This document shows, one piece after another, positions 1 through 64,000 of a DNA stretch of 64,000 bases. A program made the translations under genes and the position numbers. The notes below the pieces were generated by a model that was given only the letters and a program-made list of their open reading frames with translations, did no database searches and was not told the origin of the DNA. Position 1 is the first letter of the stretch. Each line of letters opens with the position of its first letter. Location: contig JBATDM010000105.1 in NCBI GenBank assembly GCA_049663465.1, positions 62-64,061 of the forward strand. The letters run 5' to 3'. The DNA comes from Pyrinomonadaceae bacterium. Lineage in GTDB: Bacteria > Acidobacteriota > Blastocatellia > Pyrinomonadales > Pyrinomonadaceae.

Positions 1-189
1 AAGATCGGGGCAAAAGTGGGGTTAACTGGCAGTGTTTAGTGTCGGTTAGCGTCGATTTGGCTCCGCGCAAAGTTTTTGGGAAAGTAGCCTTTTGTCGACG
101 GCATAGCCGCCTCCGAGGTCGGGTTGATGCGGCTGCGGAAAGGCATAGCCATTCCGCACATCGAGCGGCATAGCCGCGGCTGAGCAATG

Positions 190-948
190 TCAGTCGATCC
201 GGGCGACGTAGATCGTGTTGAACATCGGTTCGCCGTTGTAGGGGCTGGCGAAGCGGACCATGTGGGCGGTGGTGGTGTTGAAGACGGACTCGAGCGTGGC
301 GGTGAAATCGTCGTCGGGGAGTTCGGTGGACCAGAGAGCAAAAACGCCGTCGGGCGCGAGCTGTTCGCGGAGGTTGGCGAGGCCGTCGGCGGTGTAGAAA
401 GCTTCGTTTCGCGGGTCGAGAAAGAATTCGGGCGAATGATCGATGTCGAGAAGCACGGCGTCGAACTTGCGATTCGGGTCAGAAGCATCGAAACCGCTCT
501 TTGCCAATTCAAAGAAGTCGCCGCACACGAATTCGCACCGTCCGTCTTTATCCAGCGTCTCGCCGAGAGGCACAAGATGCTGCTCGTGCCAGGCGATCAC
601 CTCGGGGAAGATGTCGATGACGAGAAGCGAGGCGACATTCGCGTGTTCGAGCGCCGCAGCGGCAGTATAGCCAAGGCCGAGACCACCGACGACAACGCTG
701 AGATCCGGCCCGAGACCCGCGAGGCCGATATTCGCTAACTCGCGTTCGCCATCGACAAAGAGGCTCGACATCAGATATTCGTCACCGAGCTTGACCTCAT
801 AAACCTCGCGGCCCTGCAACAGCGGTTCGGGACGACGACGTAGCATCAGATCGCCAAGCGGCGTTTTGTGGAAGGCAAGTTCCTCTACTTTGACCATGTT
901 GAGATGATAGTACGCGCGGGCCGCAAATTCGATATGGCATGATCTCAA
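190..948 (-). CDS. spermidine/spermine synthase-like SAM-dependent transferase
   Basis: 252-aa ORF. Has a Rossmann glycine motif (VVVGGLGLGYT) and the acidic segment AVLLDIDHSP, both typical of the spermidine-synthase-like class I fold. Recognised from motifs only. Confidence 0.6.
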   Translation of the reverse strand: MRSCHIEFAARAYYHLNMVKVEELAFHKTPLGDLMLRRRPEPLLQGREVYEVKLGDEYLMSSLFVDGERELANIGLAGLGPDLSVVVGGLGLGYTAAAALEHANVASLLVIDIFPEVIAWHEQHLVPLGETLDKDGRCEFVCGDFFELAKSGFDASDPNRKFDAVLLDIDHSPEFFLDPRNEAFYTADGLANLREQLAPDGVFALWSTELPDDDFTATLESVFNTTTAHMVRFASPYNGEPMFNTIYVARID

Positions 949-1011
949 ACCGGCGGGAGCGGTCGACGATGCCCTTTTTGCATACTTTATTTATGGGTAT
1001 AAGATAAAGGA

Positions 1012-1965
1012 ATGAGCGATATCTTTGAACTCACGACCCGGCCGAATCCGGACGTGTTTTTTGGCAAAGGCGATGCAAATGACCCGCGTCTGGGCGAGAC
1101 CGTTGGCCGCGAACCGGAAGATTACGCCGCCGCAGATATCGTTATCGTCGGATGTCCACAGGACGAAGGTGTTCGACGAAACGGCGGCCGCGTCGGTGCA
1201 GCGGAGGCTCCGGGCGTAATTCGCGAACAATTTTACAAGCTTACGACATTTAATGTCGTCAAACGGATCTTTGACCTCGGTGAACTGCGGGTCGAAGGAT
1301 CGCTCGAAGATGTGCATGACCGTCATACCGTGGTGGTAAAGCAGCTTCTAGCTGACGGAAAACGGGTCATCGTCCTCGGCGGCGGTAATGACATTTCATT
1401 TGCCGACGGCGTCGCCATGGCCGAGACCTTCGGCCCCGAATGGTGGATCGGCGTCAATATCGACGCTCATCTCGACGTCAGGGTGGCCGACGAGCGAAAC
1501 AGCGGCACGCCGTATCGTCAACTTCTCGACGGCGGTCATTTGCGTCCTGATTACTTTTACGAGGTTGGATATCAGACGCATCTAGCCTCACCGATATACT
1601 ACAGCTATATTCGAGACCTCGGCGTCCACAGGATCAGTCTCGAAATGCTGCGCTCGCGAGCGGAGGCGGACATTGAGCTGAAGGAAGGTATTAGAGAAAA
1701 ATTCATCGGCCATAGCTCGTCCCTTAGCACGTTCTTTGGATTCGACATGGACGCCGTCCGAATGGCCGACGCTCCGGGAACGTCGGCACCGTCGCCGCTC
1801 GGTTTGCGGGCAGGTGAATTTATCCAGCTTGTAAAATATGCGGCGTCGCTGGCAAATACCAAGATCATCGAGTTTACCGAGGTAAATCCGCGATTTGATA
1901 TCGACGACCGCACGACGAAATTGGTCGCGGTCGGAATGCATAGGTTTTGCACGGGCGTTCTCTAG
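1012..1965 (+). CDS. arginase/agmatinase/formimidoylglutamase family hydrolase
   Basis: 317-aa ORF with the ureohydrolase motifs NIDAHLDVR (DAHxD) and GFDMDAV (DxD). The first metal motif reads GGGNDIS rather than GGDHS. Confidence 0.7.
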   Translation: MSDIFELTTRPNPDVFFGKGDANDPRLGETVGREPEDYAAADIVIVGCPQDEGVRRNGGRVGAAEAPGVIREQFYKLTTFNVVKRIFDLGELRVEGSLEDVHDRHTVVVKQLLADGKRVIVLGGGNDISFADGVAMAETFGPEWWIGVNIDAHLDVRVADERNSGTPYRQLLDGGHLRPDYFYEVGYQTHLASPIYYSYIRDLGVHRISLEMLRSRAEADIELKEGIREKFIGHSSSLSTFFGFDMDAVRMADAPGTSAPSPLGLRAGEFIQLVKYAASLANTKIIEFTEVNPRFDIDDRTTKLVAVGMHRFCTGVL

Positions 1966-2001
1966 CCGAACTCTGCTTGTGAATTTGGCGTAAGCCTTAT
2001 T

Positions 2002-2508
2002 ATGGAAACAAAGATGTTTTGTCCCAAATGCGGATCGGCCGAGCAGACACCTGACTCGTATTGCCGCCAGTGCGGTGAATGGCTTCCCGACCTCTCGGCT
2101 GCCTCTCGCGGGCGGTTCAGGACATCTACCCGCGAACAGAAGGTCCGCCGTATGCGAGTGCTGCAGATGATCAGCACTGGGCTATCACTCGCGTCCGCGC
2201 TGATCATTATCCATGTGGTAGCAAATGGGGTCGACCAGGAAATGTTGCCACTTGCGGCATTCTGCGGATTTCTTGTTGCGGTGTATCAGATAATCAGTCT
2301 GATTCTTGGCTACAACGTGTTGTCGCCCAAAAAGGCTCAATCCAACGAGTCAGATGCCTTGACGACGCAGGTATCCAGTTCTCAGTATGCGTCGCTGAAA
2401 GCCGCAGACACGCAGGAATTCATTAAGCCGGATAGCGTGGTCGAAAACACAACGGCTTTGCTGGACCATGTCCCCGCCGGAAAGTATAAAGAGGATAAAA
2501 AACGATGA
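2002..2508 (+). CDS. zinc-ribbon membrane protein
   Basis: N-terminal CPKCG...CRQCG zinc ribbon, two hydrophobic segments, and a C-terminal SVVENTTALL motif shared with the ORFs at 33295 and 33847. Confidence 0.5.
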   Translation: METKMFCPKCGSAEQTPDSYCRQCGEWLPDLSAASRGRFRTSTREQKVRRMRVLQMISTGLSLASALIIIHVVANGVDQEMLPLAAFCGFLVAVYQIISLILGYNVLSPKKAQSNESDALTTQVSSSQYASLKAADTQEFIKPDSVVENTTALLDHVPAGKYKEDKKR

Positions 2509-2894
2509 TCAAAGGAACAGTTTTATTGACACTTTTAGCACTAACGACATTACCGATGGCGGTGCCTGCATTTCCGGTTGCAACTTCGTATATAGCAGAA
2601 ACGCGATGCGGATGGTTCGTCAATCCGACCCCGGCCAATGCCTGGCTCATCGACGCCGACCGTGAATGGCTCATCGGCTCTCAGGGCGGCTATCAGGCCG
2701 ACGGCGACTGGCCGGACTTCAAACCGTCGCAATGGGTCAAGACCAATGGTTACTACGGTTACGGCTGTGCTTGCATGAAGGTTAGCGTTAATAAAGCAGA
2801 CGACAAGATCGTCGAGATCTTCTCGTCAAATGCACGGCCTCTCTCGGCCTGTAGGAAGGATAAGGCTATCAAGAGCAAAGAGCCCAACCGGTAG
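2505..2894 (+). CDS. secreted small protein, DUF4087-like
   Basis: Signal-peptide-like N-terminus. RCGW and GYGC motifs as I recall for DUF4087. ATGA overlap with the upstream ORF. Confidence 0.45.
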   Translation: MIKGTVLLTLLALTTLPMAVPAFPVATSYIAETRCGWFVNPTPANAWLIDADREWLIGSQGGYQADGDWPDFKPSQWVKTNGYYGYGCACMKVSVNKADDKIVEIFSSNARPLSACRKDKAIKSKEPNR

Positions 2895-2980
2895 CCAATT
2901 GCGAGGCTCGCCTCACTTGACAGCAATTGCCGCATTTGGCATTCTTGTTGTTCGCTTTTCTCTTGAAAAGACGAGGGTAT

Positions 2981-3056
2981 AGTCTCTTAGCTCAGTTGGT
3001 AGAGCATTACCTTGACAAGGTAGGGGTCAGCAGTTCGAGTCTGCTAGAGACTACCA
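2981..3056 (+). tRNA. tRNA-Val (anticodon GAC)
   Basis: Hand-folded 76-nt cloverleaf. Acceptor AGTCTCT/AGAGACT, D arm GCTC..GAGC, anticodon arm TTACC-TTGACAA-GGTAG, T arm AGCAG-TTCGAGT-CTGCT, encoded CCA. Confidence 0.9.
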
Positions 3057-3068
3057 TTTTTTGAAAAT

Positions 3069-3137
3069 GTAGAATGCAGAATGATGAATGCAGAATTTTA
3101 TGATTCATCATTCGCAATTCGACATTCATAATTCCGG
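3069..3137. repeat. hairpin built from 7-nt words (GAATGNN / ATTCNNN)
   Basis: 5' words AGAATGC AGAATGA TGAATGC AGAATTT. 3' words ATTCATC ATTCGCA ATTCGAC ATTCATA ATTCCGG. Perfect 11-bp core stem 3079-3089/3103-3113. Confidence 0.8.
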
Positions 3138-3276
3138 TACGATGCTTACGAAGAACTTTGCTGTTTTTACAACTACTACGCCCCGCTTCTAATGGCGGGA
3201 CAATCGCAGTTTCTTCGGATCCTGCAAAGCAAAGTCGCTCTTATCGGATCAAATCTAAGTTAGTAGTAGTGGACGA

Positions 3277-3407
3277 GTAAATCGTCAATAGTAAATAGGA
3301 AATAGATAGATAAGCGCGGCGGGAAAGTTTTCGTTGGCAATTAGGCTATTTGGAACGTGGGTCGTCAATGGAGAAATTCTGTTCACGATTTACGATTCAC
3401 TATTTAC
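3277..3407. repeat. period-7 word inverted repeat in the thrS leader (GTAAATN / NATTTAC)
   Basis: 5' arm GTAAATC GTCAATA GTAAATA GGAAATA (3277-3304). 3' arm GATTTAC GATTCAC TATTTAC (3387-3407). 17 of 21 positions are complementary. Confidence 0.7.
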
Positions 3408-3413
3408 AAAGCA

Positions 3414-5369
3414 ATGAGTGAACTAAACCTTAAATTTGGCGATAGGCAACTGGCCATCCCTGCGCCTGCGACGGTCATTGATGCGCTAAAAGCCTTCGAC
3501 CGCGACGTGTTGAAGAAGTCACTTGCTGCCAAAGTTAACGGCGAGGAAGTCGATCTGAATAAAGAACTTCCTGTAACGGCCGAAGTTTTATCGATCGAAC
3601 CGATCACCGCTGACACGGCTGACGGGCTCGAACTTTTGCGTCACTCGACCGCCCATCTGCTTGCGGCAGCGGTTCTCGAATTGTTCCCCGGAACGAAACT
3701 TGGCGTCGGGCCCGCGTTGATGGAAGATCCGCGATACGGCTTTTATTACGACGTCATCGCTCCGCGAAATCTGACCGAGGAAGATCTGCCGGTCATCGAA
3801 AAGAAGATGCGGGAGATGGCAAAGCGCGATCTTAAATATCGCCGCGACACCATTGACAAGGCAGCGATCCTAGAAATGTTCAAGGGGCGCGACGAACCGC
3901 TCAAATGCGAGCTGATCGACGAAAAGGTCAACGGGTGGGCAAGCGTCTATTACATCGACGGTTCGCCGTTCATCGATTTTTGCCTCGGGCCGCATGTCCA
4001 ACACACTGGCAAACTCAAAGCCTTCAAACTTTTAGCTCTCTCGGGCGCCTATTGGAAAGGCGATGCCGAACGCGAGCAGATGCAGCGAATTTATGGGACT
4101 GCGTTTGCATCACAGGACGAGCTCGACGCTTGGCTCAAACAACGCGAGGAAGCCGAAAAACGTGATCACCGCAAACTCGGCCGTGAACTCGACCTCTTCT
4201 CGATCGACGAGAACTACGGTCAGGGATTGATCCTCTGGCACCCTAAGGGCGGTATCGTCCGAATGGAGATGGAACGCCTGCTTCGTGAGGAGCTTGAACA
4301 GCGTGGATACAGTTTTGTATTTACGCCGCACATCGCCAAGCGAAACCTGTGGGTCACAAGCGGGCATGAAGGCAACTACTCAGATTCGATGTATGCACCG
4401 ACCAGCATAGAGGACGAGGAATATCGGCTAAAGCCGATGAATTGTCCCTTTCATATCGGTATTTACAAAGCCTCACCAAAATCTTACCGTGATCTGCCGC
4501 AGCGTTATTCTGAAATGGGCACTGTGTATCGAGCCGAACTTTCGGGAACGCTTCACGGTCTGATGCGTGTCCGCGGATTTTCGGTTGATGATGCTCATTT
4601 GTTCGTTCGCCCAGATCAAGTACACGCGGAGGTTGCGGATTGTCTGGATTTCGCGATAAAGGTTTTTGAGACCTACGGGTTTGAGAAGGTCAAATTTGAG
4701 CTTTCAGTCCGCGGCGGTGCGGAAAACAAAGGCTATCTTGGGGCGGATGAGGATTGGGTAGCCGCAGAAGAACAGCTTGCGAGTGCGCTTAACGAACGAG
4801 ATATCTCGTACGACCGCATCGAAGGTGAAGCCGCATTTTACGGCCCGAAGATCGATATTAAGATCGAGGACGCTATTGGCCGCGTTTGGCAGTTGGGAAC
4901 AATTCAGCTTGATTTCAATCTGCCGGAACGCTTTGAATTGGAATATACCGGCGATGATAACCTCAAGCATCGCCCGTTCATGATCCATCGGGCATTGTTT
5001 GGCTCGATCGAAAGATTTTTCGGTGTTCTGATCGAGCACTATGCCGGAGCATTCCCGCTATGGCTCGCTCCGGTACAGGTTGCTGTATTGCCGATCACCG
5101 ACCGCATCAACGAATACGCAGAAACTGTTGCGGCAGAGTTACGCAAGAGCGGATTTCGCGTAGAATCTAATACACGATCGGATAAGATCGGTGCTAAGAT
5201 ACGGGACGCTCAAATGCAGAAGATCCCGTATATGCTGATCCTCGGTGATCAAGAGCTTGAGAAAGGCGAGGTTGCCGTTCGCGAGCGTAAACAGGGAGAC
5301 ATCGGCACGATGTCTCTTGCAGAGTTCAAAGAGAAGATCACGGGCGAAAGATCGGCCCGCAGTCTCTGA
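3414..5369 (+). CDS. thrS: threonine--tRNA ligase
   Basis: Full-length ThrRS-like ORF with class II motifs ([26 protein letters not shown]) and an anticodon-binding C-terminus. Start set at ATG 3414 (MSELNLKF) because the ORF-track extension reads through the leader repeat. Confidence 0.95.
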
Positions 5370-5396
5370 GATCGTTAGTATTTTTTAGGAGGCCAT

Positions 5397-6116
5397 ATCG
5401 CAAGAAGATTCAATAGGTATAAGCCGCGGTTTCGTGAACCGCAGCACCGCACGAACGAACGAATTCGCGTTCCTTCAGTGCGAGTCGTGTTAGATGACGG
5501 CGGAACACTCGGTGTAATGGATACTCGTGACGCAATTCACGAAGCCAGAAATCGTGGGCTCGATTTGGTCGAGATCTCGCCGAATGGCCAACCGCCGGTG
5601 TGTAAGATCATCGACTATGGCAAGTTTCTTTACGAACAAAAGAAAAAGGCCCACGAGGCAAAGAAGAAACAGGTCACAGTTCAGGTCAAAGAGATCAAGT
5701 TTCGCCCCGGCACCGATGATCACGACTACGAATACCGAATGCAGCATGCCCGCGAATGGCTCGAGGGCGGCGATAAGGTCCGGGCGGCGATCGCATTTCG
5801 TGGACGCGAAATGTCGCACCGCGAGCTCGGAGCGAAGATCCTAAAGAGATTGACCGGCGATCTGGCGGATCTCGGCGACGTCGAGGTCTACCCAAAGATG
5901 GAAGGCTATCAGATGTTTACCATCTTGTCGCCAAAAAAGGCAAAGATAGCACCTGCGGGTAAGCACACGTCCGCGGCGCCGGACAAGAAGGACGTGGAAG
6001 AGCCGAAAGAAACGGTTCCGGCAAAAGAAAAGGAAAAGAAACCGGCCGCGAAGAAAACATCCACTAAGGCCGTGAAGGCTAAGGAAGAGCCAAAGCCCGA
6101 CGATGAGATATTTTAG
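5397..6116 (+). CDS. infC: translation initiation factor IF-3 with Lys-rich C-terminal extension
   Basis: IF-3 core (GLDLVEISPNGQPPVCKIIDYGKF). The frame is open back to the stop at 5376-5378. AGGAGG at 5387-5392 is followed by in-frame AUC at 5397. The start is uncertain; GTG 5478 is the ORF-track start. Confidence 0.85.
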   Translation: MARRFNRYKPRFREPQHRTNERIRVPSVRVVLDDGGTLGVMDTRDAIHEARNRGLDLVEISPNGQPPVCKIIDYGKFLYEQKKKAHEAKKKQVTVQVKEIKFRPGTDDHDYEYRMQHAREWLEGGDKVRAAIAFRGREMSHRELGAKILKRLTGDLADLGDVEVYPKMEGYQMFTILSPKKAKIAPAGKHTSAAPDKKDVEEPKETVPAKEKEKKPAAKKTSTKAVKAKEEPKPDDEIF

Positions 6117-6162
6117 AAGTTACTTTAAGTAACGCAGGTAAGTTATACACAGGAGAAAGGTT

Positions 6163-6366
6163 ATGCCAAAACTCAAAACACACAAAGGCGCGGCAAAGCG
6201 TTTTCGCTCGACAGCGTCGGGCAAATTTAAACGCGGCCACAGCCATGCACGTCATATTTTGACGAAAAAGACATCGAAACGTAAACGTAATCTCGATATT
6301 GATGTTTTAGTATCCGAGGGAGATCAAAAGCGCGTCGAGAAGATGTTGCCGTACGGCCGAGATTAA
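6163..6366 (+). CDS. rpmI: 50S ribosomal protein L35
   Basis: 67 aa, [14 protein letters not shown] signature, positioned between infC and rplT. Confidence 0.95.
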
Positions 6367-6370
6367 TTAG

Positions 6371-6452
6371 GTAAAAAGGCAAAAGTAAAAAGGCAAAATT
6401 AGGAGTGAGACCTCTTATTTTTGACTTTTAACTTTTAACTTTTGCCTTTTTC
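6371..6452. repeat. hairpin built from 7-nt words (AAAAGNN / CTTTTNN) between rpmI and rplT
   Basis: 5' words AAAAGGC AAAAGTA AAAAGGC AAAATTA (6374-6401). 3' words TTTTTGA CTTTTAA CTTTTAA CTTTTGC CTTTTTC (6418-6452). The outer roughly 14 bp are perfectly complementary. Confidence 0.8.
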
Positions 6453-6473
6453 ACGACTAAAAGGAGTGAAGAA

Positions 6474-6851
6474 ATGCCAAGAGCAAAACGTGGTAATAAG
6501 CGCCTTGAGAAGCGCAAGAAGATATTAGCCTTAGCCAAAGGCTATCGTGGAACTAAGTCAAAGCTGTATCGCTCGGCCAAAGAGTCGGTCGAACGCGCAC
6601 TAAATTTCGCCTATACAGGCCGAAAGCTGAAAAAGCGTGATTTTCGCAAACTGTGGATCGTTCGCATCAATGCGGCTTGCCGTCTGAACGACATCAAGTA
6701 TTCGCAGTTCATCCATGGGCTAAACCTTGCGGAGATCGAACTCGACCGAAAGGTGCTCGCCGACCTCGCGGTGAAACAGCCGGACGCATTTGCCACGATC
6801 GTCGGTCAGGCAAAGGACGCGCTCAGCAAACAGCAGCAAGTAGCTGCCTAG
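6474..6851 (+). CDS. rplT: 50S ribosomal protein L20
   Basis: 125 aa with an [19 protein letters not shown]-terminus typical of L20. GGAG lies upstream. Confidence 0.95.
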
Positions 6852-6857
6852 CAGACA

Positions 6858-7949
6858 ATGTCGGAAGAACTTGAAAAAGTTCAAGAAATCCGCGAAGCGT
6901 TCGAGCAGGAGTTCGGACGCTTTGCTGATTTGAGTCTTGATGGCACGTCTCCGGACGCCGCCGAAGGACTTCTGCGCGAGTTGAATGACCTTAAGGTCAG
7001 ACATACCGGTAAGAAATCCACGATCTCGGGCGCTATGAACCTTGTCGGAAAGGTTGAGCCTGATCGCCGTGCCGAATTTGGCCAGCTTGTTCAATCTGTT
7101 CGCAGTGACATCACGGAAAGCATCGAGAATGCCGAATCGTCGCTTAACTCAGTTATCGCTAAGGCGAAGATCGAGCGTGAGCGACTCGATGTCACACTTC
7201 CCGGCCGTCGCTTGCGAACCGGTCACCTTCATCCGATCACGATCCTGCGACAAAAGATCGAGGATATCTTTGTGTCCATGGGCTATGCGATCGAGGACGA
7301 CCGCGAGATCGAGACGGACTATTACAATTTTGACGCGTTGAATATCCCCGTAGGCCATCCAGCCCGTGAGTCTCAGGACACTTTTTACACGACCGAAGGC
7401 TTTGCGTTGCGTTCGCAAACCTCGACTGTGCAGATCCGTGCGATGGAACGTCGGGGCGTGCCGCTGCGAATTCTAGCCCCCGGCAAGGTCTTTCGCCGCG
7501 ATACGCCGGATATGACCCATACGCCGATGTTCCATCAGCTCGAAGGATTATGCGTCGATAAGGGCATCACGATGGCTCACCTAAAGGGCACGGTCACCGA
7601 ATGGCTCAAACGGCTGTTTGGCTCCGACACAGTTACTCGGTTTCGCCCCTCGTACTTCCCTTTTACGGAACCTTCGGCGGAATTTGATTTCTCGTGCTTC
7701 AAGTGTCGCGGAACAGGTACTTTCGAGGACGATCGCTGCCGTCCGTGCAAAGGGTCGGGTTGGATCGAACTCGGCGGCTCGGGAATGGTCCATCCGAACG
7801 TGCTAAGGGCATGCGGGGTTGACCCAACTGTTTATTCGGGCTTCGCGTTCGGCTTCGGCTTAGAACGAATGACCGCGATGATGTACAACATCGATGACAT
7901 TCGCCATATGTTTGAGAACGATGTGCGGTTTTTGGAGCAATTCTCGTAA
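6858..7949 (+). CDS. pheS: phenylalanine--tRNA ligase alpha subunit
   Basis: Class II motifs ([23 protein letters not shown]) and a CxxC...CxxC insertion as found in many bacterial PheS proteins. Confidence 0.95.
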
Positions 7950-8001
7950 GCTTCAAATACGGGAAAAATAGGGAACGGTGAAACGATCTGTTCAAACATA
8001 G

Positions 8002-10074
8002 ATGGACATTAGCTACAACTGGCTTAAAGATCTGATCGACACTGGACTCGACGCCGAAACGACGGCGCGCGAGTTGACCCGGGTTGGTCTCGCCGTTGAG
8101 GGCGTTCATCCGCAAAACGATGATTGGATCCTCGATGTCGATCTTACGTCTAACCGCCCGGACTGCCTTTCGCACCTCGGTGTTGCACGCGAACTATCCG
8201 TCATTACAAAGGCGAAGATACAAGCTGTAGCGAGTGTGCCCTCTGACGAAAAGAACCCGTCTAAGGCAACAGATCGTGTATCGATTAGTGACCCCGATCT
8301 TTGCCACCGTTTCACCGCCCGCATCGTCCGGGGTGTCAAGATCGGCCCTTCGCCGCAATGGCTCGTCGATCGCCTTGAAGCTCTCGGTGAGCGGTCGATC
8401 AACAATGTCGCTGATATCACCAATTACGTCATGCTCGAGCTAGGACAACCGATGCATGCTTTTGATCTCGATAAACTTGCTGAGGGCCGGATCCTTGTTC
8501 GCAGAGCCATATCAGGTGAATCAATAACGACGCTCAAAGAAGAGGAAAAGGTGCTGGGCCCTGACGTTTTGGCCATCTGCGATGCCGAAAAGCCGGTAGC
8601 GATAGGTGGTGTGATTGGCGGACTCGACTCAAGCATCACCGATTTCACAGTTAATGTATTGCTTGAGGTTGCGTATTTTGACCGAGCAAACATAAGGGCA
8701 ACATCGCGTAAGCTTAATATCGCTACGGAGGCCAGCTACCGCTTCGAACGCGGCGTTGATATCCAGAATCTTGTCCGGGCTTCAAACCGTGCGGCAAAGC
8801 TCATCGTAGAACTTGCCGGCGGCGAGTTGGGGGAATTCGTTGACGTAGATCCGACTGGCTTCACCCCAAAGAAAGTTGAATCGTCCGACATTTCAGCCGC
8901 GGTCGGACGGTTGACGGGACTCGATGTCCCGACGGATGAATGCGTGCGTATCCTTGGCTCCCTTGGCATCCAGCCAATAGAAGGTTCGCATGTTTTCGTC
9001 GCACCATCATGGAGGCACGACATTGCTATTGAGGAAGACCTCGTCGAGGAAATCGCGCGTCACGCGGGATACGAGAACATTGCATCTGAACTACCGCCCT
9101 CGTACGGTGCCGGTGAATATCAGGTGACCGAGCACCGCGAAAAGTTGCTGCGGCAGCGACTGGTCGATATGGGTTTTGACGAGGCGATCTCCTACAGCTT
9201 TGTCGATACCCGGCACGACGAGATATTTCAAACGGCGCCGGGCGTGATAGACGAGAATGCAGACGAACAGTTTGTCACGCTGCAGGATTCAGTTATCGAA
9301 GGAGCGGTTCGGATGCGGGCGACGATCTTGCCTGGGCTTCTCGATGCGGTCAGGCTAAACCGCAATTTTCAGCGTCGCGACCTCAAACTTTTCGAGGTCG
9401 GCAAAGTCTTTTCGGCCGGAAACGACGAGGATGGCCTGCCGAACGAGCACGAAATGCTCACGCTTGTGATCACCGGTAGCGAGGTCTATCAAAACAAGGC
9501 CCTCGCGACCCGCCAACTGGACTTTTACGACGCGAAAGGCTCAGTCGAGGCCGCCCTCGATGCGATAGGTATCACAGATCCAGCGTTTTCATCGGCAGAA
9601 GTTAAGCATCTCCGAAACGGGCAGGCCGCAAGTATAGCGGCGGGCGGAACTGATATCGGATCCGTAGGCCGTCTAGATGACGAGATTGCGGCAACCTACA
9701 AGTTCCGCGACCCCGTATATGTGGCCGAGATCGACCTTGGTGCAGCGTTGGCCGTCGCTGAGACCCCGTTGGCCTATGCACCCTTGGCCAAATTCCCTGG
9801 AGTGACTCGCGACATCACCTTTGCCGCAAGCAAGAATGTGTCGTACGCCTCGATTCGCGCGGCTGCCGTGGGACTCGGGGTTGAATTGTGTCGCGATGTC
9901 CAGTTCGCCGATGTTTTTGAGGGCAAAGGGTTGGCAGACAATGAACGGGCATTGACGATCCGGTTGCTGTATCGAAGCGATGAACGAACGCTCGTAGAGG
10001 ATGAGGTCGAGGCCATTCACAAGAAAATAGTTGAAGAAATCGAACGCGTAACCGGCGTAAAACAAAGAGTTTAG
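8002..10074 (+). CDS. pheT: phenylalanine--tRNA ligase beta subunit (short form)
   Basis: N-terminal MDISYNWLKDLI, B3/4 and B5-like regions, and a C-terminal FDX-ACB-like domain. At 690 aa it appears to lack the OB-fold B2 insertion. Confidence 0.9.
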   Translation: MDISYNWLKDLIDTGLDAETTARELTRVGLAVEGVHPQNDDWILDVDLTSNRPDCLSHLGVARELSVITKAKIQAVASVPSDEKNPSKATDRVSISDPDLCHRFTARIVRGVKIGPSPQWLVDRLEALGERSINNVADITNYVMLELGQPMHAFDLDKLAEGRILVRRAISGESITTLKEEEKVLGPDVLAICDAEKPVAIGGVIGGLDSSITDFTVNVLLEVAYFDRANIRATSRKLNIATEASYRFERGVDIQNLVRASNRAAKLIVELAGGELGEFVDVDPTGFTPKKVESSDISAAVGRLTGLDVPTDECVRILGSLGIQPIEGSHVFVAPSWRHDIAIEEDLVEEIARHAGYENIASELPPSYGAGEYQVTEHREKLLRQRLVDMGFDEAISYSFVDTRHDEIFQTAPGVIDENADEQFVTLQDSVIEGAVRMRATILPGLLDAVRLNRNFQRRDLKLFEVGKVFSAGNDEDGLPNEHEMLTLVITGSEVYQNKALATRQLDFYDAKGSVEAALDAIGITDPAFSSAEVKHLRNGQAASIAAGGTDIGSVGRLDDEIAATYKFRDPVYVAEIDLGAALAVAETPLAYAPLAKFPGVTRDITFAASKNVSYASIRAAAVGLGVELCRDVQFADVFEGKGLADNERALTIRLLYRSDERTLVEDEVEAIHKKIVEEIERVTGVKQRV

Positions 10075-10150
10075 AAATATCTTAATCTTTTACTTGAAGT
10101 TTTGGCCCGAAGTGGCTCATAATCTTTTCCACAGCTGACGATATCCCAAG

Positions 10151-10447
10151 TTGGAGACCCATTTGATGAACGGTTTGACGGGAATGGAAAAATTCTCGCA
10201 TCTTGAAGACAAGATATATCTCACTATTGAGTTTGCCAAGAAATTGCGTGATGAAAAGGAAAGACTTGAGCAAGAGTCCCACGATCTGCGTGTCGAAGCT
10301 GCAAATGCGGTCGCAGACAAACGGATCGCCGAAGAGAGGCTTTCCGTATTGCTTTCCGAGCGCGATTCGATCCAGCTGAAGGTTGAGGCAATGCTTGAGG
10401 CAATTACCCAAATTGATGCGGATGCAGCGGAGGCCGTCGGTAAATAG
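10151..10447 (+). CDS. coiled-coil protein, ZapB-like (tentative)
   Basis: 98-aa all-helical heptad-rich ORF immediately upstream of zapA. The assignment rests on position and composition only. Confidence 0.4.
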   Translation: METHLMNGLTGMEKFSHLEDKIYLTIEFAKKLRDEKERLEQESHDLRVEAANAVADKRIAEERLSVLLSERDSIQLKVEAMLEAITQIDADAAEAVGK

Positions 10448-10462
10448 CCGCGAGATCGATCT

Positions 10463-10783
10463 ATGTCCGAACAAACCATAAGAGTCGAGATATACAATCA
10501 GACGTATAGCATCCGTTCGGACGGCGATAATGAGTATATTCAAGACCTTGCTCAGTACGTTGACAACAAGATGCGAGAGATCACGTCGGGCACGATGACC
10601 GTCGATTCGCTAAAGGTTGCCATTCTCGCCGCACTGCATATTGCCGACGAATACTATCAGCTACGTTCCAATCAGTCCCAGAACGATGCCCAGCTCGCGG
10701 CCCGGAGTTCCGAATGCACGGAAATGCTCGACCGCGTTCTCAAACACCGCGAGATCCCGTCACCGGTCCTTGATGTCGAATAG
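10463..10783 (+). CDS. zapA: cell division protein ZapA
   Basis: 106 aa. IRVEIYNQTYSIRSDGDNEYIQDLAQYVDNKM and VAILAALHIADEY resemble the ZapA family. Confidence 0.75.
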   Translation: MSEQTIRVEIYNQTYSIRSDGDNEYIQDLAQYVDNKMREITSGTMTVDSLKVAILAALHIADEYYQLRSNQSQNDAQLAARSSECTEMLDRVLKHREIPSPVLDVE

Positions 10784-10820
10784 CTCTACAACGAATTTAA
10801 TTTTGGATTGCCCAGGTCTG

Positions 10821-10829
10821 TGGTAGTAT
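10821..10829 (+). promoter_or_regulatory. extended -10 promoter element TGGTAGTAT
   Basis: TGn-TAGTAT sits 7 nt upstream of G10836, where the long closing stem of the candidate 6S RNA begins. Confidence 0.35.
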
Positions 10830-10835
10830 CTGTTT

Positions 10836-11052
10836 GGCGAAAGAATTTTGACTGCGGTTCTCGTTCACGGACGCAATTACAATTGAGCCAACATATGAAT
10901 GCCGGGAGGCTAATGCTGGTTGTCGGTGCTTTTCTCTACGGAGACGAGCCATAGAGACCGGCTTTGATATCGCGAAAGCGGTAGAAGGCCACCCACCTGT
11001 AAACTACAGGTTCAATTCATACGTTCGCACGAATCCGCGGTCCTCATTCGCC
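10836..11052 (+). ncRNA. ssrS: candidate 6S RNA (ssrS)
   Basis: Non-coding gap directly after zapA. A long bulged closing stem pairs GGCGAAAGAATTTTGACTGCGG (10836-) with CCGCGGTCCTCATTCGCC (-11052). There is an internal stem GCCGG/CCGGC (10901/10958) and a large unpaired central region with small hairpins (CGC-GAAA-GCG, CCTG-TAAACTA-CAGG). Confidence 0.45.
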
Positions 11053-11063
11053 ATTTATTATTT

Positions 11064-11090
11064 AGACGCTGCTTGGAGGCGTCTTTTCTT
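11064..11090 (+). terminator. rho-independent terminator
   Basis: AGACGC-TGCTTGGAG-GCGTCT followed by TTTTCTTT. It lies between the ncRNA candidate and the convergent gene ending at 11109. Confidence 0.5.
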
Positions 11091-11108
11091 TGCTTTGAGT
11101 CCTCTCAG

Positions 11109-11864
11109 TTAGATAGGATCTTTGCTTTCGAGTTCCAGTCTGATCTCGTCAGCCATTTTCGCAGCCTCGAGTGCTAGTGGAAGTTCGGATGTTCGCGCGG
11201 AGAGTTTCTTGAGTGCGATCTCGTTGTCAACCAGCGGGCCGCCTCTCGTTGCAGCCGCCTCGATCATTTGCAATCGAGCCTCAGCCTCAGACAGCATTAG
11301 GCGAGCCTCCTCATTGATGTTGGAGATCTTCGTGATATCGTCCGCAATTTGCTCCTGAAATTGTTCACTTTTTGCGGATTTTAGCTCCTTCAAGGAATTT
11401 TGACGGCGCTTTGCATAGACCAGTTCCCGTTTCGATGACCTCGCGATCCTGGTCGCGGTAAGGCGTGAAGCAAGGGTCTCGCGAAAGGCATCAGCGAGTA
11501 ACACGTCTCGTGCCTCAATTGCCTTGAGGGAGCGCTTCTCGGACGGCTTCAGTTCGTTGCGAAACCAATGTATTTCCTGGGCACTGATTCCGTTTGCGGC
11601 GATTCGCTCGCGCATTTCCTTTGTCCAAATGGAGCGTCGGCGGATCATCACAAAAGAGAGGACGAGTCCGATCAGCAATGCCAAGCCAGTTGCAACAGCC
11701 CCGACGAAAAGGATAACGGCCGCGACTGGTGGTCCGGAGGCGGCGAACAGCAGGAGCAGAAACGTGATCAACGCCGGCAAGATCGGCAAAAGAATAGGGG
11801 CGGCAAAGGCTCCAACCTTTAGCTTTTGTCCTCGCTTGATATCAATATCTCTATTCTCATTCAT
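11109..11864 (-). CDS. membrane protein with C-terminal coiled coil (hypothetical)
   Basis: 251-aa ORF with two N-terminal hydrophobic helices followed by a charged helical region. No family recognised. Confidence 0.5.
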   Translation of the reverse strand: MNENRDIDIKRGQKLKVGAFAAPILLPILPALITFLLLLFAASGPPVAAVILFVGAVATGLALLIGLVLSFVMIRRRSIWTKEMRERIAANGISAQEIHWFRNELKPSEKRSLKAIEARDVLLADAFRETLASRLTATRIARSSKRELVYAKRRQNSLKELKSAKSEQFQEQIADDITKISNINEEARLMLSEAEARLQMIEAAATRGGPLVDNEIALKKLSARTSELPLALEAAKMADEIRLELESKDPI

Positions 11865-11993
11865 ACGCGCCAGCAGACCTAGAGTCTAGCGCATCGGGCT
11901 GTAATTTGCGGAAACTCAAGTACCTCTTTTCGCATCATAAATTTCGGTATTTGGCGATAAATAGTTTATTATGCAGGGACTAGGTTTCGGAAT

Positions 11994-12950
11994 ATGAGGA
12001 TACGACTAAATTTGCCTGTTATCGCGGTAGGTATTGCTTTGTTCGTCGCAGCCTTTGCCAATGCTCAGCCGCCGCCAGACGAAACTAAACCCCGTGTCCG
12101 CACCGTGACGATACCGATATCCATCTTTACAAAAAAGGAACTCAGAGGAAATCAGGCGGAGGAATTTGTTCAAGCAGATCGTTTGATCGTCAAGGAAAAT
12201 AATGAGGAGCAGCCGATACTTTCTATCCGAAGCGTGAGCGAATCACCTATGTCCATTGCTCTGCTGATCCAGGACGATTTGACCTCGACATTTAACCTTC
12301 AGCTAAAGGATATTCAGAGTTTCATTCGTAATCTGCCAAGTGGAACCAGAGTAATGGTCGCCTACTCGCGAAGCGGTTCTCTAGATGTTCGGCAGAGATT
12401 CACTGACGATCTCGATAAAGCAGCGAAATCATTGCGTATCGTCTCTGGCAGTTCGTCGCTCGCCCCACGTAGCCCTTTTGACGGGGTCTCCGACAGTCTT
12501 GGCCGGTTTGACGGCCTGCCGTCCGGGCGGCGGGCAATCCTACTATTCTCCGACGGCTTGGATACATCAAGCGGAACGAATCTGGCGTCTATTTCACAAA
12601 GCTTCGAGCTTGACCAATCGATCTTGAAAGCTCAGAGAAAGAGCGTTGCGGTGTATTCGTTCTACGCCCCAACAGCGCTCTCTGAAAGCGGCAATTCGAT
12701 ATTTGCACTTGCTGCTCAGGGAGCGCTCGTCAAGTTGTCAGACCATACCGGTGGCAGGGCTTTCTTTCAAGGGTCGTCGGCACCGGTAAGCTACGTTCCG
12801 TTTTTTAAGGATCTAGTCCTTTCGCTCAATCGCCAATTTTCCCTAACCTACCTCACCACACACATGAAAAAATCCTACTACAAGGTTAGTGTCATGAGCA
12901 CCAATCCCGAGATCAAGATCGAACATCCTAAAGGGTATTACTATCGGTGA
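11994..12950 (+). CDS. secreted VWA-domain protein (Acidobacterial VWFA-type)
   Basis: Signal peptide. RAILLFSDGLDTSS is a MIDAS-like segment. The architecture recalls the VWFA-related Acidobacterial family. Confidence 0.55.
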   Translation: MRIRLNLPVIAVGIALFVAAFANAQPPPDETKPRVRTVTIPISIFTKKELRGNQAEEFVQADRLIVKENNEEQPILSIRSVSESPMSIALLIQDDLTSTFNLQLKDIQSFIRNLPSGTRVMVAYSRSGSLDVRQRFTDDLDKAAKSLRIVSGSSSLAPRSPFDGVSDSLGRFDGLPSGRRAILLFSDGLDTSSGTNLASISQSFELDQSILKAQRKSVAVYSFYAPTALSESGNSIFALAAQGALVKLSDHTGGRAFFQGSSAPVSYVPFFKDLVLSLNRQFSLTYLTTHMKKSYYKVSVMSTNPEIKIEHPKGYYYR

Positions 12951-13426
12951 GGGCCGAGAGCCAGTTTTGAATCACAAGTTTGACAGACCGGAACGTTCTC
13001 TTTGATCAACAAACCGATCCAAAATAGCGGAAAGAATGCGACCAAAAGCACGGCAAAAGTGATCCAGCCGCCCGTCGAGATGCGTCTTTCAATGCGCGGC
13101 ATCATCTGGCTCGAACAAGTCGGGCAGCGAAAAGGCTGAGCAAGGTAACCCGGTTGCTGGTAGGCAAGCGGAGCCGGCCGGTAATTCGAATTCAGATGGT
13201 CGATCTGTCCGGTATTCTTATCAACATAGCCGGTGTCCTTCCCCTTCCGCGGCTCATTCTTCGTCTGAAACTCATCTGTTTTCCACGCGTAGGCTCGCGG
13301 TGCCGAATAGTCAAAACCCGGGTCATTGACAGGCTGCTGCTGCAGAGTCATAAATTTCGACCCACAGAACCGGCAATAGTTGGTCTCCGGAGTATTAAGC
13401 TTTCCGCAATTTCGGCAGGGGTTCAT
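12941..13426 (-). CDS. zinc-ribbon protein with LITAF-like C-terminal domain
   Basis: N-terminal CRNCG...CRFCG ribbon. The C-terminus reads CPTC, then a hydrophobic stretch (WITFAVLLVAFFPLFWIGLLI), then CQTC, which is the LITAF/SIMPLE-like layout. Confidence 0.5.
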   Translation of the reverse strand: MNPCRNCGKLNTPETNYCRFCGSKFMTLQQQPVNDPGFDYSAPRAYAWKTDEFQTKNEPRKGKDTGYVDKNTGQIDHLNSNYRPAPLAYQQPGYLAQPFRCPTCSSQMMPRIERRISTGGWITFAVLLVAFFPLFWIGLLIKENVPVCQTCDSKLALGPHR

Positions 13427-13495
13427 ACTTCACGTCTCTCGTGACACAGCATATCAAATTTTACACGCGTTTTGCGAAGAAAGGTTCGAAATGGG

Positions 13496-14473
13496 TCAGT
13501 CAAAGCGGACGCCTTTGCCGGTCCGGATAGCTTTGTAAACCGATTCAACCAGTTCAACCGCCTTGTATCCGTCGAGTGCTGTCACCAACGGGTCGGTGCG
13601 ATCTAGGATCGCATCGACAAATGCAGCATCTTCCTGAACAAATCCGCGTTTTTCATCCGTGTCGAGCATATGGAACGCGTGCGTTTCAAAGTCCGCCGCA
13701 AGCCCGCGGCAATCGAATAGACGTTCCATCTCCTCGGTCATAATGGTCCGGTGATGGCAGAAAACTTCCATCCGCTCGAACGGAAAATGCCAGCTCGCAT
13801 CCGACGAGGATGCGAACGTGCAGTGAAATCCACTCCTAAACTTAAAAATGATAGAAAATTCGTCGATCTCCGGATACTCGTGCCGCGAGCCATAGGCGAT
13901 AAGTTCCTCGATCTCGCCGAACTGAAACCGGAGCATATCGAGAAAGTGTATCGTTGTCTCGTACAGAAAGCCGCCGGTAACGTCAACATCGCCAGTCCAC
14001 GGGGGGTTCTTCAACTCTCCGCGATTCATCTTAATGTGCGCAGAATGCGGCGTGTCCTCGGAAAGCAGCTCTTTGAGTTTTACGTAAACGGGAGCAAACC
14101 GCCGGCTGTGCCCAACCTGAAAAATGCCTTTGCTGGCCTCTGCGGAGGCAAGAAGGCGCTTAGCGTCTTCCATGCCGGTCGCAAACGGCTTTTCACAAAA
14201 GACGTGCTTCCCTGCCTCGACCGCGGCCGTGGCGATCTCGAGATGCGTCTTGTTTGGGGCACACACGAGGACCGCGTCGCAATGATCCAGCAGTTCCGCA
14301 CGAGACGAGCACACCTTCCCGCCGATACGTCTCGCAGTTTGATGGGCCCGTTCCGGAATGATGTCAAAGAGTGCAGCGATCTCGGCCCGCTCGTCGCGGG
14401 CATAGATACTACCGTGGACATTCCCGATATAACCCGTACCAACTATGCCGATCCTGACCTTGCTCATTACCAA
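13496..14473 (-). CDS. Gfo/Idh/MocA family oxidoreductase
   Basis: N-terminal Rossmann motif IGIVGTGYIG and an EKP motif (VFCEKPFA). Confidence 0.85.
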   Translation of the reverse strand: MVMSKVRIGIVGTGYIGNVHGSIYARDERAEIAALFDIIPERAHQTARRIGGKVCSSRAELLDHCDAVLVCAPNKTHLEIATAAVEAGKHVFCEKPFATGMEDAKRLLASAEASKGIFQVGHSRRFAPVYVKLKELLSEDTPHSAHIKMNRGELKNPPWTGDVDVTGGFLYETTIHFLDMLRFQFGEIEELIAYGSRHEYPEIDEFSIIFKFRSGFHCTFASSSDASWHFPFERMEVFCHHRTIMTEEMERLFDCRGLAADFETHAFHMLDTDEKRGFVQEDAAFVDAILDRTDPLVTALDGYKAVELVESVYKAIRTGKGVRFD

Positions 14474-15312
14474 CTGCCACCCGCCGTATATTGTCCCAGT
14501 CCCAAAACCTCTTCGGTCGCCCGTTTTGCCTTTTGGGCAACCTCAAATGGGTCCTGATCCCAATATTCAGGACGAAAGATCTCAATGCTGACCATTCGGT
14601 CGTAACCGATCGCGTCAAAACGTTGTTTCATCTGGTGAAGCGGCAGTATGCCTTCGCCGGGATAAAGCCGCTGAGCATCGGTGAGACTTTCCTTTGGGAG
14701 ATCTTCGGCATCATTTATGTGAAAGATGAACAGCTTGTCGGGGTTCATCGAGTCGATAGCCTCAAACGTTGAGTTCCCTGCATAAAAGTGGAATGAATCG
14801 ATCACGCTGCCGACGTTGTCGCGGCCGACGCGTTCGACGATCTCGTTACACAGGTCGAGTGTCTGGACCGAGCAATCCGTTTGACCGAGAAACTCAAACG
14901 CGAGCGAAATACCAGATCTACTGGCAATATCGGCAAGCTCATTCAACACCGTCACCGATTCGTCGATGATCTCGCCCTCGGTAGCACCGTCCGGTAATTT
15001 GCCTGGCACAACGACGATATATGGACAGCCGATCTCGCCGGCAATGCGCGAAAGCGTTTCGCACTCGGCGACGATCCGGGCGTGATCCGCCGAGTTGCGA
15101 AATGTAATGTGCTCGATCGAATTTATCGAGTATGGTTTGATCCCGGCAGTCTCAAATTCGACCCTCAGGTCATTGACTGAGTGCTCCTCAAGGTACCGGT
15201 ACAACTTCGCCGACCATATTTCGAGCAGATCGTAGCCTGCCGCCCCGGCCGCTTTGATATCGGTCGATAGGTCTGCCTTCATCGTGGTGGCGCCGTTTAG
15301 GGCGATCATCAT
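14467..15312 (-). CDS. sugar phosphate isomerase/epimerase (xylose isomerase-like TIM barrel)
   Basis: 281-aa ORF with the typical AP-endonuclease-2/TIM-barrel pattern (FHINDA, SIEIF). Overlaps the downstream oxidoreductase by 7 nt. Confidence 0.8.
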   Translation of the reverse strand: MMIALNGATTMKADLSTDIKAAGAAGYDLLEIWSAKLYRYLEEHSVNDLRVEFETAGIKPYSINSIEHITFRNSADHARIVAECETLSRIAGEIGCPYIVVVPGKLPDGATEGEIIDESVTVLNELADIASRSGISLAFEFLGQTDCSVQTLDLCNEIVERVGRDNVGSVIDSFHFYAGNSTFEAIDSMNPDKLFIFHINDAEDLPKESLTDAQRLYPGEGILPLHQMKQRFDAIGYDRMVSIEIFRPEYWDQDPFEVAQKAKRATEEVLGLGQYTAGGSW

Positions 15313-15457
15313 ATCTGCTATTTCTCCAAAAGCGAGAGTTTACCACGAAATCTCTCTACCACCGACGCCGGAAGCTGCGGTCAACGAATATCGTTGCGCG
15401 AGCGTCTAAAAATGCGGTAACCTAACGGCAGACCTGACCTCGCCCGTAGTACAAGAT

Positions 15458-16825
15458 ATGAAAAACATCCTCGCCGTCCTCGTTTTATCCATTTTATTGC
15501 TTGCCGGTTCTGCGCTCGGCCAATCCGACGCCGCTTTGCGTGCGACGATCGACAAGGACAATGCGAGCCGCAATAATAGCGGAGAAATGCCGCTCTTGAG
15601 CGCAAGCGAACACCTTGCGCGAGGAACGGTCTACTTCGAGAACCGCCACTTCCCCGAATCCCGCGTGCATTTTTACAAGATCCTCGAAAAGTACCCGGAA
15701 GATCCCGCGATGTCCGCTGCCCTGTTCATGACGGGCCGCTCATACTATTGGGAACGCCAGTATGCTAAAGGAATTCCCTATCTTGAACGAGCGGCAAAAG
15801 AATTTCCGGGCACCAAGGACGGCCGCGAAGGCCTTTATTTTCAGGGTTCGTGCAACGTCCGTATCGAACGAAACGAAGAGGCGGCCCGCGTTTACGAGCA
15901 ATACACCGTAATGTACCCGACCGGCGAGCGAATCGACGGGGCGTATCTGAATATCATTGATGCGTTGCGCGAGGCACGTAAATACGACGAGGCCGACGCC
16001 TGGGTCGAAAAGGTCCGTCAGAAATTTGGCGGAATGCCGACCGAGACAAACGCTCTGCATGCACGGCTGCGCATAAATATCTTTCGCGGACGATGGGATG
16101 AGGCGATAGCGACCGCCGACACGATGCTGTCCTCAAGTAAATTCTCGGGTTCGATGGCGAGTATCGACGAGGTCAAGTATTTAAGGGCATTTGCCCTTGA
16201 ACGGGCGGGCAAGCGTGGTGATGCCGCAGCAGCGTACGCCGCGATCCCGGACAGCCGTTCGTCATACTTCGGCGGACTCGCGGCAGACAAACGGGACGCA
16301 TTCGGCGGCCGCGTCAAAACGATCGCTCAGGTTTCACCGAGGGATTTCCCGGCAGTCTTCGTTGGCGAGGTCCTCCGTGAATCAAAAAAACGCGGCATCG
16401 ATCCCCGGTTCGTTCTTGCCATAATGAAGCAGGAAAGCTCGTTCCGCCCGGCCGTCAAATCGCCATCGGCCGCACGCGGCCTGCTCCAGCTTGTCTTTGA
16501 CACGGCCCTCAAATACAACAAAAAGGCCGGTTACGCCACTATCGATGCCGACGACCTCTACAAACCGTCGGTCAATATCGCCATCGGCTGCGAGTATATC
16601 GCCGACCTCAAAGACCAGTTCGGCGGCCTCTACGAAGCCATCGCCGCCAGCTACAACGGCGGCGAAGACAACGCAGAGCGCTGGCTAAAACGCTCAAACC
16701 CAAAAGACCCCGCCATCTTCGCCTCAGAGGTCGGATTCTCCGAGACAAAACAGTACGTCTTTAAGGTGATGAACAACTATCGCGTTTACAAGGATCTATA
16801 CGACGAGAACTTGGTGAGAAACTAG
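15458..16825 (+). CDS. lytic transglycosylase with TPR-like N-terminal region (SLT domain)
   Basis: Signal peptide. C-terminal SLT motifs MKQESSF, GLLQL and AASYNGG. Confidence 0.8.
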   Translation: MKNILAVLVLSILLLAGSALGQSDAALRATIDKDNASRNNSGEMPLLSASEHLARGTVYFENRHFPESRVHFYKILEKYPEDPAMSAALFMTGRSYYWERQYAKGIPYLERAAKEFPGTKDGREGLYFQGSCNVRIERNEEAARVYEQYTVMYPTGERIDGAYLNIIDALREARKYDEADAWVEKVRQKFGGMPTETNALHARLRINIFRGRWDEAIATADTMLSSSKFSGSMASIDEVKYLRAFALERAGKRGDAAAAYAAIPDSRSSYFGGLAADKRDAFGGRVKTIAQVSPRDFPAVFVGEVLRESKKRGIDPRFVLAIMKQESSFRPAVKSPSAARGLLQLVFDTALKYNKKAGYATIDADDLYKPSVNIAIGCEYIADLKDQFGGLYEAIAASYNGGEDNAERWLKRSNPKDPAIFASEVGFSETKQYVFKVMNNYRVYKDLYDENLVRN

Positions 16826-16828
16826 CTA

Positions 16829-17584
16829 TCATTTCGGCCATGGCACTTGGAAGACAAAGGCAACGTTGGCGACCTTGAGGGAGTAAACTACGAACTCGGC
16901 GTCGTTCACGCGGCGAAAATAGACGAGCCCCTTGATACTTCCACCAGCCCGTACTGATTTCGCCGTCAATGCGGTTTTTCTCAGCCGTCTCTGTTCGCGT
17001 GAACTGACTTCGGTGCGGGTCTTCTCCAGCCGATCTGCCTGGTCGGCGGCGCTTTGATCGGGAACGATAACCGTCGTCTTGACCCTGGAACCGTCGTCAC
17101 GCCGCAAGTCCCTCGTTTCGCCAACGACCTGCATGTCGCCCATAAATTCTCCAAGAGAATTTTCAAGCCTTGTCCCCGAGGCCATTGTGCGAATAATGTC
17201 GCGACTCGGGATAGATGTCTCGGCAAGCAGAGGTGCTTTTCGTTCGACAAACTCGATGCGCGACTTAAAATGAGCGGCTCCCCAACGATCTGAATCGAAT
17301 CCGATAAACTGATCCGTATCGTTCTTTATTTGGGCCGCAACGATTAAACGATCACCGTCTTCGAGAAACACCGCGGCAAGGGTAACACCGTCATACGTTA
17401 TCGTACTGACGGGGCCGCGCTCGGTGACGATAGAGTCGCAAAAAATCGTTTCCGGTTTGTCGATCCCTTTAGACTTCAGGCCGCAGCGTGGCTCGCCATT
17501 CCAAAAAATTAGTTTCTTAGCGCTCTGCGCGGATCCCGCCACCGTGATTGTTAGGACTATCAGAGCGCAAACGATTATTTTCAT
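16829..17584 (-). CDS. secreted hypothetical protein
   Basis: 251-aa ORF with a signal peptide (MKIIVCALIVLTITVAGSAQS). No family recognised. Confidence 0.45.
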   Translation of the reverse strand: MKIIVCALIVLTITVAGSAQSAKKLIFWNGEPRCGLKSKGIDKPETIFCDSIVTERGPVSTITYDGVTLAAVFLEDGDRLIVAAQIKNDTDQFIGFDSDRWGAAHFKSRIEFVERKAPLLAETSIPSRDIIRTMASGTRLENSLGEFMGDMQVVGETRDLRRDDGSRVKTTVIVPDQSAADQADRLEKTRTEVSSREQRRLRKTALTAKSVRAGGSIKGLVYFRRVNDAEFVVYSLKVANVAFVFQVPWPK

Positions 17585-17595
17585 GACTGGGCGGG

Positions 17596-17611
17596 TAAAA
17601 CACGTGTTTTA
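17596..17611. promoter_or_regulatory. perfect 16-bp palindrome TAAAACACGTGTTTTA (operator candidate)
   Basis: Exact palindrome located 12 nt upstream of the minus-strand gene start at 17584, in the divergent intergenic region. Confidence 0.35.
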
Positions 17612-17738
17612 TATATCGAAAGTATGGATCCTGTCAATGGTTGGGAGATATCAGCCGTTGTGCAAGAAGCGTAAACGATGGCGTTCTTTAGATACAAGAT
17701 GCGGCCGTTTCTTGAAATACAACATACGGAGAAGAAAT

Positions 17739-18023
17739 ATGAAAAGAATTGTTTTGGCCCTTACACTCATGTCGCTGTTCGGCGTGAACGCACTTGCATC
17801 GGTTTACATCAAGTACTACAACAAAGACTCGCAGAAATGGGTCTTTAAGGTGAAAATGGACGGAAGTACAAAGGAAGTTGCATTCAACGCCTCGACCAGC
17901 GGAGCCACGTCGATCCAAGGTAGCGGAACGAAAGCCGTCGTCGAGACCAAATGCGGCAACGTAGAGATCAGCGATAATTCGAAGATCGAGATCAAGGACG
18001 GGTGTATTAAATTTGTGAACTAG
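17739..18023 (+). CDS. small secreted protein (hypothetical)
   Basis: ATG 17739 is preceded by GGAGAAG. Signal peptide MKRIVLALTLMSLFGVNALA. The ORF-track N-terminal extension was judged spurious. Confidence 0.45.
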   Translation: MKRIVLALTLMSLFGVNALASVYIKYYNKDSQKWVFKVKMDGSTKEVAFNASTSGATSIQGSGTKAVVETKCGNVEISDNSKIEIKDGCIKFVN

Positions 18024-18085
18024 TCCGTTCACGTTCCAACCAAGCTCGGGCCTCGAAATTAATTTTGGGGCCCGAGATCGAGCTT

Positions 18086-19318
18086 CTACTGTTCCCAATC
18101 GCCGTGCCCTTCGCGTTCGACCTGATAGCCTGCGGTTTCGAGGTGATCCTGAACCTCCCGGGCGTGCTCGTTGTCACGAACCTCAAGCAACATTTCGATC
18201 CCTACGCGCCCGAGGGGGGCGAGCCACATCGCCCGGCGGTGAAATACCTCGATCACATTGGCGCGGGTTTCGGCGACCTTATTGAGCAGCGTTGCGAGCA
18301 TTCCCGGTCGATCCAGAACGAGAAGTTTAAGCATGATGTAGCGTCCCTGACGAACGAGGACCTGCTCAAGTACACGAGCAAGCAGATTCGCGTCAATATT
18401 GCCGCCGCAAAGTACCGCGCAAACCGAATCATCCGGCCTGATGTCGATCTTTTTCGCGAGCAGTGCCGCTAGACCTGCAGCTCCCGCACCTTCGACAACA
18501 AGGCGATTGTTTTGAACGCAGAAAAAGATCGCGCGAGCGATCTCCTCTTCGCTCACCTCAACAACAACGTCAACCAGTTCACGAATCATTGGCAGGGTAA
18601 CCTCACCCGGACTCTTAACGGCAATTCCGTCCGCGATAGTTTGGCCCGGCTGAGCCGTAACAGCTCGTCCGGCTTCCAGCGAAGGTTTAACCCATGAAAC
18701 ATTCGCCGCTTGTACGCCTATGACTCGCACGTTCGGCCTCAAGGCTTTCACCGCCGTAGCAATACCAGAGATCAGTCCGCCGCCGCCGATCGGAACAACG
18801 ACCGTCGAGAGGTCGGGAATCCCTTCAACCATTTCAAGGCCGATAGTTCCTTGTCCCGCGATAACCTGTTCATCATCGAACGCATGTACGTAGGTAAAGC
18901 CGTGCTTTGCCTGCAACTCGCGGGAATATGCGACCGCCTCGTCAAAGGTCGCTCCGCGCAATATGACCTCAGCACCGAAGCTGCGTGTTGCGGTGATCTT
19001 GGTCAGCGGAGCAAATTCCGGCAGAACAATCGTAGCTTTGATGCCGTTTAGACTTGCTGCCAAAGCCACACCCTGGGCATGATTTCCGGCAGACGCGGCA
19101 ATAACGCCACGGCTCTTCTCTTCGTCCGATAGCTGAGAGATCTTATTAAAGGCCCCCCGGATCTTAAACGATCCACTCTTTTGCAGGCTCTCGGCTTTTA
19201 GAAACGCCTTCGCACCGATCTCTCGCGACAGGCGAGCGTCGCCGATGATAGGCGTTGGGGTAATGACGTCTTTGATCCGTCGTCGAGCGTCTTCGATATC
19301 AGAAAGTTTAACTGCCAT
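18086..19318 (-). CDS. ilvA: threonine ammonia-lyase (short form with one ACT-like domain)
   Basis: PLP lysine motif SFKIRGA, GGGGLISG loop, and a C-terminal ACT-like segment. Confidence 0.85.
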   Translation of the reverse strand: MAVKLSDIEDARRRIKDVITPTPIIGDARLSREIGAKAFLKAESLQKSGSFKIRGAFNKISQLSDEEKSRGVIAASAGNHAQGVALAASLNGIKATIVLPEFAPLTKITATRSFGAEVILRGATFDEAVAYSRELQAKHGFTYVHAFDDEQVIAGQGTIGLEMVEGIPDLSTVVVPIGGGGLISGIATAVKALRPNVRVIGVQAANVSWVKPSLEAGRAVTAQPGQTIADGIAVKSPGEVTLPMIRELVDVVVEVSEEEIARAIFFCVQNNRLVVEGAGAAGLAALLAKKIDIRPDDSVCAVLCGGNIDANLLARVLEQVLVRQGRYIMLKLLVLDRPGMLATLLNKVAETRANVIEVFHRRAMWLAPLGRVGIEMLLEVRDNEHAREVQDHLETAGYQVEREGHGDWEQ

Positions 19319-19390
19319 GATTGAAGCGAATTATAGCAAACAAGCGTTAAATAGAGTATATTTGCAATAAATACGGTTCTGGAGGATGTA

Positions 19391-20401
19391 ATGGAAATTT
19401 TTGGTCTCGGTGCGATATTTTTGATTTTTCTCGGCATTGCTTTGCTAACGGTGGCGTGGAAAACGATCAAGATCGTGCCTCAGTCTAGCGTGCTGCTGAT
19501 CGAGCGTCTTGGTCGGTTTCATCGCGTCGCTAACAGCGGCCTGAATATTATTGTGCCGTTTTTCGAGTCCCCGCGGGCTGTATACTGGTCCGGGACACGG
19601 CCCGGCACTACGTCGATAGACCTTCGCGAACAGTTCATCGACATGCCTCCGCAACCCGTCATTACGCGTGATAATGTGACTATCAATGTTGATTCGGTGG
19701 TCTATTGGCAGATAACCGACCCGAGCAAGTCGGTTTACGAAGTGGCGGATCTCGTCGGAGCGATAGTACAGCTTACGATCACGGGTATGCGTTCGGTTAT
19801 GGGCGAGATGGACCTCGACCACACGCTCTCAAACCGTGATCAGATCAACGGCAAGCTCCGCCTGATCCTGGATGAGGCGACCGACAAATGGGGCGTAAAA
19901 GTTACACGCGTTGACGTCAAAAATATCAATCCGCCGGAAGATGTCCGCATCACGATGGAAAAACAGATGACCGCCGAGCGAAACCGCCGAGCCTTGATCT
20001 TACAGGCCGAGGGCGACAAGCAGGCCTCCATAACCCGAGCGGAAGGTGAAAAACAAGCTGCGGTCACGCGTTCCGAGGGCAATAAACAATCTGCGATCCT
20101 CGACGCCGAGGGAGCATCACAGGCCCGTCTCGTCAATGCCACAGCCGAAGCTCAGGCGATCGCTCAGATCGCAAGTGCCATAGGCGATAGAAGACAGACG
20201 GCCCAATATTTGATCACGCAGCGCTATGTCGATTCGATGCGCGACATGGCCCGCACGCAGAATTCCAAGGTGATCTTTATGCCGATGGAGACAACAGGCG
20301 TGATGGCGAGTGTCGGTGCCTTTAAGGAAGTTTTTGCGGCAACCGGCGAAAAGGCAGAAGAACTGCCAAAACCACGTTCCCCTCGCGAGCTGGAGAAATA
20401 G
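19391..20401 (+). CDS. SPFH/band-7 (stomatin-like) membrane protein
   Basis: N-terminal TM helix, an SPFH core (RDNVTINVDSVVYWQI), and an Ala/Glu-rich coiled coil. Confidence 0.85.
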   Translation: MEIFGLGAIFLIFLGIALLTVAWKTIKIVPQSSVLLIERLGRFHRVANSGLNIIVPFFESPRAVYWSGTRPGTTSIDLREQFIDMPPQPVITRDNVTINVDSVVYWQITDPSKSVYEVADLVGAIVQLTITGMRSVMGEMDLDHTLSNRDQINGKLRLILDEATDKWGVKVTRVDVKNINPPEDVRITMEKQMTAERNRRALILQAEGDKQASITRAEGEKQAAVTRSEGNKQSAILDAEGASQARLVNATAEAQAIAQIASAIGDRRQTAQYLITQRYVDSMRDMARTQNSKVIFMPMETTGVMASVGAFKEVFAATGEKAEELPKPRSPRELEK

Positions 20402-20402
20402 A

Positions 20403-21005
20403 TTGATAAAAACACTCGTCGTAATTCTGATCCTTGCAGCCGTTGCACTCTCCGCAGCGGGTTACAAGTATGGTTTTATTTTTGATCCGACGCCGACCGC
20501 GGCTCCTAGCGAAACATCTATTTATCAATTCACGATGAAGAATATTGATGGCAAGGACGTAAAGCTAGAGACGTATAAAGGCAGCGTCGTGATGGTCGTA
20601 AACGTTGCGAGCAAATGCGGATACACGCCGCAATACGAAGGCCTGGAGGCGATCTATAAGAAATATGAGGATCAGGGATTTGTCGTTCTTGGCTTCCCTG
20701 CCAACAACTTTATGGGCCAGGAACCGGGCACCGAGGCCGAGATCAAGGATTTTTGCTCAACCACCTACGGCGTGACATTTCCAATGTTTTCTAAGATCTC
20801 CGTCACGGGATCTGACCAGCATCCTCTCTACACGTTGCTGACAAGCAAAGAGTCGGATCCAGAATTTGGCGGCGATATATCGTGGAATTTCAATAAATTT
20901 CTTATCGACCGTTCCGGCAAGATCGTCGGACGATTCGCGACCAAGGACAAACCTGACGGCAAAGACGTCACCACCGCAATCGAAAAGCATCTAAAATCTA
21001 ACTAG
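20403..21005 (+). CDS. glutathione peroxidase (Cys type)
   Basis: VNVASKCGYTPQY active-site motif, FPANNF, and WNFNKFL. A TTG start at 20403 was chosen to avoid overlap with the upstream gene. Confidence 0.85.
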   Translation: MIKTLVVILILAAVALSAAGYKYGFIFDPTPTAAPSETSIYQFTMKNIDGKDVKLETYKGSVVMVVNVASKCGYTPQYEGLEAIYKKYEDQGFVVLGFPANNFMGQEPGTEAEIKDFCSTTYGVTFPMFSKISVTGSDQHPLYTLLTSKESDPEFGGDISWNFNKFLIDRSGKIVGRFATKDKPDGKDVTTAIEKHLKSN

Positions 21006-21019
21006 GAGAAAACAATTCC

Positions 21020-21487
21020 ATGCTCAAATTGTCGCGGCGATGCCTTATGCTCGTCATCATCCTTACCTTTGTGTCATTTGCCTATGGGCAAAAACCGACC
21101 CCGACTGTGACCGGCCCTGAGAAGGTGAGTCAGTTTATTAAAAAATCTCCGCATAAATTCAAACTCGTTGAGAAGAATATCTGGACGGTGACAGACGGTG
21201 AAACAACCGCGATCGTAACCGCCGATGCGGAGTATGTGATCGCGTTTGCGATACTCGCTCAAAAAGGCGGCTATAAAGTCACATCTGAATCGATGTCTGA
21301 GATGTTAAAGTACGCAGGGCAGGCCGATTTTATCAAGATCGTGATCGACGATGGCGGCGATCTCGCATTGAAGATCGAGGCAAAGCCGCGAGGCCTAGAC
21401 CAAAAGGATTTCGACGAAATGGTTGGACAGGTTCTCGCAGCGACGGCGGAGGCAAGTGCGAAACTTGCTCCCTTTTTGGTGAAATAG
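21020..21487 (+). CDS. secreted hypothetical protein
   Basis: 155-aa ORF with a signal peptide. No family recognised. Confidence 0.45.
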   Translation: MLKLSRRCLMLVIILTFVSFAYGQKPTPTVTGPEKVSQFIKKSPHKFKLVEKNIWTVTDGETTAIVTADAEYVIAFAILAQKGGYKVTSESMSEMLKYAGQADFIKIVIDDGGDLALKIEAKPRGLDQKDFDEMVGQVLAATAEASAKLAPFLVK

Positions 21488-21560
21488 CAATCGGCAACGT
21501 TTCTCAGCCCCGTCGGTAACATTTTGAATAGCCCGTAGCCGATTGCTAATCTTTTCACTA

Positions 21561-22670
21561 ATGACTCGTGTTCTAACCATCATCTTCGCACTTCTTGCCG
21601 TCGTCGTGGCGGCGATCTGTTTTGCCTCATATTCCGTCTATTCGTCGGTGACAACACCGCATCAGCACGACAAGGCGAATCAGTTCATCAAGATCGAGAA
21701 AGGTTCCACGCCGCCCCAGATCATTGCAAAACTTGCCGCCGAGGGCGTGATCTCCAGCGAAACTTCTGCGGGCCTGTATCTGCGTACGCTCGCCGATGCC
21801 AGCAAACTACAGGCGGGCGAATATCAATTCCCCTCGCCGATCTCGACCGTACAGGTGCTGAAACTGCTCGAAAAGGGCCAGGACCTTACGATAAGGCTCA
21901 CAATTCCTGAGGGGTTTACCCGTTTTGACATCGCAAAGCGGGTCGCGGAAAAGTTCAGCAATCTACCACCGGCGGCCGAAGGTTCTATTCCGGCACCGCC
22001 GGCGGATGAAAGATCGATCCTGGCCCTAATGGACGATGTCACGCTGATCAGAGATATTTCGCCGACAGCCAGGAATCTTGAAGGCTATATGTATCCAACG
22101 ACTTACAACGTCTCGCGTGATGCAACGCCTAAAGAGATCATCACGATGATGGTCGAACAATTTCGCAAGTTTTGGAAGCCGGAATGGAGCGATCAGGCCC
22201 GTTCGCTTGGCCGCACACCGCATGAGATCGTCACCATCGCGTCGCTGATCGAGACCGAGACCGGTGTTGAAGCCGAGCGGCCAATCGTCGCCGGTATCAT
22301 CAACAATCGCCTTTCAAGAAATATCCCGCTCGGAATCGATCAAACCAACGTCTATATCGCCAAAATGATGGGCCGCTGGGATGGCACGATCCATAAAAGT
22401 GATCTCGAAGTCGATTCCCCATACAACACTCGGATCAAAACCGGTATCCCACCGGGCCCGATATCGTCCGTAACCGAAAGCTCCATCCGCGCCGCTCTAA
22501 ATCCGAATCCTAACAACTACATCTTTTACGTGAGGAATGTTGACCTAAATGATGGCTCACATTGGTTTTATGCGTCAGCGGCTGAGTTTGAAAAAGGTAA
22601 GGCTAAGTATCAGCAATGGCTTGAGCGGGAACGTCAAGAAAAACGCTCGAACGAATCCGGCACTAACTGA
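21561..22670 (+). CDS. mltG: endolytic murein transglycosylase MltG (YceG-like)
   Basis: N-terminal TM helix, LQAGEYQF, GYMYPTTY and ASLIETETG motifs. Confidence 0.85.
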   Translation: MTRVLTIIFALLAVVVAAICFASYSVYSSVTTPHQHDKANQFIKIEKGSTPPQIIAKLAAEGVISSETSAGLYLRTLADASKLQAGEYQFPSPISTVQVLKLLEKGQDLTIRLTIPEGFTRFDIAKRVAEKFSNLPPAAEGSIPAPPADERSILALMDDVTLIRDISPTARNLEGYMYPTTYNVSRDATPKEIITMMVEQFRKFWKPEWSDQARSLGRTPHEIVTIASLIETETGVEAERPIVAGIINNRLSRNIPLGIDQTNVYIAKMMGRWDGTIHKSDLEVDSPYNTRIKTGIPPGPISSVTESSIRAALNPNPNNYIFYVRNVDLNDGSHWFYASAAEFEKGKAKYQQWLERERQEKRSNESGTN

Positions 22671-23533
22671 TGATCAAACTCCTCGCCCTCGATCTCGACG
22701 GCACAACCTTGAATTCCAGCGGTAAGGTGTCCGACGCCAACCGGGTGGCTATCCGTGCGGCAGAAGACGCGGGCGTGCTGGTCACGATAGCGACGGGGCG
22801 GCGTTTTCGCGACGCTAGGCCGGTCGGGCTAGAACTTGGGCTCAATGCACCGCTGATCACCCACAACGGGGCACTGATCAAATACGCCGACACTGAGGAG
22901 ACCGTTGCGTGCGACCTGCTCTCCGCCGAGACCAGCCGGGAGATCGTCAGGCTCGGAAAGAGCTTTGGCGGAGATGCGTTGGTTAGTACGGACCCGCACG
23001 GAAATGGAGCACTGCTCTACGATCGCGTGTCTGAGCACAACATTCCGCTCAAAAAGTATCTTCGGTGGTCAGAGAATTTGCACGGCGGGGCGGCCGGGCG
23101 TGACGGTGTTGAGCATGTAAGCGATCTTGACGAGATCTTGCACGAACACGAGATCGTCCATATCTCATTCTCCGGCACATTGGCTCCGATGCTTGAGCTT
23201 GAAACGAACCTACGTTCAGAGCTTGCCGACAGCGTGACGCTGCTGGCGACGATATATCCACATCTGGACTTTACGCTTCTCGATATTCTCCCGCCAGAGG
23301 CATCGAAGGGGCACGGCGTCTCGCGGCTGGCTCGGATCAATAACCTAACCGCTGAGAACGTCATGACAATAGGCGATAATTTCAACGATCTCGAAATGCT
23401 CGACTACGCCGGGACGGCCGTCGTCATGGGAAACGCAGACCCAAAGTTGCTCGAAGGGCGTGAATTTCATACAACATTAAGTAACGACGAGAGCGGCGTG
23501 GCCGCTGCTATTGAGAGATTTATTTTAAATTAA
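22670..23533 (+). CDS. Cof-type HAD-IIB phosphatase
   Basis: LALDLDGTTL motif I and GDNFNDLEM motif IV. Confidence 0.8.
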   Translation: MIKLLALDLDGTTLNSSGKVSDANRVAIRAAEDAGVLVTIATGRRFRDARPVGLELGLNAPLITHNGALIKYADTEETVACDLLSAETSREIVRLGKSFGGDALVSTDPHGNGALLYDRVSEHNIPLKKYLRWSENLHGGAAGRDGVEHVSDLDEILHEHEIVHISFSGTLAPMLELETNLRSELADSVTLLATIYPHLDFTLLDILPPEASKGHGVSRLARINNLTAENVMTIGDNFNDLEMLDYAGTAVVMGNADPKLLEGREFHTTLSNDESGVAAAIERFILN

Positions 23534-23545
23534 GGAGATTATTCA

Positions 23546-24037
23546 TTGGCAAATAGAATTGCAGTTTTAGAAACGAACAAGGGTACGATCAAATTTGAGC
23601 TCCTCGAGACGGACGCTCCGAAAACAACCGAGAATTTCCGGCTTCTTGCGGATAAGAACTATTACGACGACGTTATTTTTCATCGGGTTATCCCAAACTT
23701 TATGATCCAGGGCGGCGATCCGCTCGGCGAAGGTTATGGAGGCGAATCCGCATGGGGCGGAAAATTTGACGACGAGATCGATCGCGGTACGATGCTCTAC
23801 GCCGGACCTTATGAAAAGGGCACGGTGGCAATGGCAAATTCGGGCCCGAACACGAACGGTTCGCAGTTCTTCATTATGCACATCGACTATCCGTTGCCGC
23901 CGAGTTACTCGAAATTTGGCAAGGTCGTCGAGGGCCAGGACGTCGTGGACGCGATCGCGATGGTCGATCGAAATGCCAACGATAAGCCGCACGAGCCTGT
24001 CGTGATGAATAAGGTTTACATTCAAGACCCGGAATAA
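23546..24037 (+). CDS. peptidyl-prolyl cis-trans isomerase (cyclophilin type)
   Basis: FHRVIPNFMIQGGDP and GSQFFI motifs. TTG start. Confidence 0.9.
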   Translation: MANRIAVLETNKGTIKFELLETDAPKTTENFRLLADKNYYDDVIFHRVIPNFMIQGGDPLGEGYGGESAWGGKFDDEIDRGTMLYAGPYEKGTVAMANSGPNTNGSQFFIMHIDYPLPPSYSKFGKVVEGQDVVDAIAMVDRNANDKPHEPVVMNKVYIQDPE

Positions 24038-24477
24038 TGCGTGTCGTTGTTCAACGTGTCTCGCGGGCGAAGGTCACTGTTAGCGGACGGATTGTTGGCG
24101 AGATCGAACAAGGTTTGCTGGTTCTTTTAGGGATTGCGAAGGACGATCAGATCAGCGACGCAGATTACCTCGTCGAAAAGTTAATAAATTTGCGAATCTT
24201 CGACGATGGTGAAGGAAAGATGAACCTTTCCCTCACAGACATCGACGGAGAAATGCTCGTTGTTTCGCAATTTACACTCTATGCTGATACGCGCCGCGGC
24301 CGTCGTCCGTCATTTATCGAAGCGGCTCGGGGCGAGGACGCAGTTGAGATTTACCGACATTTTGTCGAAAAGTCGCAGGCCGTGATCCGAAAGGTAGCCA
24401 CCGGTGAGTTCGGAGCGATGATGGATGTCGAACTCGTTAATGACGGCCCTGTTACGATAGTTATCGATAGTGAATAG
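24037..24477 (+). CDS. dtd: D-aminoacyl-tRNA deacylase
   Basis: 146 aa. MRVVVQRV N-terminus, SQFTLYADT, and the NDGPVT motif. Confidence 0.9.
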   Translation: MRVVVQRVSRAKVTVSGRIVGEIEQGLLVLLGIAKDDQISDADYLVEKLINLRIFDDGEGKMNLSLTDIDGEMLVVSQFTLYADTRRGRRPSFIEAARGEDAVEIYRHFVEKSQAVIRKVATGEFGAMMDVELVNDGPVTIVIDSE

Positions 24478-24489
24478 AGGATTTTAGTT

Positions 24490-25128
24490 ATGAAGAAGAT
24501 TTTATTGATAATTGCAGCTGCTGCCGCGTTGTTCTCACTTTCCTGTGATAATGCGGCCAACAAATCGTCCAACTCCAAAACCGGGACAGTAGAGGTCAAA
24601 AAGGGTATTGTTCCTGTGGCAGATCCTGAGATCGCCTTGATCGAAATGGAAAACCCGGTGTACGGGACCGTAAAGATGGAGCTATATTCAAACATCGCTC
24701 CCAAGATGGTCGCCCGGTTTAAGGAGTTGGCAACAGAAGGCGTTTACAGCGGCGTCACCTGGCATCGTATTAACCAGTCGGTCATCCAAAGTGGCGACCC
24801 TCTTTCCAAAGATGCGGATCCAAGGAACGACGGTACGGGAAAATCCGACAAGCCGAACGTAGATGCTGAATTTTCTGATATTCCGTATGACACTGCGATC
24901 GTCGGGGCCGCTCGCGGTCCGGATAACAATTCAGCCAACTCTCAGTTCTTTATCACGCTCAAACGCGAGGCTGGTTTTGACGATCGGTATACGATATTTG
25001 GAAAGGTCATCGACGGTATGAACAACGTCCGCACGATCGCCGGCGTCACACCGAAAGACGGCGAACGCCCCGTCGAGCCTATCAAGATCAAGAGTATTAC
25101 GATCGTCCCCAGCAATGGGGCGAAATGA
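24490..25128 (+). CDS. secreted/lipoprotein cyclophilin-type PPIase
   Basis: Lipobox-like LFSLSC. WHRINQSVIQSGDP and NSQFFI motifs. Confidence 0.85.
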   Translation: MKKILLIIAAAAALFSLSCDNAANKSSNSKTGTVEVKKGIVPVADPEIALIEMENPVYGTVKMELYSNIAPKMVARFKELATEGVYSGVTWHRINQSVIQSGDPLSKDADPRNDGTGKSDKPNVDAEFSDIPYDTAIVGAARGPDNNSANSQFFITLKREAGFDDRYTIFGKVIDGMNNVRTIAGVTPKDGERPVEPIKIKSITIVPSNGAK

Positions 25129-25148
25129 TACGATCAGACTAGATATTT

Positions 25149-25225
25149 GCTCGCGTAGCTCAGTTGGATAGAGTGCTTCCCTCCGAAGGAAGAAGTCGCA
25201 GGTTCGAATCCCGCCGCGAGTACCA
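25149..25225 (+). tRNA. tRNA-Arg (anticodon CCG)
   Basis: Hand-folded 77-nt cloverleaf. Acceptor GCTCGCG/CGCGAGT (G-U at 1-72), anticodon arm CTTCC-CTCCGAA-GGAAG, T loop TTCGAAT (one A-C mismatch in the T stem), encoded CCA. Confidence 0.85.
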
Positions 25226-25237
25226 TTTTGATGAAAG

Positions 25238-25272
25238 TAAAAGGGGCATCCAACCGGACACCCCTTTTATTT
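25238..25272. terminator. bidirectional rho-independent terminator
   Basis: TAAAAGGGG/CCCCTTTTA 9-bp stem flanked by A and T runs. It lies between tRNA-Arg (+) and the convergent C25 peptidase gene (-). Confidence 0.5.
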
Positions 25273-25288
25273 CTGAGCTTTGATCTGC

Positions 25289-27859
25289 CTATTTGACCTT
25301 CAACATTGGGTCACCAAGAAGTACCCAAGAGTACCTCACATCCGCCCCGGCCGGGATGGCAGATTTTGCGTCAGTCGTCAGATCTCCGATCCTATTCATC
25401 GTGCCTACAGACAATTGGTTGTAGAACCGCAATGCCATCGCGAGTTGGATATCGGGCGTTGTTTCAGCAGACGATGCCCATGCCGCCACCGCTCCGCCGT
25501 TCGGGGCCTTGATGAGGTTTTCACCCAATGATTCGGTCGGGCTCGCCCAAATGAAATAGCCGTTCAGGCACGTCAGCATCGTGTAGATGGTCGGGCTGTT
25601 AATATTTGTCAGATCAGGAACGCTGCTATTGCTAAAAAAGCTACTCGATGCCCAGAGGCCGCTCGATCCGTGTCCTGCATAGTTGATAATGTAGCGTCCT
25701 GCGTTCATCTCGCTGATCAATGTCGCCTGGGCAGTCGGCGATGCTCGGTCCACCAGCACTGAAGGCATCGTCGCCGGCAGTTCATCCCGGATCTGGGTGC
25801 TCATGCCTCCAAAATCAAATCCATTTGGCAGATCATGGGCAAAGATCGCCCCTCGATCAAAAGTCAGGTTAACTGGCGTTTCAAAAGAAATTGTCTTGTT
25901 CAGTGCAATGTTGACGGTCGAAGCTGTCCGAGTCGCGATGCGTCCGATAGACAACTCTGCCAAACCGTCCCCGTCAAAATCTGCCAGAGCCTCGTCACTC
26001 GGGCTTTCCCCATAGATCAGACTGACGTTACGGCTCGGAACCATGTTCCAATAGCCAAACCCCTCGTAGTTACGCGGATCGTGGGTTGCGTCGCCAAGGA
26101 TAAGCACATACCTTAGTGCCGAATGATTGATGCCGTGCAGGTAGGTCAGAAAATTCTTTATCGACAAGGCACTCGACGATCCATAGTTAAATTCGTCATA
26201 AATGTCCGCCACGTCAACAACCGCCGCCGGTGTTCCTAGGTTTTGTCTGTAACCCGCCCATGACTCGGCCGCGGCAAGAAACTCCGGAGACGAATCTGAA
26301 ATAACCAGAAATTCCGGTGTTTCCTCCAAAGTTGCGTAACTCGAAGGATTGTTTTGAGTGACCGACGGCGAGACCAGCAAGCCGGAATCTTCAACGCCGT
26401 AGGCAACAAAGTTACGGCTCGACGGAAGCTTTGCGGTGTACGTCGAACCATCCTGCACGATCGGCAATCCGACGATCAGCGAAGGTGAGCTGTCGTGCGT
26501 AGTGTCAAAAACCCGAACACTTGAGCTTGAAAAACCGGTCAGATCTATCTTTCGATAGCCCGGTGTAAAAAATGCCACCCGGTTTTGATCTGCCTTATAG
26601 GTACGGTTGTACTTAACCGCGACCGAATCGAACAGACTAAAGTCACCCGGATTTAGTCCAGCGAGTTGAATAGAATTAGTACCTTCGACCAGATAACTTG
26701 CGGGGATAGTAAACGTTCGGGTAAAAGCGTTGTAGCCACCCCAGGTTGACTGGGGAAGTGAATGACCGTTCAACAGAAGATCGATGAGGTGAGTTCCAGA
26801 CGAAAACCCCTGAATCTTGATTGTCAGCGTAACGTCTCCGTCAGTCCCGACGCCGGTAAGAGTAAATGGTATTGACACGGGAGTTGACGAGATCACGCGT
26901 CCCCAGTAGTTTTCTGCATCACCATTGATGATGGTCCTCACATATGAGCTCCGTTCCTTCTTGAGGGCAGTGACCGGGTATGTATTCGAGACCACGTTCC
27001 CGCCGATAGGCCTGAGAACTCTGGTCGCCATTCGTTTTCCGTCGGTCACATCCTGGATCAGATAATAGACCCTCATGTCACTCTCAACGGTGTCCAATGG
27101 CTTACCGTAAAACTCAATGTATGCGTCGCCAGAGCCAACCAAGATGGCCTGTTCAACTCCCTCGGCAAATAGCCGCCATTTCGCCGAATCACCCCCAACC
27201 GTAAAGCCGGCTGCCTGGAGTTCTCCACTCGTCACTCGGTACAGTCCTTCTGTGCGTACCCCGATCTTGACGCCGGGCTGGCCGACTACCCAACGGTGAG
27301 TAGCGAGATCGGGCAGTTGTGCCGAAGCAGCGACTGCTTGGGCCAGTTCAGGAGTCAGTTCCATATCGCTGGCGACAACATTTCGATTAGGTGAATTTGT
27401 TGCGGCCGCCCAATCGGCCGACGACTGTCCGCTAACCCGTTCGAGATCCTTCACGAATTGCGTACTGACAATTGTGCTGCGTACCTTCTTACCGCTTTGC
27501 AGGTTGCTCTCAACAATATACGACGCACCGAGTCCTCCAGTTGGGTCAAATAGCTGGTACGACTCGCCATAAGCCTGCTGATTTCCGGACCGCGCAGACG
27601 ACCCGAGCACCATGCCTTGATTCACCGGTACGGTCTCGGAATCGCCAATTCGATAGACGTTAAACCCAATGTTCCTGACCTCAATGGACATTTCCCAGCG
27701 GAGCAGAACACCATTTCCGTCTGTCAAAGCCTCAACCGAGGCAAACCGGGCGTTGTCGCGCTGACCAAACTGATCTTTGCCTCCCTTCTGTGCGAACACC
27801 GGAATGCTTGCCGATACTAACATGGTGACCAGTAGGGCAACCGATATGATTCTATTCAT
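25289..27859 (-). CDS. secreted peptidase C25 (gingipain-like) family protein
   Basis: Catalytic-type motifs YAGHGSSGLW (His) and TMLTCLNGYF (Cys). Start set at ATG 27859 (MNRIISVALLV signal peptide, GGAGAA upstream). Confidence 0.7.
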   Translation of the reverse strand: MNRIISVALLVTMLVSASIPVFAQKGGKDQFGQRDNARFASVEALTDGNGVLLRWEMSIEVRNIGFNVYRIGDSETVPVNQGMVLGSSARSGNQQAYGESYQLFDPTGGLGASYIVESNLQSGKKVRSTIVSTQFVKDLERVSGQSSADWAAATNSPNRNVVASDMELTPELAQAVAASAQLPDLATHRWVVGQPGVKIGVRTEGLYRVTSGELQAAGFTVGGDSAKWRLFAEGVEQAILVGSGDAYIEFYGKPLDTVESDMRVYYLIQDVTDGKRMATRVLRPIGGNVVSNTYPVTALKKERSSYVRTIINGDAENYWGRVISSTPVSIPFTLTGVGTDGDVTLTIKIQGFSSGTHLIDLLLNGHSLPQSTWGGYNAFTRTFTIPASYLVEGTNSIQLAGLNPGDFSLFDSVAVKYNRTYKADQNRVAFFTPGYRKIDLTGFSSSSVRVFDTTHDSSPSLIVGLPIVQDGSTYTAKLPSSRNFVAYGVEDSGLLVSPSVTQNNPSSYATLEETPEFLVISDSSPEFLAAAESWAGYRQNLGTPAAVVDVADIYDEFNYGSSSALSIKNFLTYLHGINHSALRYVLILGDATHDPRNYEGFGYWNMVPSRNVSLIYGESPSDEALADFDGDGLAELSIGRIATRTASTVNIALNKTISFETPVNLTFDRGAIFAHDLPNGFDFGGMSTQIRDELPATMPSVLVDRASPTAQATLISEMNAGRYIINYAGHGSSGLWASSSFFSNSSVPDLTNINSPTIYTMLTCLNGYFIWASPTESLGENLIKAPNGGAVAAWASSAETTPDIQLAMALRFYNQLSVGTMNRIGDLTTDAKSAIPAGADVRYSWVLLGDPMLKVK

Positions 27860-27966
27860 TTTGATTCTCCTCAAAAACAGCCGGAAGGGACGGCACGCTG
27901 CAAACAAGTCGATTATGTATCAATCGATGTAAATTTATCACTCAAACGCAACTATTACAAGGAATT

Positions 27967-30843
27967 TCACGCCACCAATTGACGCAAAACGTACGGTAAA
28001 ATACCGCCATTCTTGTAATATTCGATCTCGATCGGCGTATCAATCCTTAGAGTTAATGATGCTTCCGACGTCTCTCCGTTTGCACGCCGAATCCGAAGAA
28101 TGACGTCCTGACGTGGTTTTACCACTTCGCTTTCCAGTCCGACCAGGTCAAAAGTCTCCGTTCCGTCAAGCCCCAAGGTCTCCGCCGTCTCGCCATCCTT
28201 AAACTGCAATGGCAGCACGCCCATACCAACAAGATTTGACCTATGGATCCGCTCAAACGATTCTGTAACAACGGCTTTCACCCCCATCAACGCAGTTCCC
28301 TTAGCGGCCCAATCACGCGAACTGCCAGTTCCGTATTCCTTTCCTGCGAATATCATAAGCGGCGTATCTTCGGCCTTGTACTGCATCGCCGCGTCATAAA
28401 TGGTCGTTTCGGTTTCGTCAGGTTGATATCGCGTAAATCCACCCTCGGCAGGAGAGACCATCGTGTTTTTTATCCGCACGTTCGCAAAGGTTCCCCGCAG
28501 CATCACGCGATCATTACCGCGCCGAGAGCCATAAGAATTAAAATCGGCCGGAGCAACCCCTAATTCCTGCAGATACTTCCCAGCCGGAGAACTTGCCTTG
28601 ATCGCACCAGCCGGTGAGATGTGGTCTGTTGTCACGGAATCACCAAATATCGCCAAAGCTCTGGCTCCGTGAATATCAGCAAACTCCCCCGTTTCCATTG
28701 AAAAGCCCGCAAAAAATGGCGGTTCCTGAATATACGTCGAATTTGTATCCCACTCGTATATGCCGCCAACCGACGATTCTATTCCATTCCAGAGTGGATT
28801 TTGTTCCGCGAACTCTGAATAGAGCCTTTTGTAGGTTTCCGGATCGAACGCGGCAGCCAAAACTTCACGAACCTCATCAAGCGAAGCCCAAATGTCCTTT
28901 AGATAAACATCATTGCCATCGCGGTCCTTTCCGATCGGATCATTATGCGGGTCCCGCAGCACGGTGCCAGCAAGTGCAAATGCCACGACGAGCGGCGGCG
29001 ACATCAGAAAATTTGCTTTTACGTTCTGATGGACACGGGCTTCGAAATTTCGATTCCCTGAGAGTACTGATGCGGCGACCAGATCGTGGTCAACTATCTG
29101 TGTCTCGATACCAGCATCCAGCGGCCCAGAATTACCTATGCAGGTCGTGCAGCCGTAGCCAACCAGGTTGAATCCAACCTCATTTAGCCATTTCTGCAGA
29201 CCGGCCCGTTCGAGGTATTCAGTTACAACACGCGACCCCGGGGCGAGCGATGTCTTTACATAGGAAGGCACCTTTAATCCTCGTTCCGCCGCCTTGCGGG
29301 CAACTATGCCTGCTGCGATCATCACCGATGGATTTGAAGTGTTCGTACAAGAGGTTATCGCAGCAATAACCACATCTCCGTTACCGATCGTAACTGGCTC
29401 GGCGAGACAGTCATCGTCGTGCTCGACCCGATCGGGAGTTGGGCGATTATTTATCATTTCCGTCTCGGACCGAACACTCGTGTTCGCCGCCGATACATCG
29501 CCATAGATCGGCAATGGCGTCCCATGCTGGTCACCCCCACCAGTGGACGTTCCGTTTGGCCCGCAAAGTTCAACCTCAAATCGCTCCATCAATTGGTCGG
29601 CTGGCCTTCCAAAACCACCGTCCGCCACGGGCTGACTAAACAGCTCGACAAATTTATCGTCCAATTTGTCGAGTTCTATCCTGTCCTGCGGCCGTTTTGG
29701 CCCCGCAACTGCCGGAACGGTGGTGCTGAGATCGAGTTCCATTACCACCGTGTAATCAATATCGCCGCTTCTCGGAATGCCAAACATTCCCTGGGCGGTG
29801 TAGTAGTTTCGGATAGTATCGATCTGCTCGGCAGTCCGCCCGGTATTGCAAAAATAATCAAGCGTTTTCTCATCGGTCGGGAAAAAGCCCATCGTAGCAC
29901 CGTATTCCGGAGCCATATTTGCGATCGTCGCACGGTCGGTAGCGTGTAGTGCGGCAGCACCCTCGCCAAAAAATTCGACAAATTTGCCCACAACCTTCGC
30001 CTCACGCAGCATCTGGGTAATCCTGAGAACGAGATCAGTTGCGGTCGCTCCCTGAGGCAATTCACCGCTGAGATGTACACCGACGACGTCCGGCGTCAGG
30101 AAATACACAGGCTGGCCGAGCATTCCGGCTTCTGCCTCGATGCCGCCTACGCCCCAGCCGACGATCCCGACTCCGTTGATCATAGTCGTGTGTGAATCTG
30201 TTCCGACAAGCGAATCGGGAAAATACACGCCGTCGCGTTCAAAGACACCTTTGGCAAGGTATTCGAGATTTACCTGATGGACGATACCGATGCCCGGCGG
30301 TATTACGCTAAAACCATTAAATGCCTGAGTACCCCACTTGAGAAAGCGATAACGCTGGTCGTTACGCTTAAACTCCATTTCCATGTTCCGTTGATACGCC
30401 GATTCACTTCCGGAATAGTCCACCTGAACTGAATGGTCGATCACTAGGTCAACGGGCACGAGCGGCTCGATGACGCCGGGATCTTTACCCAGCCGTTGGA
30501 CCGCCGAACGCATCGCGGCGAGATCGACCAAGAGCGGCACACCCGTAAAATCCTGAAGTATCACGCGTGCGACCACAAACGGGATCTCTTTGCTGCGCTC
30601 ATCATTCGCCTGCCAGCCTGCCAATTCACGTATGGTGGCTTCACTGACCTTTTTGCCGCCGTCAAAATTGCGTAAAACGGATTCGAGGACAATTCGTATC
30701 GAAACGGGAAGACGAGAGATATTTCCGAGCCCCTCCGCCTCAAGCTGCGGAAGCGAATAAAATATTCCTTCGCCGCCGCTTCCGGTGGTAAATGTTCGTC
30801 GTGTTCCAAAAAGATCGTGTGCCATAGATGTATTTGCGGACAT
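27967..30843 (-). CDS. acnA: aconitate hydratase A
   Basis: 958 aa. Fe-S cluster region [20 protein letters not shown], and a swivel domain with typical AcnA/IRP features. Confidence 0.95.
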
Positions 30844-30916
30844 TGATTTAAACTATCAGTTTAAAAAGGGTTTAGGCCAAGGTCAAGGTAGCGGGACGGT
30901 TACCAACTCGTATTTC

Positions 30917-30945
30917 TTGCACATTCGGGCTGGCTGTTTTATACT
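30917..30945 (+). promoter_or_regulatory. sigma70-like promoter TTGCAC-N17-TATACT for tRNA-Glu
   Basis: Hexamers at 30917-30922 and 30940-30945 with a 17-nt spacer. The tRNA 5' end lies about 20 nt downstream. Confidence 0.35.
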
Positions 30946-30965
30946 TTCGATTCGTCGCACCTAAC

Positions 30966-31040
30966 GGCGCCTTCGTCTATCGGTTAGGACGCTAGGTTCT
31001 CAACCTGGAAAGAGGGGTTCAACTCCCCTAGGCGCTACCA
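30966..31040 (+). tRNA. tRNA-Glu (anticodon CTC)
   Basis: Hand-folded 75-nt cloverleaf. Acceptor GGCGCCT/AGGCGCT, TTCGTCTA D region typical of tRNA-Glu, anticodon arm CTAGG-TTCTCAA-CCTGG, T arm AGGGG-TTCAACT-CCCCT, encoded CCA. Confidence 0.9.
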
Positions 31041-31050
31041 CACAATATGT

Positions 31051-31128
31051 CGTGAGTCTTTGGTCTGAAGTTGATTCAACCCGGACAGCACGTAAGACTC
31101 ACGACTTTAGACTCAAGACTCAAAACAT
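31051..31128. repeat. hairpin plus period-7 word repeats (AGACTCN / GAGTCTN)
   Basis: Perfect 10-bp stem CGTGAGTCTT (31051-31060) / AAGACTCACG (31094-31103). 3' words AAGACTC ACGACTT TAGACTC AAGACTC. Nested GTTGA-T-TCAAC hairpin in the loop. Confidence 0.8.
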
Positions 31129-31129
31129 T

Positions 31130-31444
31130 ATGCTCGTAACAACTGGATTTGATATCGAAGGTAAACAGATCGCCGAGTACCTTGGCGTCGTTCGCGGGAT
31201 CGTCGTGCGTGCGACAGGACTTGGTCGGGGCATCATTGGCGGGATCAAATCGCTGGCTGGCGGCAATATTGAGGAATGGTCCGTTGTCTGCGAAGCTGCC
31301 CGAATGGAAGCATTTAACCGGCTAGTGCAGCACGCTCACGAGATCGGCGCCGACGCAATTATCGGCATGCGATATGATGCGACCGAATTTTCACAAGGTG
31401 CAACAGAGGTGCTCGCCTATGGCACCGCAGTCAAATTGAAATAG
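31130..31444 (+). CDS. YbjQ/UPF0145 family protein
   Basis: 104 aa starting at MLVTTG. GIVVRATGLGRGIIGGIKSLAGG and ADAIIGMRYD motifs. The ORF-track N-terminal extension runs through the repeat hairpin. Confidence 0.8.
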   Translation: MLVTTGFDIEGKQIAEYLGVVRGIVVRATGLGRGIIGGIKSLAGGNIEEWSVVCEAARMEAFNRLVQHAHEIGADAIIGMRYDATEFSQGATEVLAYGTAVKLK

Positions 31445-31450
31445 TTCACC

Positions 31451-32536
31451 TTAGAAGCGAGGCGACCTGGTCTCGCTCCCGATCCGTAGATCTGCTATCC
31501 ATCTCACAAATCGGCTTTTTAGCTTTCGCGGATCTACAAATTCCGTGATGCCGATAGTTTTGCGTAGCTTGCCGTCACCGAGGTCCACGCTGATCTCGCT
31601 AAGCATTTTCACTTCTGACAAACCGGAACGAAAAGCTCTGAATGGCTTTACGGCAAGGCGCAGATCATCTTGGGAGACAAATTCCATCTTCCAAGGCACA
31701 AGTAACCCCCAACGATCCCGATGATAGTCGCTCGCTTCGCAGGCGGCATCCCGCTCGCTGATAACACCGTCCTTGATCAAATAGAACTTCCCTGCGGCTG
31801 TCCGATCCCGAACACCGCCGTGCCTCTCAAAAACGACCGTCGAGTCGGTGAAATGTGCCCGTCCCCACATTCGGGAATCAAGGTCGCGATAGTGCACGTT
31901 CGCGCTGCTTACCTGATCGTGGTAACCAGTGCCGCGAAACTGGATCAGCTTGCGTGTTTTCCCGCGGCGCCCTATCAGCATAAGCTTGCCGCTCACATCT
32001 GCACGCGGAACCGCGGCGTTCCATACTGCATCCGCCTCGGAATCGGACCGGGGAAGCAGGTCAGCTTCGATCATCAGCCATTCCAGTTCAGCCTTAATAT
32101 GCTGCCCGCCAAAGGTGCGCAGGTCAATATTAACAATATAGCCACGACCGTAGTCGGCTGATTCCAGGCGGAATGAGGAACCACCGACCGCGAAGCCCTT
32201 TTCAGACGACCAACTAAAGTCGCCCTCGACATACTCATTGACCGAACTTAAGACAGGCGTTCCGTCCAGCCAGTAAATGAAGGAGACAGCCGGAAATCTG
32301 TGCCGCCCCGAATTCGTAATATTGGCATCCGTACCAGCGTTCAAATGAAACCGGGGCGACAGAATGTAGTTGTCATAGAACGTGATCGCGAGTGCTTCGC
32401 GCCCGTCATCCGAGACGGCATCAAAATGCCAACTCTCAAAAGCGTTGGGGCCGGCAAGATCGTGCCACCTGTCGGCCTCAAGGCTCGAACAGAACAACAC
32501 ATTCTCGACGGGTTGGTCGAATTGCTGCAAAGACAT
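31451..32536 (-). CDS. CrtC/AttH-like lipocalin-fold hydratase family protein (tentative)
   Basis: FESWHFDAVSDDGREALAITFYDNYILSPRF resembles the N-terminal signature of hydroxyneurosporene-synthase-like proteins. Recalled from memory. Confidence 0.45.
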   Translation of the reverse strand: MSLQQFDQPVENVLFCSSLEADRWHDLAGPNAFESWHFDAVSDDGREALAITFYDNYILSPRFHLNAGTDANITNSGRHRFPAVSFIYWLDGTPVLSSVNEYVEGDFSWSSEKGFAVGGSSFRLESADYGRGYIVNIDLRTFGGQHIKAELEWLMIEADLLPRSDSEADAVWNAAVPRADVSGKLMLIGRRGKTRKLIQFRGTGYHDQVSSANVHYRDLDSRMWGRAHFTDSTVVFERHGGVRDRTAAGKFYLIKDGVISERDAACEASDYHRDRWGLLVPWKMEFVSQDDLRLAVKPFRAFRSGLSEVKMLSEISVDLGDGKLRKTIGITEFVDPRKLKSRFVRWIADLRIGSETRSPRF

Positions 32537-32727
32537 TCAATTGATCAAATTTCGGATTTCCAATTCAGAATCGCAGAAAAGCAAAGATATGGCAAATTTT
32601 GAGGGTTGCAGGACGTTCCTGACGCACATGGGTCACACTGACGCAGCTTTGGGGCAAATCGACAGAGCCTAACCGCTATTGTTGGTGATAGAATGGGTTC
32701 GCAACGCCCTTTCGCCAAGCAAACTAT

Positions 32728-33204
32728 ATGGATCCAATCCTTTCGGCACTAGATCGTCAATTTCGAGATCTCGACTTAAGGTCTCGCGAATTCCTTGACC
32801 GCCTACCCAACGAAATTCTATTTAAGCGGCCACGCGAGATCAAAAACTCAATGTCCCCATTTTCTTGCGGAGAGTTTCTACTTCGCTCTGCCGCGATGGT
32901 TGAAAGATCATTTGGAGGAATAACAACGAGACTATGGGATGATCCGTTCGAATGGACACTACCTGAAAAATTATCGGATCGTGCAAGCATACTCCAATAT
33001 CTCGATGAGGTAGCGGAGACGCGGTCCGCCGGCTTTGCTTTTTTTTCCTCTGACGCTGACCTTACCCGTTCGATCCCGGCACCGGAAGAATTGACGCCGA
33101 TCATTGCCGTGCTCCTTGAGACGCTCGGAATGGCGGAACACTTTCAGGGACGCGCATATGCTGTGTTTCAAATGCTCTCGGATGAAAAGCTACCGAGGCG
33201 TTAG
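32728..33204 (+). CDS. hypothetical protein (possible DinB-like helical bundle)
   Basis: 158-aa ORF with plausible coding composition. No confident motif. Confidence 0.35.
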   Translation: MDPILSALDRQFRDLDLRSREFLDRLPNEILFKRPREIKNSMSPFSCGEFLLRSAAMVERSFGGITTRLWDDPFEWTLPEKLSDRASILQYLDEVAETRSAGFAFFSSDADLTRSIPAPEELTPIIAVLLETLGMAEHFQGRAYAVFQMLSDEKLPRR

Positions 33205-33294
33205 GCCGCCAAACATTATTGCATCGCGAACTTTTTCGTGTAAGAATTCGTTAAGATTCGAGTCCAAGGTGAACATTCGATAAGGAGCACGCTA

Positions 33295-33840
33295 ATGCAT
33301 TGTCCAAGCTGCGGACAACAACAGGTTTCTAATGAAACGAAGTTCTGCTCGCGATGCGGGCTTCCGCTCAGCACCGTTGCGGAAGTAGTTGCCTATGGCG
33401 GCTATCTGCCCCAGTTGGCAGAACTAAACAAGAAAAAGAAGCCGCTGCTGAGCAGGCGAAACGGCCTCGGATTTAGCTTGATCTGGTGCCTCTTTTTTCT
33501 ACTGATCATGGCTCCGTTTTGGGGAATCGTCAACGTAGAGGAACTTGCCGCAGTTTCAGCGATAATCGGTATTTTCGGCGGACTTATTATGGCCGTGTCT
33601 TCGTTAGTTTTCCTTCCGAAGGCCCCGCGCCAACTAGCTTTTGACCAGAGTGCTTTCCTTCCACCAGGTCAGCCGTCTCATGCACCGCAGCAAGATTATC
33701 GGGCATTGCCTTCGCAACAATCCGTTCCTGCTTCGGTATATGCAACGCCGCAGGCAGGCAGTTGGCGCGATACAAATGATTTGCAGCCGGCAAGCGTGAC
33801 GGAAAGTACGACTCGATTGCTCGACAAGGACGAGATCTAA
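33295..33840 (+). CDS. zinc-ribbon membrane protein (paralog 1)
   Basis: CPSCG...CSRCG ribbon, two TM helices, and C-terminal SVPASVYATPQAGSWRDTNDLQPASVTESTTRLLDKDE. Confidence 0.55.
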   Translation: MHCPSCGQQQVSNETKFCSRCGLPLSTVAEVVAYGGYLPQLAELNKKKKPLLSRRNGLGFSLIWCLFFLLIMAPFWGIVNVEELAAVSAIIGIFGGLIMAVSSLVFLPKAPRQLAFDQSAFLPPGQPSHAPQQDYRALPSQQSVPASVYATPQAGSWRDTNDLQPASVTESTTRLLDKDEI

Positions 33841-33846
33841 AAAAGT

Positions 33847-34398
33847 ATGTTTTGTCCCAACTGTGGCCAGGAGAATGTTTCTCGTGAGACGAGCTTTTGC
33901 TCGCGATGCGGCTTTTTGCTTACCGGCACCTATGACCTACTTCAAACTGGAGGTTTGATTCCCCAAGGTGAATCATCGTCAGGGAAAAAGCGAACGTCAG
34001 CCCGCACTCGTGGTTTGAAACAGGGCCTCTTTATCTTCCTGCTGACATTTCTAGTGGTGCCGATCGTTGCGATCATTACCGTCTTCGCCAGTGCGGAGCC
34101 GTTCGGCGTAGCGATAGCGGCCATCTTTCTATTTATGGGTGGACTTCTGAGAATGGCATATGCTCTGATGTTCGAAGAAGCCGACCCAGCAGCTAAACCA
34201 AGATCGGTCGATGACTTTCTGTCCGCTGCTCAGGCCCATATGAAACGGCCCGCACGAGAGCTGCCGTCTGAGCGATCGGTTCCCGCCTCAGTTTATTCCG
34301 CGCCAAAGGCCGGAAACTGGCGTGACACCAACGATCTACAACCGGCCAGCGTTGTCGAAGGAACGACAAAACTTCTGGAAAAGGATGAGACGCCTTAG
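33847..34398 (+). CDS. zinc-ribbon membrane protein (paralog 2)
   Basis: CPNCG...CSRCG ribbon, two TM helices, and C-terminal SVPASVYSAPKAGNWRDTNDLQPASVVEGTTKLLEKDE. Tandem with paralog 1. Confidence 0.55.
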   Translation: MFCPNCGQENVSRETSFCSRCGFLLTGTYDLLQTGGLIPQGESSSGKKRTSARTRGLKQGLFIFLLTFLVVPIVAIITVFASAEPFGVAIAAIFLFMGGLLRMAYALMFEEADPAAKPRSVDDFLSAAQAHMKRPARELPSERSVPASVYSAPKAGNWRDTNDLQPASVVEGTTKLLEKDETP

Positions 34399-36131
34399 TA
34401 GCCGACCGCCAGCCCGTCGCTCCGCGAATCGATCGCTCCGAGCCTAACGCCCTTATCATCGATCATAATTCCCGTCGCCGAGGCGATGCCGCCCGGTCGA
34501 TCGACAAATTTGTGGCCGTAGCCAGACAAGACCGCCATTGTGTCGGGCGAAAGTCCAAAGGGCTCATACATTATCTGATCGGGCAGCCATTGATGATGAA
34601 TACGCGGCGCGTCGATCGCTTCCTGAATATCCATTCCAAAATCGATCACGTTCATCACCGACTGCATTACCGCCGAAATGATCCTCGGGCCGCCGCGCGC
34701 ACCTAGTGCGAACCACAGCGAACCATCTTTTCGCAAAACGATCGTCGGCGTCATTGACGACAACGGACGCTTTCCGCCCTCGACCTTATTCCGCTCGCCC
34801 TGAACCAGGCCAAACATATTCGGCTTACCGGGACGGGCCGCGAAATCATCCATTTCGTCATTCAGCAAAACGCCAGTTCCCTTCGCCGTAACACGCGATC
34901 CGTATAGATCATTGATCGTATAGGTGTTCGTAACCACGGTTCCATCACTATCGACGACGGTAAAGTGCGTCGTGTCCATCGATTCCGGCCCAGTCGGCTG
35001 ACCAAAGCGGATCTCCTGGCTCGTTGAGGCCTTGGTGGGATCGATCGATGCACGACGCTCGGACGCATATTTCTTATCGATCAGCTTCTTAAATGGAACA
35101 TCTGCAAAATCGGGATCGCCCATATATTCGGCGCGGTCCGCAAATGTTCGCCGCATCGCCTCGGTGAGAATGTGAAATCTCGCCGCCGAATTAAACCCCA
35201 TTTTTTCAACGTCATACGCCTCGAGCATATTCAAAACGCCGAGCATAACCACGCCGCCCGAGCTCGGCGGCGGCATCGTGATGATCTCGTGTCCACGATA
35301 TGTACCACGGAGAGGTGTCCGTTCTTTCGCTTGATAATTATTGAGATCGTCTAGGGTTATCAACCCGCCGTTCGCCTTCATATCAGCAGCGATCAATTTT
35401 GCGGTCTGACCGGTGTAGAATTCACGGGCGCCAAGTCGCTCGACGCGGCCCAAAGTCGCAGCCAGATCGGGTTGACGAAGGGTGTCGCCTTCCTCATAGA
35501 ATTTTCCATTGTTGAGAAAGATCCGGTTGCTGTCAGGATAATTAGAAAGCGAGCTTCGATATGCTTTGAACAACTCCGCGAGACGGTACGAAAGAACGTA
35601 GCCATTCTGCGCAACGGCGCGGGCTGGCCGGACAAGGTCGCTCCATTTCACTTTACCCGAGCCGTACTTCGTGAAGGCAAGATCAAACCCAGCGAGTGTT
35701 CCCGGAACGCCGGACGCTCGATAACCGACAGTCGAAGAACCTTCGCCGTTGATCAGATTTCCGTCCTTATCCACGTAAACATCGCGTGACGCAGCTTTCG
35801 GAGCCATTTCTCGATAGTCGATCGCATACGCTTCCCCGCTCTTCTTTCGGATCAGCATAAAACCGCCGCCGCCTAAGTTTCCGGCTTCCGGGTATACAAC
35901 CGCGAGTGCGATCCCAACGGCGATCGCAGCATCCACCGCATTTCCACCCTTTTTTAGCACCTCGACGCCGATCTTCGACGCGATCTCATGCTGCGACGCG
36001 ACCATCGCGCTCTTCCCACGGGCAGGTGCGGGAGCAGCGTGAACGGAATAGCCGCCGAGTGGCAGAATGGCTAAGGCCAGAGAAATAACAATTATGCGTG
36101 TAACTGTTGAGCGGATAAGTTTTGATCTCAT
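34395..36131 (-). CDS. ggt: gamma-glutamyltransferase
   Basis: Signal peptide, GNLGGGGFMLI, and the autoprocessing site region SMDTTHFTVVD. Confidence 0.9.
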   Translation of the reverse strand: MRSKLIRSTVTRIIVISLALAILPLGGYSVHAAPAPARGKSAMVASQHEIASKIGVEVLKKGGNAVDAAIAVGIALAVVYPEAGNLGGGGFMLIRKKSGEAYAIDYREMAPKAASRDVYVDKDGNLINGEGSSTVGYRASGVPGTLAGFDLAFTKYGSGKVKWSDLVRPARAVAQNGYVLSYRLAELFKAYRSSLSNYPDSNRIFLNNGKFYEEGDTLRQPDLAATLGRVERLGAREFYTGQTAKLIAADMKANGGLITLDDLNNYQAKERTPLRGTYRGHEIITMPPPSSGGVVMLGVLNMLEAYDVEKMGFNSAARFHILTEAMRRTFADRAEYMGDPDFADVPFKKLIDKKYASERRASIDPTKASTSQEIRFGQPTGPESMDTTHFTVVDSDGTVVTNTYTINDLYGSRVTAKGTGVLLNDEMDDFAARPGKPNMFGLVQGERNKVEGGKRPLSSMTPTIVLRKDGSLWFALGARGGPRIISAVMQSVMNVIDFGMDIQEAIDAPRIHHQWLPDQIMYEPFGLSPDTMAVLSGYGHKFVDRPGGIASATGIMIDDKGVRLGAIDSRSDGLAVGY

Positions 36132-36277
36132 ACTCGAACTCTAGCAAATGTCCGATTTTCCGACAAATCCGCCGCCCGGCCCGAACGCACTTTTCTATTT
36201 ATCCCAAAAGAGTTATAGTCACTTTTCCGGGCAATCTCGCCCGGTTTGCAAAAAAATGGACGACGGCAGTAGTAGAA

Positions 36278-37585
36278 ATGGCACTTGCACGCTTTTCTCC
36301 GAGAAAGTTTGTTCAAGGGGCGCGCGGAATTCGCACGCGTCTTCGCCGTCGGCTGTCTGATTATCGATTCTTCGCCTACCTCGCAGTTCTCGGGCCCGGA
36401 ATTATCGCCGCAAACGCCGGCAACGACGCCAGCGGCATCGCTACATATTCATCAGTTGGAGCTGAATTCGGCTATTCGCTGCTTTGGGTCTTTGTCCCGA
36501 TGGTTATCAGTCTGATCGTCGTGCAGGAAATGTGCGTCCGGATGGGCGTCGTCACCGGCCAGGGCCTTGCCGATCTGATCCGCGAACAATTTGGCGTCCG
36601 CTGGACCGCTCTCGTAATGGTCGCTTTGCTGATCGCAAATACAGGCGTGATCATTTCGGAGTTCGTCGGCATCGCTCAGGCGTCAGAACTTTTCGGTATT
36701 TCACGATACATCACAATTCCGATCACCGCAGGACTGATCTGGTGGCTCGTTGTTCGCGGATCGCAAAAGCGTGTCGAGCGCGTCTTCCTCGCGATGTCGC
36801 TCGTCTTTGTTACCTATATTTTCTCGGCGTTTCTGGCACAGCCCGAGTGGGATCTCGTCGGTAACGGCTTTCTCGAACCATCGTTCAAGCACGAGTCGAA
36901 CTATCTGTTCATGATCATGGCCCTGATCGGCACGACGATCACGCCGTTCATGCAGGTCTTTGTTCAATCTTCGGTTGTCGAAAAACGAATGGATGTCGCA
37001 GACCTTCCCGTAGTTCGGGCTGACGTGGTCGTCGGGACTATCTTCGCCTGCGCGATTGCCGCGTTCATCGTAATTTGTGCGGGGGCAACTCTCCATTATC
37101 AAGGGATCTTGACAGTAGATTCCGCCGCGACCGCAGCCGAGGCGTTTGAACCTGTCGCGGGCACCTATGCAAAATATCTCTTCGGCGTCGGCCTTTTTGG
37201 GGCGGCGATGCTGGCAATGGGTGTGCTTCCCCTGGCGACCGCTTACAGCCTGAGCGAGGCGTTGGGATTTGAAAAAGGCCTTTCGCGGTCTTTTCGTGAG
37301 GCACCGATCTTTATCGGGATATTCACGGCGCTGATCCTCGTCGGATCGATCGTCGCTCTTATTCCCGGCATTCCGCAGATCCGGCTTTTGCTCGCAACCC
37401 AAAGCATTAACGGCCTTTTGCTGCCGGTCATTCTCATTGCTATCGTCGCCCTCGCGAGCAACCGCGAGATCATGGGCGACCATCGCAATGGCAAGCTTTA
37501 CAATCTCTTCGCATGGACGATCACCGGAGTCGTTTCCCTTCTCTCGGTCGCGTTGATTGCGAAAACGATTACTGATATGTTTTAG
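36278..37585 (+). CDS. mntH: NRAMP family divalent metal (Mn2+/Fe2+) transporter
   Basis: GPGIIAANAGNDASGI (DPGN-like motif region) and multiple TM helices. Start set at ATG 36278 (MALARF). Confidence 0.85.
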   Translation: MALARFSPRKFVQGARGIRTRLRRRLSDYRFFAYLAVLGPGIIAANAGNDASGIATYSSVGAEFGYSLLWVFVPMVISLIVVQEMCVRMGVVTGQGLADLIREQFGVRWTALVMVALLIANTGVIISEFVGIAQASELFGISRYITIPITAGLIWWLVVRGSQKRVERVFLAMSLVFVTYIFSAFLAQPEWDLVGNGFLEPSFKHESNYLFMIMALIGTTITPFMQVFVQSSVVEKRMDVADLPVVRADVVVGTIFACAIAAFIVICAGATLHYQGILTVDSAATAAEAFEPVAGTYAKYLFGVGLFGAAMLAMGVLPLATAYSLSEALGFEKGLSRSFREAPIFIGIFTALILVGSIVALIPGIPQIRLLLATQSINGLLLPVILIAIVALASNREIMGDHRNGKLYNLFAWTITGVVSLLSVALIAKTITDMF

Positions 37586-37594
37586 CTCTATTTT

Positions 37595-39112
37595 ATGGCA
37601 CGAAGCGAGTTGCGCAGTAAGACAATCTTCTTTCTGATCTTCGCAGGAGTGGTCGGCATTGTGCTGATCCTCGCCCAGCCGATCATCGATCTTGTTCAGC
37701 CGTATGTGATCTCTGAGTTTGGGCTGCAGATCGTTGATGACAAAGTCATCACGCTGGCTGGCGACGAGGCGTCAAAAATGGCCGAAACCACGGTCGGCCT
37801 CGCCCTAAACGTCCTTCGCATCCTCAAGGTCATCCTCTGGATGGCGTTGATCATCTCGCTCGTCCGCTTTGTCGGCTACATGATCGGCCGGACCGCCAAT
37901 CGGAATAAGACAGCCGAAGGCGATGTTTCGTCGTTGCTGACAACGGTCATTTCGATCGTTGTTTACATCGTAGCCTTCTTCATAGTCTTTCAAACGCAGT
38001 TCCCTAAGATCGAACTGACAGCCCTGTTTACCGGTTCGACGATCCTCGGTATCGTGGTTGGTCTTGCTTTGCAGGACACGCTGGGCAATTTGTTTGCGGG
38101 GCTTGCTCTTTCGGCGGACCAGCCGTTTGCGGTTGGCGATGTGGTGCAATTGCCCGGGCGTGGCGAAGGAGTGGTCGAGGCCATCTCTTGGCGAGGCGTC
38201 AAGATCCGCACGTTTCAAAACAAGCTGTTGGTCGTGAGCAATTCCGTACTCGGCAAAGAACTGATCGAGGTTGCCCCGAAAAATAACCTCAACGCAAAGG
38301 TCGTATTCTTCAACACTCTTTATTCAAATTCCCCCGCGCACACGATCCACGCGGTCCGCGAGGCGGTGAGGCAGATCGAGAATGTTTCGCAGAAGAAGCG
38401 TCCGGTGGTTAGAATTCGCAATCTCGCGGCGGATGGCATTGATTACGAGATCAAATATTGGCTCGATGATTACAGGATGCAGCACGACACGGACGCGTTG
38501 ATCCGGCAACGGATATGGTACGTTTTCCAACGCGAGAATATCTCGTTCGCTTATCCTACGCGGACGGTTCATGTCGAACCAAAGCCCGTCGAGGTGACCG
38601 ACGACGAACAGCAAAACGTCATTGCCGAGCGGCTCAACCGCGTCTCGATCTTTGCGCCGCTCTCTGACGAAGAGATCGAGCGGGTCGCCAACGCCTCAAC
38701 GTCGCGTGTGTACGCACCCGGCGAGGCGATCGTGCATATCGGGCAGGAAGGCAATTCGATGTTTGTCATCATCCGCGGCTCGGTCCGCGTCCAACTGCTC
38801 GAGGACGGCCACATGCGCACGATCAACACGCTCAAGGAGAATAGTTTCTTTGGCGAAATGAGTCTGCTCACGGGCGAACCGCGTTCCGCCACTGTGACGG
38901 CGATCGACGAATCTGAGGTGCTGCGGATCGGCAAAGGCGGCCTCAAACCGATATTAGAAAACAATCCCAAGCTCGTCGGCTCCATCAGCGAGTTGATCGA
39001 GGAACGCCGTGAACTTCTCCAACGCGCTATCGCAGAGGCCGAGGAAGACGAGGCGGAAGAAAGCCGCAAAGGAATGATGCGATCGATCCGCGGATTCTTT
39101 GGCATTAAATAG
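37595..39112 (+). CDS. MscS-family mechanosensitive channel fused to a cyclic-nucleotide-binding domain
   Basis: TM region plus an MscS beta-domain (GDVVQLPGRGEGVVEAISWRGVKIRT). C-terminal cNMP-binding motif FFGEMSLLTGEPRSATVTA. Confidence 0.85.
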   Translation: MARSELRSKTIFFLIFAGVVGIVLILAQPIIDLVQPYVISEFGLQIVDDKVITLAGDEASKMAETTVGLALNVLRILKVILWMALIISLVRFVGYMIGRTANRNKTAEGDVSSLLTTVISIVVYIVAFFIVFQTQFPKIELTALFTGSTILGIVVGLALQDTLGNLFAGLALSADQPFAVGDVVQLPGRGEGVVEAISWRGVKIRTFQNKLLVVSNSVLGKELIEVAPKNNLNAKVVFFNTLYSNSPAHTIHAVREAVRQIENVSQKKRPVVRIRNLAADGIDYEIKYWLDDYRMQHDTDALIRQRIWYVFQRENISFAYPTRTVHVEPKPVEVTDDEQQNVIAERLNRVSIFAPLSDEEIERVANASTSRVYAPGEAIVHIGQEGNSMFVIIRGSVRVQLLEDGHMRTINTLKENSFFGEMSLLTGEPRSATVTAIDESEVLRIGKGGLKPILENNPKLVGSISELIEERRELLQRAIAEAEEDEAEESRKGMMRSIRGFFGIK

Positions 39113-39128
39113 ACGGACAACGTGATCT

Positions 39129-39770
39129 ATGTGTGGCAGAGCATCGCAGGCTGAGATACAGGCGTATAAAGACAGGATATTTGAATGGCTGCATCCTGAG
39201 GCGTTTATCCCGAGGCGGAATCTGCGTCCGACCGAGCCAGCGTGGATCGTGGCACGGCGGGGCGATGGTTTGGTAAAGACAGTTGAGGCTCGTTGGTGGT
39301 GTCAGTGGGACGGTTCGCGAAAGTTTGAGGCAAAATACCCGACATTTAACGCCCGCGTCGAGACTATGCACGACAAAAAGCTCTGGCCCGACCTGCTTCG
39401 CAAGGGCCAACGCTGCATCTTTCCGCTCGACAGTTTTTACGAGTGGCCGATAAAGGGCAAAGGGCTGCCGCCGGTCGAGATATTTGTAAAGGGCCGCCAG
39501 CCGTACGCACTCGCGGGGTTATGGAGCCGCTATTTTGAGGGCGAACAGACGCGATATTCCTTTACGACATTCACCTGCGAGCCAAACGAATTCATGCGCC
39601 CGATCCACGAAAAGGCAATGCCCGTTATCCTCAACTCGATCGAAGAACAAAAACTCTGGCTCCTCGAAGGCGACGAAGAACTCCTACGCCCCTACACCGG
39701 CGAAATGGAATCCACCCAACTCCCCGACACCCTCGAACACCTTTATCCCGAGGAGAATCAGAAGTACTAA
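39129..39770 (+). CDS. SOS response-associated peptidase (SRAP/YedK family)
   Basis: MCGR N-terminus (catalytic Cys2). FNARVET and SFYEW motifs. Confidence 0.85.
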   Translation: MCGRASQAEIQAYKDRIFEWLHPEAFIPRRNLRPTEPAWIVARRGDGLVKTVEARWWCQWDGSRKFEAKYPTFNARVETMHDKKLWPDLLRKGQRCIFPLDSFYEWPIKGKGLPPVEIFVKGRQPYALAGLWSRYFEGEQTRYSFTTFTCEPNEFMRPIHEKAMPVILNSIEEQKLWLLEGDEELLRPYTGEMESTQLPDTLEHLYPEENQKY

Positions 39771-39841
39771 ATGCAGGATGCGAATGTATTTTATCGAATC
39801 ACTAACAGTCGTGTTGGAAAAGGGTTTTCGGAAAGCTTAGA

Positions 39842-40384
39842 ATGGAACCCATGCCCCATCCACTAGAATCAAAATACGGGCTGACATCGCAAGAATTACT
39901 CGACGCAATCGATAAACGATTCCGGCTAAAAGTAGCACTCGAAGGTGCCGTTGCTGAGGTGCATTTTGAACGAAAGCTTCGGATTGCGAGCCGTGAGGGT
40001 TGGTTAACTAGTTATGAGGGGCATGATGTTGACGGGATGCATGACTTTACCGTTGTAACGCTCTCCGACGTGGCCATTCGGGTCGAAGTAAAGACGATAC
40101 GCAATGGCCCGAAGCCCAAGGTTGAATTACAAAAGACACGAGCCGCCAAGGGCGACCCCAGTAGCAGATACTACGACCTTACCCACTTTGATGTCGTCGC
40201 TGTCTGTGTCGGTCGTTTCACTGGCGACTGGTCTGAATTCCGATATGCTTTAGTGCGAGATTTGCCAAGTCACCGGAATCACCCTAAGAAGCTTCAGGTC
40301 ATGCACTCTATTCCCGACGCCGAGGATACAGAGCCGCGTTGGTTCTCACGCTTTCAGGATGTTATTGATGCCTATTCAGTTTGA
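39842..40384 (+). CDS. candidate type II restriction endonuclease (PD-(D/E)xK)
   Basis: 180-aa ORF overlapping the start of a DNA methyltransferase gene. D...E-x-K arrangement (HDFTVV ... IRVEVKT). No other family recognised. Confidence 0.5.
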
Positions 40385-41294
40385 ACATATTTACCAGACC
40401 GAGCTTGGAGCGATGTACTGTTCGGACAGCCTCGAATTCATGAGGCGTATGCCAAACGACTCGGTTGATTTGGTCGTAACGAGTCCGCCTTATGCACTTC
40501 ACTTCAAAAAGGAATATGGCAATGCTAATCAGGGCGATTACGTCTCTTGGATTCTTCCATTTGCGAAGGAAATCAAACGAATCATTAAGCCTTCAGGCTC
40601 GTTCGTTCTGAATATTGGCGGAGCCTGGCAGCCTGGTTCACCTGTCCGTAGTTTGTATCATTATAGAGTGCTAATGGCTCTTGTTGATGAAGTTGGCTTC
40701 GATCTGGCTCAAGAGTTTTTCTGGTACAATCCGGCAAAAATGCCCGCTCCCGCAGAATGGGTAAACGTACGTCGAATAAGGGTAAAGGACAGCGTTGAAT
40801 ATATCTATTGGCTTGTTAAAGACCCAATGGCTAATGCGGATAATCGAAATGTCCTTCAACCGTATAGTGACGACATGAAGCGTCTCATCAAACGCGGTGT
40901 GAAAGAAACCCTTAGACCAAGCGGCCATATGATAAAAACTAGTTTCGCAACTGACCAAGGCGGATCAATTCCCTCGAATCTAATACAATGTGGAAACACT
41001 GAATCAAATAGTGCCTATATCAAGAACAGCAAACTCGCTGGCAGTAAGATCCATCCGGCTCGGTATCCAGCAGATCTTCCCAAGTTTTTCATCGAATTTC
41101 TTACAAAACCGGGCGAACTTGTGCTTGATCCGTTTGCTGGCAGCAATACAACAGGACAAGTGGCTGAATCCTTGCGGAGAGAATGGATCGGAATTGAGAT
41201 AAGGGAAGATTACGCCGAGGAAAGTCGATTGCGGTTCGAGGGCGTTCCCGACGAAGTCGTCATCGCCCACGGCCAACAGCTTTTGCCTCTTTAA
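40368..41294 (+). CDS. DNA methyltransferase, beta-class N4/N6 (SPPY type)
   Basis: Motif IV TSPPY is N-terminal and motif [11 protein letters not shown] is C-terminal, followed by WIGIEI, giving beta-class order. The start could be 40359 or 40368. Confidence 0.85.
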
Positions 41295-41388
41295 CTTCAA
41301 CGGAAGTCACAGAAGTACGCTGAGACCCAGAGTCTTTGGGGGTTCCGCTTGTGGAATACTCATAACCCGCAATGAACCGACAAAGCCA

Positions 41389-41577
41389 ATGGTGCAGGAA
41401 GCGAAAGAAGCAGGCACGTTCAAACCCGAATTCTTCCAGCCGTTCGACAAACTCCAAATCGTAACCGTCCAACAGATCCTCCACGGCGAGAGAATGAATC
41501 TTCCGTTGATGGAAGAAGTCACCAAGAAAGCGCAAAAAGCATCAAAAACCAAACAAACCGGCCTCGCCTTTGAGTAA
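41389..41577 (+). pseudogene. possible C-terminal remnant of a second DNA methyltransferase
   Basis: The 62-aa ORF ...AKEAGTFKPEFFQPFDKLQIVTVQQILHGERMNLPL resembles the conserved C-terminal tail (..G.Y....yPkiQIlTieeLL.G..i.lP) of long adenine methyltransferases as I recall it. No upstream catalytic domain is present. Confidence 0.3.
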
Positions 41578-41619
41578 AAGGCGGTAAATGCTGGGCGAAA
41601 CGCTGTTCCTGTCGGACGT

Positions 41620-41829
41620 AGCGGCGTTCGCCAAGGACTCAGCGGCGCTCGCCAAGCACTCAGCGGCGTTCGCCAAGCACACAGCGAAGCTCGCTAAGCA
41701 CTCAGCGAAACTCGGCAAGGATTCAGCGAAGTTCGCGAACTACTCAGCGAAACTACGCAGGTATCTAGCGAAACTCTGCAACCACTCAGCGAAGCCTGCG
41801 ACCGACTCTGCGAAGCTCGCCAACCTGCC
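41620..41829. repeat. tandem array, 10 x 21 bp (consensus AGCGAAGCTCGCCAAGCACTC)
   Basis: Ten head-to-tail units counted by hand, starting at 41620, 41641, 41662, ... 41809. Each unit carries a GCGA-N3-TCGC-type inverted repeat. Degeneracy increases toward the 3' end. Confidence 0.9.
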
Positions 41830-41866
41830 ATCGACGTTCCCCGATAGATCGCGGACGAAAATTCTG

Positions 41867-41895
41867 TTGACTTTTATTTCATTCGGGAATATTAT
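41867..41895 (+). promoter_or_regulatory. sigma70-like promoter TTGACT-N17-TATTAT
   Basis: Hexamers at 41867-41872 and 41890-41895 with a 17-nt spacer, in an AT-rich stretch about 40 nt upstream of ATG 41937 (RBS AAGGAG). Confidence 0.35.
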
Positions 41896-41936
41896 TTTTT
41901 CCTTCCAACGACAAAATAAAAAAAGGAGATAACTCT

Positions 41937-42638
41937 ATGCCACAAGATTGGTACCCATCATCGCGGGATGCTCGGGCGGCTTGGCACGCGAATTTCGCGG
42001 CTCAGATCGGCGCTTTGGCGACGAAGTATGGAATTTCGGCGGGGACGCTGTTGCTGATTGCGGCGGACAACGCCTGGATGCAGTATTGGGTGCAGGCCCG
42101 CAGTGATGCGGACGCGCTCAAGCAACAGTTGACACAGTTTTTCAATATTATCTCCGGCAATGACGATTCGCTGCCGCAACCAGCTCCAATCAATTTTGCA
42201 CTCGCTCCCGATCCGGCAAATGAGGTGGCGCCGGGCATCGAGAAACGCGTTCGCGAGGTCGTGCGGCAAATCAAGGGCGATATGGAGTATTCCGTAGCGG
42301 ACGGCGAACTGCTCGGTATCGTCTCGCCCGCGAAAGAAGGCGGTCCGCTTGGCCCGGGCGATCTGGTCTCGCCGGAATTTGAGTTACGGACGCTTGCCGC
42401 GTTCGAGCTTGAGGCGAGATTTAAAAGGATGGGCAACGACGCGGTCAAATTCCAGTATCGCTATATTGGCGGCACTTGGATAACCGCCGCGACACTCCTC
42501 AGCAGCCCCGGAAGTTTTGCCATCCCGCCGTCCACACCGGGCGTCGGTCAGCAGATCGAGATCCGCGGCATCTTCCTAAAGGGCAACAAAGAGGTCGGCA
42601 TCTACTCCGACGCTAAATCCACGTTCATCGCACCGTAG
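41937..42638 (+). CDS. hypothetical protein (orphan)
   Basis: 233-aa ORF with a strong AAGGAGA RBS and a terminator downstream. No family recognised. The C-terminal half looks beta-rich. Confidence 0.55.
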   Translation: MPQDWYPSSRDARAAWHANFAAQIGALATKYGISAGTLLLIAADNAWMQYWVQARSDADALKQQLTQFFNIISGNDDSLPQPAPINFALAPDPANEVAPGIEKRVREVVRQIKGDMEYSVADGELLGIVSPAKEGGPLGPGDLVSPEFELRTLAAFELEARFKRMGNDAVKFQYRYIGGTWITAATLLSSPGSFAIPPSTPGVGQQIEIRGIFLKGNKEVGIYSDAKSTFIAP

Positions 42639-42655
42639 AACGCGAATACGTAAGA

Positions 42656-42690
42656 TAAAAAGCCGCCTTCACGACGAGGGCGGTTTTTTG
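42656..42690. terminator. bidirectional rho-independent terminator
   Basis: AAAAAGCCGCCTTC-ACGAC-GAGGGCGGTTTTTT. An 8-bp GC-rich stem with an A-run upstream and a T-run downstream, between convergent genes. Confidence 0.6.
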
Positions 42691-42712
42691 TTTGGGATGC
42701 TCGATTCGATAT

Positions 42713-43009
42713 TTAGAAGTGAGCCGGGCTGAGATCGGGTTCGGCGTTGCTGATGAGGCGACTCTTGAAGCAGGCCGCATGACAAAACCATACCTGCCAT
42801 TTCTCGCCTGCGGTTTCTACCGAGATCGTGCAGGGGTCGATCGGCGATTCAAGAATATCTTTACCGCAGAAACAACACGGCCCAAGTACGATTGTCGGGT
42901 CGTCAGGCGGAATGAGTGTTGGAGTGGGGATCCCGAAAACTATTCTAACCTTCTGCTCAATCGAGCCGAAGATGAAATCATTTATCTTACCCATGCCCAA
43001 TGATATCAC
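42713..43009 (-). CDS. small Cys-rich hypothetical protein
   Basis: 98-aa ORF with GPCCFCG and CHAAC motifs. No family recognised. Confidence 0.4.
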   Translation of the reverse strand: MISLGMGKINDFIFGSIEQKVRIVFGIPTPTLIPPDDPTIVLGPCCFCGKDILESPIDPCTISVETAGEKWQVWFCHAACFKSRLISNAEPDLSPAHF

Positions 43010-43035
43010 GCGCGAATGGTCGTCTTAGTGACCAT

Positions 43036-43878
43036 TCAGTGCGCGTTTTTGTCGTAGATGTCGTGGAGGACCTCGGAGATGGTTTGGCGGTCGGTTGGTT
43101 CGGGGTCGGGGACGGTTTTTTTCGGGCGCTTTGTGCGGGCGAAATCGGCGAAGCGATAGGTAATTCCCTTTTCCTCGCCCGGTGCGTGGCCGCTGTCGTC
43201 GGTAATCGACTGGCGTTGGCCCGCGTTTGATCCATCGTGAACGGACTCGGCATCGCCGCTCTCGATCTCGTGATTCCCCGCCGCCATTTCGCTGCGGCTG
43301 ACCTCGAGCATCTGCTGGCCGCGATTGCGGCGGGCACGCTCCAGTGCACGGACGGCGGTCGAGGTCATCGGCGATTCGGCCGGAGCACGCTCGATGCGGC
43401 GGAGAAGCCGGACATATTCGCGAAGTTCCTTTGGCGGGAAAACTACCGAAGATTCGTCGCCGGTCGGGCCTTCGAGAGCGTCGGCGAGGTGCTTTGCAGC
43501 CGAACTGTGATGCCCGATCTTCTGATAAAGCGCCCCGACCGCAAAATGTACCAGCGGCGGCGGCGTGATCATCGAGCGGATTATCTTCTCGCCGCGAGCG
43601 ATCGCCTCCTGCATCTCAAACCCGTACCAGCGGCGGTCGTCATTACGCAATATTTCGTTTGCATTGAGATAAAACTCGAAGATCTTTCGCGTCTCGTTGC
43701 GGGATTCGGCGGTGAAGAGCCGCCAGACGAAGAACGCGAGCCCGCCAAAGAAGGCGAGCATGAAGATCGGAAACCCGACGACCCACAGCATCACCGCGAT
43801 CACGCCAAAGGCCAGGCCGTATTGGGCCTTTTCCTTTACCGAAGTCGGCCCGCGTTTTTCAAGCTTGGTTTCCTTCAC
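43036..43878 (-). CDS. membrane protein (hypothetical)
   Basis: 280-aa ORF with two N-terminal TM helices followed by a soluble helical region. Confidence 0.5.
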   Translation of the reverse strand: MKETKLEKRGPTSVKEKAQYGLAFGVIAVMLWVVGFPIFMLAFFGGLAFFVWRLFTAESRNETRKIFEFYLNANEILRNDDRRWYGFEMQEAIARGEKIIRSMITPPPLVHFAVGALYQKIGHHSSAAKHLADALEGPTGDESSVVFPPKELREYVRLLRRIERAPAESPMTSTAVRALERARRNRGQQMLEVSRSEMAAGNHEIESGDAESVHDGSNAGQRQSITDDSGHAPGEEKGITYRFADFARTKRPKKTVPDPEPTDRQTISEVLHDIYDKNAH

Positions 43879-43896
43879 ATTGTTCGCGCCAGAAAG

Positions 43897-44235
43897 CTAT
43901 TTTGCAGCTTTCGGCTTTGGCGGACGCTTCGTCGAAGCTTTCGCCTTCGGCTCCGCAGCCTTTGCCGGACCGCTCGACGTCTTCCCGCCGGATGACGCGG
44001 TCGCCGCCGCCGCCTTCTTGACCTCGTTCTCGATCTTTTCGCTGATATCGTGGATAAAATCGCCGGCCTTGTCCATCGCTTTGGCAGATGTGTTGGCAAT
44101 GTAGGTCAGCGTCTCGCCAAGCGTCGCCGCCTCCATTCGCATTAGGCTCGCGATCTTTTCCTCGAGCGTCAGTGCGGCAAATTCCTCTTCGAGCCGCGTC
44201 TTGGCCTTTGGCTCAGATGTTTTTTTATCGGTCAT
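43897..44235 (-). CDS. hypothetical protein with Lys/Ala/Pro-rich C-terminal tail
   Basis: 112-aa ORF. The tail AAEPKAKASTKRPPKPKAAK resembles histone H1-like basic tails. Confidence 0.45.
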   Translation of the reverse strand: MTDKKTSEPKAKTRLEEEFAALTLEEKIASLMRMEAATLGETLTYIANTSAKAMDKAGDFIHDISEKIENEVKKAAAATASSGGKTSSGPAKAAEPKAKASTKRPPKPKAAK

Positions 44236-44311
44236 GATAGTAATTCTCCTGGTTCAATGATCTGCAATTCTGTTCACTAAACCTACGCCGATACGGGATA
44301 AAATGTTCCGC

Positions 44312-44830
44312 TCAATGGATCGCCGTCCGCACCTTTACCTTTGGCTGGCCGCCTGATGGCGTTGGGTTCGTTTCCGCCTTCAACTGCTGGCATTCGGAAC
44401 AAAGTCCCCACATTCTCAGACTATGATGTGTCGGCTTAAAGCCAAATTTCCCCGCCATCTCGTCCTGCAGCGTCTCGATCTCCTCCGAGAAGAATTCGAT
44501 GACCTTTCCGCACTCGGTGCAGATCATATGGTCATGGTGCTCGTGATCGTAGTGATGCTCATAGTACGTCTTGTTGTCGCCAAAACGAACCTCGCGGGCA
44601 AGACCGGCCTCGGTGAGCAGCTTGAGCGTTCGATAGACCGTTGTGAGCCCGACCGTGTCATCCTGCTTCCGAACAAGCCCGTAAAGATCCTCACTCGTAA
44701 GGTGTTCCTCCGTGCTCAGAAAGATCTCGAGGATCAATTCCCTCTGGCCCGTTCGCCTCAGGCCCGACGCCTGTATGTGCTCGTCAAAGATGCCCTTTTC
44801 TACTTCGAATTTACCGTCTTTCTTGGCCAA
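44312..44830 (-). CDS. fur: Fur family transcriptional regulator
   Basis: Winged-helix N-terminus, [11 protein letters not shown], and the C-terminal CSEC metal site. Confidence 0.85.
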
Positions 44831-44857
44831 TATCGTCCACCTTGTACTTTTTCGATA

Positions 44858-45745
44858 CTACCATTTCAGTTTTGATTTCGCTATGGAAACCTTTGTGCGG
44901 AGTATGTCGATGCGTTCCTCGCTGACGCCCTGCCTTGCCGCGAGTTCAAGCGAACGCTCACCCAAAAGCAGGTATATCTCGAGCAGCGAATCCGAGACAT
45001 TCTCGTTTAGCGCCGTCAGGTGCCGCGTGAATGTATCGGTGTCGGCGCGGGCAAAGGTCCCCGTCAATGCTGCCGCCGTGCTCTGTTCATTAAGGTTCTT
45101 TACCGTACTCGTCACGAGAGGAAGCAGTATCTGTTTGGACTCGTCCGAGCTGAGTCCGCATTTCGTCATCATCTCGACCGCCGCGTCAAAAAGCGCGACC
45201 AAATGGCCGCAAGCAGTGACCGCCGCCGCGTGATAAAGCGTCTTAAATCGCGTATCGATAGAGAACGGCCTGCCGCTGAGATCTTCGACGATCCGCGTGC
45301 CGACTGCGACCGCATTTTCGTCGCCTTCGACACAGAAGAACGAACCGGGAAATCTTTCAGGGCCAAGTTCCGCACTGCTGATCGAAACGAGCGGATGTAT
45401 CGAACCCGTGCTGCAACCCATCGCTTTTAGAGCGGAGAGCACAGAAGAATCGAACGCTCCGCTTGTGTGAAATACCGTGGGCGTGCCAGTGATCCGTGAA
45501 GAGATTTGGTCGGCAGCCGACACAATATTGCCGTCCTGAGTCGTAATGAAGACAACGTCGCTTTCGATCTTTGTGTCCTCGTTCAGGCTCGACACAAACG
45601 CTTGTGATCCCAGTTCGCGAGCGATCACGCCAGCGGATGAGACATCCCTGGACACCAAATTTGCAATAGAATAGCGGTCAGATGGCAAACTCCGTGCAAG
45701 AGCACCACCAACGCGGCCAACACCTACTATCGATGCTCTGATCAT
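44858..45745 (-). CDS. Rossmann-fold oxidoreductase, DUF2520-containing family
   Basis: IVGVGRVGGALARSL dinucleotide motif and a C-terminal helical domain as in DUF2520 proteins. Confidence 0.6.
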   Translation of the reverse strand: MIRASIVGVGRVGGALARSLPSDRYSIANLVSRDVSSAGVIARELGSQAFVSSLNEDTKIESDVVFITTQDGNIVSAADQISSRITGTPTVFHTSGAFDSSVLSALKAMGCSTGSIHPLVSISSAELGPERFPGSFFCVEGDENAVAVGTRIVEDLSGRPFSIDTRFKTLYHAAAVTACGHLVALFDAAVEMMTKCGLSSDESKQILLPLVTSTVKNLNEQSTAAALTGTFARADTDTFTRHLTALNENVSDSLLEIYLLLGERSLELAARQGVSEERIDILRTKVSIAKSKLKW

Positions 45746-45817
45746 ACCGATAAACTATAGAGCAAAGTTTGTATGGAAAAAACTTCGGAGAGAGGTTGTG
45801 TGAGCAACCGCTGCCGG

Positions 45818-48800
45818 TCACTGACTCAGAGTTGCTTCAACCGGAACGGATATTGGCTCCCAGGCTGGTGAACCTTCATCAAAAAGATCGATCTCGTCCC
45901 CGTTGAGGTCGGGGGAAAGGCTAAAGCTTTCCGACGAACCATCCGCCGCACGCTCAGCCGCGACTTTTAAGAGCCTAATATCCTGGCCCGAAAGTCCCGC
46001 CAATCCGCCTGCTGTCAAAAGTTCCTCAAGAATTCGGTTGACCGACGACCTCATCGCTTCTGTTTCTGCCGCGTCGGCAAGAGCGGCGGCATTTGCCTTG
46101 AGCCGCGACTCGATCGTTGAAAGGCCATTTCCGATAGTTGAACGAAGCTGCGTCGGAAGATCCTTTAGACGTCGGTGCCCCGATAGACTAAACGAACAAT
46201 TGCAAAATGGCTGTTCGAGCAGTATCTCATCCGTATTCGCGCCGCACCGCAACTGCCGTATCTCACGGATCAGCGAGCGAGACTTTGTAACAAATCGCTG
46301 GTCTGCCCACACGATCCGGTAGAGACTCTCAAACGCCGACCACTCGGGCGAGGCGAGGATATTTCTCAGATCATCCGCGACCGCATCTTTCCCCATGATC
46401 GAGCTATGTTTCTCGACATAATACGCAGAATATGTCCCGAGAAAATTCTGCCACAAGTTCTCAACCTGGCTCACATCGCTCGCGTTCGCCCAGAAGGTCG
46501 ACGGATCTATAGCCGCAAGCAGGGATTTGCGTGCCGATTCAACCTCGGCATTATCGGTCACCTCACAAACAGAAAGATACGACGCTATGGCTGTCCGGCG
46601 GCCAACGCCCTTTGTAAACTCACCGAGAGTACGAAGCTCATTTCGCTTTTTCTCAAATTCAGGCTCTGAATCCGAAAAATGTTCAGCGATGGCATGGAGA
46701 GCGTCATCAAGCGATATTTCGTCCTTGACCAAGCGGTCGATCACTTCGGCCATCGAGCCAAAGGTCTTTTTTAGGCTTGCCGCAGTCCGCCATATTTGAG
46801 CATTCAGATTCTCGTCCGGTAACGCATCAAAATCGGCGAGTACGCTGCTCTCCTTCCAGGCAGAGAGCCAACCGGACAACGAGTCAATTATCAGAAGCCG
46901 ATCTTCTGCTCTATCGAGGGACTTGATGCCCGAGTTGCCGGTTGTAAGTTTGGCCCAAGCCAACAGCCTGTCAGGAGCATAGGCCTCATTTAGAGGGTTC
47001 GCCAGGCCAACGATGTCTTCCCAAATGATACGAAGATCGAGCGACCTGTGGCTGATTCGATTTCCGTTCGCCGTTACGAATTCGAATTGACGCTGCGAAA
47101 CAAGTGCGACCATTATTAGCCGCATTGCTTCTCGAGTCAGACCAAAGGGTTGTTCCCCGAAAAGCCTGGCGATAGCGGACAATTCGATCGGCGAACCGTC
47201 ATTCTTTCCGATCGCCTCAAAAGTAGAATTGACGACCGGCAGGGCGGTCAAAATGTCATTCGCTGATGGGACGTAACTTTCACCTTGCTTGATGGCAACA
47301 CCCAGCGGCACCGCAAATGTCTCAGCAAGACCCTGACTATCCGCATTATTTACGCCGCCACCGCCAAAAAAATCAGCGATCAGGGCGGAACAGCGTTTGT
47401 CGTCAAGAACATTGCTAAAACGCGGGTGCTCCGGATATCGTTGCTCGAAAATTGGAGCAAGGGCTTCCGATAGAAGGTGCGTGAGACCATGGGCTGCAAC
47501 CGACGATCCTGCAAATGGATATTCGGCCCCGTCAGCCAGCAATCTTGCTTCTTCAAAGAAGATCCTCTGCCAGATCTTCTCAACCCCCATATTATGGACG
47601 TGAACCGCGGTAGCTAATCCGTCACCAAGACTCTCCCGCACTCCTGCATCCACCTGCATGAGGTGATGACGTTGGATCAGTTCCTTTTCATCCGGCGCCA
47701 GCTCCGCAATTTTCCAAATAATTTCGCCGGGCACTGGTTCCGGAATTGAATCTGCAAAACTTAGGCGGACTATCCAATCCAGATCCTGCGTTATGGCAAC
47801 TCCATTAGAATTCCAGATCACCGCCCCGCGCCGGATTCCACCACGCCACTCTACCGTGCAGAACGTCGAGCGAATCTCAGAGCTTGCGGACATCCCGGCA
47901 TCAGCAAATTTATCAGCGGTCACCTTTAGCAAGACATCGGAAATGACCTCATCGCCAACCGTCCCTAAAGCACTCGCCATGACGTCGCCCACTTCAGATT
48001 TCGCGATCAATCTAAAGCAATACTTTGGCGGACGGTCGTCCTGTTCGACCTTCACTATTGCACCGGGAATAGCTTCGACGCACGTGTCGAGGAGTTCGCC
48101 AACGTTAATTGACATCGAGCTGCCGTCATCGGCAAATATCATCATCGATGCTGCGATCTCCGCACTTGTGGTGCCCTGTCCATTCAGCGAGAGCATGAGC
48201 AGGCCTTTCAAGAGGAGCTTTGCATGTAACCGTTGGTGGACCGGCATTTTCGACACAACTTGCTGTTCTATCGAATCAAACGACACAAAGGCATCAGACA
48301 ACTCAGGTACGGCCCGCAATTTCTTCTCTACACTGTCGTACACTTCATCCAGCCCGATCAGGGAGTTGGCCGGACGTCCGAGAATTCTAACTCCGGCTTC
48401 GGCCGCAAAGCCGAGAAGTGCAAAGTCGTGGACGTACAGCCGGATCAACGGAGCGATCTCGACGGTTGCTGGATGCAAGGGATAGAGTGAAGTGAAACGC
48501 TGCTCACTCCAGCGAAATCCCGGCATTACCTGCCGATAATATTCGTAGATCTCGCGAAGCAGTGGAAGCTGCTGACTGTGCTTGGTAAATATGTGCGCAT
48601 CAACGATCTTGTAGAGGTGTTCCTGATCAAGATAGTCAATGGTAAAGCTCGCCGAGATCGAAGAATTTGGCCCGTCCGCCCCTGAAATATCATCGTCGAG
48701 AGCCACACCAACAAAAATCCCGAGCGTATCTGCGGCATCTGCGACCTCGCTGATCAGCGGCCCGTCGTCTCGAGATACCCTGGTTTCCCGGCCAAGTGCA

Positions 48801-49300
48801 GTGTCTATGAGGACAACAAGAGGTGAGTCGCCGGCATGCTCCGAAGCTCGCAATAAGAGGTCATAGAGCGAGTCGCTCAGTGTGCCGGGATTAACTCCCA
48901 ACAGCTCAGCAACCGCGAGTCTAAGCTCGTCTACCAGCGATATGCCAACGCCACGGCGAACCGCGACGACGCATCCATGTCTTCGTGAGAGGCGATCCGC
49001 ACTCGCGGCGACATAGGGATGACCGATCTTCGGCCGGAGCTCCGGATTTGCGACCAAGGCCCAAATGACAGAGAGAAAATGGCTCTTTCCAACCCCTCGA
49101 AACCCTGCAAGCGCGAGAGCAGCCCCCTGTCCCGGTTTGACGCGAGAAATGGCTTCGATCCATTTCCCCATCAAGTCGGCTGTAATATCGGTAAAATGAT
49201 AGCCGGCCAGCGTAAGTGCTGGGTCCGCGCCAAAATCGTTCAGGTGCGTAAACGGACGCACCTCGACGATGTCTCTTACCTTTTCTGCGACACGCTTCAT
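45818..49300 (-). CDS. large P-loop NTPase, BrxC/PglY-like (DUF499/DUF6079-like), orphan
   Basis: 1160-aa ORF. Walker A context LAGFRGVGKSHFLSVIWAL closely matches the GFFGSGKSHFLK context of BrxC as I recall it. A Walker B-like PLVVLIDT follows. The long helical C-terminal region contains CGANTDEILLEQPFCNC. Confidence 0.55.
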   Translation of the reverse strand: MKRVAEKVRDIVEVRPFTHLNDFGADPALTLAGYHFTDITADLMGKWIEAISRVKPGQGAALALAGFRGVGKSHFLSVIWALVANPELRPKIGHPYVAASADRLSRRHGCVVAVRRGVGISLVDELRLAVAELLGVNPGTLSDSLYDLLLRASEHAGDSPLVVLIDTALGRETRVSRDDGPLISEVADAADTLGIFVGVALDDDISGADGPNSSISASFTIDYLDQEHLYKIVDAHIFTKHSQQLPLLREIYEYYRQVMPGFRWSEQRFTSLYPLHPATVEIAPLIRLYVHDFALLGFAAEAGVRILGRPANSLIGLDEVYDSVEKKLRAVPELSDAFVSFDSIEQQVVSKMPVHQRLHAKLLLKGLLMLSLNGQGTTSAEIAASMMIFADDGSSMSINVGELLDTCVEAIPGAIVKVEQDDRPPKYCFRLIAKSEVGDVMASALGTVGDEVISDVLLKVTADKFADAGMSASSEIRSTFCTVEWRGGIRRGAVIWNSNGVAITQDLDWIVRLSFADSIPEPVPGEIIWKIAELAPDEKELIQRHHLMQVDAGVRESLGDGLATAVHVHNMGVEKIWQRIFFEEARLLADGAEYPFAGSSVAAHGLTHLLSEALAPIFEQRYPEHPRFSNVLDDKRCSALIADFFGGGGVNNADSQGLAETFAVPLGVAIKQGESYVPSANDILTALPVVNSTFEAIGKNDGSPIELSAIARLFGEQPFGLTREAMRLIMVALVSQRQFEFVTANGNRISHRSLDLRIIWEDIVGLANPLNEAYAPDRLLAWAKLTTGNSGIKSLDRAEDRLLIIDSLSGWLSAWKESSVLADFDALPDENLNAQIWRTAASLKKTFGSMAEVIDRLVKDEISLDDALHAIAEHFSDSEPEFEKKRNELRTLGEFTKGVGRRTAIASYLSVCEVTDNAEVESARKSLLAAIDPSTFWANASDVSQVENLWQNFLGTYSAYYVEKHSSIMGKDAVADDLRNILASPEWSAFESLYRIVWADQRFVTKSRSLIREIRQLRCGANTDEILLEQPFCNCSFSLSGHRRLKDLPTQLRSTIGNGLSTIESRLKANAAALADAAETEAMRSSVNRILEELLTAGGLAGLSGQDIRLLKVAAERAADGSSESFSLSPDLNGDEIDLFDEGSPAWEPISVPVEATLSQ

Positions 49301-49563
49301 TAGAAATGCTCTAGATCAAGCCTGGGAATTCGGGCCAATATTGTGCTCCAGTGAATTTGCGATCTCAGTCCCGACGGGACTATCGAAGTATATTTTAACA
49401 AGTTTTATCACTTTAGAGAATACTTATTTTCCCTTCAAGACGACTTTCTTGCTTTTTTCAACTTTTCACAACTTTTCTTGGCAGTTTTGCATCACATATT
49501 CGTTGGAATAGCATTGAAATAGGGCTACAATCTCTATAAGCGTTCACGAATGGGAGAAGTATT

Positions 49564-50739
49564 ATGCGAAAGGCAGTAAATAGGCGTTTTGGAGCGGGCA
49601 TTTTGATCGCAAGTATCTGGTCGAGTGTGATTGTCGTCATTCCGACGCACACGCTAGCTCAGGACGCCAAAAAGGATAAAGCGGCACCAACAAAGCAGGC
49701 GAAGAGTGAGAAAGCTAAGAAGGACGTAAAACCGGCGCCGACTCCTGCCTCGACTTTGAGCACAAAGGAAGATCCGGCACAGATCGGCAAGCGAAAGATT
49801 AATTCGGGAACGGATCGATTCTTCGGTTGGTTGGGCGGATCCCAGGATAAGGAAATGCAGCTCGGCCGCCAGCTCGCACTTGAGGTAGAGCAAAGTGCCA
49901 AAATGGTCGACGATCCCGTAATTACAGAGTACGTTAATCGGGTTGGGCAAAACATCGTACTTCACTCGGACGCGAAGGTTCCGTTTACGATCAAGGTCAT
50001 CGATAGTGACGAGGTGAATGCTTTTGCTTTGCCGGGCGGCTTCTTTTTCGTCAACAAGGGGCTGATCCTGGCTGCCGACAACGAGGCTGAACTTGCGGGC
50101 GTCATGGCTCACGAGATAGCTCACGTAGCCGCTCGTCACGCCATGGAGAACCAGGGCAAGGGTACTTTTATCCAGTATGGAATGCTTGCGGGAATTATCT
50201 TTGGCGGCGGCATAGCGAGTGCGGTTCTTCAAAACGGCGGCGGAATTCTTGGAGCCTTAGGCATGCTGAAATTCTCGCGCGGAGCTGAGGAAGAGGCTGA
50301 CCGCCTAGGTGTTCAATACCTGTACGCTTCCGGATACGATCCGACTGCAATGTCCACTATGTTTGAAAAGCTTGCTTCGCAGAATAAAAAGAAACCGGGT
50401 ACACTTGCGAAGCTTTTTTCATCGCATCCCCAGTCACTTGAACGGCGCGATGATAGCTTACAGCTTGTAGCCCGTTTTCCAGAAAAAGAAGAATACACGA
50501 TCAGCACGTCGGAATTTCAACGCGTCAAGAGCCATCTATTCCGCTCGACCAATGCAAAGGCTGGAGTGCTGGTGGATTACGATCAAACTGATGACAGCAG
50601 GCCGACCCTGAAGAAGAGACAGCCTGATGCCTCCGATCCAAATGCAGATAGCGGTTCAAGTTCTTCGTCGGACGCTCCGCCGACTCTTAAGACGAAGGGC
50701 GAACCGGAACCAAAAGCAACTCCTACTCCTCAGGGCTAA
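49564..50739 (+). CDS. M48 family zinc metallopeptidase (secreted)
   Basis: Signal peptide. HEIAH zinc motif (VMAHEIAHVAARH) and the downstream GAEEEADRLG. Confidence 0.85.
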   Translation: MRKAVNRRFGAGILIASIWSSVIVVIPTHTLAQDAKKDKAAPTKQAKSEKAKKDVKPAPTPASTLSTKEDPAQIGKRKINSGTDRFFGWLGGSQDKEMQLGRQLALEVEQSAKMVDDPVITEYVNRVGQNIVLHSDAKVPFTIKVIDSDEVNAFALPGGFFFVNKGLILAADNEAELAGVMAHEIAHVAARHAMENQGKGTFIQYGMLAGIIFGGGIASAVLQNGGGILGALGMLKFSRGAEEEADRLGVQYLYASGYDPTAMSTMFEKLASQNKKKPGTLAKLFSSHPQSLERRDDSLQLVARFPEKEEYTISTSEFQRVKSHLFRSTNAKAGVLVDYDQTDDSRPTLKKRQPDASDPNADSGSSSSSDAPPTLKTKGEPEPKATPTPQG

Positions 50740-50762
50740 GCACTTTCTCAGCTAAAACAAAC

Positions 50763-50793
50763 ACGGGCCATTCGTTTGGCCCGTATTTCTATT
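50763..50793. terminator. rho-independent terminator between convergent genes
   Basis: ACGGGCC-ATTCGTTT-GGCCCGT followed by ATTTCTATTT. Confidence 0.5.
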
Positions 50794-50809
50794 TGTGAAT
50801 GTGGAAATC

Positions 50810-52339
50810 CTAGTTCTTGATCGGCGGCGTCTGCGGGGTTGATACCGGTTGAGCCGTTGGCTGCCGATTTACGATCACCGTTGTCAGAGCTTGTGGAATC
50901 TGATTTACCAGAATGTCGCCTTGATTCTCAATGATCTGATCGATCATCTCAAACTTCTCTTTATCAAAATCTCTGGTCATCAACACCCCATCCTTGTCGA
51001 TCGTCATTGGATAGATGCCAAAGAGTTGATTCTTAAAATTTTGAAAGAATGATATATCTTCCGGCGGCAGAATTGCGGCCCGCTCAGGATTTGCCGCTGG
51101 AATTGTTGCACCGATCAACTCCAACTGCTCTTTTGACTTAGCAACATAATCGCTGTTTGGATAGTCGCTAACGATCCGCTGAAAGTATCGGGCTGCTTGG
51201 TCCGTCTCTTCCTCAACAAGGTACGTTACCGCAAGCTTATACAAAACCTCATCCATAAAGCTGAAGTTCGGATATTTGTCGATTATCTCGCGAAATCTTG
51301 ACTGCGAGCCCTTGAGTCCACCCTTTTTCTGATCGACCGAGAGAACGTAGTAGTAGTTCGCGATCAACAAGTTGTGAAGGCCAAGATTGTCCTGAACTTG
51401 TTTTAATCTCGTTTCAGCCTCCCCCAATAGCAAAGGGTCCTGACATTGCTGCATCAAGGCTTTGAGTCGTGTCTCCGCCCTCTTGGCACGTGTCGCATCC
51501 CGGTCGGGCAGCCCGATCTGACGCATTTCGGCCTCACCGATCTTTAGGATCACGCGACACGACAGTGGATGCGTGGGAAAAAACGTTAGCCAATCCTGAT
51601 ATGCTCCGATCGCCTGGATCAATGAGCTGGTTGAGCCTTCGAGATAAAAAGAATCCCCAACCGCCAACTTGGACATCGGCAGATACGGTGAATCGGGATA
51701 TGTAGTAATGATCGTCTGGAACAAAAGCCGCCCAACATCATAATTCTTTTTTCGGACTTCGCGGGTAGCGACAACAAACAACTCACGGTCGCGGCCGACC
51801 TGAACGCTACCAAGAAGCTCGTCGTATTCGTCACTTCCGCCCCCGCCAAAGATACCGAGAAACTTTTTCTTTTTCTTCTTTTCCCGAGGCTGGCCGATAC
51901 GGGACACCGGATTCGCGCGGGCCGATGCGGTCTCGAATAGCGCGGTATCTGCACGAGTCTGAAACTCGGCAACCAACTGTTCAAGGGTATCAATATCGGA
52001 ACGCTCAAACTTGTCGCTCCGATCGACCTTACCGCGAAGACTGTTCACGTCCGACTGCAGGCGGGAAGCGTCCTTTTCCAAAGCAACAAGCCTGCCTAAA
52101 GGCGTATCAAGTTTTTTCTCGTCATCCTTTTTAGCCTTATCGGATTTGTTGTCTTCCTTGAGCACCGCGATCGAACTGTCGAGTGATCGTCTGAGGCGTT
52201 CAAGCTTGTCCCTCATCACCTGTAGGCGCTGAAGGTCGGTACCATCGCCAGGTTTCGTTTGGGCATACGCACTGGAGCCCAACCCGAAGAGCAACAATAA
52301 GAAAAGGGCGAGGCCCTTGTTAAGATCAATACTAATCAT
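50810..52339 (-). CDS. BamD/YfiO-like TPR outer-membrane assembly lipoprotein with long N-terminal coiled-coil extension
   Basis: TTYPDSPYLPMSKLAVGDSFY and IVSDYPNSDYVAKS resemble BamD TPR motifs. There is a poly-Lys linker. Start set at ATG 52339 (MISIDLNKGLALFLLLL). Confidence 0.55.
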   Translation of the reverse strand: MISIDLNKGLALFLLLLFGLGSSAYAQTKPGDGTDLQRLQVMRDKLERLRRSLDSSIAVLKEDNKSDKAKKDDEKKLDTPLGRLVALEKDASRLQSDVNSLRGKVDRSDKFERSDIDTLEQLVAEFQTRADTALFETASARANPVSRIGQPREKKKKKKFLGIFGGGGSDEYDELLGSVQVGRDRELFVVATREVRKKNYDVGRLLFQTIITTYPDSPYLPMSKLAVGDSFYLEGSTSSLIQAIGAYQDWLTFFPTHPLSCRVILKIGEAEMRQIGLPDRDATRAKRAETRLKALMQQCQDPLLLGEAETRLKQVQDNLGLHNLLIANYYYVLSVDQKKGGLKGSQSRFREIIDKYPNFSFMDEVLYKLAVTYLVEEETDQAARYFQRIVSDYPNSDYVAKSKEQLELIGATIPAANPERAAILPPEDISFFQNFKNQLFGIYPMTIDKDGVLMTRDFDKEKFEMIDQIIENQGDILVNQIPQALTTVIVNRQPTAQPVSTPQTPPIKN

Positions 52340-52367
52340 ATTACTAGTCCTAAAAACAGCCGACCGT

Positions 52368-53030
52368 CTAGATCCACGCCGTCCCACGTTCAATCAAACC
52401 TTTAACTGCCTCGGTCGGCTTGCCGCCTCCGAATACAGCCGAGCCCGCAACTATTATCTCCGCACCAGCTCCGACGATCTCAGCAATGTTACTGGCGTCA
52501 ATACCGCCGTCGATCTCGATCCTGACCGAAAGCTCGCGTGTTGTGATCATCTCCTTCAGCCGTCGGAGTTTATCCACCATCGTCGGGATAAACGTCTGTC
52601 CTCCGAAGCCCGGATTCACCGACATGAGAAGCACAAAATCAGCGTATGGGAGTGTCTCGGTAAGCGATTCTATCGGCGTAGCCGGATTTATCGCGATCCC
52701 GGATTTTGCTCCTGCATCCCGTATCGCCGTCAATGTCCTCTGCAAATGAGCGTCTGCTTCAACGTGAACCGACACCATATTCGCTCCGGCCTTTACGAAA
52801 TCGACCGCATACCGTCCTGGCTCAGAGATCATCAAATGCGTATCGATCGTCATATCGGTCGCCTTTCGGATCGATCTGACGACCGGGAGACCGATCGTGA
52901 TGTTCGGCACAAAATGACCGTCCATCACATCAACATGAAGGATAGTCGCTCCGCCATCTTTTACAGCCTCGATGGCTTCTGCAAGCCTTGTAAAATCCGC
53001 CGAGAGTATCGACGGTGCTATTTCAAACAT
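52368..53030 (-). CDS. rpe: ribulose-phosphate 3-epimerase
   Basis: PSILSADF, HVDVMDGHFVPN and MSVNPGFGGQ motifs. Confidence 0.95.
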   Translation of the reverse strand: MFEIAPSILSADFTRLAEAIEAVKDGGATILHVDVMDGHFVPNITIGLPVVRSIRKATDMTIDTHLMISEPGRYAVDFVKAGANMVSVHVEADAHLQRTLTAIRDAGAKSGIAINPATPIESLTETLPYADFVLLMSVNPGFGGQTFIPTMVDKLRRLKEMITTRELSVRIEIDGGIDASNIAEIVGAGAEIIVAGSAVFGGGKPTEAVKGLIERGTAWI

Positions 53031-53083
53031 TCACGTTTAAGTCTCTTATTTTGTTGCTATTGTGACGCTAATCGTTGCACCAC

Positions 53084-53728
53084 CTACGGGCGGATCGTTG
53101 GTTTAGTAACTGGCTTGTTCGAGGCCGGATTAGGCAACCGCGTCATGGGTGGAGTTTGAGTATTCTTATTCGTTTTTTCAGACGAATTATTACTGGTTCC
53201 TTTGTCTTTCTTGTTCGAGTTGCTCTCCGGCGGGTCCGACTTCGGATCTGAATTCGACTCGACTGCATTCACGTCCCGCGCGGTATCCGCTTTTTTCCGA
53301 TTGGAATTCGTAGCCTTCGATTTCTTCGGCTTATCCGAGATCATTTCCTCAATCTTAGCCGAGTCGTCCTCTTCATTTGTGTTCTTCAAGCTGTCGGGTT
53401 GATCGCCTTCCCCCGGACCCTTACTAACGACAACACGAATAGTTTGCCCGGTCTTAACTGTCTCCCCGGCTTTCGGAAGCTGTTCCACTATCGTACCCGG
53501 AGTTTCATTGCTAAATCTATCCGCTCGTTTTTTTATCTGCAAGCCGAGCAATGCAAGCTCTTTCTCACTCTCGGGCACATCCTTACCAAGTATTTCAGGC
53601 ACCTGAACCTGCTCTCCCTGGAGGGACATATACACGACGCCCGCCATGCCAAACAAAAACGCCAGACCGAGCAGTCCGACCGCGATCAATCTTCCAATGG
53701 CAGAGATCCCTGAATTAACGAAGCTCAC
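53084..53728 (-). CDS. PASTA-domain membrane protein
   Basis: N-terminal TM helix, one PASTA-like unit (VPEILGKD...GQTIRVVVSKG), and a low-complexity Ser/Asn/Lys tail. Confidence 0.6.
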   Translation of the reverse strand: MSFVNSGISAIGRLIAVGLLGLAFLFGMAGVVYMSLQGEQVQVPEILGKDVPESEKELALLGLQIKKRADRFSNETPGTIVEQLPKAGETVKTGQTIRVVVSKGPGEGDQPDSLKNTNEEDDSAKIEEMISDKPKKSKATNSNRKKADTARDVNAVESNSDPKSDPPESNSNKKDKGTSNNSSEKTNKNTQTPPMTRLPNPASNKPVTKPTIRP

Positions 53729-53815
53729 AATTTACACCTCAAAATCAAAAAATGAGTTTAACACCTTTGCGAGAAAGGGGAAAACGAGATCGACCTCAAT
53801 TGGACCATACCGTAG

Positions 53816-55108
53816 CTACGAAACGCGGCGAAACTTCGCAATAAAAAACCCGTCCATTCCATCCCGCGAAGGCGATGTCCTAACAAAGCCCTCCGGGGTA
53901 AAAAATCTAGCATCAACCTCGGGGTTCACCGGCTCAAAAAGCATATTCGCTGTCGCAAAACTGCTGCAAACTGCCTCATTTTCCTCCCGCTCGATAGAAC
54001 AGGTGGAATAGGTCACCGATCCGCCGACCTTCACGAGTTTTGATGCATTAGTAAGGATAGCGAGTTGTTTAGCGAAAAGGTCGGGGAAATCTGATTCTGA
54101 AAGGTGGTATCGAATCTCCGGGTTCCGTCGTACCGTGCCCGTCCCCGAGCATGGTGCGTCCACTAACACAGAATCAAATGACGCATTATCAAATGGAAGC
54201 TCAATCGTTGCGTCGTACTGCACGATCGCAACATCCTCGGTCCGCTGGTGCCGACAGTTATCGCGAAGGATCTGAATACGGGACCTGTGGATATCCCCAG
54301 CCGCAATCATACGAGCCGTCGGGTTCAATAGGCTTATGAGACCGGTCTTTCCCCCAGGGGCCGCGCAGACATCAAGAAATCGGCCGTTTGGTGGCACCTC
54401 TATCGCCCTTGCAACCATCTGCGACCCTTCGTCCTGGATATAGATCTCACCGCCAACCGCAAGTCGGTTCAACTCCGAACCCTGTCCATTTGCAACATAC
54501 GCTCCTTTGACAAATTCAGACTGTTTCGCTGTGCCTGCAAACTTCCGAGCCTCGTCAGAAGCAGCCGCCAGCAATCGAAAGGCAGTGTTTGGGGAATGAT
54601 TGTTCGCCTTGCCTACCGCCTCGGCTTCAGCGATCTCCAGATCAGTGATCCATTTATCGACGAGCCATTGCGGATGCGAGGTTTCGACCGATATCCGATC
54701 GATTTCATTTGCATACGCCAGTTTCGGAGCCCCGAGGGAAGCCTTGCGAAGAATAGCATTAACGAACCCTTTCGCAGATGTCTTTCGGGCCGCCTGAACC
54801 AGATTTACGCTTTCGTTGATCGCAGAATATTGTGGTATCTTATCAAGAAAATAGAGTTGATACAGTCCCAAACGAAGGGCAAGACGCACCTCAATATCCA
54901 ACTTTTTGCCTTTCGCAAACGACTCAACTACGCGATCTAGATATATTTGCCGGCGAAGTGTACCGAGGACAAGTTCATGGCACAGTCTGCGGTCAGATTC
55001 GCCTAGATCGGCCTCAAAGACCGGCAATAGAACAGACGAATAGGCCCGCTCCGTCTCGATTCGACGCAAGATCTCAAATGCGGCCAGGCGTGCCGGAGAA
55101 ATTTTCAT
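53816..55108 (-). CDS. rsmB: 16S rRNA (cytosine967-C5)-methyltransferase
   Basis: NusB-like N-terminus. DVCAAPGGKT SAM motif and the DAPCSGTG catalytic motif. Confidence 0.85.
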   Translation of the reverse strand: MKISPARLAAFEILRRIETERAYSSVLLPVFEADLGESDRRLCHELVLGTLRRQIYLDRVVESFAKGKKLDIEVRLALRLGLYQLYFLDKIPQYSAINESVNLVQAARKTSAKGFVNAILRKASLGAPKLAYANEIDRISVETSHPQWLVDKWITDLEIAEAEAVGKANNHSPNTAFRLLAAASDEARKFAGTAKQSEFVKGAYVANGQGSELNRLAVGGEIYIQDEGSQMVARAIEVPPNGRFLDVCAAPGGKTGLISLLNPTARMIAAGDIHRSRIQILRDNCRHQRTEDVAIVQYDATIELPFDNASFDSVLVDAPCSGTGTVRRNPEIRYHLSESDFPDLFAKQLAILTNASKLVKVGGSVTYSTCSIEREENEAVCSSFATANMLFEPVNPEVDARFFTPEGFVRTSPSRDGMDGFFIAKFRRVS

Positions 55109-55893
55109 TCTGAGATCTTATATGCCTCTTTCTTCCGCTGCGACAGGCGTTGGGAATGGTCGGGACCAGTTCCCTTTTGAAGATCGGCTCCAACGGTAAC
55201 ACGCTCATCAAAAACAAAACACTCGCCTTCCCATAAAGTATCCTCGGCCAGAGTTTCTTCCAGGTACTTTAGGATACCGCCTTCGAGTTGGTAAACCTCA
55301 TCGAACCCGATCTGCTTCATATACGGGGCAAATTTTTCACATCTGATACCGCCGGTACAAAACATTGCAATACGCTTGTGTTTGAATGGATCAAGGTGCT
55401 CCGCAACATAAGCCGGAAGCTCGCTGAATTTGGAAATATTGGGGTTTATCGCACCGCGAAAAGATCCGGACCGGTACTCATAATCATTCCTTGTGTCCAG
55501 CAATAGGGTTTCGGAATCTTCCAGGAGGCTGTTCCACTCGGCGGACTTTATGTGGGTACCTTTTCCAAGCGAAATGTCAACGAATTGCTTCAATGTAACG
55601 ATCTCAGGCTTTATCTTGACGTCGATCTTGCGAAATGGCGCGGCTGCGTGCAGCGACGACTTGTAGATGAGATTAGTTTCAAGAACACATTCCAAACGAG
55701 GTACGAAATTCTGAATCTCCTCCGCCGTGCCGCAAACCATACCGTTATAGCCTTCGTTCGCAATGATGATCGTTCCGCGAATGTTCAATTCATGAAATAA
55801 TTCGCGAATCGAGCTCCGGATCGTCTCTAGGTCCCCGATCACGGCCATATTCTTAAACTCGTAAAACGAGATTATCTGAAACTCCTTATTCAT
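55105..55893 (-). CDS. trhO: rhodanese-domain tRNA uridine(34) hydroxylase (UPF0176/YceA)
   Basis: MFCTGGIRCEKF active-site loop and a UPF0176 N-terminal domain. Confidence 0.8.
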   Translation of the reverse strand: MNKEFQIISFYEFKNMAVIGDLETIRSSIRELFHELNIRGTIIIANEGYNGMVCGTAEEIQNFVPRLECVLETNLIYKSSLHAAAPFRKIDVKIKPEIVTLKQFVDISLGKGTHIKSAEWNSLLEDSETLLLDTRNDYEYRSGSFRGAINPNISKFSELPAYVAEHLDPFKHKRIAMFCTGGIRCEKFAPYMKQIGFDEVYQLEGGILKYLEETLAEDTLWEGECFVFDERVTVGADLQKGTGPDHSQRLSQRKKEAYKISE

Positions 55894-56819
55894 AACCCCA
55901 AAACATCTCCGGTTTTCAGCTTAGCACCATTCAGAAAATCGCGAACAGGCATTCTACGCTTCCCTTCAGGCTGTATCTCATCCACGTTCAAGGCGGTATT
56001 GCCACCACAGGCGATGACAAGTTGGGCATTTCTCGCAGAGACTACTTCGCCAGGCCGTTTGGCCATCTCGCTCGGCCTAATCGAAGCTCGCCAGAAAGTC
56101 AGCTTTCCGCTTCCCAAATAGCTAAATGACCCCGGAAATGGCTGAAAGCCTCTTATTTGATCGGAGATATCTTTCGCCGGGCGTGTCCAATCGATCAACC
56201 CGTCTTCCCTCCGCATTATCGGGGCATAGCTCGCCAGATCGTCATTCTGCTCAGTTGACTCGAGCTCATCCACACAGGCTAAGGTCTCTGACAAGAGATC
56301 AGCACCGATGGCCGATAGCCTGGCCATCAACTCGATCGAACCCTCGTTGGCACCGATCTCTGTCTTTGCCTGTAGCAAAATCGGCCCGGTGTCGAGTCCG
56401 ACGTCCATCTGCATGGTTGTCACGCCTGTCTCAGTCTCTCCGTTTACGATTGCCCAGTTTACTGGCGCCGCTCCACGATATTTTGGCAAAAGCGAAAAAT
56501 GCACATTGACCGCCCCATGCTCAAAGGCATTCAGATAGGTTTCGGGAAGGATCCGTCCGTATGCGACGACCACCACAACTTTGGCTCCGTGAGACCGAAA
56601 CTCCTCGATCGTATCCGCAGCCTTGATCTTTAACGGTTGAAAGACGGGAATGCTACGCTCGATCGCCTTCAGTTTGACCGGCGAATACACGATCTTGTTC
56701 CCTCGCCCCGCCGGTCGATCGGGTTGGGTATAGACGGCAACGACCTGATGGCCATCGGCGATCAAACGTTCGAGCGAAGGAACCGCAGCGTTAGGCGTTC
56801 CCATGAAAACAATCTTCAT
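55890..56819 (-). CDS. fmt: methionyl-tRNA formyltransferase
   Basis: MKIVFMGTPNAAVPSL N-terminus and HFSLLPKYRGAAP motif. Start set at ATG 56819. Confidence 0.9.
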   Translation of the reverse strand: MKIVFMGTPNAAVPSLERLIADGHQVVAVYTQPDRPAGRGNKIVYSPVKLKAIERSIPVFQPLKIKAADTIEEFRSHGAKVVVVVAYGRILPETYLNAFEHGAVNVHFSLLPKYRGAAPVNWAIVNGETETGVTTMQMDVGLDTGPILLQAKTEIGANEGSIELMARLSAIGADLLSETLACVDELESTEQNDDLASYAPIMRREDGLIDWTRPAKDISDQIRGFQPFPGSFSYLGSGKLTFWRASIRPSEMAKRPGEVVSARNAQLVIACGGNTALNVDEIQPEGKRRMPVRDFLNGAKLKTGDVLGL

Positions 56820-58360
56820 TTTCGTCCCAGTCTCAGTGCATCGGCCATGATATAGAACGTCCAATTTTCTTCCATCGAACCCCGAAATAGATGCGCGTTT
56901 ACGCCGGTAGCAAATATGGCGACATCCTCACCGCCGTGCGTCTCCGACCACAGCCGAATATTTGCCTCCTGCGTGTAGTCCGGGTTCAGGACCATCTCTT
57001 CGGTCAGCGTAGGGCGTTCACCTCCACGGGCTCCCATTCCATTCGCGTACCCAAGGGTCGTATAGGGTTTGCGGTCACGGTCCAATTTGTATGCCGCCTC
57101 AAACTCGCCGTCACCTCCGATCTCGCGTGTTAGGCCGAGGATATTGTTTCCCCGGCCGGGATACCCCTGAATAAACATGGTATGACTGTGATCCGCAGTA
57201 ACAACTATGAGGGTGTCCTTTAGATTAACGCGGCTCGCTGCCGCCCGTACGGCATCAGAAAGTGCAACAGTGTCACGAAGCGCCCGATACGCATTACCGT
57301 CATGGTGTGCATGGTCAATTCGTCCGCCCTCGACCATCAGAAAATAACCTTTCTTGTTTGTCGAAAGCATGTCGATCGCTTTTGTGGTCATTTCGGCAAG
57401 CGAAGGCTCACCAGCCGTGTCTTTCGGGCGATCATGCTCATACTGCATGTGTGACGGCTCAAATAATGCGAGGACGTGCTTATCCTTCTTCGGATCAATA
57501 TTAGAAAATTGCTCGCGGTTCCACACAAACGACGCGCCTGAGTGCTTCTTTACCCATTCGGAGGTGAGGTCACGGCCATCTTTGCGTTCACCTTTTTGAG
57601 TTGGATACTCCGGATCATTCAACGAGTTCGGAAGAAATTTCGTACGGCCGCCTCCAAATGCTACTTCGAGTCCGTCGCCGTATTTGAATTCGATCAGCTG
57701 TCGGGCAATGTCTGGAAAGTTTGCCTCATATGCATCTTTCCTTCGTGTAAAAATATCAGAATCCGACTCCCAGTCCCGCGACGCGGTGTGAGCATAGCAG
57801 GCCGCCGGAGTGGCATGAGTAAGGCGAGCGGTGGAAACTATGCCTGTCGATCGGCCTGACTCCTCAGCATACTCAAGGAGCGTTTTGGTTTCATTTCCAG
57901 CAACGGTAAGATAGTTGCCAAACTGTACCTTCTGATTCACCGAAATTATGCCTTCGTCTGTTTTGACACCGGAAATGATCGCACTCATTGTCGGGGCTGA
58001 ATCAGACGTTTGCTGATTGGTGCCGTATGTTTTAGAAAGGGCTGAAAACGGAAACTGTTCAAAACTCAGTCGATTCTCTTCGCCGCTCTCACCCCGCATC
58101 TGGCCTTCGAAGATACGCGCAGCGGTAAGCGTCGAAACGCCCATTCCGTCCCCGATAAAGAGGATGACGTTCTTCGCCTTGCCCTTGTGCAGCTTCTGCT
58201 TCTTGGCCGTGTTTACCGCATTCCAACCATCCATACGCCACGTACCAGCATTTTCAACTCGCTTGACCGGAAATGGCGGTTGGGGAGACTGTGCCAACAT
58301 CGAAGAAGTTATTGCAACGATCAGGGAAAAAGCTAAGACCCTAGTGTTCATTTTTCTCAT
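56816..58360 (-). CDS. alkaline phosphatase (PhoA family), secreted
   Basis: GDGMGVSTLTAAR, the active-site region TSDSAPTMSA, and DHAHH/ADHSH metal motifs. Start set at M44 of the ORF-track protein (signal peptide). Confidence 0.85.
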   Translation of the reverse strand: MRKMNTRVLAFSLIVAITSSMLAQSPQPPFPVKRVENAGTWRMDGWNAVNTAKKQKLHKGKAKNVILFIGDGMGVSTLTAARIFEGQMRGESGEENRLSFEQFPFSALSKTYGTNQQTSDSAPTMSAIISGVKTDEGIISVNQKVQFGNYLTVAGNETKTLLEYAEESGRSTGIVSTARLTHATPAACYAHTASRDWESDSDIFTRRKDAYEANFPDIARQLIEFKYGDGLEVAFGGGRTKFLPNSLNDPEYPTQKGERKDGRDLTSEWVKKHSGASFVWNREQFSNIDPKKDKHVLALFEPSHMQYEHDRPKDTAGEPSLAEMTTKAIDMLSTNKKGYFLMVEGGRIDHAHHDGNAYRALRDTVALSDAVRAAASRVNLKDTLIVVTADHSHTMFIQGYPGRGNNILGLTREIGGDGEFEAAYKLDRDRKPYTTLGYANGMGARGGERPTLTEEMVLNPDYTQEANIRLWSETHGGEDVAIFATGVNAHLFRGSMEENWTFYIMADALRLGRK

Positions 58361-58443
58361 ACGTGTATCAAAAAAAGTGCCAAGCTCAAATAGTGAACTT
58401 AACACCTCGAAAACCAAAAATACAATTCCCTTTCCGTAACGCT

Positions 58444-59349
58444 TTAGTAACCGCAATGATAGTTCGAACCGTCGAATATGCGTGTCCATTTCGCACCCGA
58501 ACGGCCGTAGACATGGAAACCTGATCCTTCGAAAGACTGTGTGTATGTAAATACCTCAGATATGCCGTCCCCGTTAAAATCAAACACATCCAGCAAAAGT
58601 TCGTGATAAACCCCTTCATCAACTGCCGCGATCTCACCGCTCATTACATTCGCCTGATCGACCGTTCGGTACTCATGGTGGCCGAACGAAAACTTACCGT
58701 TTTGGCCCCGGCTGGCAATGAAAAATAGCAATGCACGCGTTTGCCTGTCCACTTCGACCCAATATGAGCCAACAAGTTCCGCCTTCGCGTCGTTATCGAG
58801 ATCAAGTGCGGTCAGATTTTGATAACGCAAAACCGTAGGCGTCAGCTTTTGTTTCGTAAACTCTGCACGAACCAGATCTTCGATCTCCTCACGTTCAGCC
58901 GCGGTCGGTCGTCGTCGATAGCTTTTTCCGGATGATTTCCCCGCAACATTAGAAGCTAGGCCCATAACCAGTCCATCAAGTTTGGCGGTCACCGCTTTTG
59001 TGGAGACGGTCGCCATATTAGCAGAACACTCCGCCTTCGAGTTCGAACTTTTGACCGTAACGGTTCCCGCATCCGCACCGCCAAAGATCAAACGATAGCT
59101 CGCACTCGGCTTATAGTAGTTCGCATTAAATGCCGTGATCTGTTTGGCATCGTCGCTTCCATTGACCGGAGCCTCGAGTTTGCCCTTATTGACATAAGCG
59201 ATCGGCTCCAGGGTTTTGCCGTCGTTGAGAACTGCGAAGATGATCGGCTTCTTAGTCGGTGGTTTCGCGGCACGTTTTTGCGACCAAAAGGTGACCGCAG
59301 GGAGAGCGATCATGCCCAGTAATAAAGCGATTTTGAAGATAGACTTCAT
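58444..59349 (-). CDS. secreted hypothetical protein
   Basis: Signal peptide MKSIFKIALLLGMIALPAVTFW. FNGDGISE is an FG-GAP-like segment. No confident family. Confidence 0.5.
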   Translation of the reverse strand: MKSIFKIALLLGMIALPAVTFWSQKRAAKPPTKKPIIFAVLNDGKTLEPIAYVNKGKLEAPVNGSDDAKQITAFNANYYKPSASYRLIFGGADAGTVTVKSSNSKAECSANMATVSTKAVTAKLDGLVMGLASNVAGKSSGKSYRRRPTAAEREEIEDLVRAEFTKQKLTPTVLRYQNLTALDLDNDAKAELVGSYWVEVDRQTRALLFFIASRGQNGKFSFGHHEYRTVDQANVMSGEIAAVDEGVYHELLLDVFDFNGDGISEVFTYTQSFEGSGFHVYGRSGAKWTRIFDGSNYHCGY

Positions 59350-59374
59350 ATTATTGATTTGCTTGAGTTGGTGG

Positions 59375-60943
59375 TCATATCTTTTGCGCGGTCGATTTGC
59401 CCTGCATAAACTGGAGCAGATATTCACGTCCGCCAGCTTTCGAATCAGTGCCGCTCATATTAAAGCCACCGAACGGATGAACCCCAACCAATGCACCGGT
59501 GCATTTCCGGTTGAGATACAGATTGCCCACGTGAAAATCGCGACGTGCCCGTTCGAGTCTTTCCGGCGATGCCGAATACAATGCCCCTGTCAGGCCAAAT
59601 TCCGTACCGTTGGCGATCTCTAGCGCATGGTCAAAGTCCCGGGCTTTCGTCACCGCGAGAACCGGCGCAAAGATCTCTTCCTGCTCAATGGTCGCTCCCG
59701 CCGCTACATTGTCTATAATGGTCGGTTCAATAAAGAATCCGCTGGAATCATCACCACCACCGCCAACTAGCAACTCGCCGCCCTCTTCAATACCCTTTTT
59801 AATGTACCCGAGCGTTGTGTCGTAAGAACGCCGGTTAATTACTGCCGCGACATTTGTATCGCCCTCGGTTGGCTGGCCGATCTTGAGAGTTTTGGTAAGG
59901 GCAACGATCTTTTGCATCAGTTCGTCGTGGACCTTTTCATCAACGATCAGTCTCGAACACGCAGAGCATTTCTGTCCCTGAAAACCAAATGCCGCCTGTA
60001 CAACTCCTGTTGCCGCTGCATCAATGTCTCCATCGTCCGCAACGACTATGGCGTCCTTTCCGCCCATCTCGGCAACGACCCGTTTTATCCAGATCTGGCC
60101 GGGGCGAGTCTTTGCTGCCTCAGCATTGATGTGCAAACCAACGCCTTTTGAGCCGGTAAAAGAAATAAATCGCGTTTTTGGATGCGTGACCATTGCTTCA
60201 CCTGTTGCGGCGCTGCCTGAGATGAAATTTACAACCCCCGCTGGCAATCCAACTTCCTCGACGATTTTCATAAACTTCGCCGCGATTGTCGGCGAATCAG
60301 ACGAAGGTTTTAGCACCACGGTATTGCCCGCCACTACGGCAGCCAATGTCATTCCGGCCATGATCGCGAGCGGAAAGTTCCACGGCGGAATGACAGCACC
60401 GACTCCGAGCGGAATATATTCGAATGTATTCTTCTCGCCCGCATAGGGCGTGACCGGTTGTTCCTCGGCCCATCGCAGCATTTCGCGGCCATAGAATTCG
60501 CAAAAGTCGATCGCCTCAGCGGTATCTCCGTCGGCCTCGGCCCACGTTTTCGACACCTCAAAAACCATCCATGCGGAAAGTTCGTGCTTCCGCTCCCGCA
60601 TAATTGCTGCGATCTTGAACAAATACTCCGCGCGTTCGGCGGCTGGCACATTCCTCCAAGTCTTGAAAGCTTCACTTGCCGTTGCGACAGCCTTCTCTAC
60701 AAGAGAAGTGTCGGTGTCGCCTTCCGAAAAAACACCGACAACCTCGTCCTTCTTCGCAGGGTTGTTGCTCGTAAACTTTGCATCGAGCGAGATCTTTTCC
60801 CCGCCTATAATAACTGGGTATTCGCGACCAAGCTCGGACCGGACCTTCTCGATAGCAGCCCGCATTGCGTCGGCATTTTCTGCCACAGAATAATCTGTAA
60901 ACGGCTCGTTTCTAAATTCGTCTAGTGTTCGTTGTGTTTGCAT
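59375..60943 (-). CDS. L-glutamate gamma-semialdehyde (1-pyrroline-5-carboxylate) dehydrogenase
   Basis: Aldehyde dehydrogenase fold, with VAEMGGKD and FGFQGQKCSACSR motifs typical of P5CDH (RocA/PruA type). Confidence 0.85.
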   Translation of the reverse strand: MQTQRTLDEFRNEPFTDYSVAENADAMRAAIEKVRSELGREYPVIIGGEKISLDAKFTSNNPAKKDEVVGVFSEGDTDTSLVEKAVATASEAFKTWRNVPAAERAEYLFKIAAIMRERKHELSAWMVFEVSKTWAEADGDTAEAIDFCEFYGREMLRWAEEQPVTPYAGEKNTFEYIPLGVGAVIPPWNFPLAIMAGMTLAAVVAGNTVVLKPSSDSPTIAAKFMKIVEEVGLPAGVVNFISGSAATGEAMVTHPKTRFISFTGSKGVGLHINAEAAKTRPGQIWIKRVVAEMGGKDAIVVADDGDIDAAATGVVQAAFGFQGQKCSACSRLIVDEKVHDELMQKIVALTKTLKIGQPTEGDTNVAAVINRRSYDTTLGYIKKGIEEGGELLVGGGGDDSSGFFIEPTIIDNVAAGATIEQEEIFAPVLAVTKARDFDHALEIANGTEFGLTGALYSASPERLERARRDFHVGNLYLNRKCTGALVGVHPFGGFNMSGTDSKAGGREYLLQFMQGKSTAQKI

Positions 60944-60954
60944 GTCGTTCTTTC

Positions 60955-61176
60955 TTAAATCGTTTCAACCAGAACGCTGTTTTTCGGTTCCGGTAGCGGT
61001 TTCCCATCGGCGAGTAGTATTTCTATTGTCTCGTCGACCGCTTCGCCTAATTCCTTAAATACCTCGACCGGGTCATCGCCGTGCACGCCGCCGTACATTA
61101 ACTCGGGACATATTCCGATAAAGCACTCGTCCTCGTCGCTCCAATAGACTACTTTTTTGTATCGGTCGCGGTTCAT
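60955..61176 (-). CDS. hicB: HicB-family antitoxin (short form)
   Basis: 73 aa. YWSDEDECFIGICPEL...GDDPVEVFKELGEAVDETIEILLADGKPLPEP matches the HicB N-terminal fold pattern. Confidence 0.7.
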   Translation of the reverse strand: MNRDRYKKVVYWSDEDECFIGICPELMYGGVHGDDPVEVFKELGEAVDETIEILLADGKPLPEPKNSVLVETI

Positions 61177-61178
61177 TG

Positions 61179-61379
61179 CTATTTTTTCTTCACTCCGGCG
61201 ATCGCTTCTCTTACCATTTTGATCTGATATCGCTGAGCGTCATCACCTGGTTTACCCGATATTGTAACAGTTTTCACAATGTCCGAATGAGAGTAAACAC
61301 GATGACTACCCTTTCCCGAACGGTAAATAAATCCCGACCTTTCCAGCGTTGATATTAGTTCTCGTATCTTCGGCGGCAG
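61179..61379 (-). CDS. hicA: HicA-family mRNA interferase toxin (no canonical start; possible recent frameshift)
   Basis: My own translation of the minus strand gives (L)PPKIRELISTLERSGFIYRSGKGSHRVYSHSDIVKTVTISGKPGDDAQRYQIKMVREAIAGVKKK*. The GKGSHR core is typical of HicA. The ORF ends 2 nt before the hicB ATG. It is not in the ORF track. Confidence 0.55.
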   Translation of the reverse strand: MPPKIRELISTLERSGFIYRSGKGSHRVYSHSDIVKTVTISGKPGDDAQRYQIKMVREAIAGVKKK

Positions 61380-61385
61380 TAGGCA

Positions 61386-62093
61386 TTAAAAGGTTATCCC
61401 ATAATACGCCGCAAAGGAATTGTTTCCTCGACCTGAGTTTCCAAAGCTGTAACCGGTCGTCAGAAACTGCCGTTTCGTTACGGCGAATGTCAGGCCTGCT
61501 GAGGCGTAGCCGAGACGGTTCTTGCCTGAGAACCAATCGGCGACAAAGCTAACGCGTTCGACGATCGGTTGGTTGACGCCAATGATCGCTCCCGTTTTGT
61601 CTCCGTAATCCTCGACGCCGCCTATAATGCGGTACGCTCCGCCGGTGACGGTCATTCCATTGAGCGGATTCACCGTTTTACTTGCTACGCCGTAAGCCAT
61701 GACGGAAGTTTTGTCCGTGCCGCGTGTCCGAAGCGGTACAAATGCAACGCCGCCGCCTGAGATCGCAAAGCCGTGGCGTTCGCTACGGTAAACATTTTGC
61801 TTCAAACTAAATTCAACCTGTGCGGTCGCTTCTTCGCCGTCGTAGGTGTAGTAAAAATTCGATCCGATCTCGGTCTTATTCGAGGCTCCATAAGCTAAAC
61901 GATATCCGTAGGTCTGAAAACCGCCGTCGCGATAGGCCGCGGGCTTTGTAATAAAGTCTCCCTCAAGTCCCCAAGAGCCTTTTGGCAAAGTGTCGGTTGT
62001 CGGAATATTGAACAAAGTTGACTGAGCGGATACGGCGACGCCGCAGACAAACACGATCAGCGTGCAAAAAAGAAGCGATGTTCTACTAAACAT
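61386..62093 (-). CDS. outer-membrane beta-barrel protein (hypothetical)
   Basis: Start set at ATG 62093 (signal peptide MFSRTSLLFCTLIVFVCGVAVSAQ, GGGGAGAA RBS). Alternating beta-strand pattern and a C-terminal ...YYGITF aromatic terminus. Confidence 0.5.
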   Translation of the reverse strand: MFSRTSLLFCTLIVFVCGVAVSAQSTLFNIPTTDTLPKGSWGLEGDFITKPAAYRDGGFQTYGYRLAYGASNKTEIGSNFYYTYDGEEATAQVEFSLKQNVYRSERHGFAISGGGVAFVPLRTRGTDKTSVMAYGVASKTVNPLNGMTVTGGAYRIIGGVEDYGDKTGAIIGVNQPIVERVSFVADWFSGKNRLGYASAGLTFAVTKRQFLTTGYSFGNSGRGNNSFAAYYGITF

Positions 62094-62226
62094 TTTGTTC
62101 TCCCCTTGCGGCACTCTGATATTGATCCCATCCCAACCGACCGGGGCAAAACGGGCAACCGGGAACCTTATGTAATTTACAGATATTCTATTCGAAAACG
62201 ACCGGAAACCTAAACCTCGAAGAGGT

Positions 62227-62299
62227 AACCACGAAATGACACTAAAAACCACGAAATAGAGAATTCCAATTTAGTGCTCTTTCGTGTACTTTCGTGGTT
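62227..62299. repeat. nested hairpin from repeated AACCACGAAA / TTTCGTGGTT words
   Basis: AACCACGAAA occurs at 62227 and 62247. TTTCGTG is at 62280 and TTTCGTGGTT at 62290. The outer 10-bp stem is perfect. Confidence 0.75.
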
Positions 62300-62305
62300 C
62301 AACTC

Positions 62306-62542
62306 CTACCGATTTCGCTGGCGGTACATCTCGCGTTGTTCCCATTCGTCGAGCAGTTCGGGGAAGATCGCGGGGCCTTCGCCCTGCCAGGCAACGATAA
62401 ATCTCGGTTCCTGGCGGTCTTGTTCGTGTTTGACGTAGCCGAGTATCAGCACCCAGCCGTCGCTGAGATATCGGTTTAGTTCGCCGCTTGAGGTCAGCTC
62501 AGCCGTCAGCCTTGTTTCCTGTATTTTCAATTCTAGTTCCAC
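62306..62542 (-). CDS. small hypothetical protein
   Basis: ORF downstream of def. A GTG at 62542 overlapping the def stop was chosen because the 108-aa ORF-track version overlaps 100 nt of def. Confidence 0.3.
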   Translation of the reverse strand: MELELKIQETRLTAELTSSGELNRYLSDGWVLILGYVKHEQDRQEPRFIVAWQGEGPAIFPELLDEWEQREMYRQRNR

Positions 62543-63054
62543 TTCCCTGTTTTTTGTAAGGTCTTGATCCTGCGTTTTGCAAGCTGCCTTTTGAGCGGCG
62601 TCATACGGTCGAGAAACACAATACCGTCGCAATGATCTGTTTCATGCAGTATACACCTTGCGGCTAGTTCCTGAACATCTATTTCGAATTCCTCGCCTTT
62701 TGCATTCTGAGCGCGGGCAATGACGCGCATCTCTCGTTCGACAACCTGAAACAGTCCGGGAAACGAAAGACACCCTTCATCACCGGTTTGTTCGCCCTCG
62801 ACGCTGATTATTTCGGGATTAATTAGAACATGGCGTTCGCGGCTGCCGTCTTCCATCGGCGTGTCCATCACAAACAGCCTTTTCGACACCCCAACCTGCG
62901 GCGCGGCCAGCCCGACGCCGCCCGCGCTCTCCATCGTCCTAAACATATCCTCAACAAACCGCTCCATCTCCGCCCCAAACTCTCCGTCCCCCACCGGCTT
63001 CCCCACCGTCAGCAAAACAGGCTCAGGATAATGTACTATCGGCAATATCGGCAT
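62533..63054 (-). CDS. def: peptide deformylase
   Basis: GVGLAAPQVG, EGCLSFPG and HETDHCDG motifs. Confidence 0.95.
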   Translation of the reverse strand: MPILPIVHYPEPVLLTVGKPVGDGEFGAEMERFVEDMFRTMESAGGVGLAAPQVGVSKRLFVMDTPMEDGSRERHVLINPEIISVEGEQTGDEGCLSFPGLFQVVEREMRVIARAQNAKGEEFEIDVQELAARCILHETDHCDGIVFLDRMTPLKRQLAKRRIKTLQKTGKWN

Positions 63055-63365
63055 TATTTTCCCATTCTACGTGCCTTCGATGACAAAGGCGAGCATTGCC
63101 CGCGATGTGGCTAACACCAATAGGGACGCTTTACGTTTATGAACGCGGCCAATTCTCCCCAGATCAACTTTTTCCCAAAAAATCAAATATTACTGTAAGG
63201 TTTAGCCGAAAATAGCAATCATTAGTGAAAGGTAATTTACTTTACTTTGTTTTCTTCCTCAGTTTCTCCCAGTTTGCGGATGCATTTTGCGGAATTTCCA
63301 TTCGAGGCAAAACGTGTCCGCATTTTTACGCATAGACGCTTCGAAACCCTCAAAACCCTGCACAA

Positions 63366-63394
63366 TTGCAATTTTAGGCCTATTTTGGTAAAAT
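63366..63394 (+). promoter_or_regulatory. sigma70-like promoter TTGCAA-N17-TAAAAT
   Basis: Hexamers at 63366-63371 and 63389-63394 with a 17-nt spacer, about 18 nt upstream of ATG 63412. Confidence 0.3.
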
Positions 63395-63411
63395 TAGAAT
63401 TACCAAACATT

Positions 63412-63630
63412 ATGCTGATCAACAAAGAAAGAATAATCGAATCACTCAAGACAGAGATCAAATCAAAGAGAAAGGCCGAATTTCCCGTTAACTGCAAGCG
63501 TTGGGACAAACGCCTCGACCTCAGCCGCGGTGCAACCAAAAGATACATCGAAACCGCCGCCGAAACCCTCGGCTACAATGCCAACACGCGTTCCACACTC
63601 GTAAAACTAAAACGCAGGAAATCACACTAA
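63412..63630 (+). CDS. small basic hypothetical protein
   Basis: 72-aa ORF (MLINKERIIESLKTEIKSKRK...) downstream of the promoter-like element. No SD and no family recognised. A competing minus-strand ORF exists. Confidence 0.3.
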   Translation: MLINKERIIESLKTEIKSKRKAEFPVNCKRWDKRLDLSRGATKRYIETAAETLGYNANTRSTLVKLKRRKSH

Positions 63631-63638
63631 TTCTCTAA

Positions 63639-63745
63639 GAAGTGAAAGTTGAGAAGTGAGAGATGCGAGGAAAAGCTCGTCGTTTCTCACTTCTCATTTT
63701 TATTTGTCACTTATCATCTTCACTCTCAGATCTCACTTCCCGTTC
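63639..63745. repeat. hairpin built from 7-nt words (GAAGTGA / CTTCTCA)
   Basis: 5' words GAAGTGA AAGTTGA GAAGTGA GAGATGC. 3' words TTTCTCA CTTCTCA TTTTTAT TTGTCAC TTATCAT CTTCACT CTCAGAT CTCACTT. Perfect 12-bp stem 63650-63661/63685-63696. Confidence 0.8.
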
Positions 63746-64000
63746 ACCACCGAGAGCCGAACTCGCTTGCTTCGTCCAATCACACAGCGCCTTTCTATCA
63801 CTCTCGCTCAAAACTGCGTCGCGATGGATCCACAGATATGATGGCAGCGGCATCTTCGCCTCGTTGATCTCTTCGCAGATCTCTTCAAGCTTTTCCATCC
63901 GCTTCTTTGGTTCGTAGGTGGCGAATCGGCTTAGATTGAGATGCTTTCGGCCATCGTCAATGTGATCTCTCAAAAACCAACCGGACGGCTGGATATAGGA
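63707..64000 (-). CDS. heme-binding-domain (Haem_bd-like) protein, 5'-truncated by window edge
   Basis: The frame is open to the window end. ...PSGWFLRDHIDDGRKHLNLSRF ... MPLPSYLWIHRDAVLSESDRKALCDW matches the heme-binding domain pattern I recall. The last roughly 12 codons read into the word-repeat hairpin. Confidence 0.5.
   Translation of the reverse strand, partial: SYIQPSGWFLRDHIDDGRKHLNLSRFATYEPKKRMEKLEEICEEINEAKMPLPSYLWIHRDAVLSESDRKALCDWTKQASSALGGEREVRSESEDDK

Follow-up and report, generated by a model that had tools for sequence, protein, structure and literature searches.

A non-coding array of 21-bp repeats accompanies a family of ~230-aa proteins in Pyrinomonadaceae and related Acidobacteria

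Introduction

Tandem repeats of variable number (VNTRs) lie upstream of the promoters of several bacterial genes, as do the TTTTGAT heptads upstream of Vibrio cholerae ctxAB, the 7-bp repeats upstream of the Haemophilus influenzae hmw genes and the T-tract upstream of Helicobacter pylori sabA. In such contingency or rheostat loci the repeats sit just upstream of the core promoter of a single gene, their copy number differs between close strains, and the expected effect is on the level of transcription. Direct repeats are also found in three other kinds of system. The iterons of plasmids and phages, direct repeats of 17-22 bp, are spaced by ~21-22 bp and occur in 4-14 copies; beyond them come an AT-rich stretch and the promoter of the neighbouring gene, which encodes a winged-helix Rep protein. 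Their sequence differs between replicons while the spacing is kept. Type III TA systems (ToxIN, CptIN, TenpIN) carry short direct repeats of about 34-45 nt, diverging in sequence, immediately 5' of a protein gene. MIRU-VNTRs are intergenic repeats of tens of bp with strain-level variation in copy number; MIRUs form dispersed families with one sequence, located between the genes of operons, and an ORF can run through the repeats and end at the start of the next gene.

Here we describe a tandem array of 21-bp units located 5' of a gene for a 233-aa protein in a Pyrinomonadaceae bacterium, together with its counterparts in related loci. Throughout, the window denotes the whole stretch of DNA that was analysed, 64,000 nt in length. 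The array resembles contingency VNTRs in its position, just upstream of what is here a predicted core promoter, and in the effect on transcription that would be expected. It is unlike them in that its unit is much longer (21 bp, or two helical turns), in that its presence is conserved over a deeply diverged gene family whereas its sequence is not, and in that it has no known binding factor and no known link to pathogens or surface antigens. Its copy number may differ between close relatives, one of four sets of near-identical metagenome assemblies showing a difference of 21 bp. With iterons it shares spacing, copy number, the AT-rich stretch with the adjacent promoter, and a sequence that changes while the spacing stays; however, the adjacent protein is not a winged-helix Rep and matches no Rep family. 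An iteron-type origin was considered and rejected, given that there is no Rep gene, no DnaA box near the array of the window, and no homologue in plasmid, phage or IMG/VR collections, and that the neighbours are chromosomal housekeeping genes.

The likeness to type III TA systems lies in the short direct repeats of diverging sequence immediately 5' of a protein gene. In contrast to these systems, the units measure 21 nt, the predicted promoter is usually found between array and gene, no terminator was predicted between them in the window, and the orientation of the array is not fixed; moreover, the protein is not of the ToxN, AbiQ, CptN or TenpN type, as it has no Pfam or PADLOC match and its model combines a helical with an FN3-like domain. 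The array also resembles MIRU-VNTRs as an intergenic repeat with copy-number variation, and in the window and in the related locus L006 an ORF passes through the repeats and ends at the start of the next gene, but its unit is specific to each locus and it goes with one gene family. A full-text literature search found no published description of the module formed by the array and the gene.

Results

The array extends over positions 41599-41850 of the window, with no strand assigned, as delimited by Tandem Repeats Finder, direct reading and a repeat search. Direct reading gives ten clear in-register units at 41620-41829, with the consensus AGCGAAGCTCGCCAAGCACTC and a GC content of 0.60, while the repeat search adds one degenerate 21-bp unit on each side (41599-41619 and 41830-41850); Tandem Repeats Finder reports 41628-41823 with period 21, 9.3 copies, 72% matches and a 63-bp super-period. 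The ten head-to-tail units described in an initial annotation of this DNA are thus borne out, and so is their degeneration toward the 3' side, that is, toward the gene (Spearman rho -0.67). This polarity is confined to the locus in the window, since no consistent trend was found across related arrays. A search for further copies of the 21-mer returned none within the 64-kb window, with 0 expected by chance. The annotation's dismissal of a CRISPR array likewise stands: the units run head to tail and no spacers separate them. We reject that candidate on the absence of spacers and of cas-like genes among the scanned neighbours.

Two finer details of the annotation did not hold. The inverted repeat GCGA-N3-TCGC, said to be present in each unit, is exact only in units 4, 6 and 10. 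A 4-bp dyad within a 21-mer is present in 32% of shuffled units, and the palindrome was discarded as a special feature because it occurs at chance level in that comparison. The division of the unit into three 7-nt words finds no counterpart in the autocorrelation, which has no signal at shifts 7 or 14. Tandem heptamer runs are themselves common in these genomes, for example in the window at 3066-3096, 31094-31123 and 6371-6443, in L022 at 11300-11370, in L031 at 3860-3936 and 4708-4813, and in L034 at 4848-4937. They often consist of two inverted runs able to form a long hairpin and occupy terminator-like positions, right after tRNA-Val (2981-3056), tRNA-Glu (30966-31040) and protein genes. 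We regard them as unrelated to the 21-bp arrays because the latter have no 7-nt periodicity.

In the window the module begins with the array, which is followed by a sigma-70-like promoter, a short leader carrying a strong Shine-Dalgarno site, the gene and a terminator. The predicted promoter for the downstream gene, TTGACT-N17-TATTAT (10/12 matches to the consensus), lies on the + strand at 41867-41895, 38 nt past the array, exactly where the initial annotation had placed it. It is followed by the Shine-Dalgarno sequence AAGGAGA, read directly from the sequence at 41923-41929 (+), 7 nt 5' of the ATG; AGGAGG-like sites occur at the equivalent position in all related loci. The gene for the 233-aa protein, the conserved partner of the array, occupies 41937-42638 (+) and is defined by its ORF, its homologues and a structure model. 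Directly after its stop codon comes an intrinsic-terminator-like hairpin, GCCGCC...GGCGG followed by T6, at 42662-42689 (+), which the terminator scan detected on the - strand as well; because of this hairpin the gene looks monocistronic. Between the array and the gene, no terminator was predicted on the + strand.

On the other side, a type II-like DNA methyltransferase gene, assigned by family match, lies to the left of the array at 40359-41294. The initial annotation spoke of an R-M cassette at this place. Its methyltransferase is clear, but the partner is not, as the 180-aa ORF beside it has no family match in Pfam, PHROG, NCBIfam or PADLOC. Between this cassette and the array sits a reading frame of 91 codons at 41302-41577 (+), which forms the left border of the intergenic region of the array. 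It has no start codon, ends with TAA at 41575-41577, and its translation contains ...FGGSACGILITRNEPTKPMVQEAKEAGTF...QIVTVQQILHGERMNLP...; by tblastn it matches an annotated plasmid 'DNA methyltransferase' (E 8e-4). Judging from its reading frame and this match, it is probably a pseudogene fragment, the C-terminal remnant of a second DNA methyltransferase beside the intact gene at 40359-41294. Elsewhere in the window, a 1,160-aa ORF at 45818-49300 (-) weakly resembles BrxC/PglY, the P-loop protein of BREX/DISARM (PADLOC E 2e-9), with a match that falls far short of the NCBIfam cut-off. The methyltransferase cassette is 3 kb away, so that the two may belong to a small defence island. The window also holds three strongly expressed tRNA genes, none of which has such an array.

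The array could itself be taken for coding DNA. As the initial annotation had noted, a 114-aa ORF at 41588-41932 (+) reads it in frame as heptads, (SAKLAKH)n, and gene callers annotate this ORF as a protein. Since related loci have conserved no counterpart of this ORF, we judge that it is not a gene. The heptad-repeat protein that the annotation had entertained was rejected on the frames, starts and stops of 20 related loci. In five of these 20 (L017, L019, L024, L027 and L028) all three + frames contain stops within the array, and in six more (L004, L005, L007, L009, L016 and L021) the sole open frame has no ATG, GTG or TTG. Coding in all members is excluded by L017 and L024, whose period of 22/43 is not a multiple of 3. 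The translated heptads are unrelated to one another (AKLAKHS, AEHLAEP, GTSVRSR, KTRRAEW, NFAGSLx) and often incompatible with a helix, and the ORF in the window has no protein family match.

It might still be argued that ORF 41588-41932 is a real heptad-repeat gene whose length varies by slippage, given that no stop interrupts it within the array, that it has an ATG and ends 4 nt short of the ATG of the next gene, that L006 has a similar arrangement, and that a period of 21 equals seven codons. Set against this are the stops in all frames at five loci, the missing start codons at six, the two arrays of period 22, heptads that differ in charge and contain proline or glycine, the absence of any family match, and a predicted promoter that falls inside the ORF. 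We consider the chance that it is a gene next to negligible, and a heptad-repeat protein as a conserved feature is already refuted. Gene calls derived from the array are best regarded as artefacts, including those in P0029 and P0042, where it is fused to the downstream gene.

Homologous loci were gathered from genome and metagenome collections and through exact-protein look-ups. For the association count, 24 distinct loci with sufficient upstream DNA were available out of ~1,500 family clusters; these loci are all metagenome-assembled, and their repeats may be mis-assembled. An array was scored when Tandem Repeats Finder detected it with a period of 21-22 and no fewer than 3 copies in the 900 nt before the start codon. 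Such an array precedes the gene in 23 of the 24 loci, and the remaining one (L028) carries a decayed array with an autocorrelation of 0.50 at shift 21. By comparison, the other ~225 kb examined contained only three comparable arrays, or about 1 per 75 kb. The link between array and gene also holds in a subfamily whose proteins are 27% identical to that of the window (L029, L031, L033 and L034). The gene neighbourhoods are wholly different among loci (accC/greA/pfk; tsaD/rsfS; RHS toxins; sigma factors; mla genes), and across the loci examined no second gene and no regulator gene is conserved beside the module. The array is therefore an ancient, nearly obligatory 5' companion of the ~230-aa protein family, and the two form a self-contained module in unrelated genomic neighbourhoods. 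The initial annotation had suggested an iterated operator that controls the downstream gene. The core of this suggestion, a cis-acting array tied to the gene, is upheld by its occurrence in 23-24 of the 24 loci and by its usual position, ending just upstream of a sigma-70-like promoter. A classical iterated operator is not, because no motif is common to the arrays and the palindromic core is not general.

Arrays of this kind are not limited to the gene family. L005 carries at 5208-5502, between two convergent genes, 14 copies of AGTTCCGGGCGTAAGATTCCG, and L022 carries five units of 42 bp at 10928-11147, with a 9-bp hairpin in each, ~75 nt 5' of a tRNA gene; neither is linked to the family. As similar 21/42-bp arrays occur at two or three unrelated places, the period may be a trait of the lineage rather than a property of the module. 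In L010 and L018 (second paralogue in the MAG of L012) the contig ends 164 nt upstream of the gene, a break that would be expected at this point if an unresolved repeat array had stopped the assembly.

Across loci, the period is the most regular property of the arrays. Of the arrays, 22 have a period of 21, and L017 and L024 one of 22/43; over 22 arrays the autocorrelation reaches 0.68 at shift 21 and 0.67 at shift 42, against background values of 0.27 and 0.25 at shifts 7 and 14. The arrays comprise ~4-14 units, and their GC content ranges from 0.42 to 0.68. The unit sequence is particular to each locus, and paralogues each have their own; no k-mer of 4-6 nt occurs in more than half of the arrays, and none in all. 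Two genome stretches (L005 and L022) each contain two different arrays without a common unit.

Units were compared pairwise, over all rotations and on both strands, and the maximum of the shuffled null was 14/21 in 400 comparisons. Beyond this null, L004 and L012 match at 17/21, and matches of 15/21 join the window with L006, L012 with L019, L017 with L023, L012 with L024, and L016b with L028. Because cross-locus similarity of the units exceeds that of shuffled units, we infer common descent with rapid turnover. The match between L004 and L012 holds only as reverse complement, the same orientation giving 12/21, and three of the 15/21 pairs are likewise reverse-complement matches. The orientation of the array relative to the gene is thus not conserved, at least one array being inverted, and such freedom fits an element of DNA rather than of RNA or peptide.

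Turnover is also seen among close relatives. Among three near-identical assemblies of one species, the array of L025 is one 21-bp unit shorter than those of L026 and L006, with flanks that are >99% identical, although these are metagenome assemblies, which can collapse repeats. Copy number is equal within the near-identical sets formed by the window with L001 and L002, by L012 with L020, and by L029 with L030, so that it differs in one of four sets. L006 and L009 share a 165-nt leader at ~95% identity and the gene at ~70%, whereas their arrays cannot be aligned, which indicates that the array evolves at least as fast as unconstrained DNA. Decayed arrays are found in L028 and L003.

In 13 of 21 related loci a consensus scan predicts a sigma-70-like promoter in the spacer that separates the array from the gene, and in the window, L012, L016, L023, L027 and L028 its -35 element starts 12-51 nt after the last unit. 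In 7-8 loci none was found at this position (L003, L006/L025, L009, L011, L019 and L021, and L022 by a strict scan). In L003, L006/L025, L009, L011, L019 and L021 the array extends to the Shine-Dalgarno site. In the clade of L006 and L009 a predicted promoter and the conserved 165-nt leader lie upstream of the array, which would accordingly be transcribed there. As far as promoter prediction can tell, then, the array usually, though not always, lies in non-transcribed spacer DNA.

The 165-nt stretch directly upstream of the array (L006 4575-4745, L009 4531-4704, L025 4590-4765) begins just past a conserved TTGACA/TTGAAC...TATTTT promoter. Within it, an 11-codon ORF (MNIYIPAREYM) comes after an AGGAGG; no Rfam family matches the stretch, which could function as a small RNA or as a structured leader. 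A different subfamily of the gene has a conserved 5' untranslated region of ~200 nt, 85-89% identical, after a TTGC..-TATAAT promoter (L015 906-1143, L016 184-382, L017 2607-2826, L024 about 4820-4990). With its 9-bp stem, TTATCTGAC...GTCAGATAA, this region may be a cis-regulatory RNA. In two unrelated loci a MITE-like insert lies between array and gene (L004 about 4770-4950, L008 about 250-400), with terminal inverted repeats TTTAATAGCGTCGGG...CCCGACGCTATTAAA and GTCCCTnnnAGGGAC hairpins, and similar hairpin-rich DNA occupies this place in L024. The spacer between array and promoter thus tolerates insertions. In L012 the module of array and gene is bracketed by two Acido-Lenti-1 RNA motifs (Rfam RF01687, above the gathering score) in the same orientation, at 4282-4329 and 5719-5766 (-).

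The proposal in the initial annotation that the array forms a structured RNA of ~10 mini stem-loops found no support in the fold scores, in the dyads, which are at chance level, or in the orientation, which is not fixed. Compared with dinucleotide shuffles, the RNA of the array in the window gave z +0.72 for the + strand and -1.49 for the - strand, and the perfect-dyad test of consensus units against shuffled units gave Fisher p 0.26. When all arrays were compared with plain dinucleotide shuffles, the fold z-scores were strongly negative. Because this null ignores repetitiveness, we applied a column-permutation null, in which the same permutation is used in every unit and repetitiveness is kept. 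Under this null the self-complementarity of the arrays has a mean z of -1.4, with 9 of 22 arrays at or below the 5% level (Wilcoxon p 0.008 and 0.003). The two strands show it to the same extent, and this speaks for DNA dyads rather than strand-specific RNA. Eight arrays, including that of the window, show no excess; strong dyads occur in L007, L009 and L024 at the level of the unit and in L011, L017, L019 and L021 at the level of the array. No known RNA family was matched in the array (Rfam).

The downstream gene had been called an orphan, a description that does not survive database searches. Homologues numbered 55 by a word-indexed search and at least 178 by a profile search, and an exhaustive HMMER scan returned 1,496 representative clusters at E <= 1e-3, nearly all of ~230 aa. 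The hosts of the family are Pyrinomonadaceae and related Acidobacteria. The 233-aa protein has no family match in Pfam, PHROG, NCBIfam or PADLOC. Its AlphaFold2 model (pLDDT 93.5, from a 50-sequence alignment) has an N-terminal helical domain of two long and two short helices (residues 10-126), then a flexible linker, and a C-terminal beta-sandwich (residues 148-231) that matches FN3 domains generically in PDB sequence and fold searches. Modelled alone (pLDDT 90), the N-terminal domain has no PDB fold match, and among viral structures the best match of the protein is to a phage protein that is itself uncharacterised. Phage, plasmid and IMG/VR collections yielded no homologue, and an origin from a mobile element was rejected on this ground. 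The family is acidic (median pI 5.1). Given this acidity, the FN3-like fold and a helical domain without structural match, the protein is unlikely to bind the array; nothing points to nucleic-acid binding.

Discussion

The array does not code for protein; across loci it retains its period and its repetitive character, whereas sequence, orientation and copy number vary. We suggest, with a probability of roughly 40%, that it is a promoter-upstream VNTR that modulates transcription of the adjacent gene at the DNA level. On this proposal the array would act in cis on the adjacent promoter through its geometry and not through a sequence motif, an idea that we favor because repetition at two helical turns (21 bp) is all that is kept. 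Phase-locked presentation of the units on the same face of the helix might lead to additive curvature or, alternatively, an architectural protein might bind cooperatively. Gain or loss of 21-bp units would then tune the transcription level of the downstream gene. A wedge model, which is indicative only, assigns any tandem 21-bp unit an in-phase bend of ~18 degrees per unit. In this model the curvature of real units does not exceed that of shuffled ones (mean percentile 0.51); hence curvature is not visibly optimised. It should also be noted, against the geometric reading, that conservation of the period could be passive inheritance under concerted evolution.

One rival is that the array has no function at all, being a self-perpetuating minisatellite or a recurrent by-product of mutation in a very active promoter region, in a repeat-prone lineage, tolerated in non-essential upstream DNA. 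These genomes are indeed rich in tandem repeats (periods 7, 14, 21 and 42), the array evolves faster than the flanking leader and gene, it has decayed at L028 and L003, and it displays no conserved motif, no optimised curvature and no consistent polarity of decay. That an array is kept in 23-24 of 24 loci, with proteins as little as 27% identical, is nevertheless hard to reconcile with neutrality, given that arrays can collapse to one copy, from which regrowth is not easy; the background is only ~1 array per 75 kb, and the strongly expressed tRNA genes of the window, three in number, have none. We therefore regard a functionless array as unlikely, if worth keeping in mind. A rather improbable alternative is that the array works as RNA, either as a 5' leader or as a separate repeat RNA that regulates or partners the downstream protein, following the logic of type III TA. 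Such a role would agree with direct repeats of divergent sequence but conserved architecture immediately 5' of a protein gene, with the clade of L006, L025, L026 and L009, where a promoter and the 95%-identical 165-nt leader precede an array that reaches the ribosome-binding site, and with the mildly raised self-complementarity of the arrays as a set (mean z -1.4; 9/22 at the 5% level or below). It is at odds with an orientation that is not conserved relative to the gene, with self-complementarity that is the same on both strands, and with a best predicted promoter that is downstream of the array in 13 of 21 loci. Moreover, the RNA of the array in the window folds no better than shuffles on either strand, Rfam gives no match, no terminator was found between array and gene, and the acidic, FN3-like protein has neither a ToxN-like nor another RNase fold.

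A sequence-specific protein, either the gene product or another factor, could instead recognise the array as an iterated operator or iteron and co-evolve with it, and cooperative binding every 21 bp would repress or activate the adjacent promoter. A spacing of 21-22 bp, a copy number of 4-14 and a location beside the -35 element recall iterons and tandem OmpR/ToxR sites; a subset of arrays has strong dyads (L007, L009 and L024; L011, L017, L019 and L021), and each paralogue has its own unit sequence. However, the arrays have no motif in common, not even those within one genome stretch (L005, L022), and dyads are absent from the array of the window and from seven others. No regulator gene is conserved beside the module, the product is acidic and without a known DNA-binding fold, and the chromosomal context, with no DnaA box and no Rep-like gene, is not that of an iteron; we hold out only a small chance for this explanation. 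With similar reserve we mention the bolder thought that the array and the FN3/helical gene constitute an undescribed two-part system, widespread in Acidobacteria, in which an array free of sequence constraint, with a 21-bp period, is a required partner and its geometry is under selection. The role of the array might then be that of a repeat RNA, of a DNA scaffold for assembly of the protein or a host factor, or alternatively of a built-in switch that individualises the expression of each paralogue.

If the array is indeed functional, it would be a cis element defined by period and repetitiveness rather than by sequence, kept while the protein diverged to 27% identity. Elements of such a kind are missed by searches based on motifs or alignments. 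The array would further allow one to ask, in a natural setting, whether selection on bacterial promoter-upstream DNA can act on helical phasing alone (21 bp, two turns), and it would open a way into how a large and wholly uncharacterised family of proteins from soil and wastewater Acidobacteria is regulated.

Follow-up and report, generated by a model that had tools for sequence, protein, structure and literature searches.

A BrxC-like DUF6079 protein that is probably no longer part of BREX in a soil-bacterial lineage

BrxC is, to our knowledge, the least understood of the core BREX proteins, and its first structures date from 2026. The BrxC of type 1 BREX (Acinetobacter; PDB 9zdx, 9zll and 9zn5; NCBIfam NF033441) is a protein of about 1200-1226 residues in which a leader and a GxxGxGKSHF Walker A motif are followed by an ORC/Cdc6-type AAA+ fold, a lid with a YP(F/L)xP(Y/A) motif and, in this order, winged-helix (wHTH), alpha+beta and wHTH domains and a long coiled coil bearing a distal subdomain. 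PglY of type 2 BREX (Pgl), whose partners are PglW, PglX and PglZ, belongs with other DUF6079/BrxC-PglY_N proteins to the Pfam family PF19557. Outside canonical BREX, a HerA/FtsK-centred BREX-related system contains a DUF6079 component with all the BrxC domains and six conserved partners, namely PglZ, a STAND NTPase, DUF4007, HerA/FtsK, GNAT and TGT (Rakesh and Krishnan, bioRxiv 10.1101/2025.10.09.681413). The DUF499 ATPases of the BREX-related (BR) systems, with a related N-terminal AAA+ ATPase, are paired with a methyltransferase and a helicase. The Orc1/Cdc6 initiators, which are of the same AAA+ plus winged-helix fold class, are ATP switches, not motors.

The 64-kb stretch of Pyrinomonadaceae DNA analysed here (the window) has a housekeeping gene content throughout and encodes a 1160-residue protein of this kind (Table 1). 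A preliminary description of the stretch had reported a 3.5-kb open reading frame for an orphan BrxC/PglY-like P-loop protein. This frame was recovered, and its ATG start is backed by 55 homologues in which M1 is invariant and K2 and R3 are nearly so. The GC content of the gene (0.52-0.53) is the same as that of the window, which bears out a composition judged native by eye. Full-length homologues number more than 120, at 43-92% identity. The profile and fold searches proposed with the preliminary description uphold the superfamily call. Pfam DUF6079/BrxC-PglY_N matches the protein in three stretches at 53.6 bits (E = 9e-15; gathering threshold 23 bits), with precomputed PF19557 matches in many of the homologues. 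The PADLOC BrxC-PglY model (E = 2e-9) is the best of the defence-library matches, and apart from the PADLOC BrxC and SspC models no functional match was obtained. The best PDB fold match in Foldseek is Acinetobacter BrxC (9zll_D), followed by Orc1/Cdc6, and a broadened family profile retrieves BrxC 9zll_A as its top PDB match (E = 1.6e-5). Using hhalign, the family is collinear with four canonical BrxC over about 590 residues (154-746 against 255-847; probability 84%, E = 7e-6), at an identity of about 16% in the profile alignment. The BrxC equivalog NF033441 scores 22.3 bits, under its curated whole-protein cutoff of 400 bits, and no Pfam DUF499 match was found at E <= 0.01, which leaves the protein outside the BR systems. 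The 1160-residue protein is a genuine BrxC relative, though no canonical BrxC.

Table 1. The BrxC-like gene, its domains and motifs, and the conserved features around it (window coordinates)
Feature	Position	Strand	Basis
Stand-alone BrxC-like (DUF6079) protein, 1160 aa	45818..49300	minus	ORF, Pfam DUF6079, homologues, dN/dS
N-terminal leader, aa 1-57, including Y34-x-x-T37 motif	49130..49300	minus	aligns with BrxC(Aci)
Walker A, G66-F-R-G-V-G-K-S-H74	49079..49105	minus	invariant; aligned to BrxC GFFGSGKSHF
AAA+ (ORC/Cdc6-type) P-loop core, aa 58-240	48581..49129	minus	five-strand core in AF2 model; Foldseek
Walker B variant hhhhD166-T167 and clade-specific R171-x2-R174-x2-R177 loop	48770..48820	minus	alignments
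ALDDDIsGADGxN motif after strand beta-4, aa 196-212, sensor-1 region	48665..48715	minus	clade-specific
Helical lid, aa 241-373, including YPLHPA and GRPANSLIGLDE	48182..48580	minus	dN/dS, hhalign
Winged-helix domain 1, aa 374-432	48005..48181	minus	AF2 secondary structure; collinear with BrxC wHTH1
Alpha+beta domain, aa 433-625	47426..48004	minus	AF2 secondary-structure order; hhalign
Winged-helix domains 2 and 3, aa 626-770, PFGLTREA motif	46991..47425	minus	AF2 model
Helical coiled-coil region, aa 771-1120	45941..46990	minus	AF2 model; weak BrxC-model matches
Cys triad C1019-x13-C1033-x-C1035, non-helical break of coiled coil, putative metal site	46196..46246	minus	alignment
M48 (BepA-like) peptidase, divergent, most constant neighbour	49564..50739	plus	Pfam, NCBIfam
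Conserved ~30-bp element, AAAAnTTGTTAAAnT plus GTATTCT	49392..49422		intergenic, between the gene and divergent M48
DUF2520/Rossmann-like protein, 72 nt downstream	44858..45745	minus	Pfam
Fur-family regulator	44312..44830	minus	Pfam FUR E = 8e-38
Two conserved hypothetical genes after Fur	43036..44235	minus	homologues in loci L001-L006

The domain architecture is that of BrxC. The AF2 model, hhalign and Foldseek together recover an ORC/Cdc6-type AAA+ module, a wHTH, an alpha+beta domain of about 200 residues, one or more further wHTH and a long coiled coil. Leader and Walker A align to residues 32-97 of BrxC(Aci), and the leader-then-GxFGxGKSHF layout named in the preliminary description thus aligns directly to a solved BrxC sequence. 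In the leader, none of the 55 aligned family members departs from Y34, F36, T37 and D38. For the P-loop core, Foldseek ranks BrxC 9zll/9zdx ahead of Orc1/Cdc6, with a probability of 1.00 to 2qby_A, 2v1u_A, 1fnn_A and many ORC subunits, while the TM-scores to Orc1/Cdc6 are low because the N-terminal third alone aligns. These initiators, second-best structural matches, show no sequence-level similarity to the protein and have neither the alpha+beta domain nor the coiled coil. The lid is the most constrained region of the protein (dN/dS 0.006) and its YPLHPA motif aligns to the invariant YPFxPY of BrxC. Winged-helix domain 1 is collinear with BrxC wHTH1, which ends at residue 551. The alpha+beta domain is modelled as a two-helix connector, four strands, two long helices and two strands, an order that agrees with the published description of the BrxC domain. 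Further on, P718-F-G720 falls opposite the invariant BrxC motif P819-Y-G-W, and weak collinear matches to BrxC models extend into the coiled coil (690-990 against 779-1067), where the alignment is without significance. About 900 helical residues had been proposed beyond the ATPase. This proved wrong, since the AF2 model places winged helices and an alpha+beta domain of about 190 residues at aa 374-770 and limits the helical coiled coil to about aa 771-1120. No signal peptide or membrane segment was found in the protein. It is very acidic (net charge -50), and the alpha+beta domain has a charge of -13 versus -5 for its BrxC counterpart; this acidity does not favour DNA binding by the domain.

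The nucleotide site combines conserved and altered elements. Both motifs first picked out were confirmed, the Walker A segment LAGFRGVGKSHF at aa 64-75 and PLVVLIDT at aa 160-167, the latter at the end of strand beta-3, i.e. the Walker-B position of the AF2 model. Walker A is invariant in the 55 family members. Its lysine K72 (K78 in BrxC-Aci), aligned to the GSGKSHF of 9zll_A, stays nearly invariant once outgroups join the alignment. Across the same homologues D166 is invariant, as are R171, R174 and R177 of the following loop. Where BrxC has a catalytic Glu and trans-acting arginine fingers, Thr, Ser and Ser are found here: T167 aligns to the catalytic E269, a position at which almost every clade member has Thr or Ser and an occasional one Ala or Gln, and S214 and S218 align in hhalign to K326 and R330, with no conserved Lys or Arg at aa 213-219 of the clade. 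The loss of the arginine fingers is only moderately secure, because these equivalences, like that of sensor 2, come from a profile alignment of 16% identity. The altered Glu and finger states hold throughout the clade, at identities as low as 29%, and about 90 residues are missing between Walker A and Walker B relative to BrxC. In the ALDDDIsGADGxN motif, D203, D204, D209, G210 and N212 are invariant in the 55 homologues; the motif is kept down to 29% identity and is absent in outgroups. The BrxC variant E269Q binds ATP with slow or no hydrolysis and is locked in ATP-dependent association (PMC13326643). Walker A and the Walker-B Asp are kept, but the initial description of the protein as an ATPase like BrxC is doubtful, the Glu and both fingers being replaced in every clade member. 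Catalysis could instead be provided by the invariant acidic cluster D202-D204 together with the three arginines, and the protein would then remain an active ATPase.

The RxxRxxR and DDD..GADG motifs and an invariant Cys triad set the clade apart from canonical BrxC, which has no cysteines matching the triad. What had been noted as a Cys pair is conserved but is in fact three cysteines near the tip of the coiled coil. C1019, C1033 and C1035 are, together with H965, among only 21 invariant columns when clade and outgroups (19-100% identity) are aligned, and H965 is a candidate fourth ligand of the putative metal site. The same C-x13-C-x-C occurs in full-length stand-alone DUF6079 proteins (P0188, P0195, P0211, P0221 and their groups, 19-27% identity), whose neighbourhoods are likewise devoid of BREX genes. 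These groups differ in their Walker-B D-G or D-D, in the lack of RxxRxxR and DDD..GADG, and in their different, non-syntenic contexts.

The gene has no BREX partners nearby. As first stated, PglX, PglZ, BrxA, BrxB and BrxL were not detected within the 64-kb window, and this orphan status extends beyond the present genome to the whole clade and its nearest outgroups: in a search covering the window and ±10 kb around homologues, no partner was found in the annotated contexts of eight clade members and four outgroups. Four out of four control canonical brxC genes lie within brxA-brxB-brxC-pglX clusters on plasmids. PglW, PglX and PglZ of type 2 BREX are equally missing near the gene, as are the methyltransferase and helicase of BR systems. 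With the HerA/FtsK-centred system the locus has the DUF6079 protein in common and none of the six partners.

A synteny survey of 60 distinct related loci (34-92% identity, Blastocatellia/Pyrinomonadaceae) found the gene at a single chromosomal position. Upstream, the divergent M48 gene keeps its place and orientation in 48/49 loci, and the DUF2520 and Fur genes lie downstream in 36/39 loci each. A tabulation of neighbourhoods, proposed at the outset, supports the co-occurrence of these three genes and not a linkage with the downstream orphans. The co-directional minus-strand run exists with the gaps described (72, 27, 76, 18 and 26 nt), except that its third orphan (42713-43009) falls outside the conserved run. 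This orphan belongs to a block (39129-43009) that none of the six syntenic loci examined contains and that carries an N6/N4 DNA methyltransferase (40359-41294), a small type II-like enzyme and not PglX; a small restriction-modification islet has been inserted about 3 kb downstream in this one genome. The two conserved hypothetical genes encode 112 residues with a Lys/Ala/Pro-rich tail (43897-44235) and 280 residues with an N-terminal hydrophobic segment (43036-43878), and neither has a Pfam, NCBIfam or defence-model family match. They are not strictly linked to the BrxC-like gene. The suggested module with the downstream orphans does not hold, one orphan being specific to the window and the 280-residue one, present in 25/33 loci, being lost in one subclade that retains the BrxC-like gene. 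In the intergenic region shared with M48, eight aligned upstream regions have a single invariant block, the element of about 30 bp. Read on the minus strand, this element is compatible with an extended -10, and on the plus strand with TTAACA-18-AATACT; an Rfam search with it gave no match.

The gene behaves as a vertically inherited chromosomal gene. The divergence of its product follows that of 7/8 neighbours tested (Spearman rho 0.71-0.91; 0.91 for DUF2520), although it evolves faster than they do (34-64% identity versus 69-86% for M48). The dN/dS ratio is 0.066 overall and 0.006-0.16 by domain; that of the DUF2520 neighbour is 0.10, higher than the overall value. A search of 2.9 million viral contigs yielded no relative. 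The contig of the most divergent member encodes ribosomal protein S2, and all its named relatives are Pyrinomonadaceae or Acidobacteriota. Patchy and horizontal distribution, variable context and fast specificity domains, as expected of a defence-island gene, agree poorly with the fixed synteny, the correlated divergence, the dN/dS values and the viral contigs. In contrast with type 1 brxC, the gene is chromosomal and vertical, under uniform purifying selection, and has no brxA, brxB, pglX, pglZ or brxL neighbours. The preliminary description had held that orthologues in housekeeping contexts with a different established function would speak against the family. Their context is housekeeping and no different function is established, so that the family resemblance stands and BREX membership does not. 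Vertical inheritance without BREX partners and the replaced hydrolysis residues indicate that the DUF6079 protein is probably no longer part of BREX in this lineage.

The reading that we favour, with a probability of about 0.55, is that the gene is a lineage-specific, vertically inherited BrxC paralogue that acts independently of BREX and serves the physiology of the host as a nucleotide-bound switch or scaffold. By analogy with BrxC E269Q, the protein would bind ATP and hydrolyse it slowly or not at all, and would therefore serve as a nucleotide-gated switch or scaffold and not as a motor. The protein probably dimerises by way of its C-terminal coiled coil, for which a metal may provide stability, and its winged-helix domains probably target either DNA of the host itself or a partner protein of the host. 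Judging from its evolutionary behaviour, its role is probably housekeeping or stress-related rather than phage exclusion. Stand-alone defence, one of the initial suggestions, is made less likely by the constant gene order, the divergence in step with the neighbours, the strong purifying selection throughout the protein and the lack of relatives among viral contigs. In such a reading the protein would be a BrxC-derived innate-immunity sensor or effector that became fixed in the lineage and counters phages or plasmids independently of PglX and PglZ, its effectors being encoded elsewhere or being host factors. All characterised relatives are defence proteins, the sole functional matches are defence models, the protein outpaces its neighbours in divergence and a restriction-modification islet is integrated nearby in this genome. 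We nevertheless consider this unlikely, as the position is fixed in 60 loci with co-diverging neighbours, no domain has a dN/dS above 0.16, not even the alpha+beta and wHTH domains that are reported as hypervariable in BREX BrxC, the annotated contexts contain no adjacent effector, viral contigs hold no relative, and the islet is missing from all six syntenic loci.

A conserved unit with M48 (through the shared divergent promoter) or with DUF2520 and Fur (as an operon), in which the protein would be a regulator or scaffold for metal, redox or envelope stress, appears quite unlikely. It would explain why these neighbours persist at identities down to 34%, why M48 still adjoins the gene in locus L008, where all else has changed, the overlap of DUF2520 with the end of the gene in locus L012, the conserved intergenic element and the short gaps with no terminator-like site. 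However, plain inherited synteny fits as well (BamD, RsmB, MscS and Nramp are also conserved around the gene), each partner is lost in some members (L008, L011, L012, L041) in which the BrxC-like gene persists, and M48/BepA-like proteases are envelope-located whereas this protein has DNA-binding-type domains and no export or membrane signal. Very improbable is membership in a true BREX-type system, with the protein as its BrxC/PglY subunit and the remaining genes elsewhere in the genome. DUF6079 membership, the full BrxC architecture and an inspection spanning the window and ±10 kb around homologues leave room for it; against it stand an NF033441 score of 22 bits for a cutoff of 400, the replacement of E269, K326 and R330, which in the solved complex form the ATP-bridged BrxC-BrxC and BrxC-BrxB interfaces, the tight clustering of all four control brxC genes with brxA, brxB and pglX, the lack of any partner in the annotated clade and four outgroup contexts, and a survey of BREX diversity that does not mention Acidobacteria. 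A decaying relic of a lost BREX without remaining function might be suspected from the lost Glu and arginine fingers and the missing partners. It has next to no probability, being contradicted by the selection analysis (dN/dS 0.066), by full length in more than 120 homologues and by the invariance of Walker A and many clade-specific motifs.

A bolder form of the favoured BREX-independent reading, which we advance tentatively, is that the protein is a housekeeping counterpart of BrxC, i.e. an ORC/Cdc6-type coiled-coil ATP switch, probably dimeric and metal-stabilised, working on the Blastocatellia's own chromosome. It might have arisen as a domesticated defence protein or be a surviving relative of the ancestor of the BrxC recruited by BREX. 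Nucleoid organisation, replication or repair, and stress-linked gene control would be its candidate roles, and its relation to BREX would parallel that of MukBEF/condensin to Wadjet.

The clade provides a naturally partner-free BrxC relative with a Walker-B-altered site. It has kept the P-loop, lid, winged helices and coiled coil of the BrxC scaffold without PglZ, BrxB or PglX, and has altered the catalytic Glu, the arginine fingers and the insert of about 90 residues, a division that helps to separate the intrinsic activity of BrxC from BREX-specific interactions. For annotation, a DUF6079 or 'BrxC-PglY_N' match in Acidobacteria should not be read as a sign that BREX is present. Should the housekeeping reading prove correct, the family would offer a new case of exchange between immune and core cellular machinery.

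The open reading frame at 45818-49300 (minus strand) is real and encodes a protein of 1160 aa from an ATG codon. Among 55 aligned homologues, M1 never varies, and K2 and R3 are nearly invariant. The motifs quoted in the preliminary description were found in the protein, and its GC content equals that of the rest of the window, in line with the native composition proposed there. The cysteines reported near the C-terminus are also present, as a set of three (C1019, C1033 and C1035) rather than a pair.

The protein matches the Pfam family DUF6079, named BrxC-PglY_N in newer releases, with 53.6 bits for a gathering score of 23. DUF6079 is also the top profile of canonical BrxC, whose architecture has been described (recent survey). 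Matches to the PADLOC BrxC-PglY models are weak (best E = 2e-9, residues 63-395) and the NCBIfam BrxC equivalog yields 22 bits for a cutoff of 400. The family alignment served to build an AlphaFold2 model (mean pLDDT 77), in which the surveyed BrxC architecture was recovered element by element (Table), including, in the alpha+beta domain, the described succession of a connector of two helices, four strands, a pair of long helices and two strands. The first Foldseek match in the PDB is the N-terminal region of the newly solved Acinetobacter BrxC (9zll_D, E = 9e-6), with Orc1/Cdc6 proteins ranking next; against viral proteins, the fold search returned generic AAA+ matches only, none at E <= 0.001. 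Among PDB sequences, nothing relevant was obtained with the single sequence or the close-family profile, and only the profile broadened to more distant relatives reached BrxC as its best match (9zll_A, E = 1.6e-5). The outgroup protein P0211 used as a phmmer query had no matches. Finally, the acidobacterial family was aligned by hhalign with four canonical, plasmid-borne BrxC proteins (Acinetobacter, Escherichia coli, Bacillus and a haloarchaeon), with a probability of 84% and E = 7e-6, residues 154-746 being collinear with BrxC 255-847. Pfam, the modelled architecture, Foldseek, the broadened profile and hhalign thus all point to BrxC, which upholds the BrxC/PglY-type family call and, together with PADLOC, makes the superfamily assignment sound.

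Table. Domains, nucleotide-site residues and neighbours of the BrxC-like gene. BrxC(Aci) is Acinetobacter BrxC; fractions count loci with enough flank.
Feature	Position	Strand	Remarks
AAA+ core	aa 58-240		AlphaFold2 model
Lid	aa 241-373		AlphaFold2 model
First winged helix	aa 374-432		AlphaFold2 model
Alpha+beta domain	aa 433-625		AlphaFold2 model
Two further winged helices	aa 626-770		AlphaFold2 model
Helical coiled coil	aa 771-1120		AlphaFold2 model
Walker B Asp	D166		BrxC(Aci) D268; profile alignments
Catalytic Glu position	T167		BrxC(Aci) E269; profile alignments
Arginine finger position	S214		BrxC(Aci) K326; profile alignments
Arginine finger position	S218		BrxC(Aci) R330; profile alignments
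Sensor 2 position	A294		BrxC(Aci) R430; profile alignments, less certain
M48 (BepA-like) peptidase, then BamD	upstream	divergent	M48 in 48/49
DUF2520/Rossmann protein	downstream	-	36/39
Fur-family regulator	downstream	-	36/39
Three small ORFs	downstream	-	
280-aa hypothetical	downstream		25/33
SRAP/YedK-like gene	39129-39770		
180-aa ORF	39842-40384		no family assignment; overlaps methyltransferase start
N6/N4 DNA methyltransferase	40359-41294		
Low-complexity 114-aa ORF	within 39129-43009		AKxSAKL repeats
233-aa ORF	within 39129-43009		
Cys-rich 98-aa third orphan	within 39129-43009	-	

The protein is therefore a BrxC-superfamily member whose architecture is that of BrxC in full and whose nucleotide site is altered. 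In the 55 homologues neither Walker A (G66-H74) nor D166 varies, and residue 167 is Thr or Ser in nearly all of the clade, down to 29% identity, with occasional Ala or Gln. Walker A and Walker B are separated by 94 residues, in contrast with 190 in BrxC. Two fixed motifs are proper to the clade: R171-x2-R174-x2-R177 directly behind Walker B and ALDDDIxGADGxN behind strand beta-4. Just 21 columns are invariant when the outgroups are included, among them C1019, C1033, C1035 and H965, whereas canonical BrxC lacks cysteines of this type. The E269Q substitution in BrxC reduces ATPase activity and stabilizes the ATP-dependent association of N-terminal domains (PMC13326643). By analogy, the natural Thr variant would bind ATP with slow turnover, if any. 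Another possibility is a different catalytic arrangement made up of the new acidic and arginine clusters.

More than 120 full-length homologues were identified with 43-92% identity, and every named one belongs to the Acidobacteriota (Pyrinomonadaceae and 'Chloracidobacterium' MAGs). Among 1.84 billion cluster representatives, only 471 proteins match at E <= 0.001. Members with annotated contexts, at 55, 46 and 43% identity, share one gene order: BamD, M48 (divergent), the BrxC-like gene, DUF2520, Fur, two or three hypotheticals, then MscS and Nramp. A metagenome scan with the close-family alignment added 51 loci, and neighbours were counted over 60 distinct loci (Table); the same alignment found no relative in 2.9 million viral contigs. 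The identity of the BrxC-like protein between loci correlates with that of DUF2520 (Spearman rho 0.91), BamD (0.86), RsmB (0.84) and Fur, Nramp, MscS and the 280-aa gene (0.71-0.81), which is the signature of vertical descent. The deep members keep different subsets of neighbours: M48 and Fur in P0149 (34% identity), DUF2520, overlapping the end of the BrxC-like gene, in P0161 (32%) and only M48 in P0173 (30%). The named relatives of ribosomal protein S2 on the P0173 contig are all Pyrinomonadaceae or Acidobacteriota, so this deepest member also appears to belong to the lineage, within the class Blastocatellia.

The gene is thus fixed at one housekeeping locus of one acidobacterial lineage and is under strong purifying selection. 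Against its closest relative (locus L016, 92% aa identity) overall dN/dS is 0.066, with 0.006 for the lid, 0.05 for the AAA+ core, 0.085 for the alpha+beta domain, 0.084 for the second and third winged helices, 0.06 for the coiled coil and 0.16 for the tail; the adjacent DUF2520 gene has 0.10. Such selection contradicts a relic, a reading of negligible probability. The alpha+beta and winged-helix regions of BREX BrxC are reported to be hypervariable, which was ascribed to an arms race, but no such signal was observed here. A stand-alone defence sensor fixed in the lineage is an unlikely alternative, though the leading one. Slightly less likely is a functional unit with the conserved M48, DUF2520 or Fur neighbours, which would be compatible with the reading preferred here, a BREX-independent paralogue.

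No BREX partner was present in any neighbourhood inspected around the gene and its relatives. Canonical BrxA, BrxB, PglX and PglZ had no phmmer match in any ORF of the window or of 12 loci, a search of low sensitivity in which BrxC(Aci) itself fails to match the 1160-aa ORF. Each of the four canonical brxC genes, in comparison, is surrounded by a brxA-brxB-brxC-pglX cluster. The remaining large ORFs of the window are all housekeeping (ThrRS, PheRS alpha and beta, MltG, SLT transglycosylase, aconitase, gamma-glutamyltranspeptidase, Nramp, MscS, RsmB, alkaline phosphatase and aldehyde dehydrogenase). A BREX subunit working with distant partners is improbable.

The module with three downstream orphans envisaged in the preliminary description was not supported. 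The block 39129-43009 carrying the third orphan is missing from the six syntenic loci examined, where MscS and Nramp directly follow the 280-aa gene, and the latter is lost in a subclade retaining the BrxC-like gene. The block looks like a small genome-specific insertion, in which the 180-aa ORF and the methyltransferase possibly constitute a type II restriction-modification pair. A conserved 112-aa protein encoded after Fur (43897-44235, minus strand) has a helical N-terminal half, kept in five homologous loci (L001-L005), and a Lys/Ala/Pro-rich tail (…PAKAAEPKAKASTKRPPKPKAAK) resembling histone H1-like DNA-binding tails; it matched no Pfam, PADLOC or NCBIfam model.

Between the BrxC-like gene and the divergent M48 gene, an alignment of eight upstream regions contains a single invariant block, AAAAnTTGTTAAAnT with GTATTCT in front of it (49392-49422). 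It reads as a candidate extended -10 (TGnTAAAAT) for the former and a candidate TTAACA-18-AATACT for the latter; the promoter and terminator scan did no better than shuffles. No Fur box was seen by eye upstream of the gene. Rfam had no match in this region, its only matches in the window being three tRNA genes (plus strand; 2981-3053, 25149-25222 and 30966-31037). A perfect palindrome with a 6-bp stem, GTCCCG-T-CGGGAC (49368-49380), lies in the putative 5' leader about 70 nt ahead of the ATG; among relatives its conservation is partial, and it matches no Rfam family.

We infer a BREX-independent BrxC paralogue whose role would be that of an ATP-bound switch or scaffold. The protein would probably dimerize via the C-terminal coiled coil, possibly stabilized by a putative Cys3(+His) metal site, and its target would probably be host DNA or a host partner. 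The protein is strongly acidic, with a net charge of -50 in total and -13 on the alpha+beta domain, so that DNA binding through the latter is not favoured; as a proxy for DNA binding, net charge is uninformative to mildly negative. BrxC is likewise acidic overall and binds DNA (PMC13326643). The acidic C-terminal tail DEIDLFDE was rejected as a clamp-binding or SSB-like peptide because it is not conserved, many members ending instead in WE.E[VI]..[VL]E.F.N. The final ~75 residues of one homologue (P0028, L004 13276-13627) are Lys/Arg/Pro-rich and of low complexity, unlike all other members, probably through a frameshift near the 3' end or an assembly error there.

The nearest outgroups, DUF6079 proteins with 19-27% identity, likewise stand alone, in unrelated contexts. 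One of them, P0188, lies amid planctomycete-type PSD/PSCyt/HXXSHH genes, thus the stand-alone radiation may extend beyond Acidobacteria; on both of its contigs (L009 and L010) a 108-aa ORF directly precedes it and a malic-enzyme gene directly follows. A distant relative, P0241 (1258 aa), carries a response-regulator receiver domain (829-941) in addition to the DUF6079-type N-terminal P-loop region, a hint that some members of this wider radiation are wired into two-component signalling. Unusually long relatives also occur (P0257, 2015 aa; P0261, 1715 aa). In the literature searches, no BrxC clade described as stand-alone or acidobacterial came up, nor any paper on one that is both stand-alone and vertically inherited, and Acidobacteria are not named in the BREX survey. 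MukBEF and Wadjet would offer a parallel for a housekeeping counterpart of BrxC. Overall, the finding is of moderate interest for specialists of defence systems and AAA+ proteins, and would be of higher interest if a housekeeping role were confirmed.
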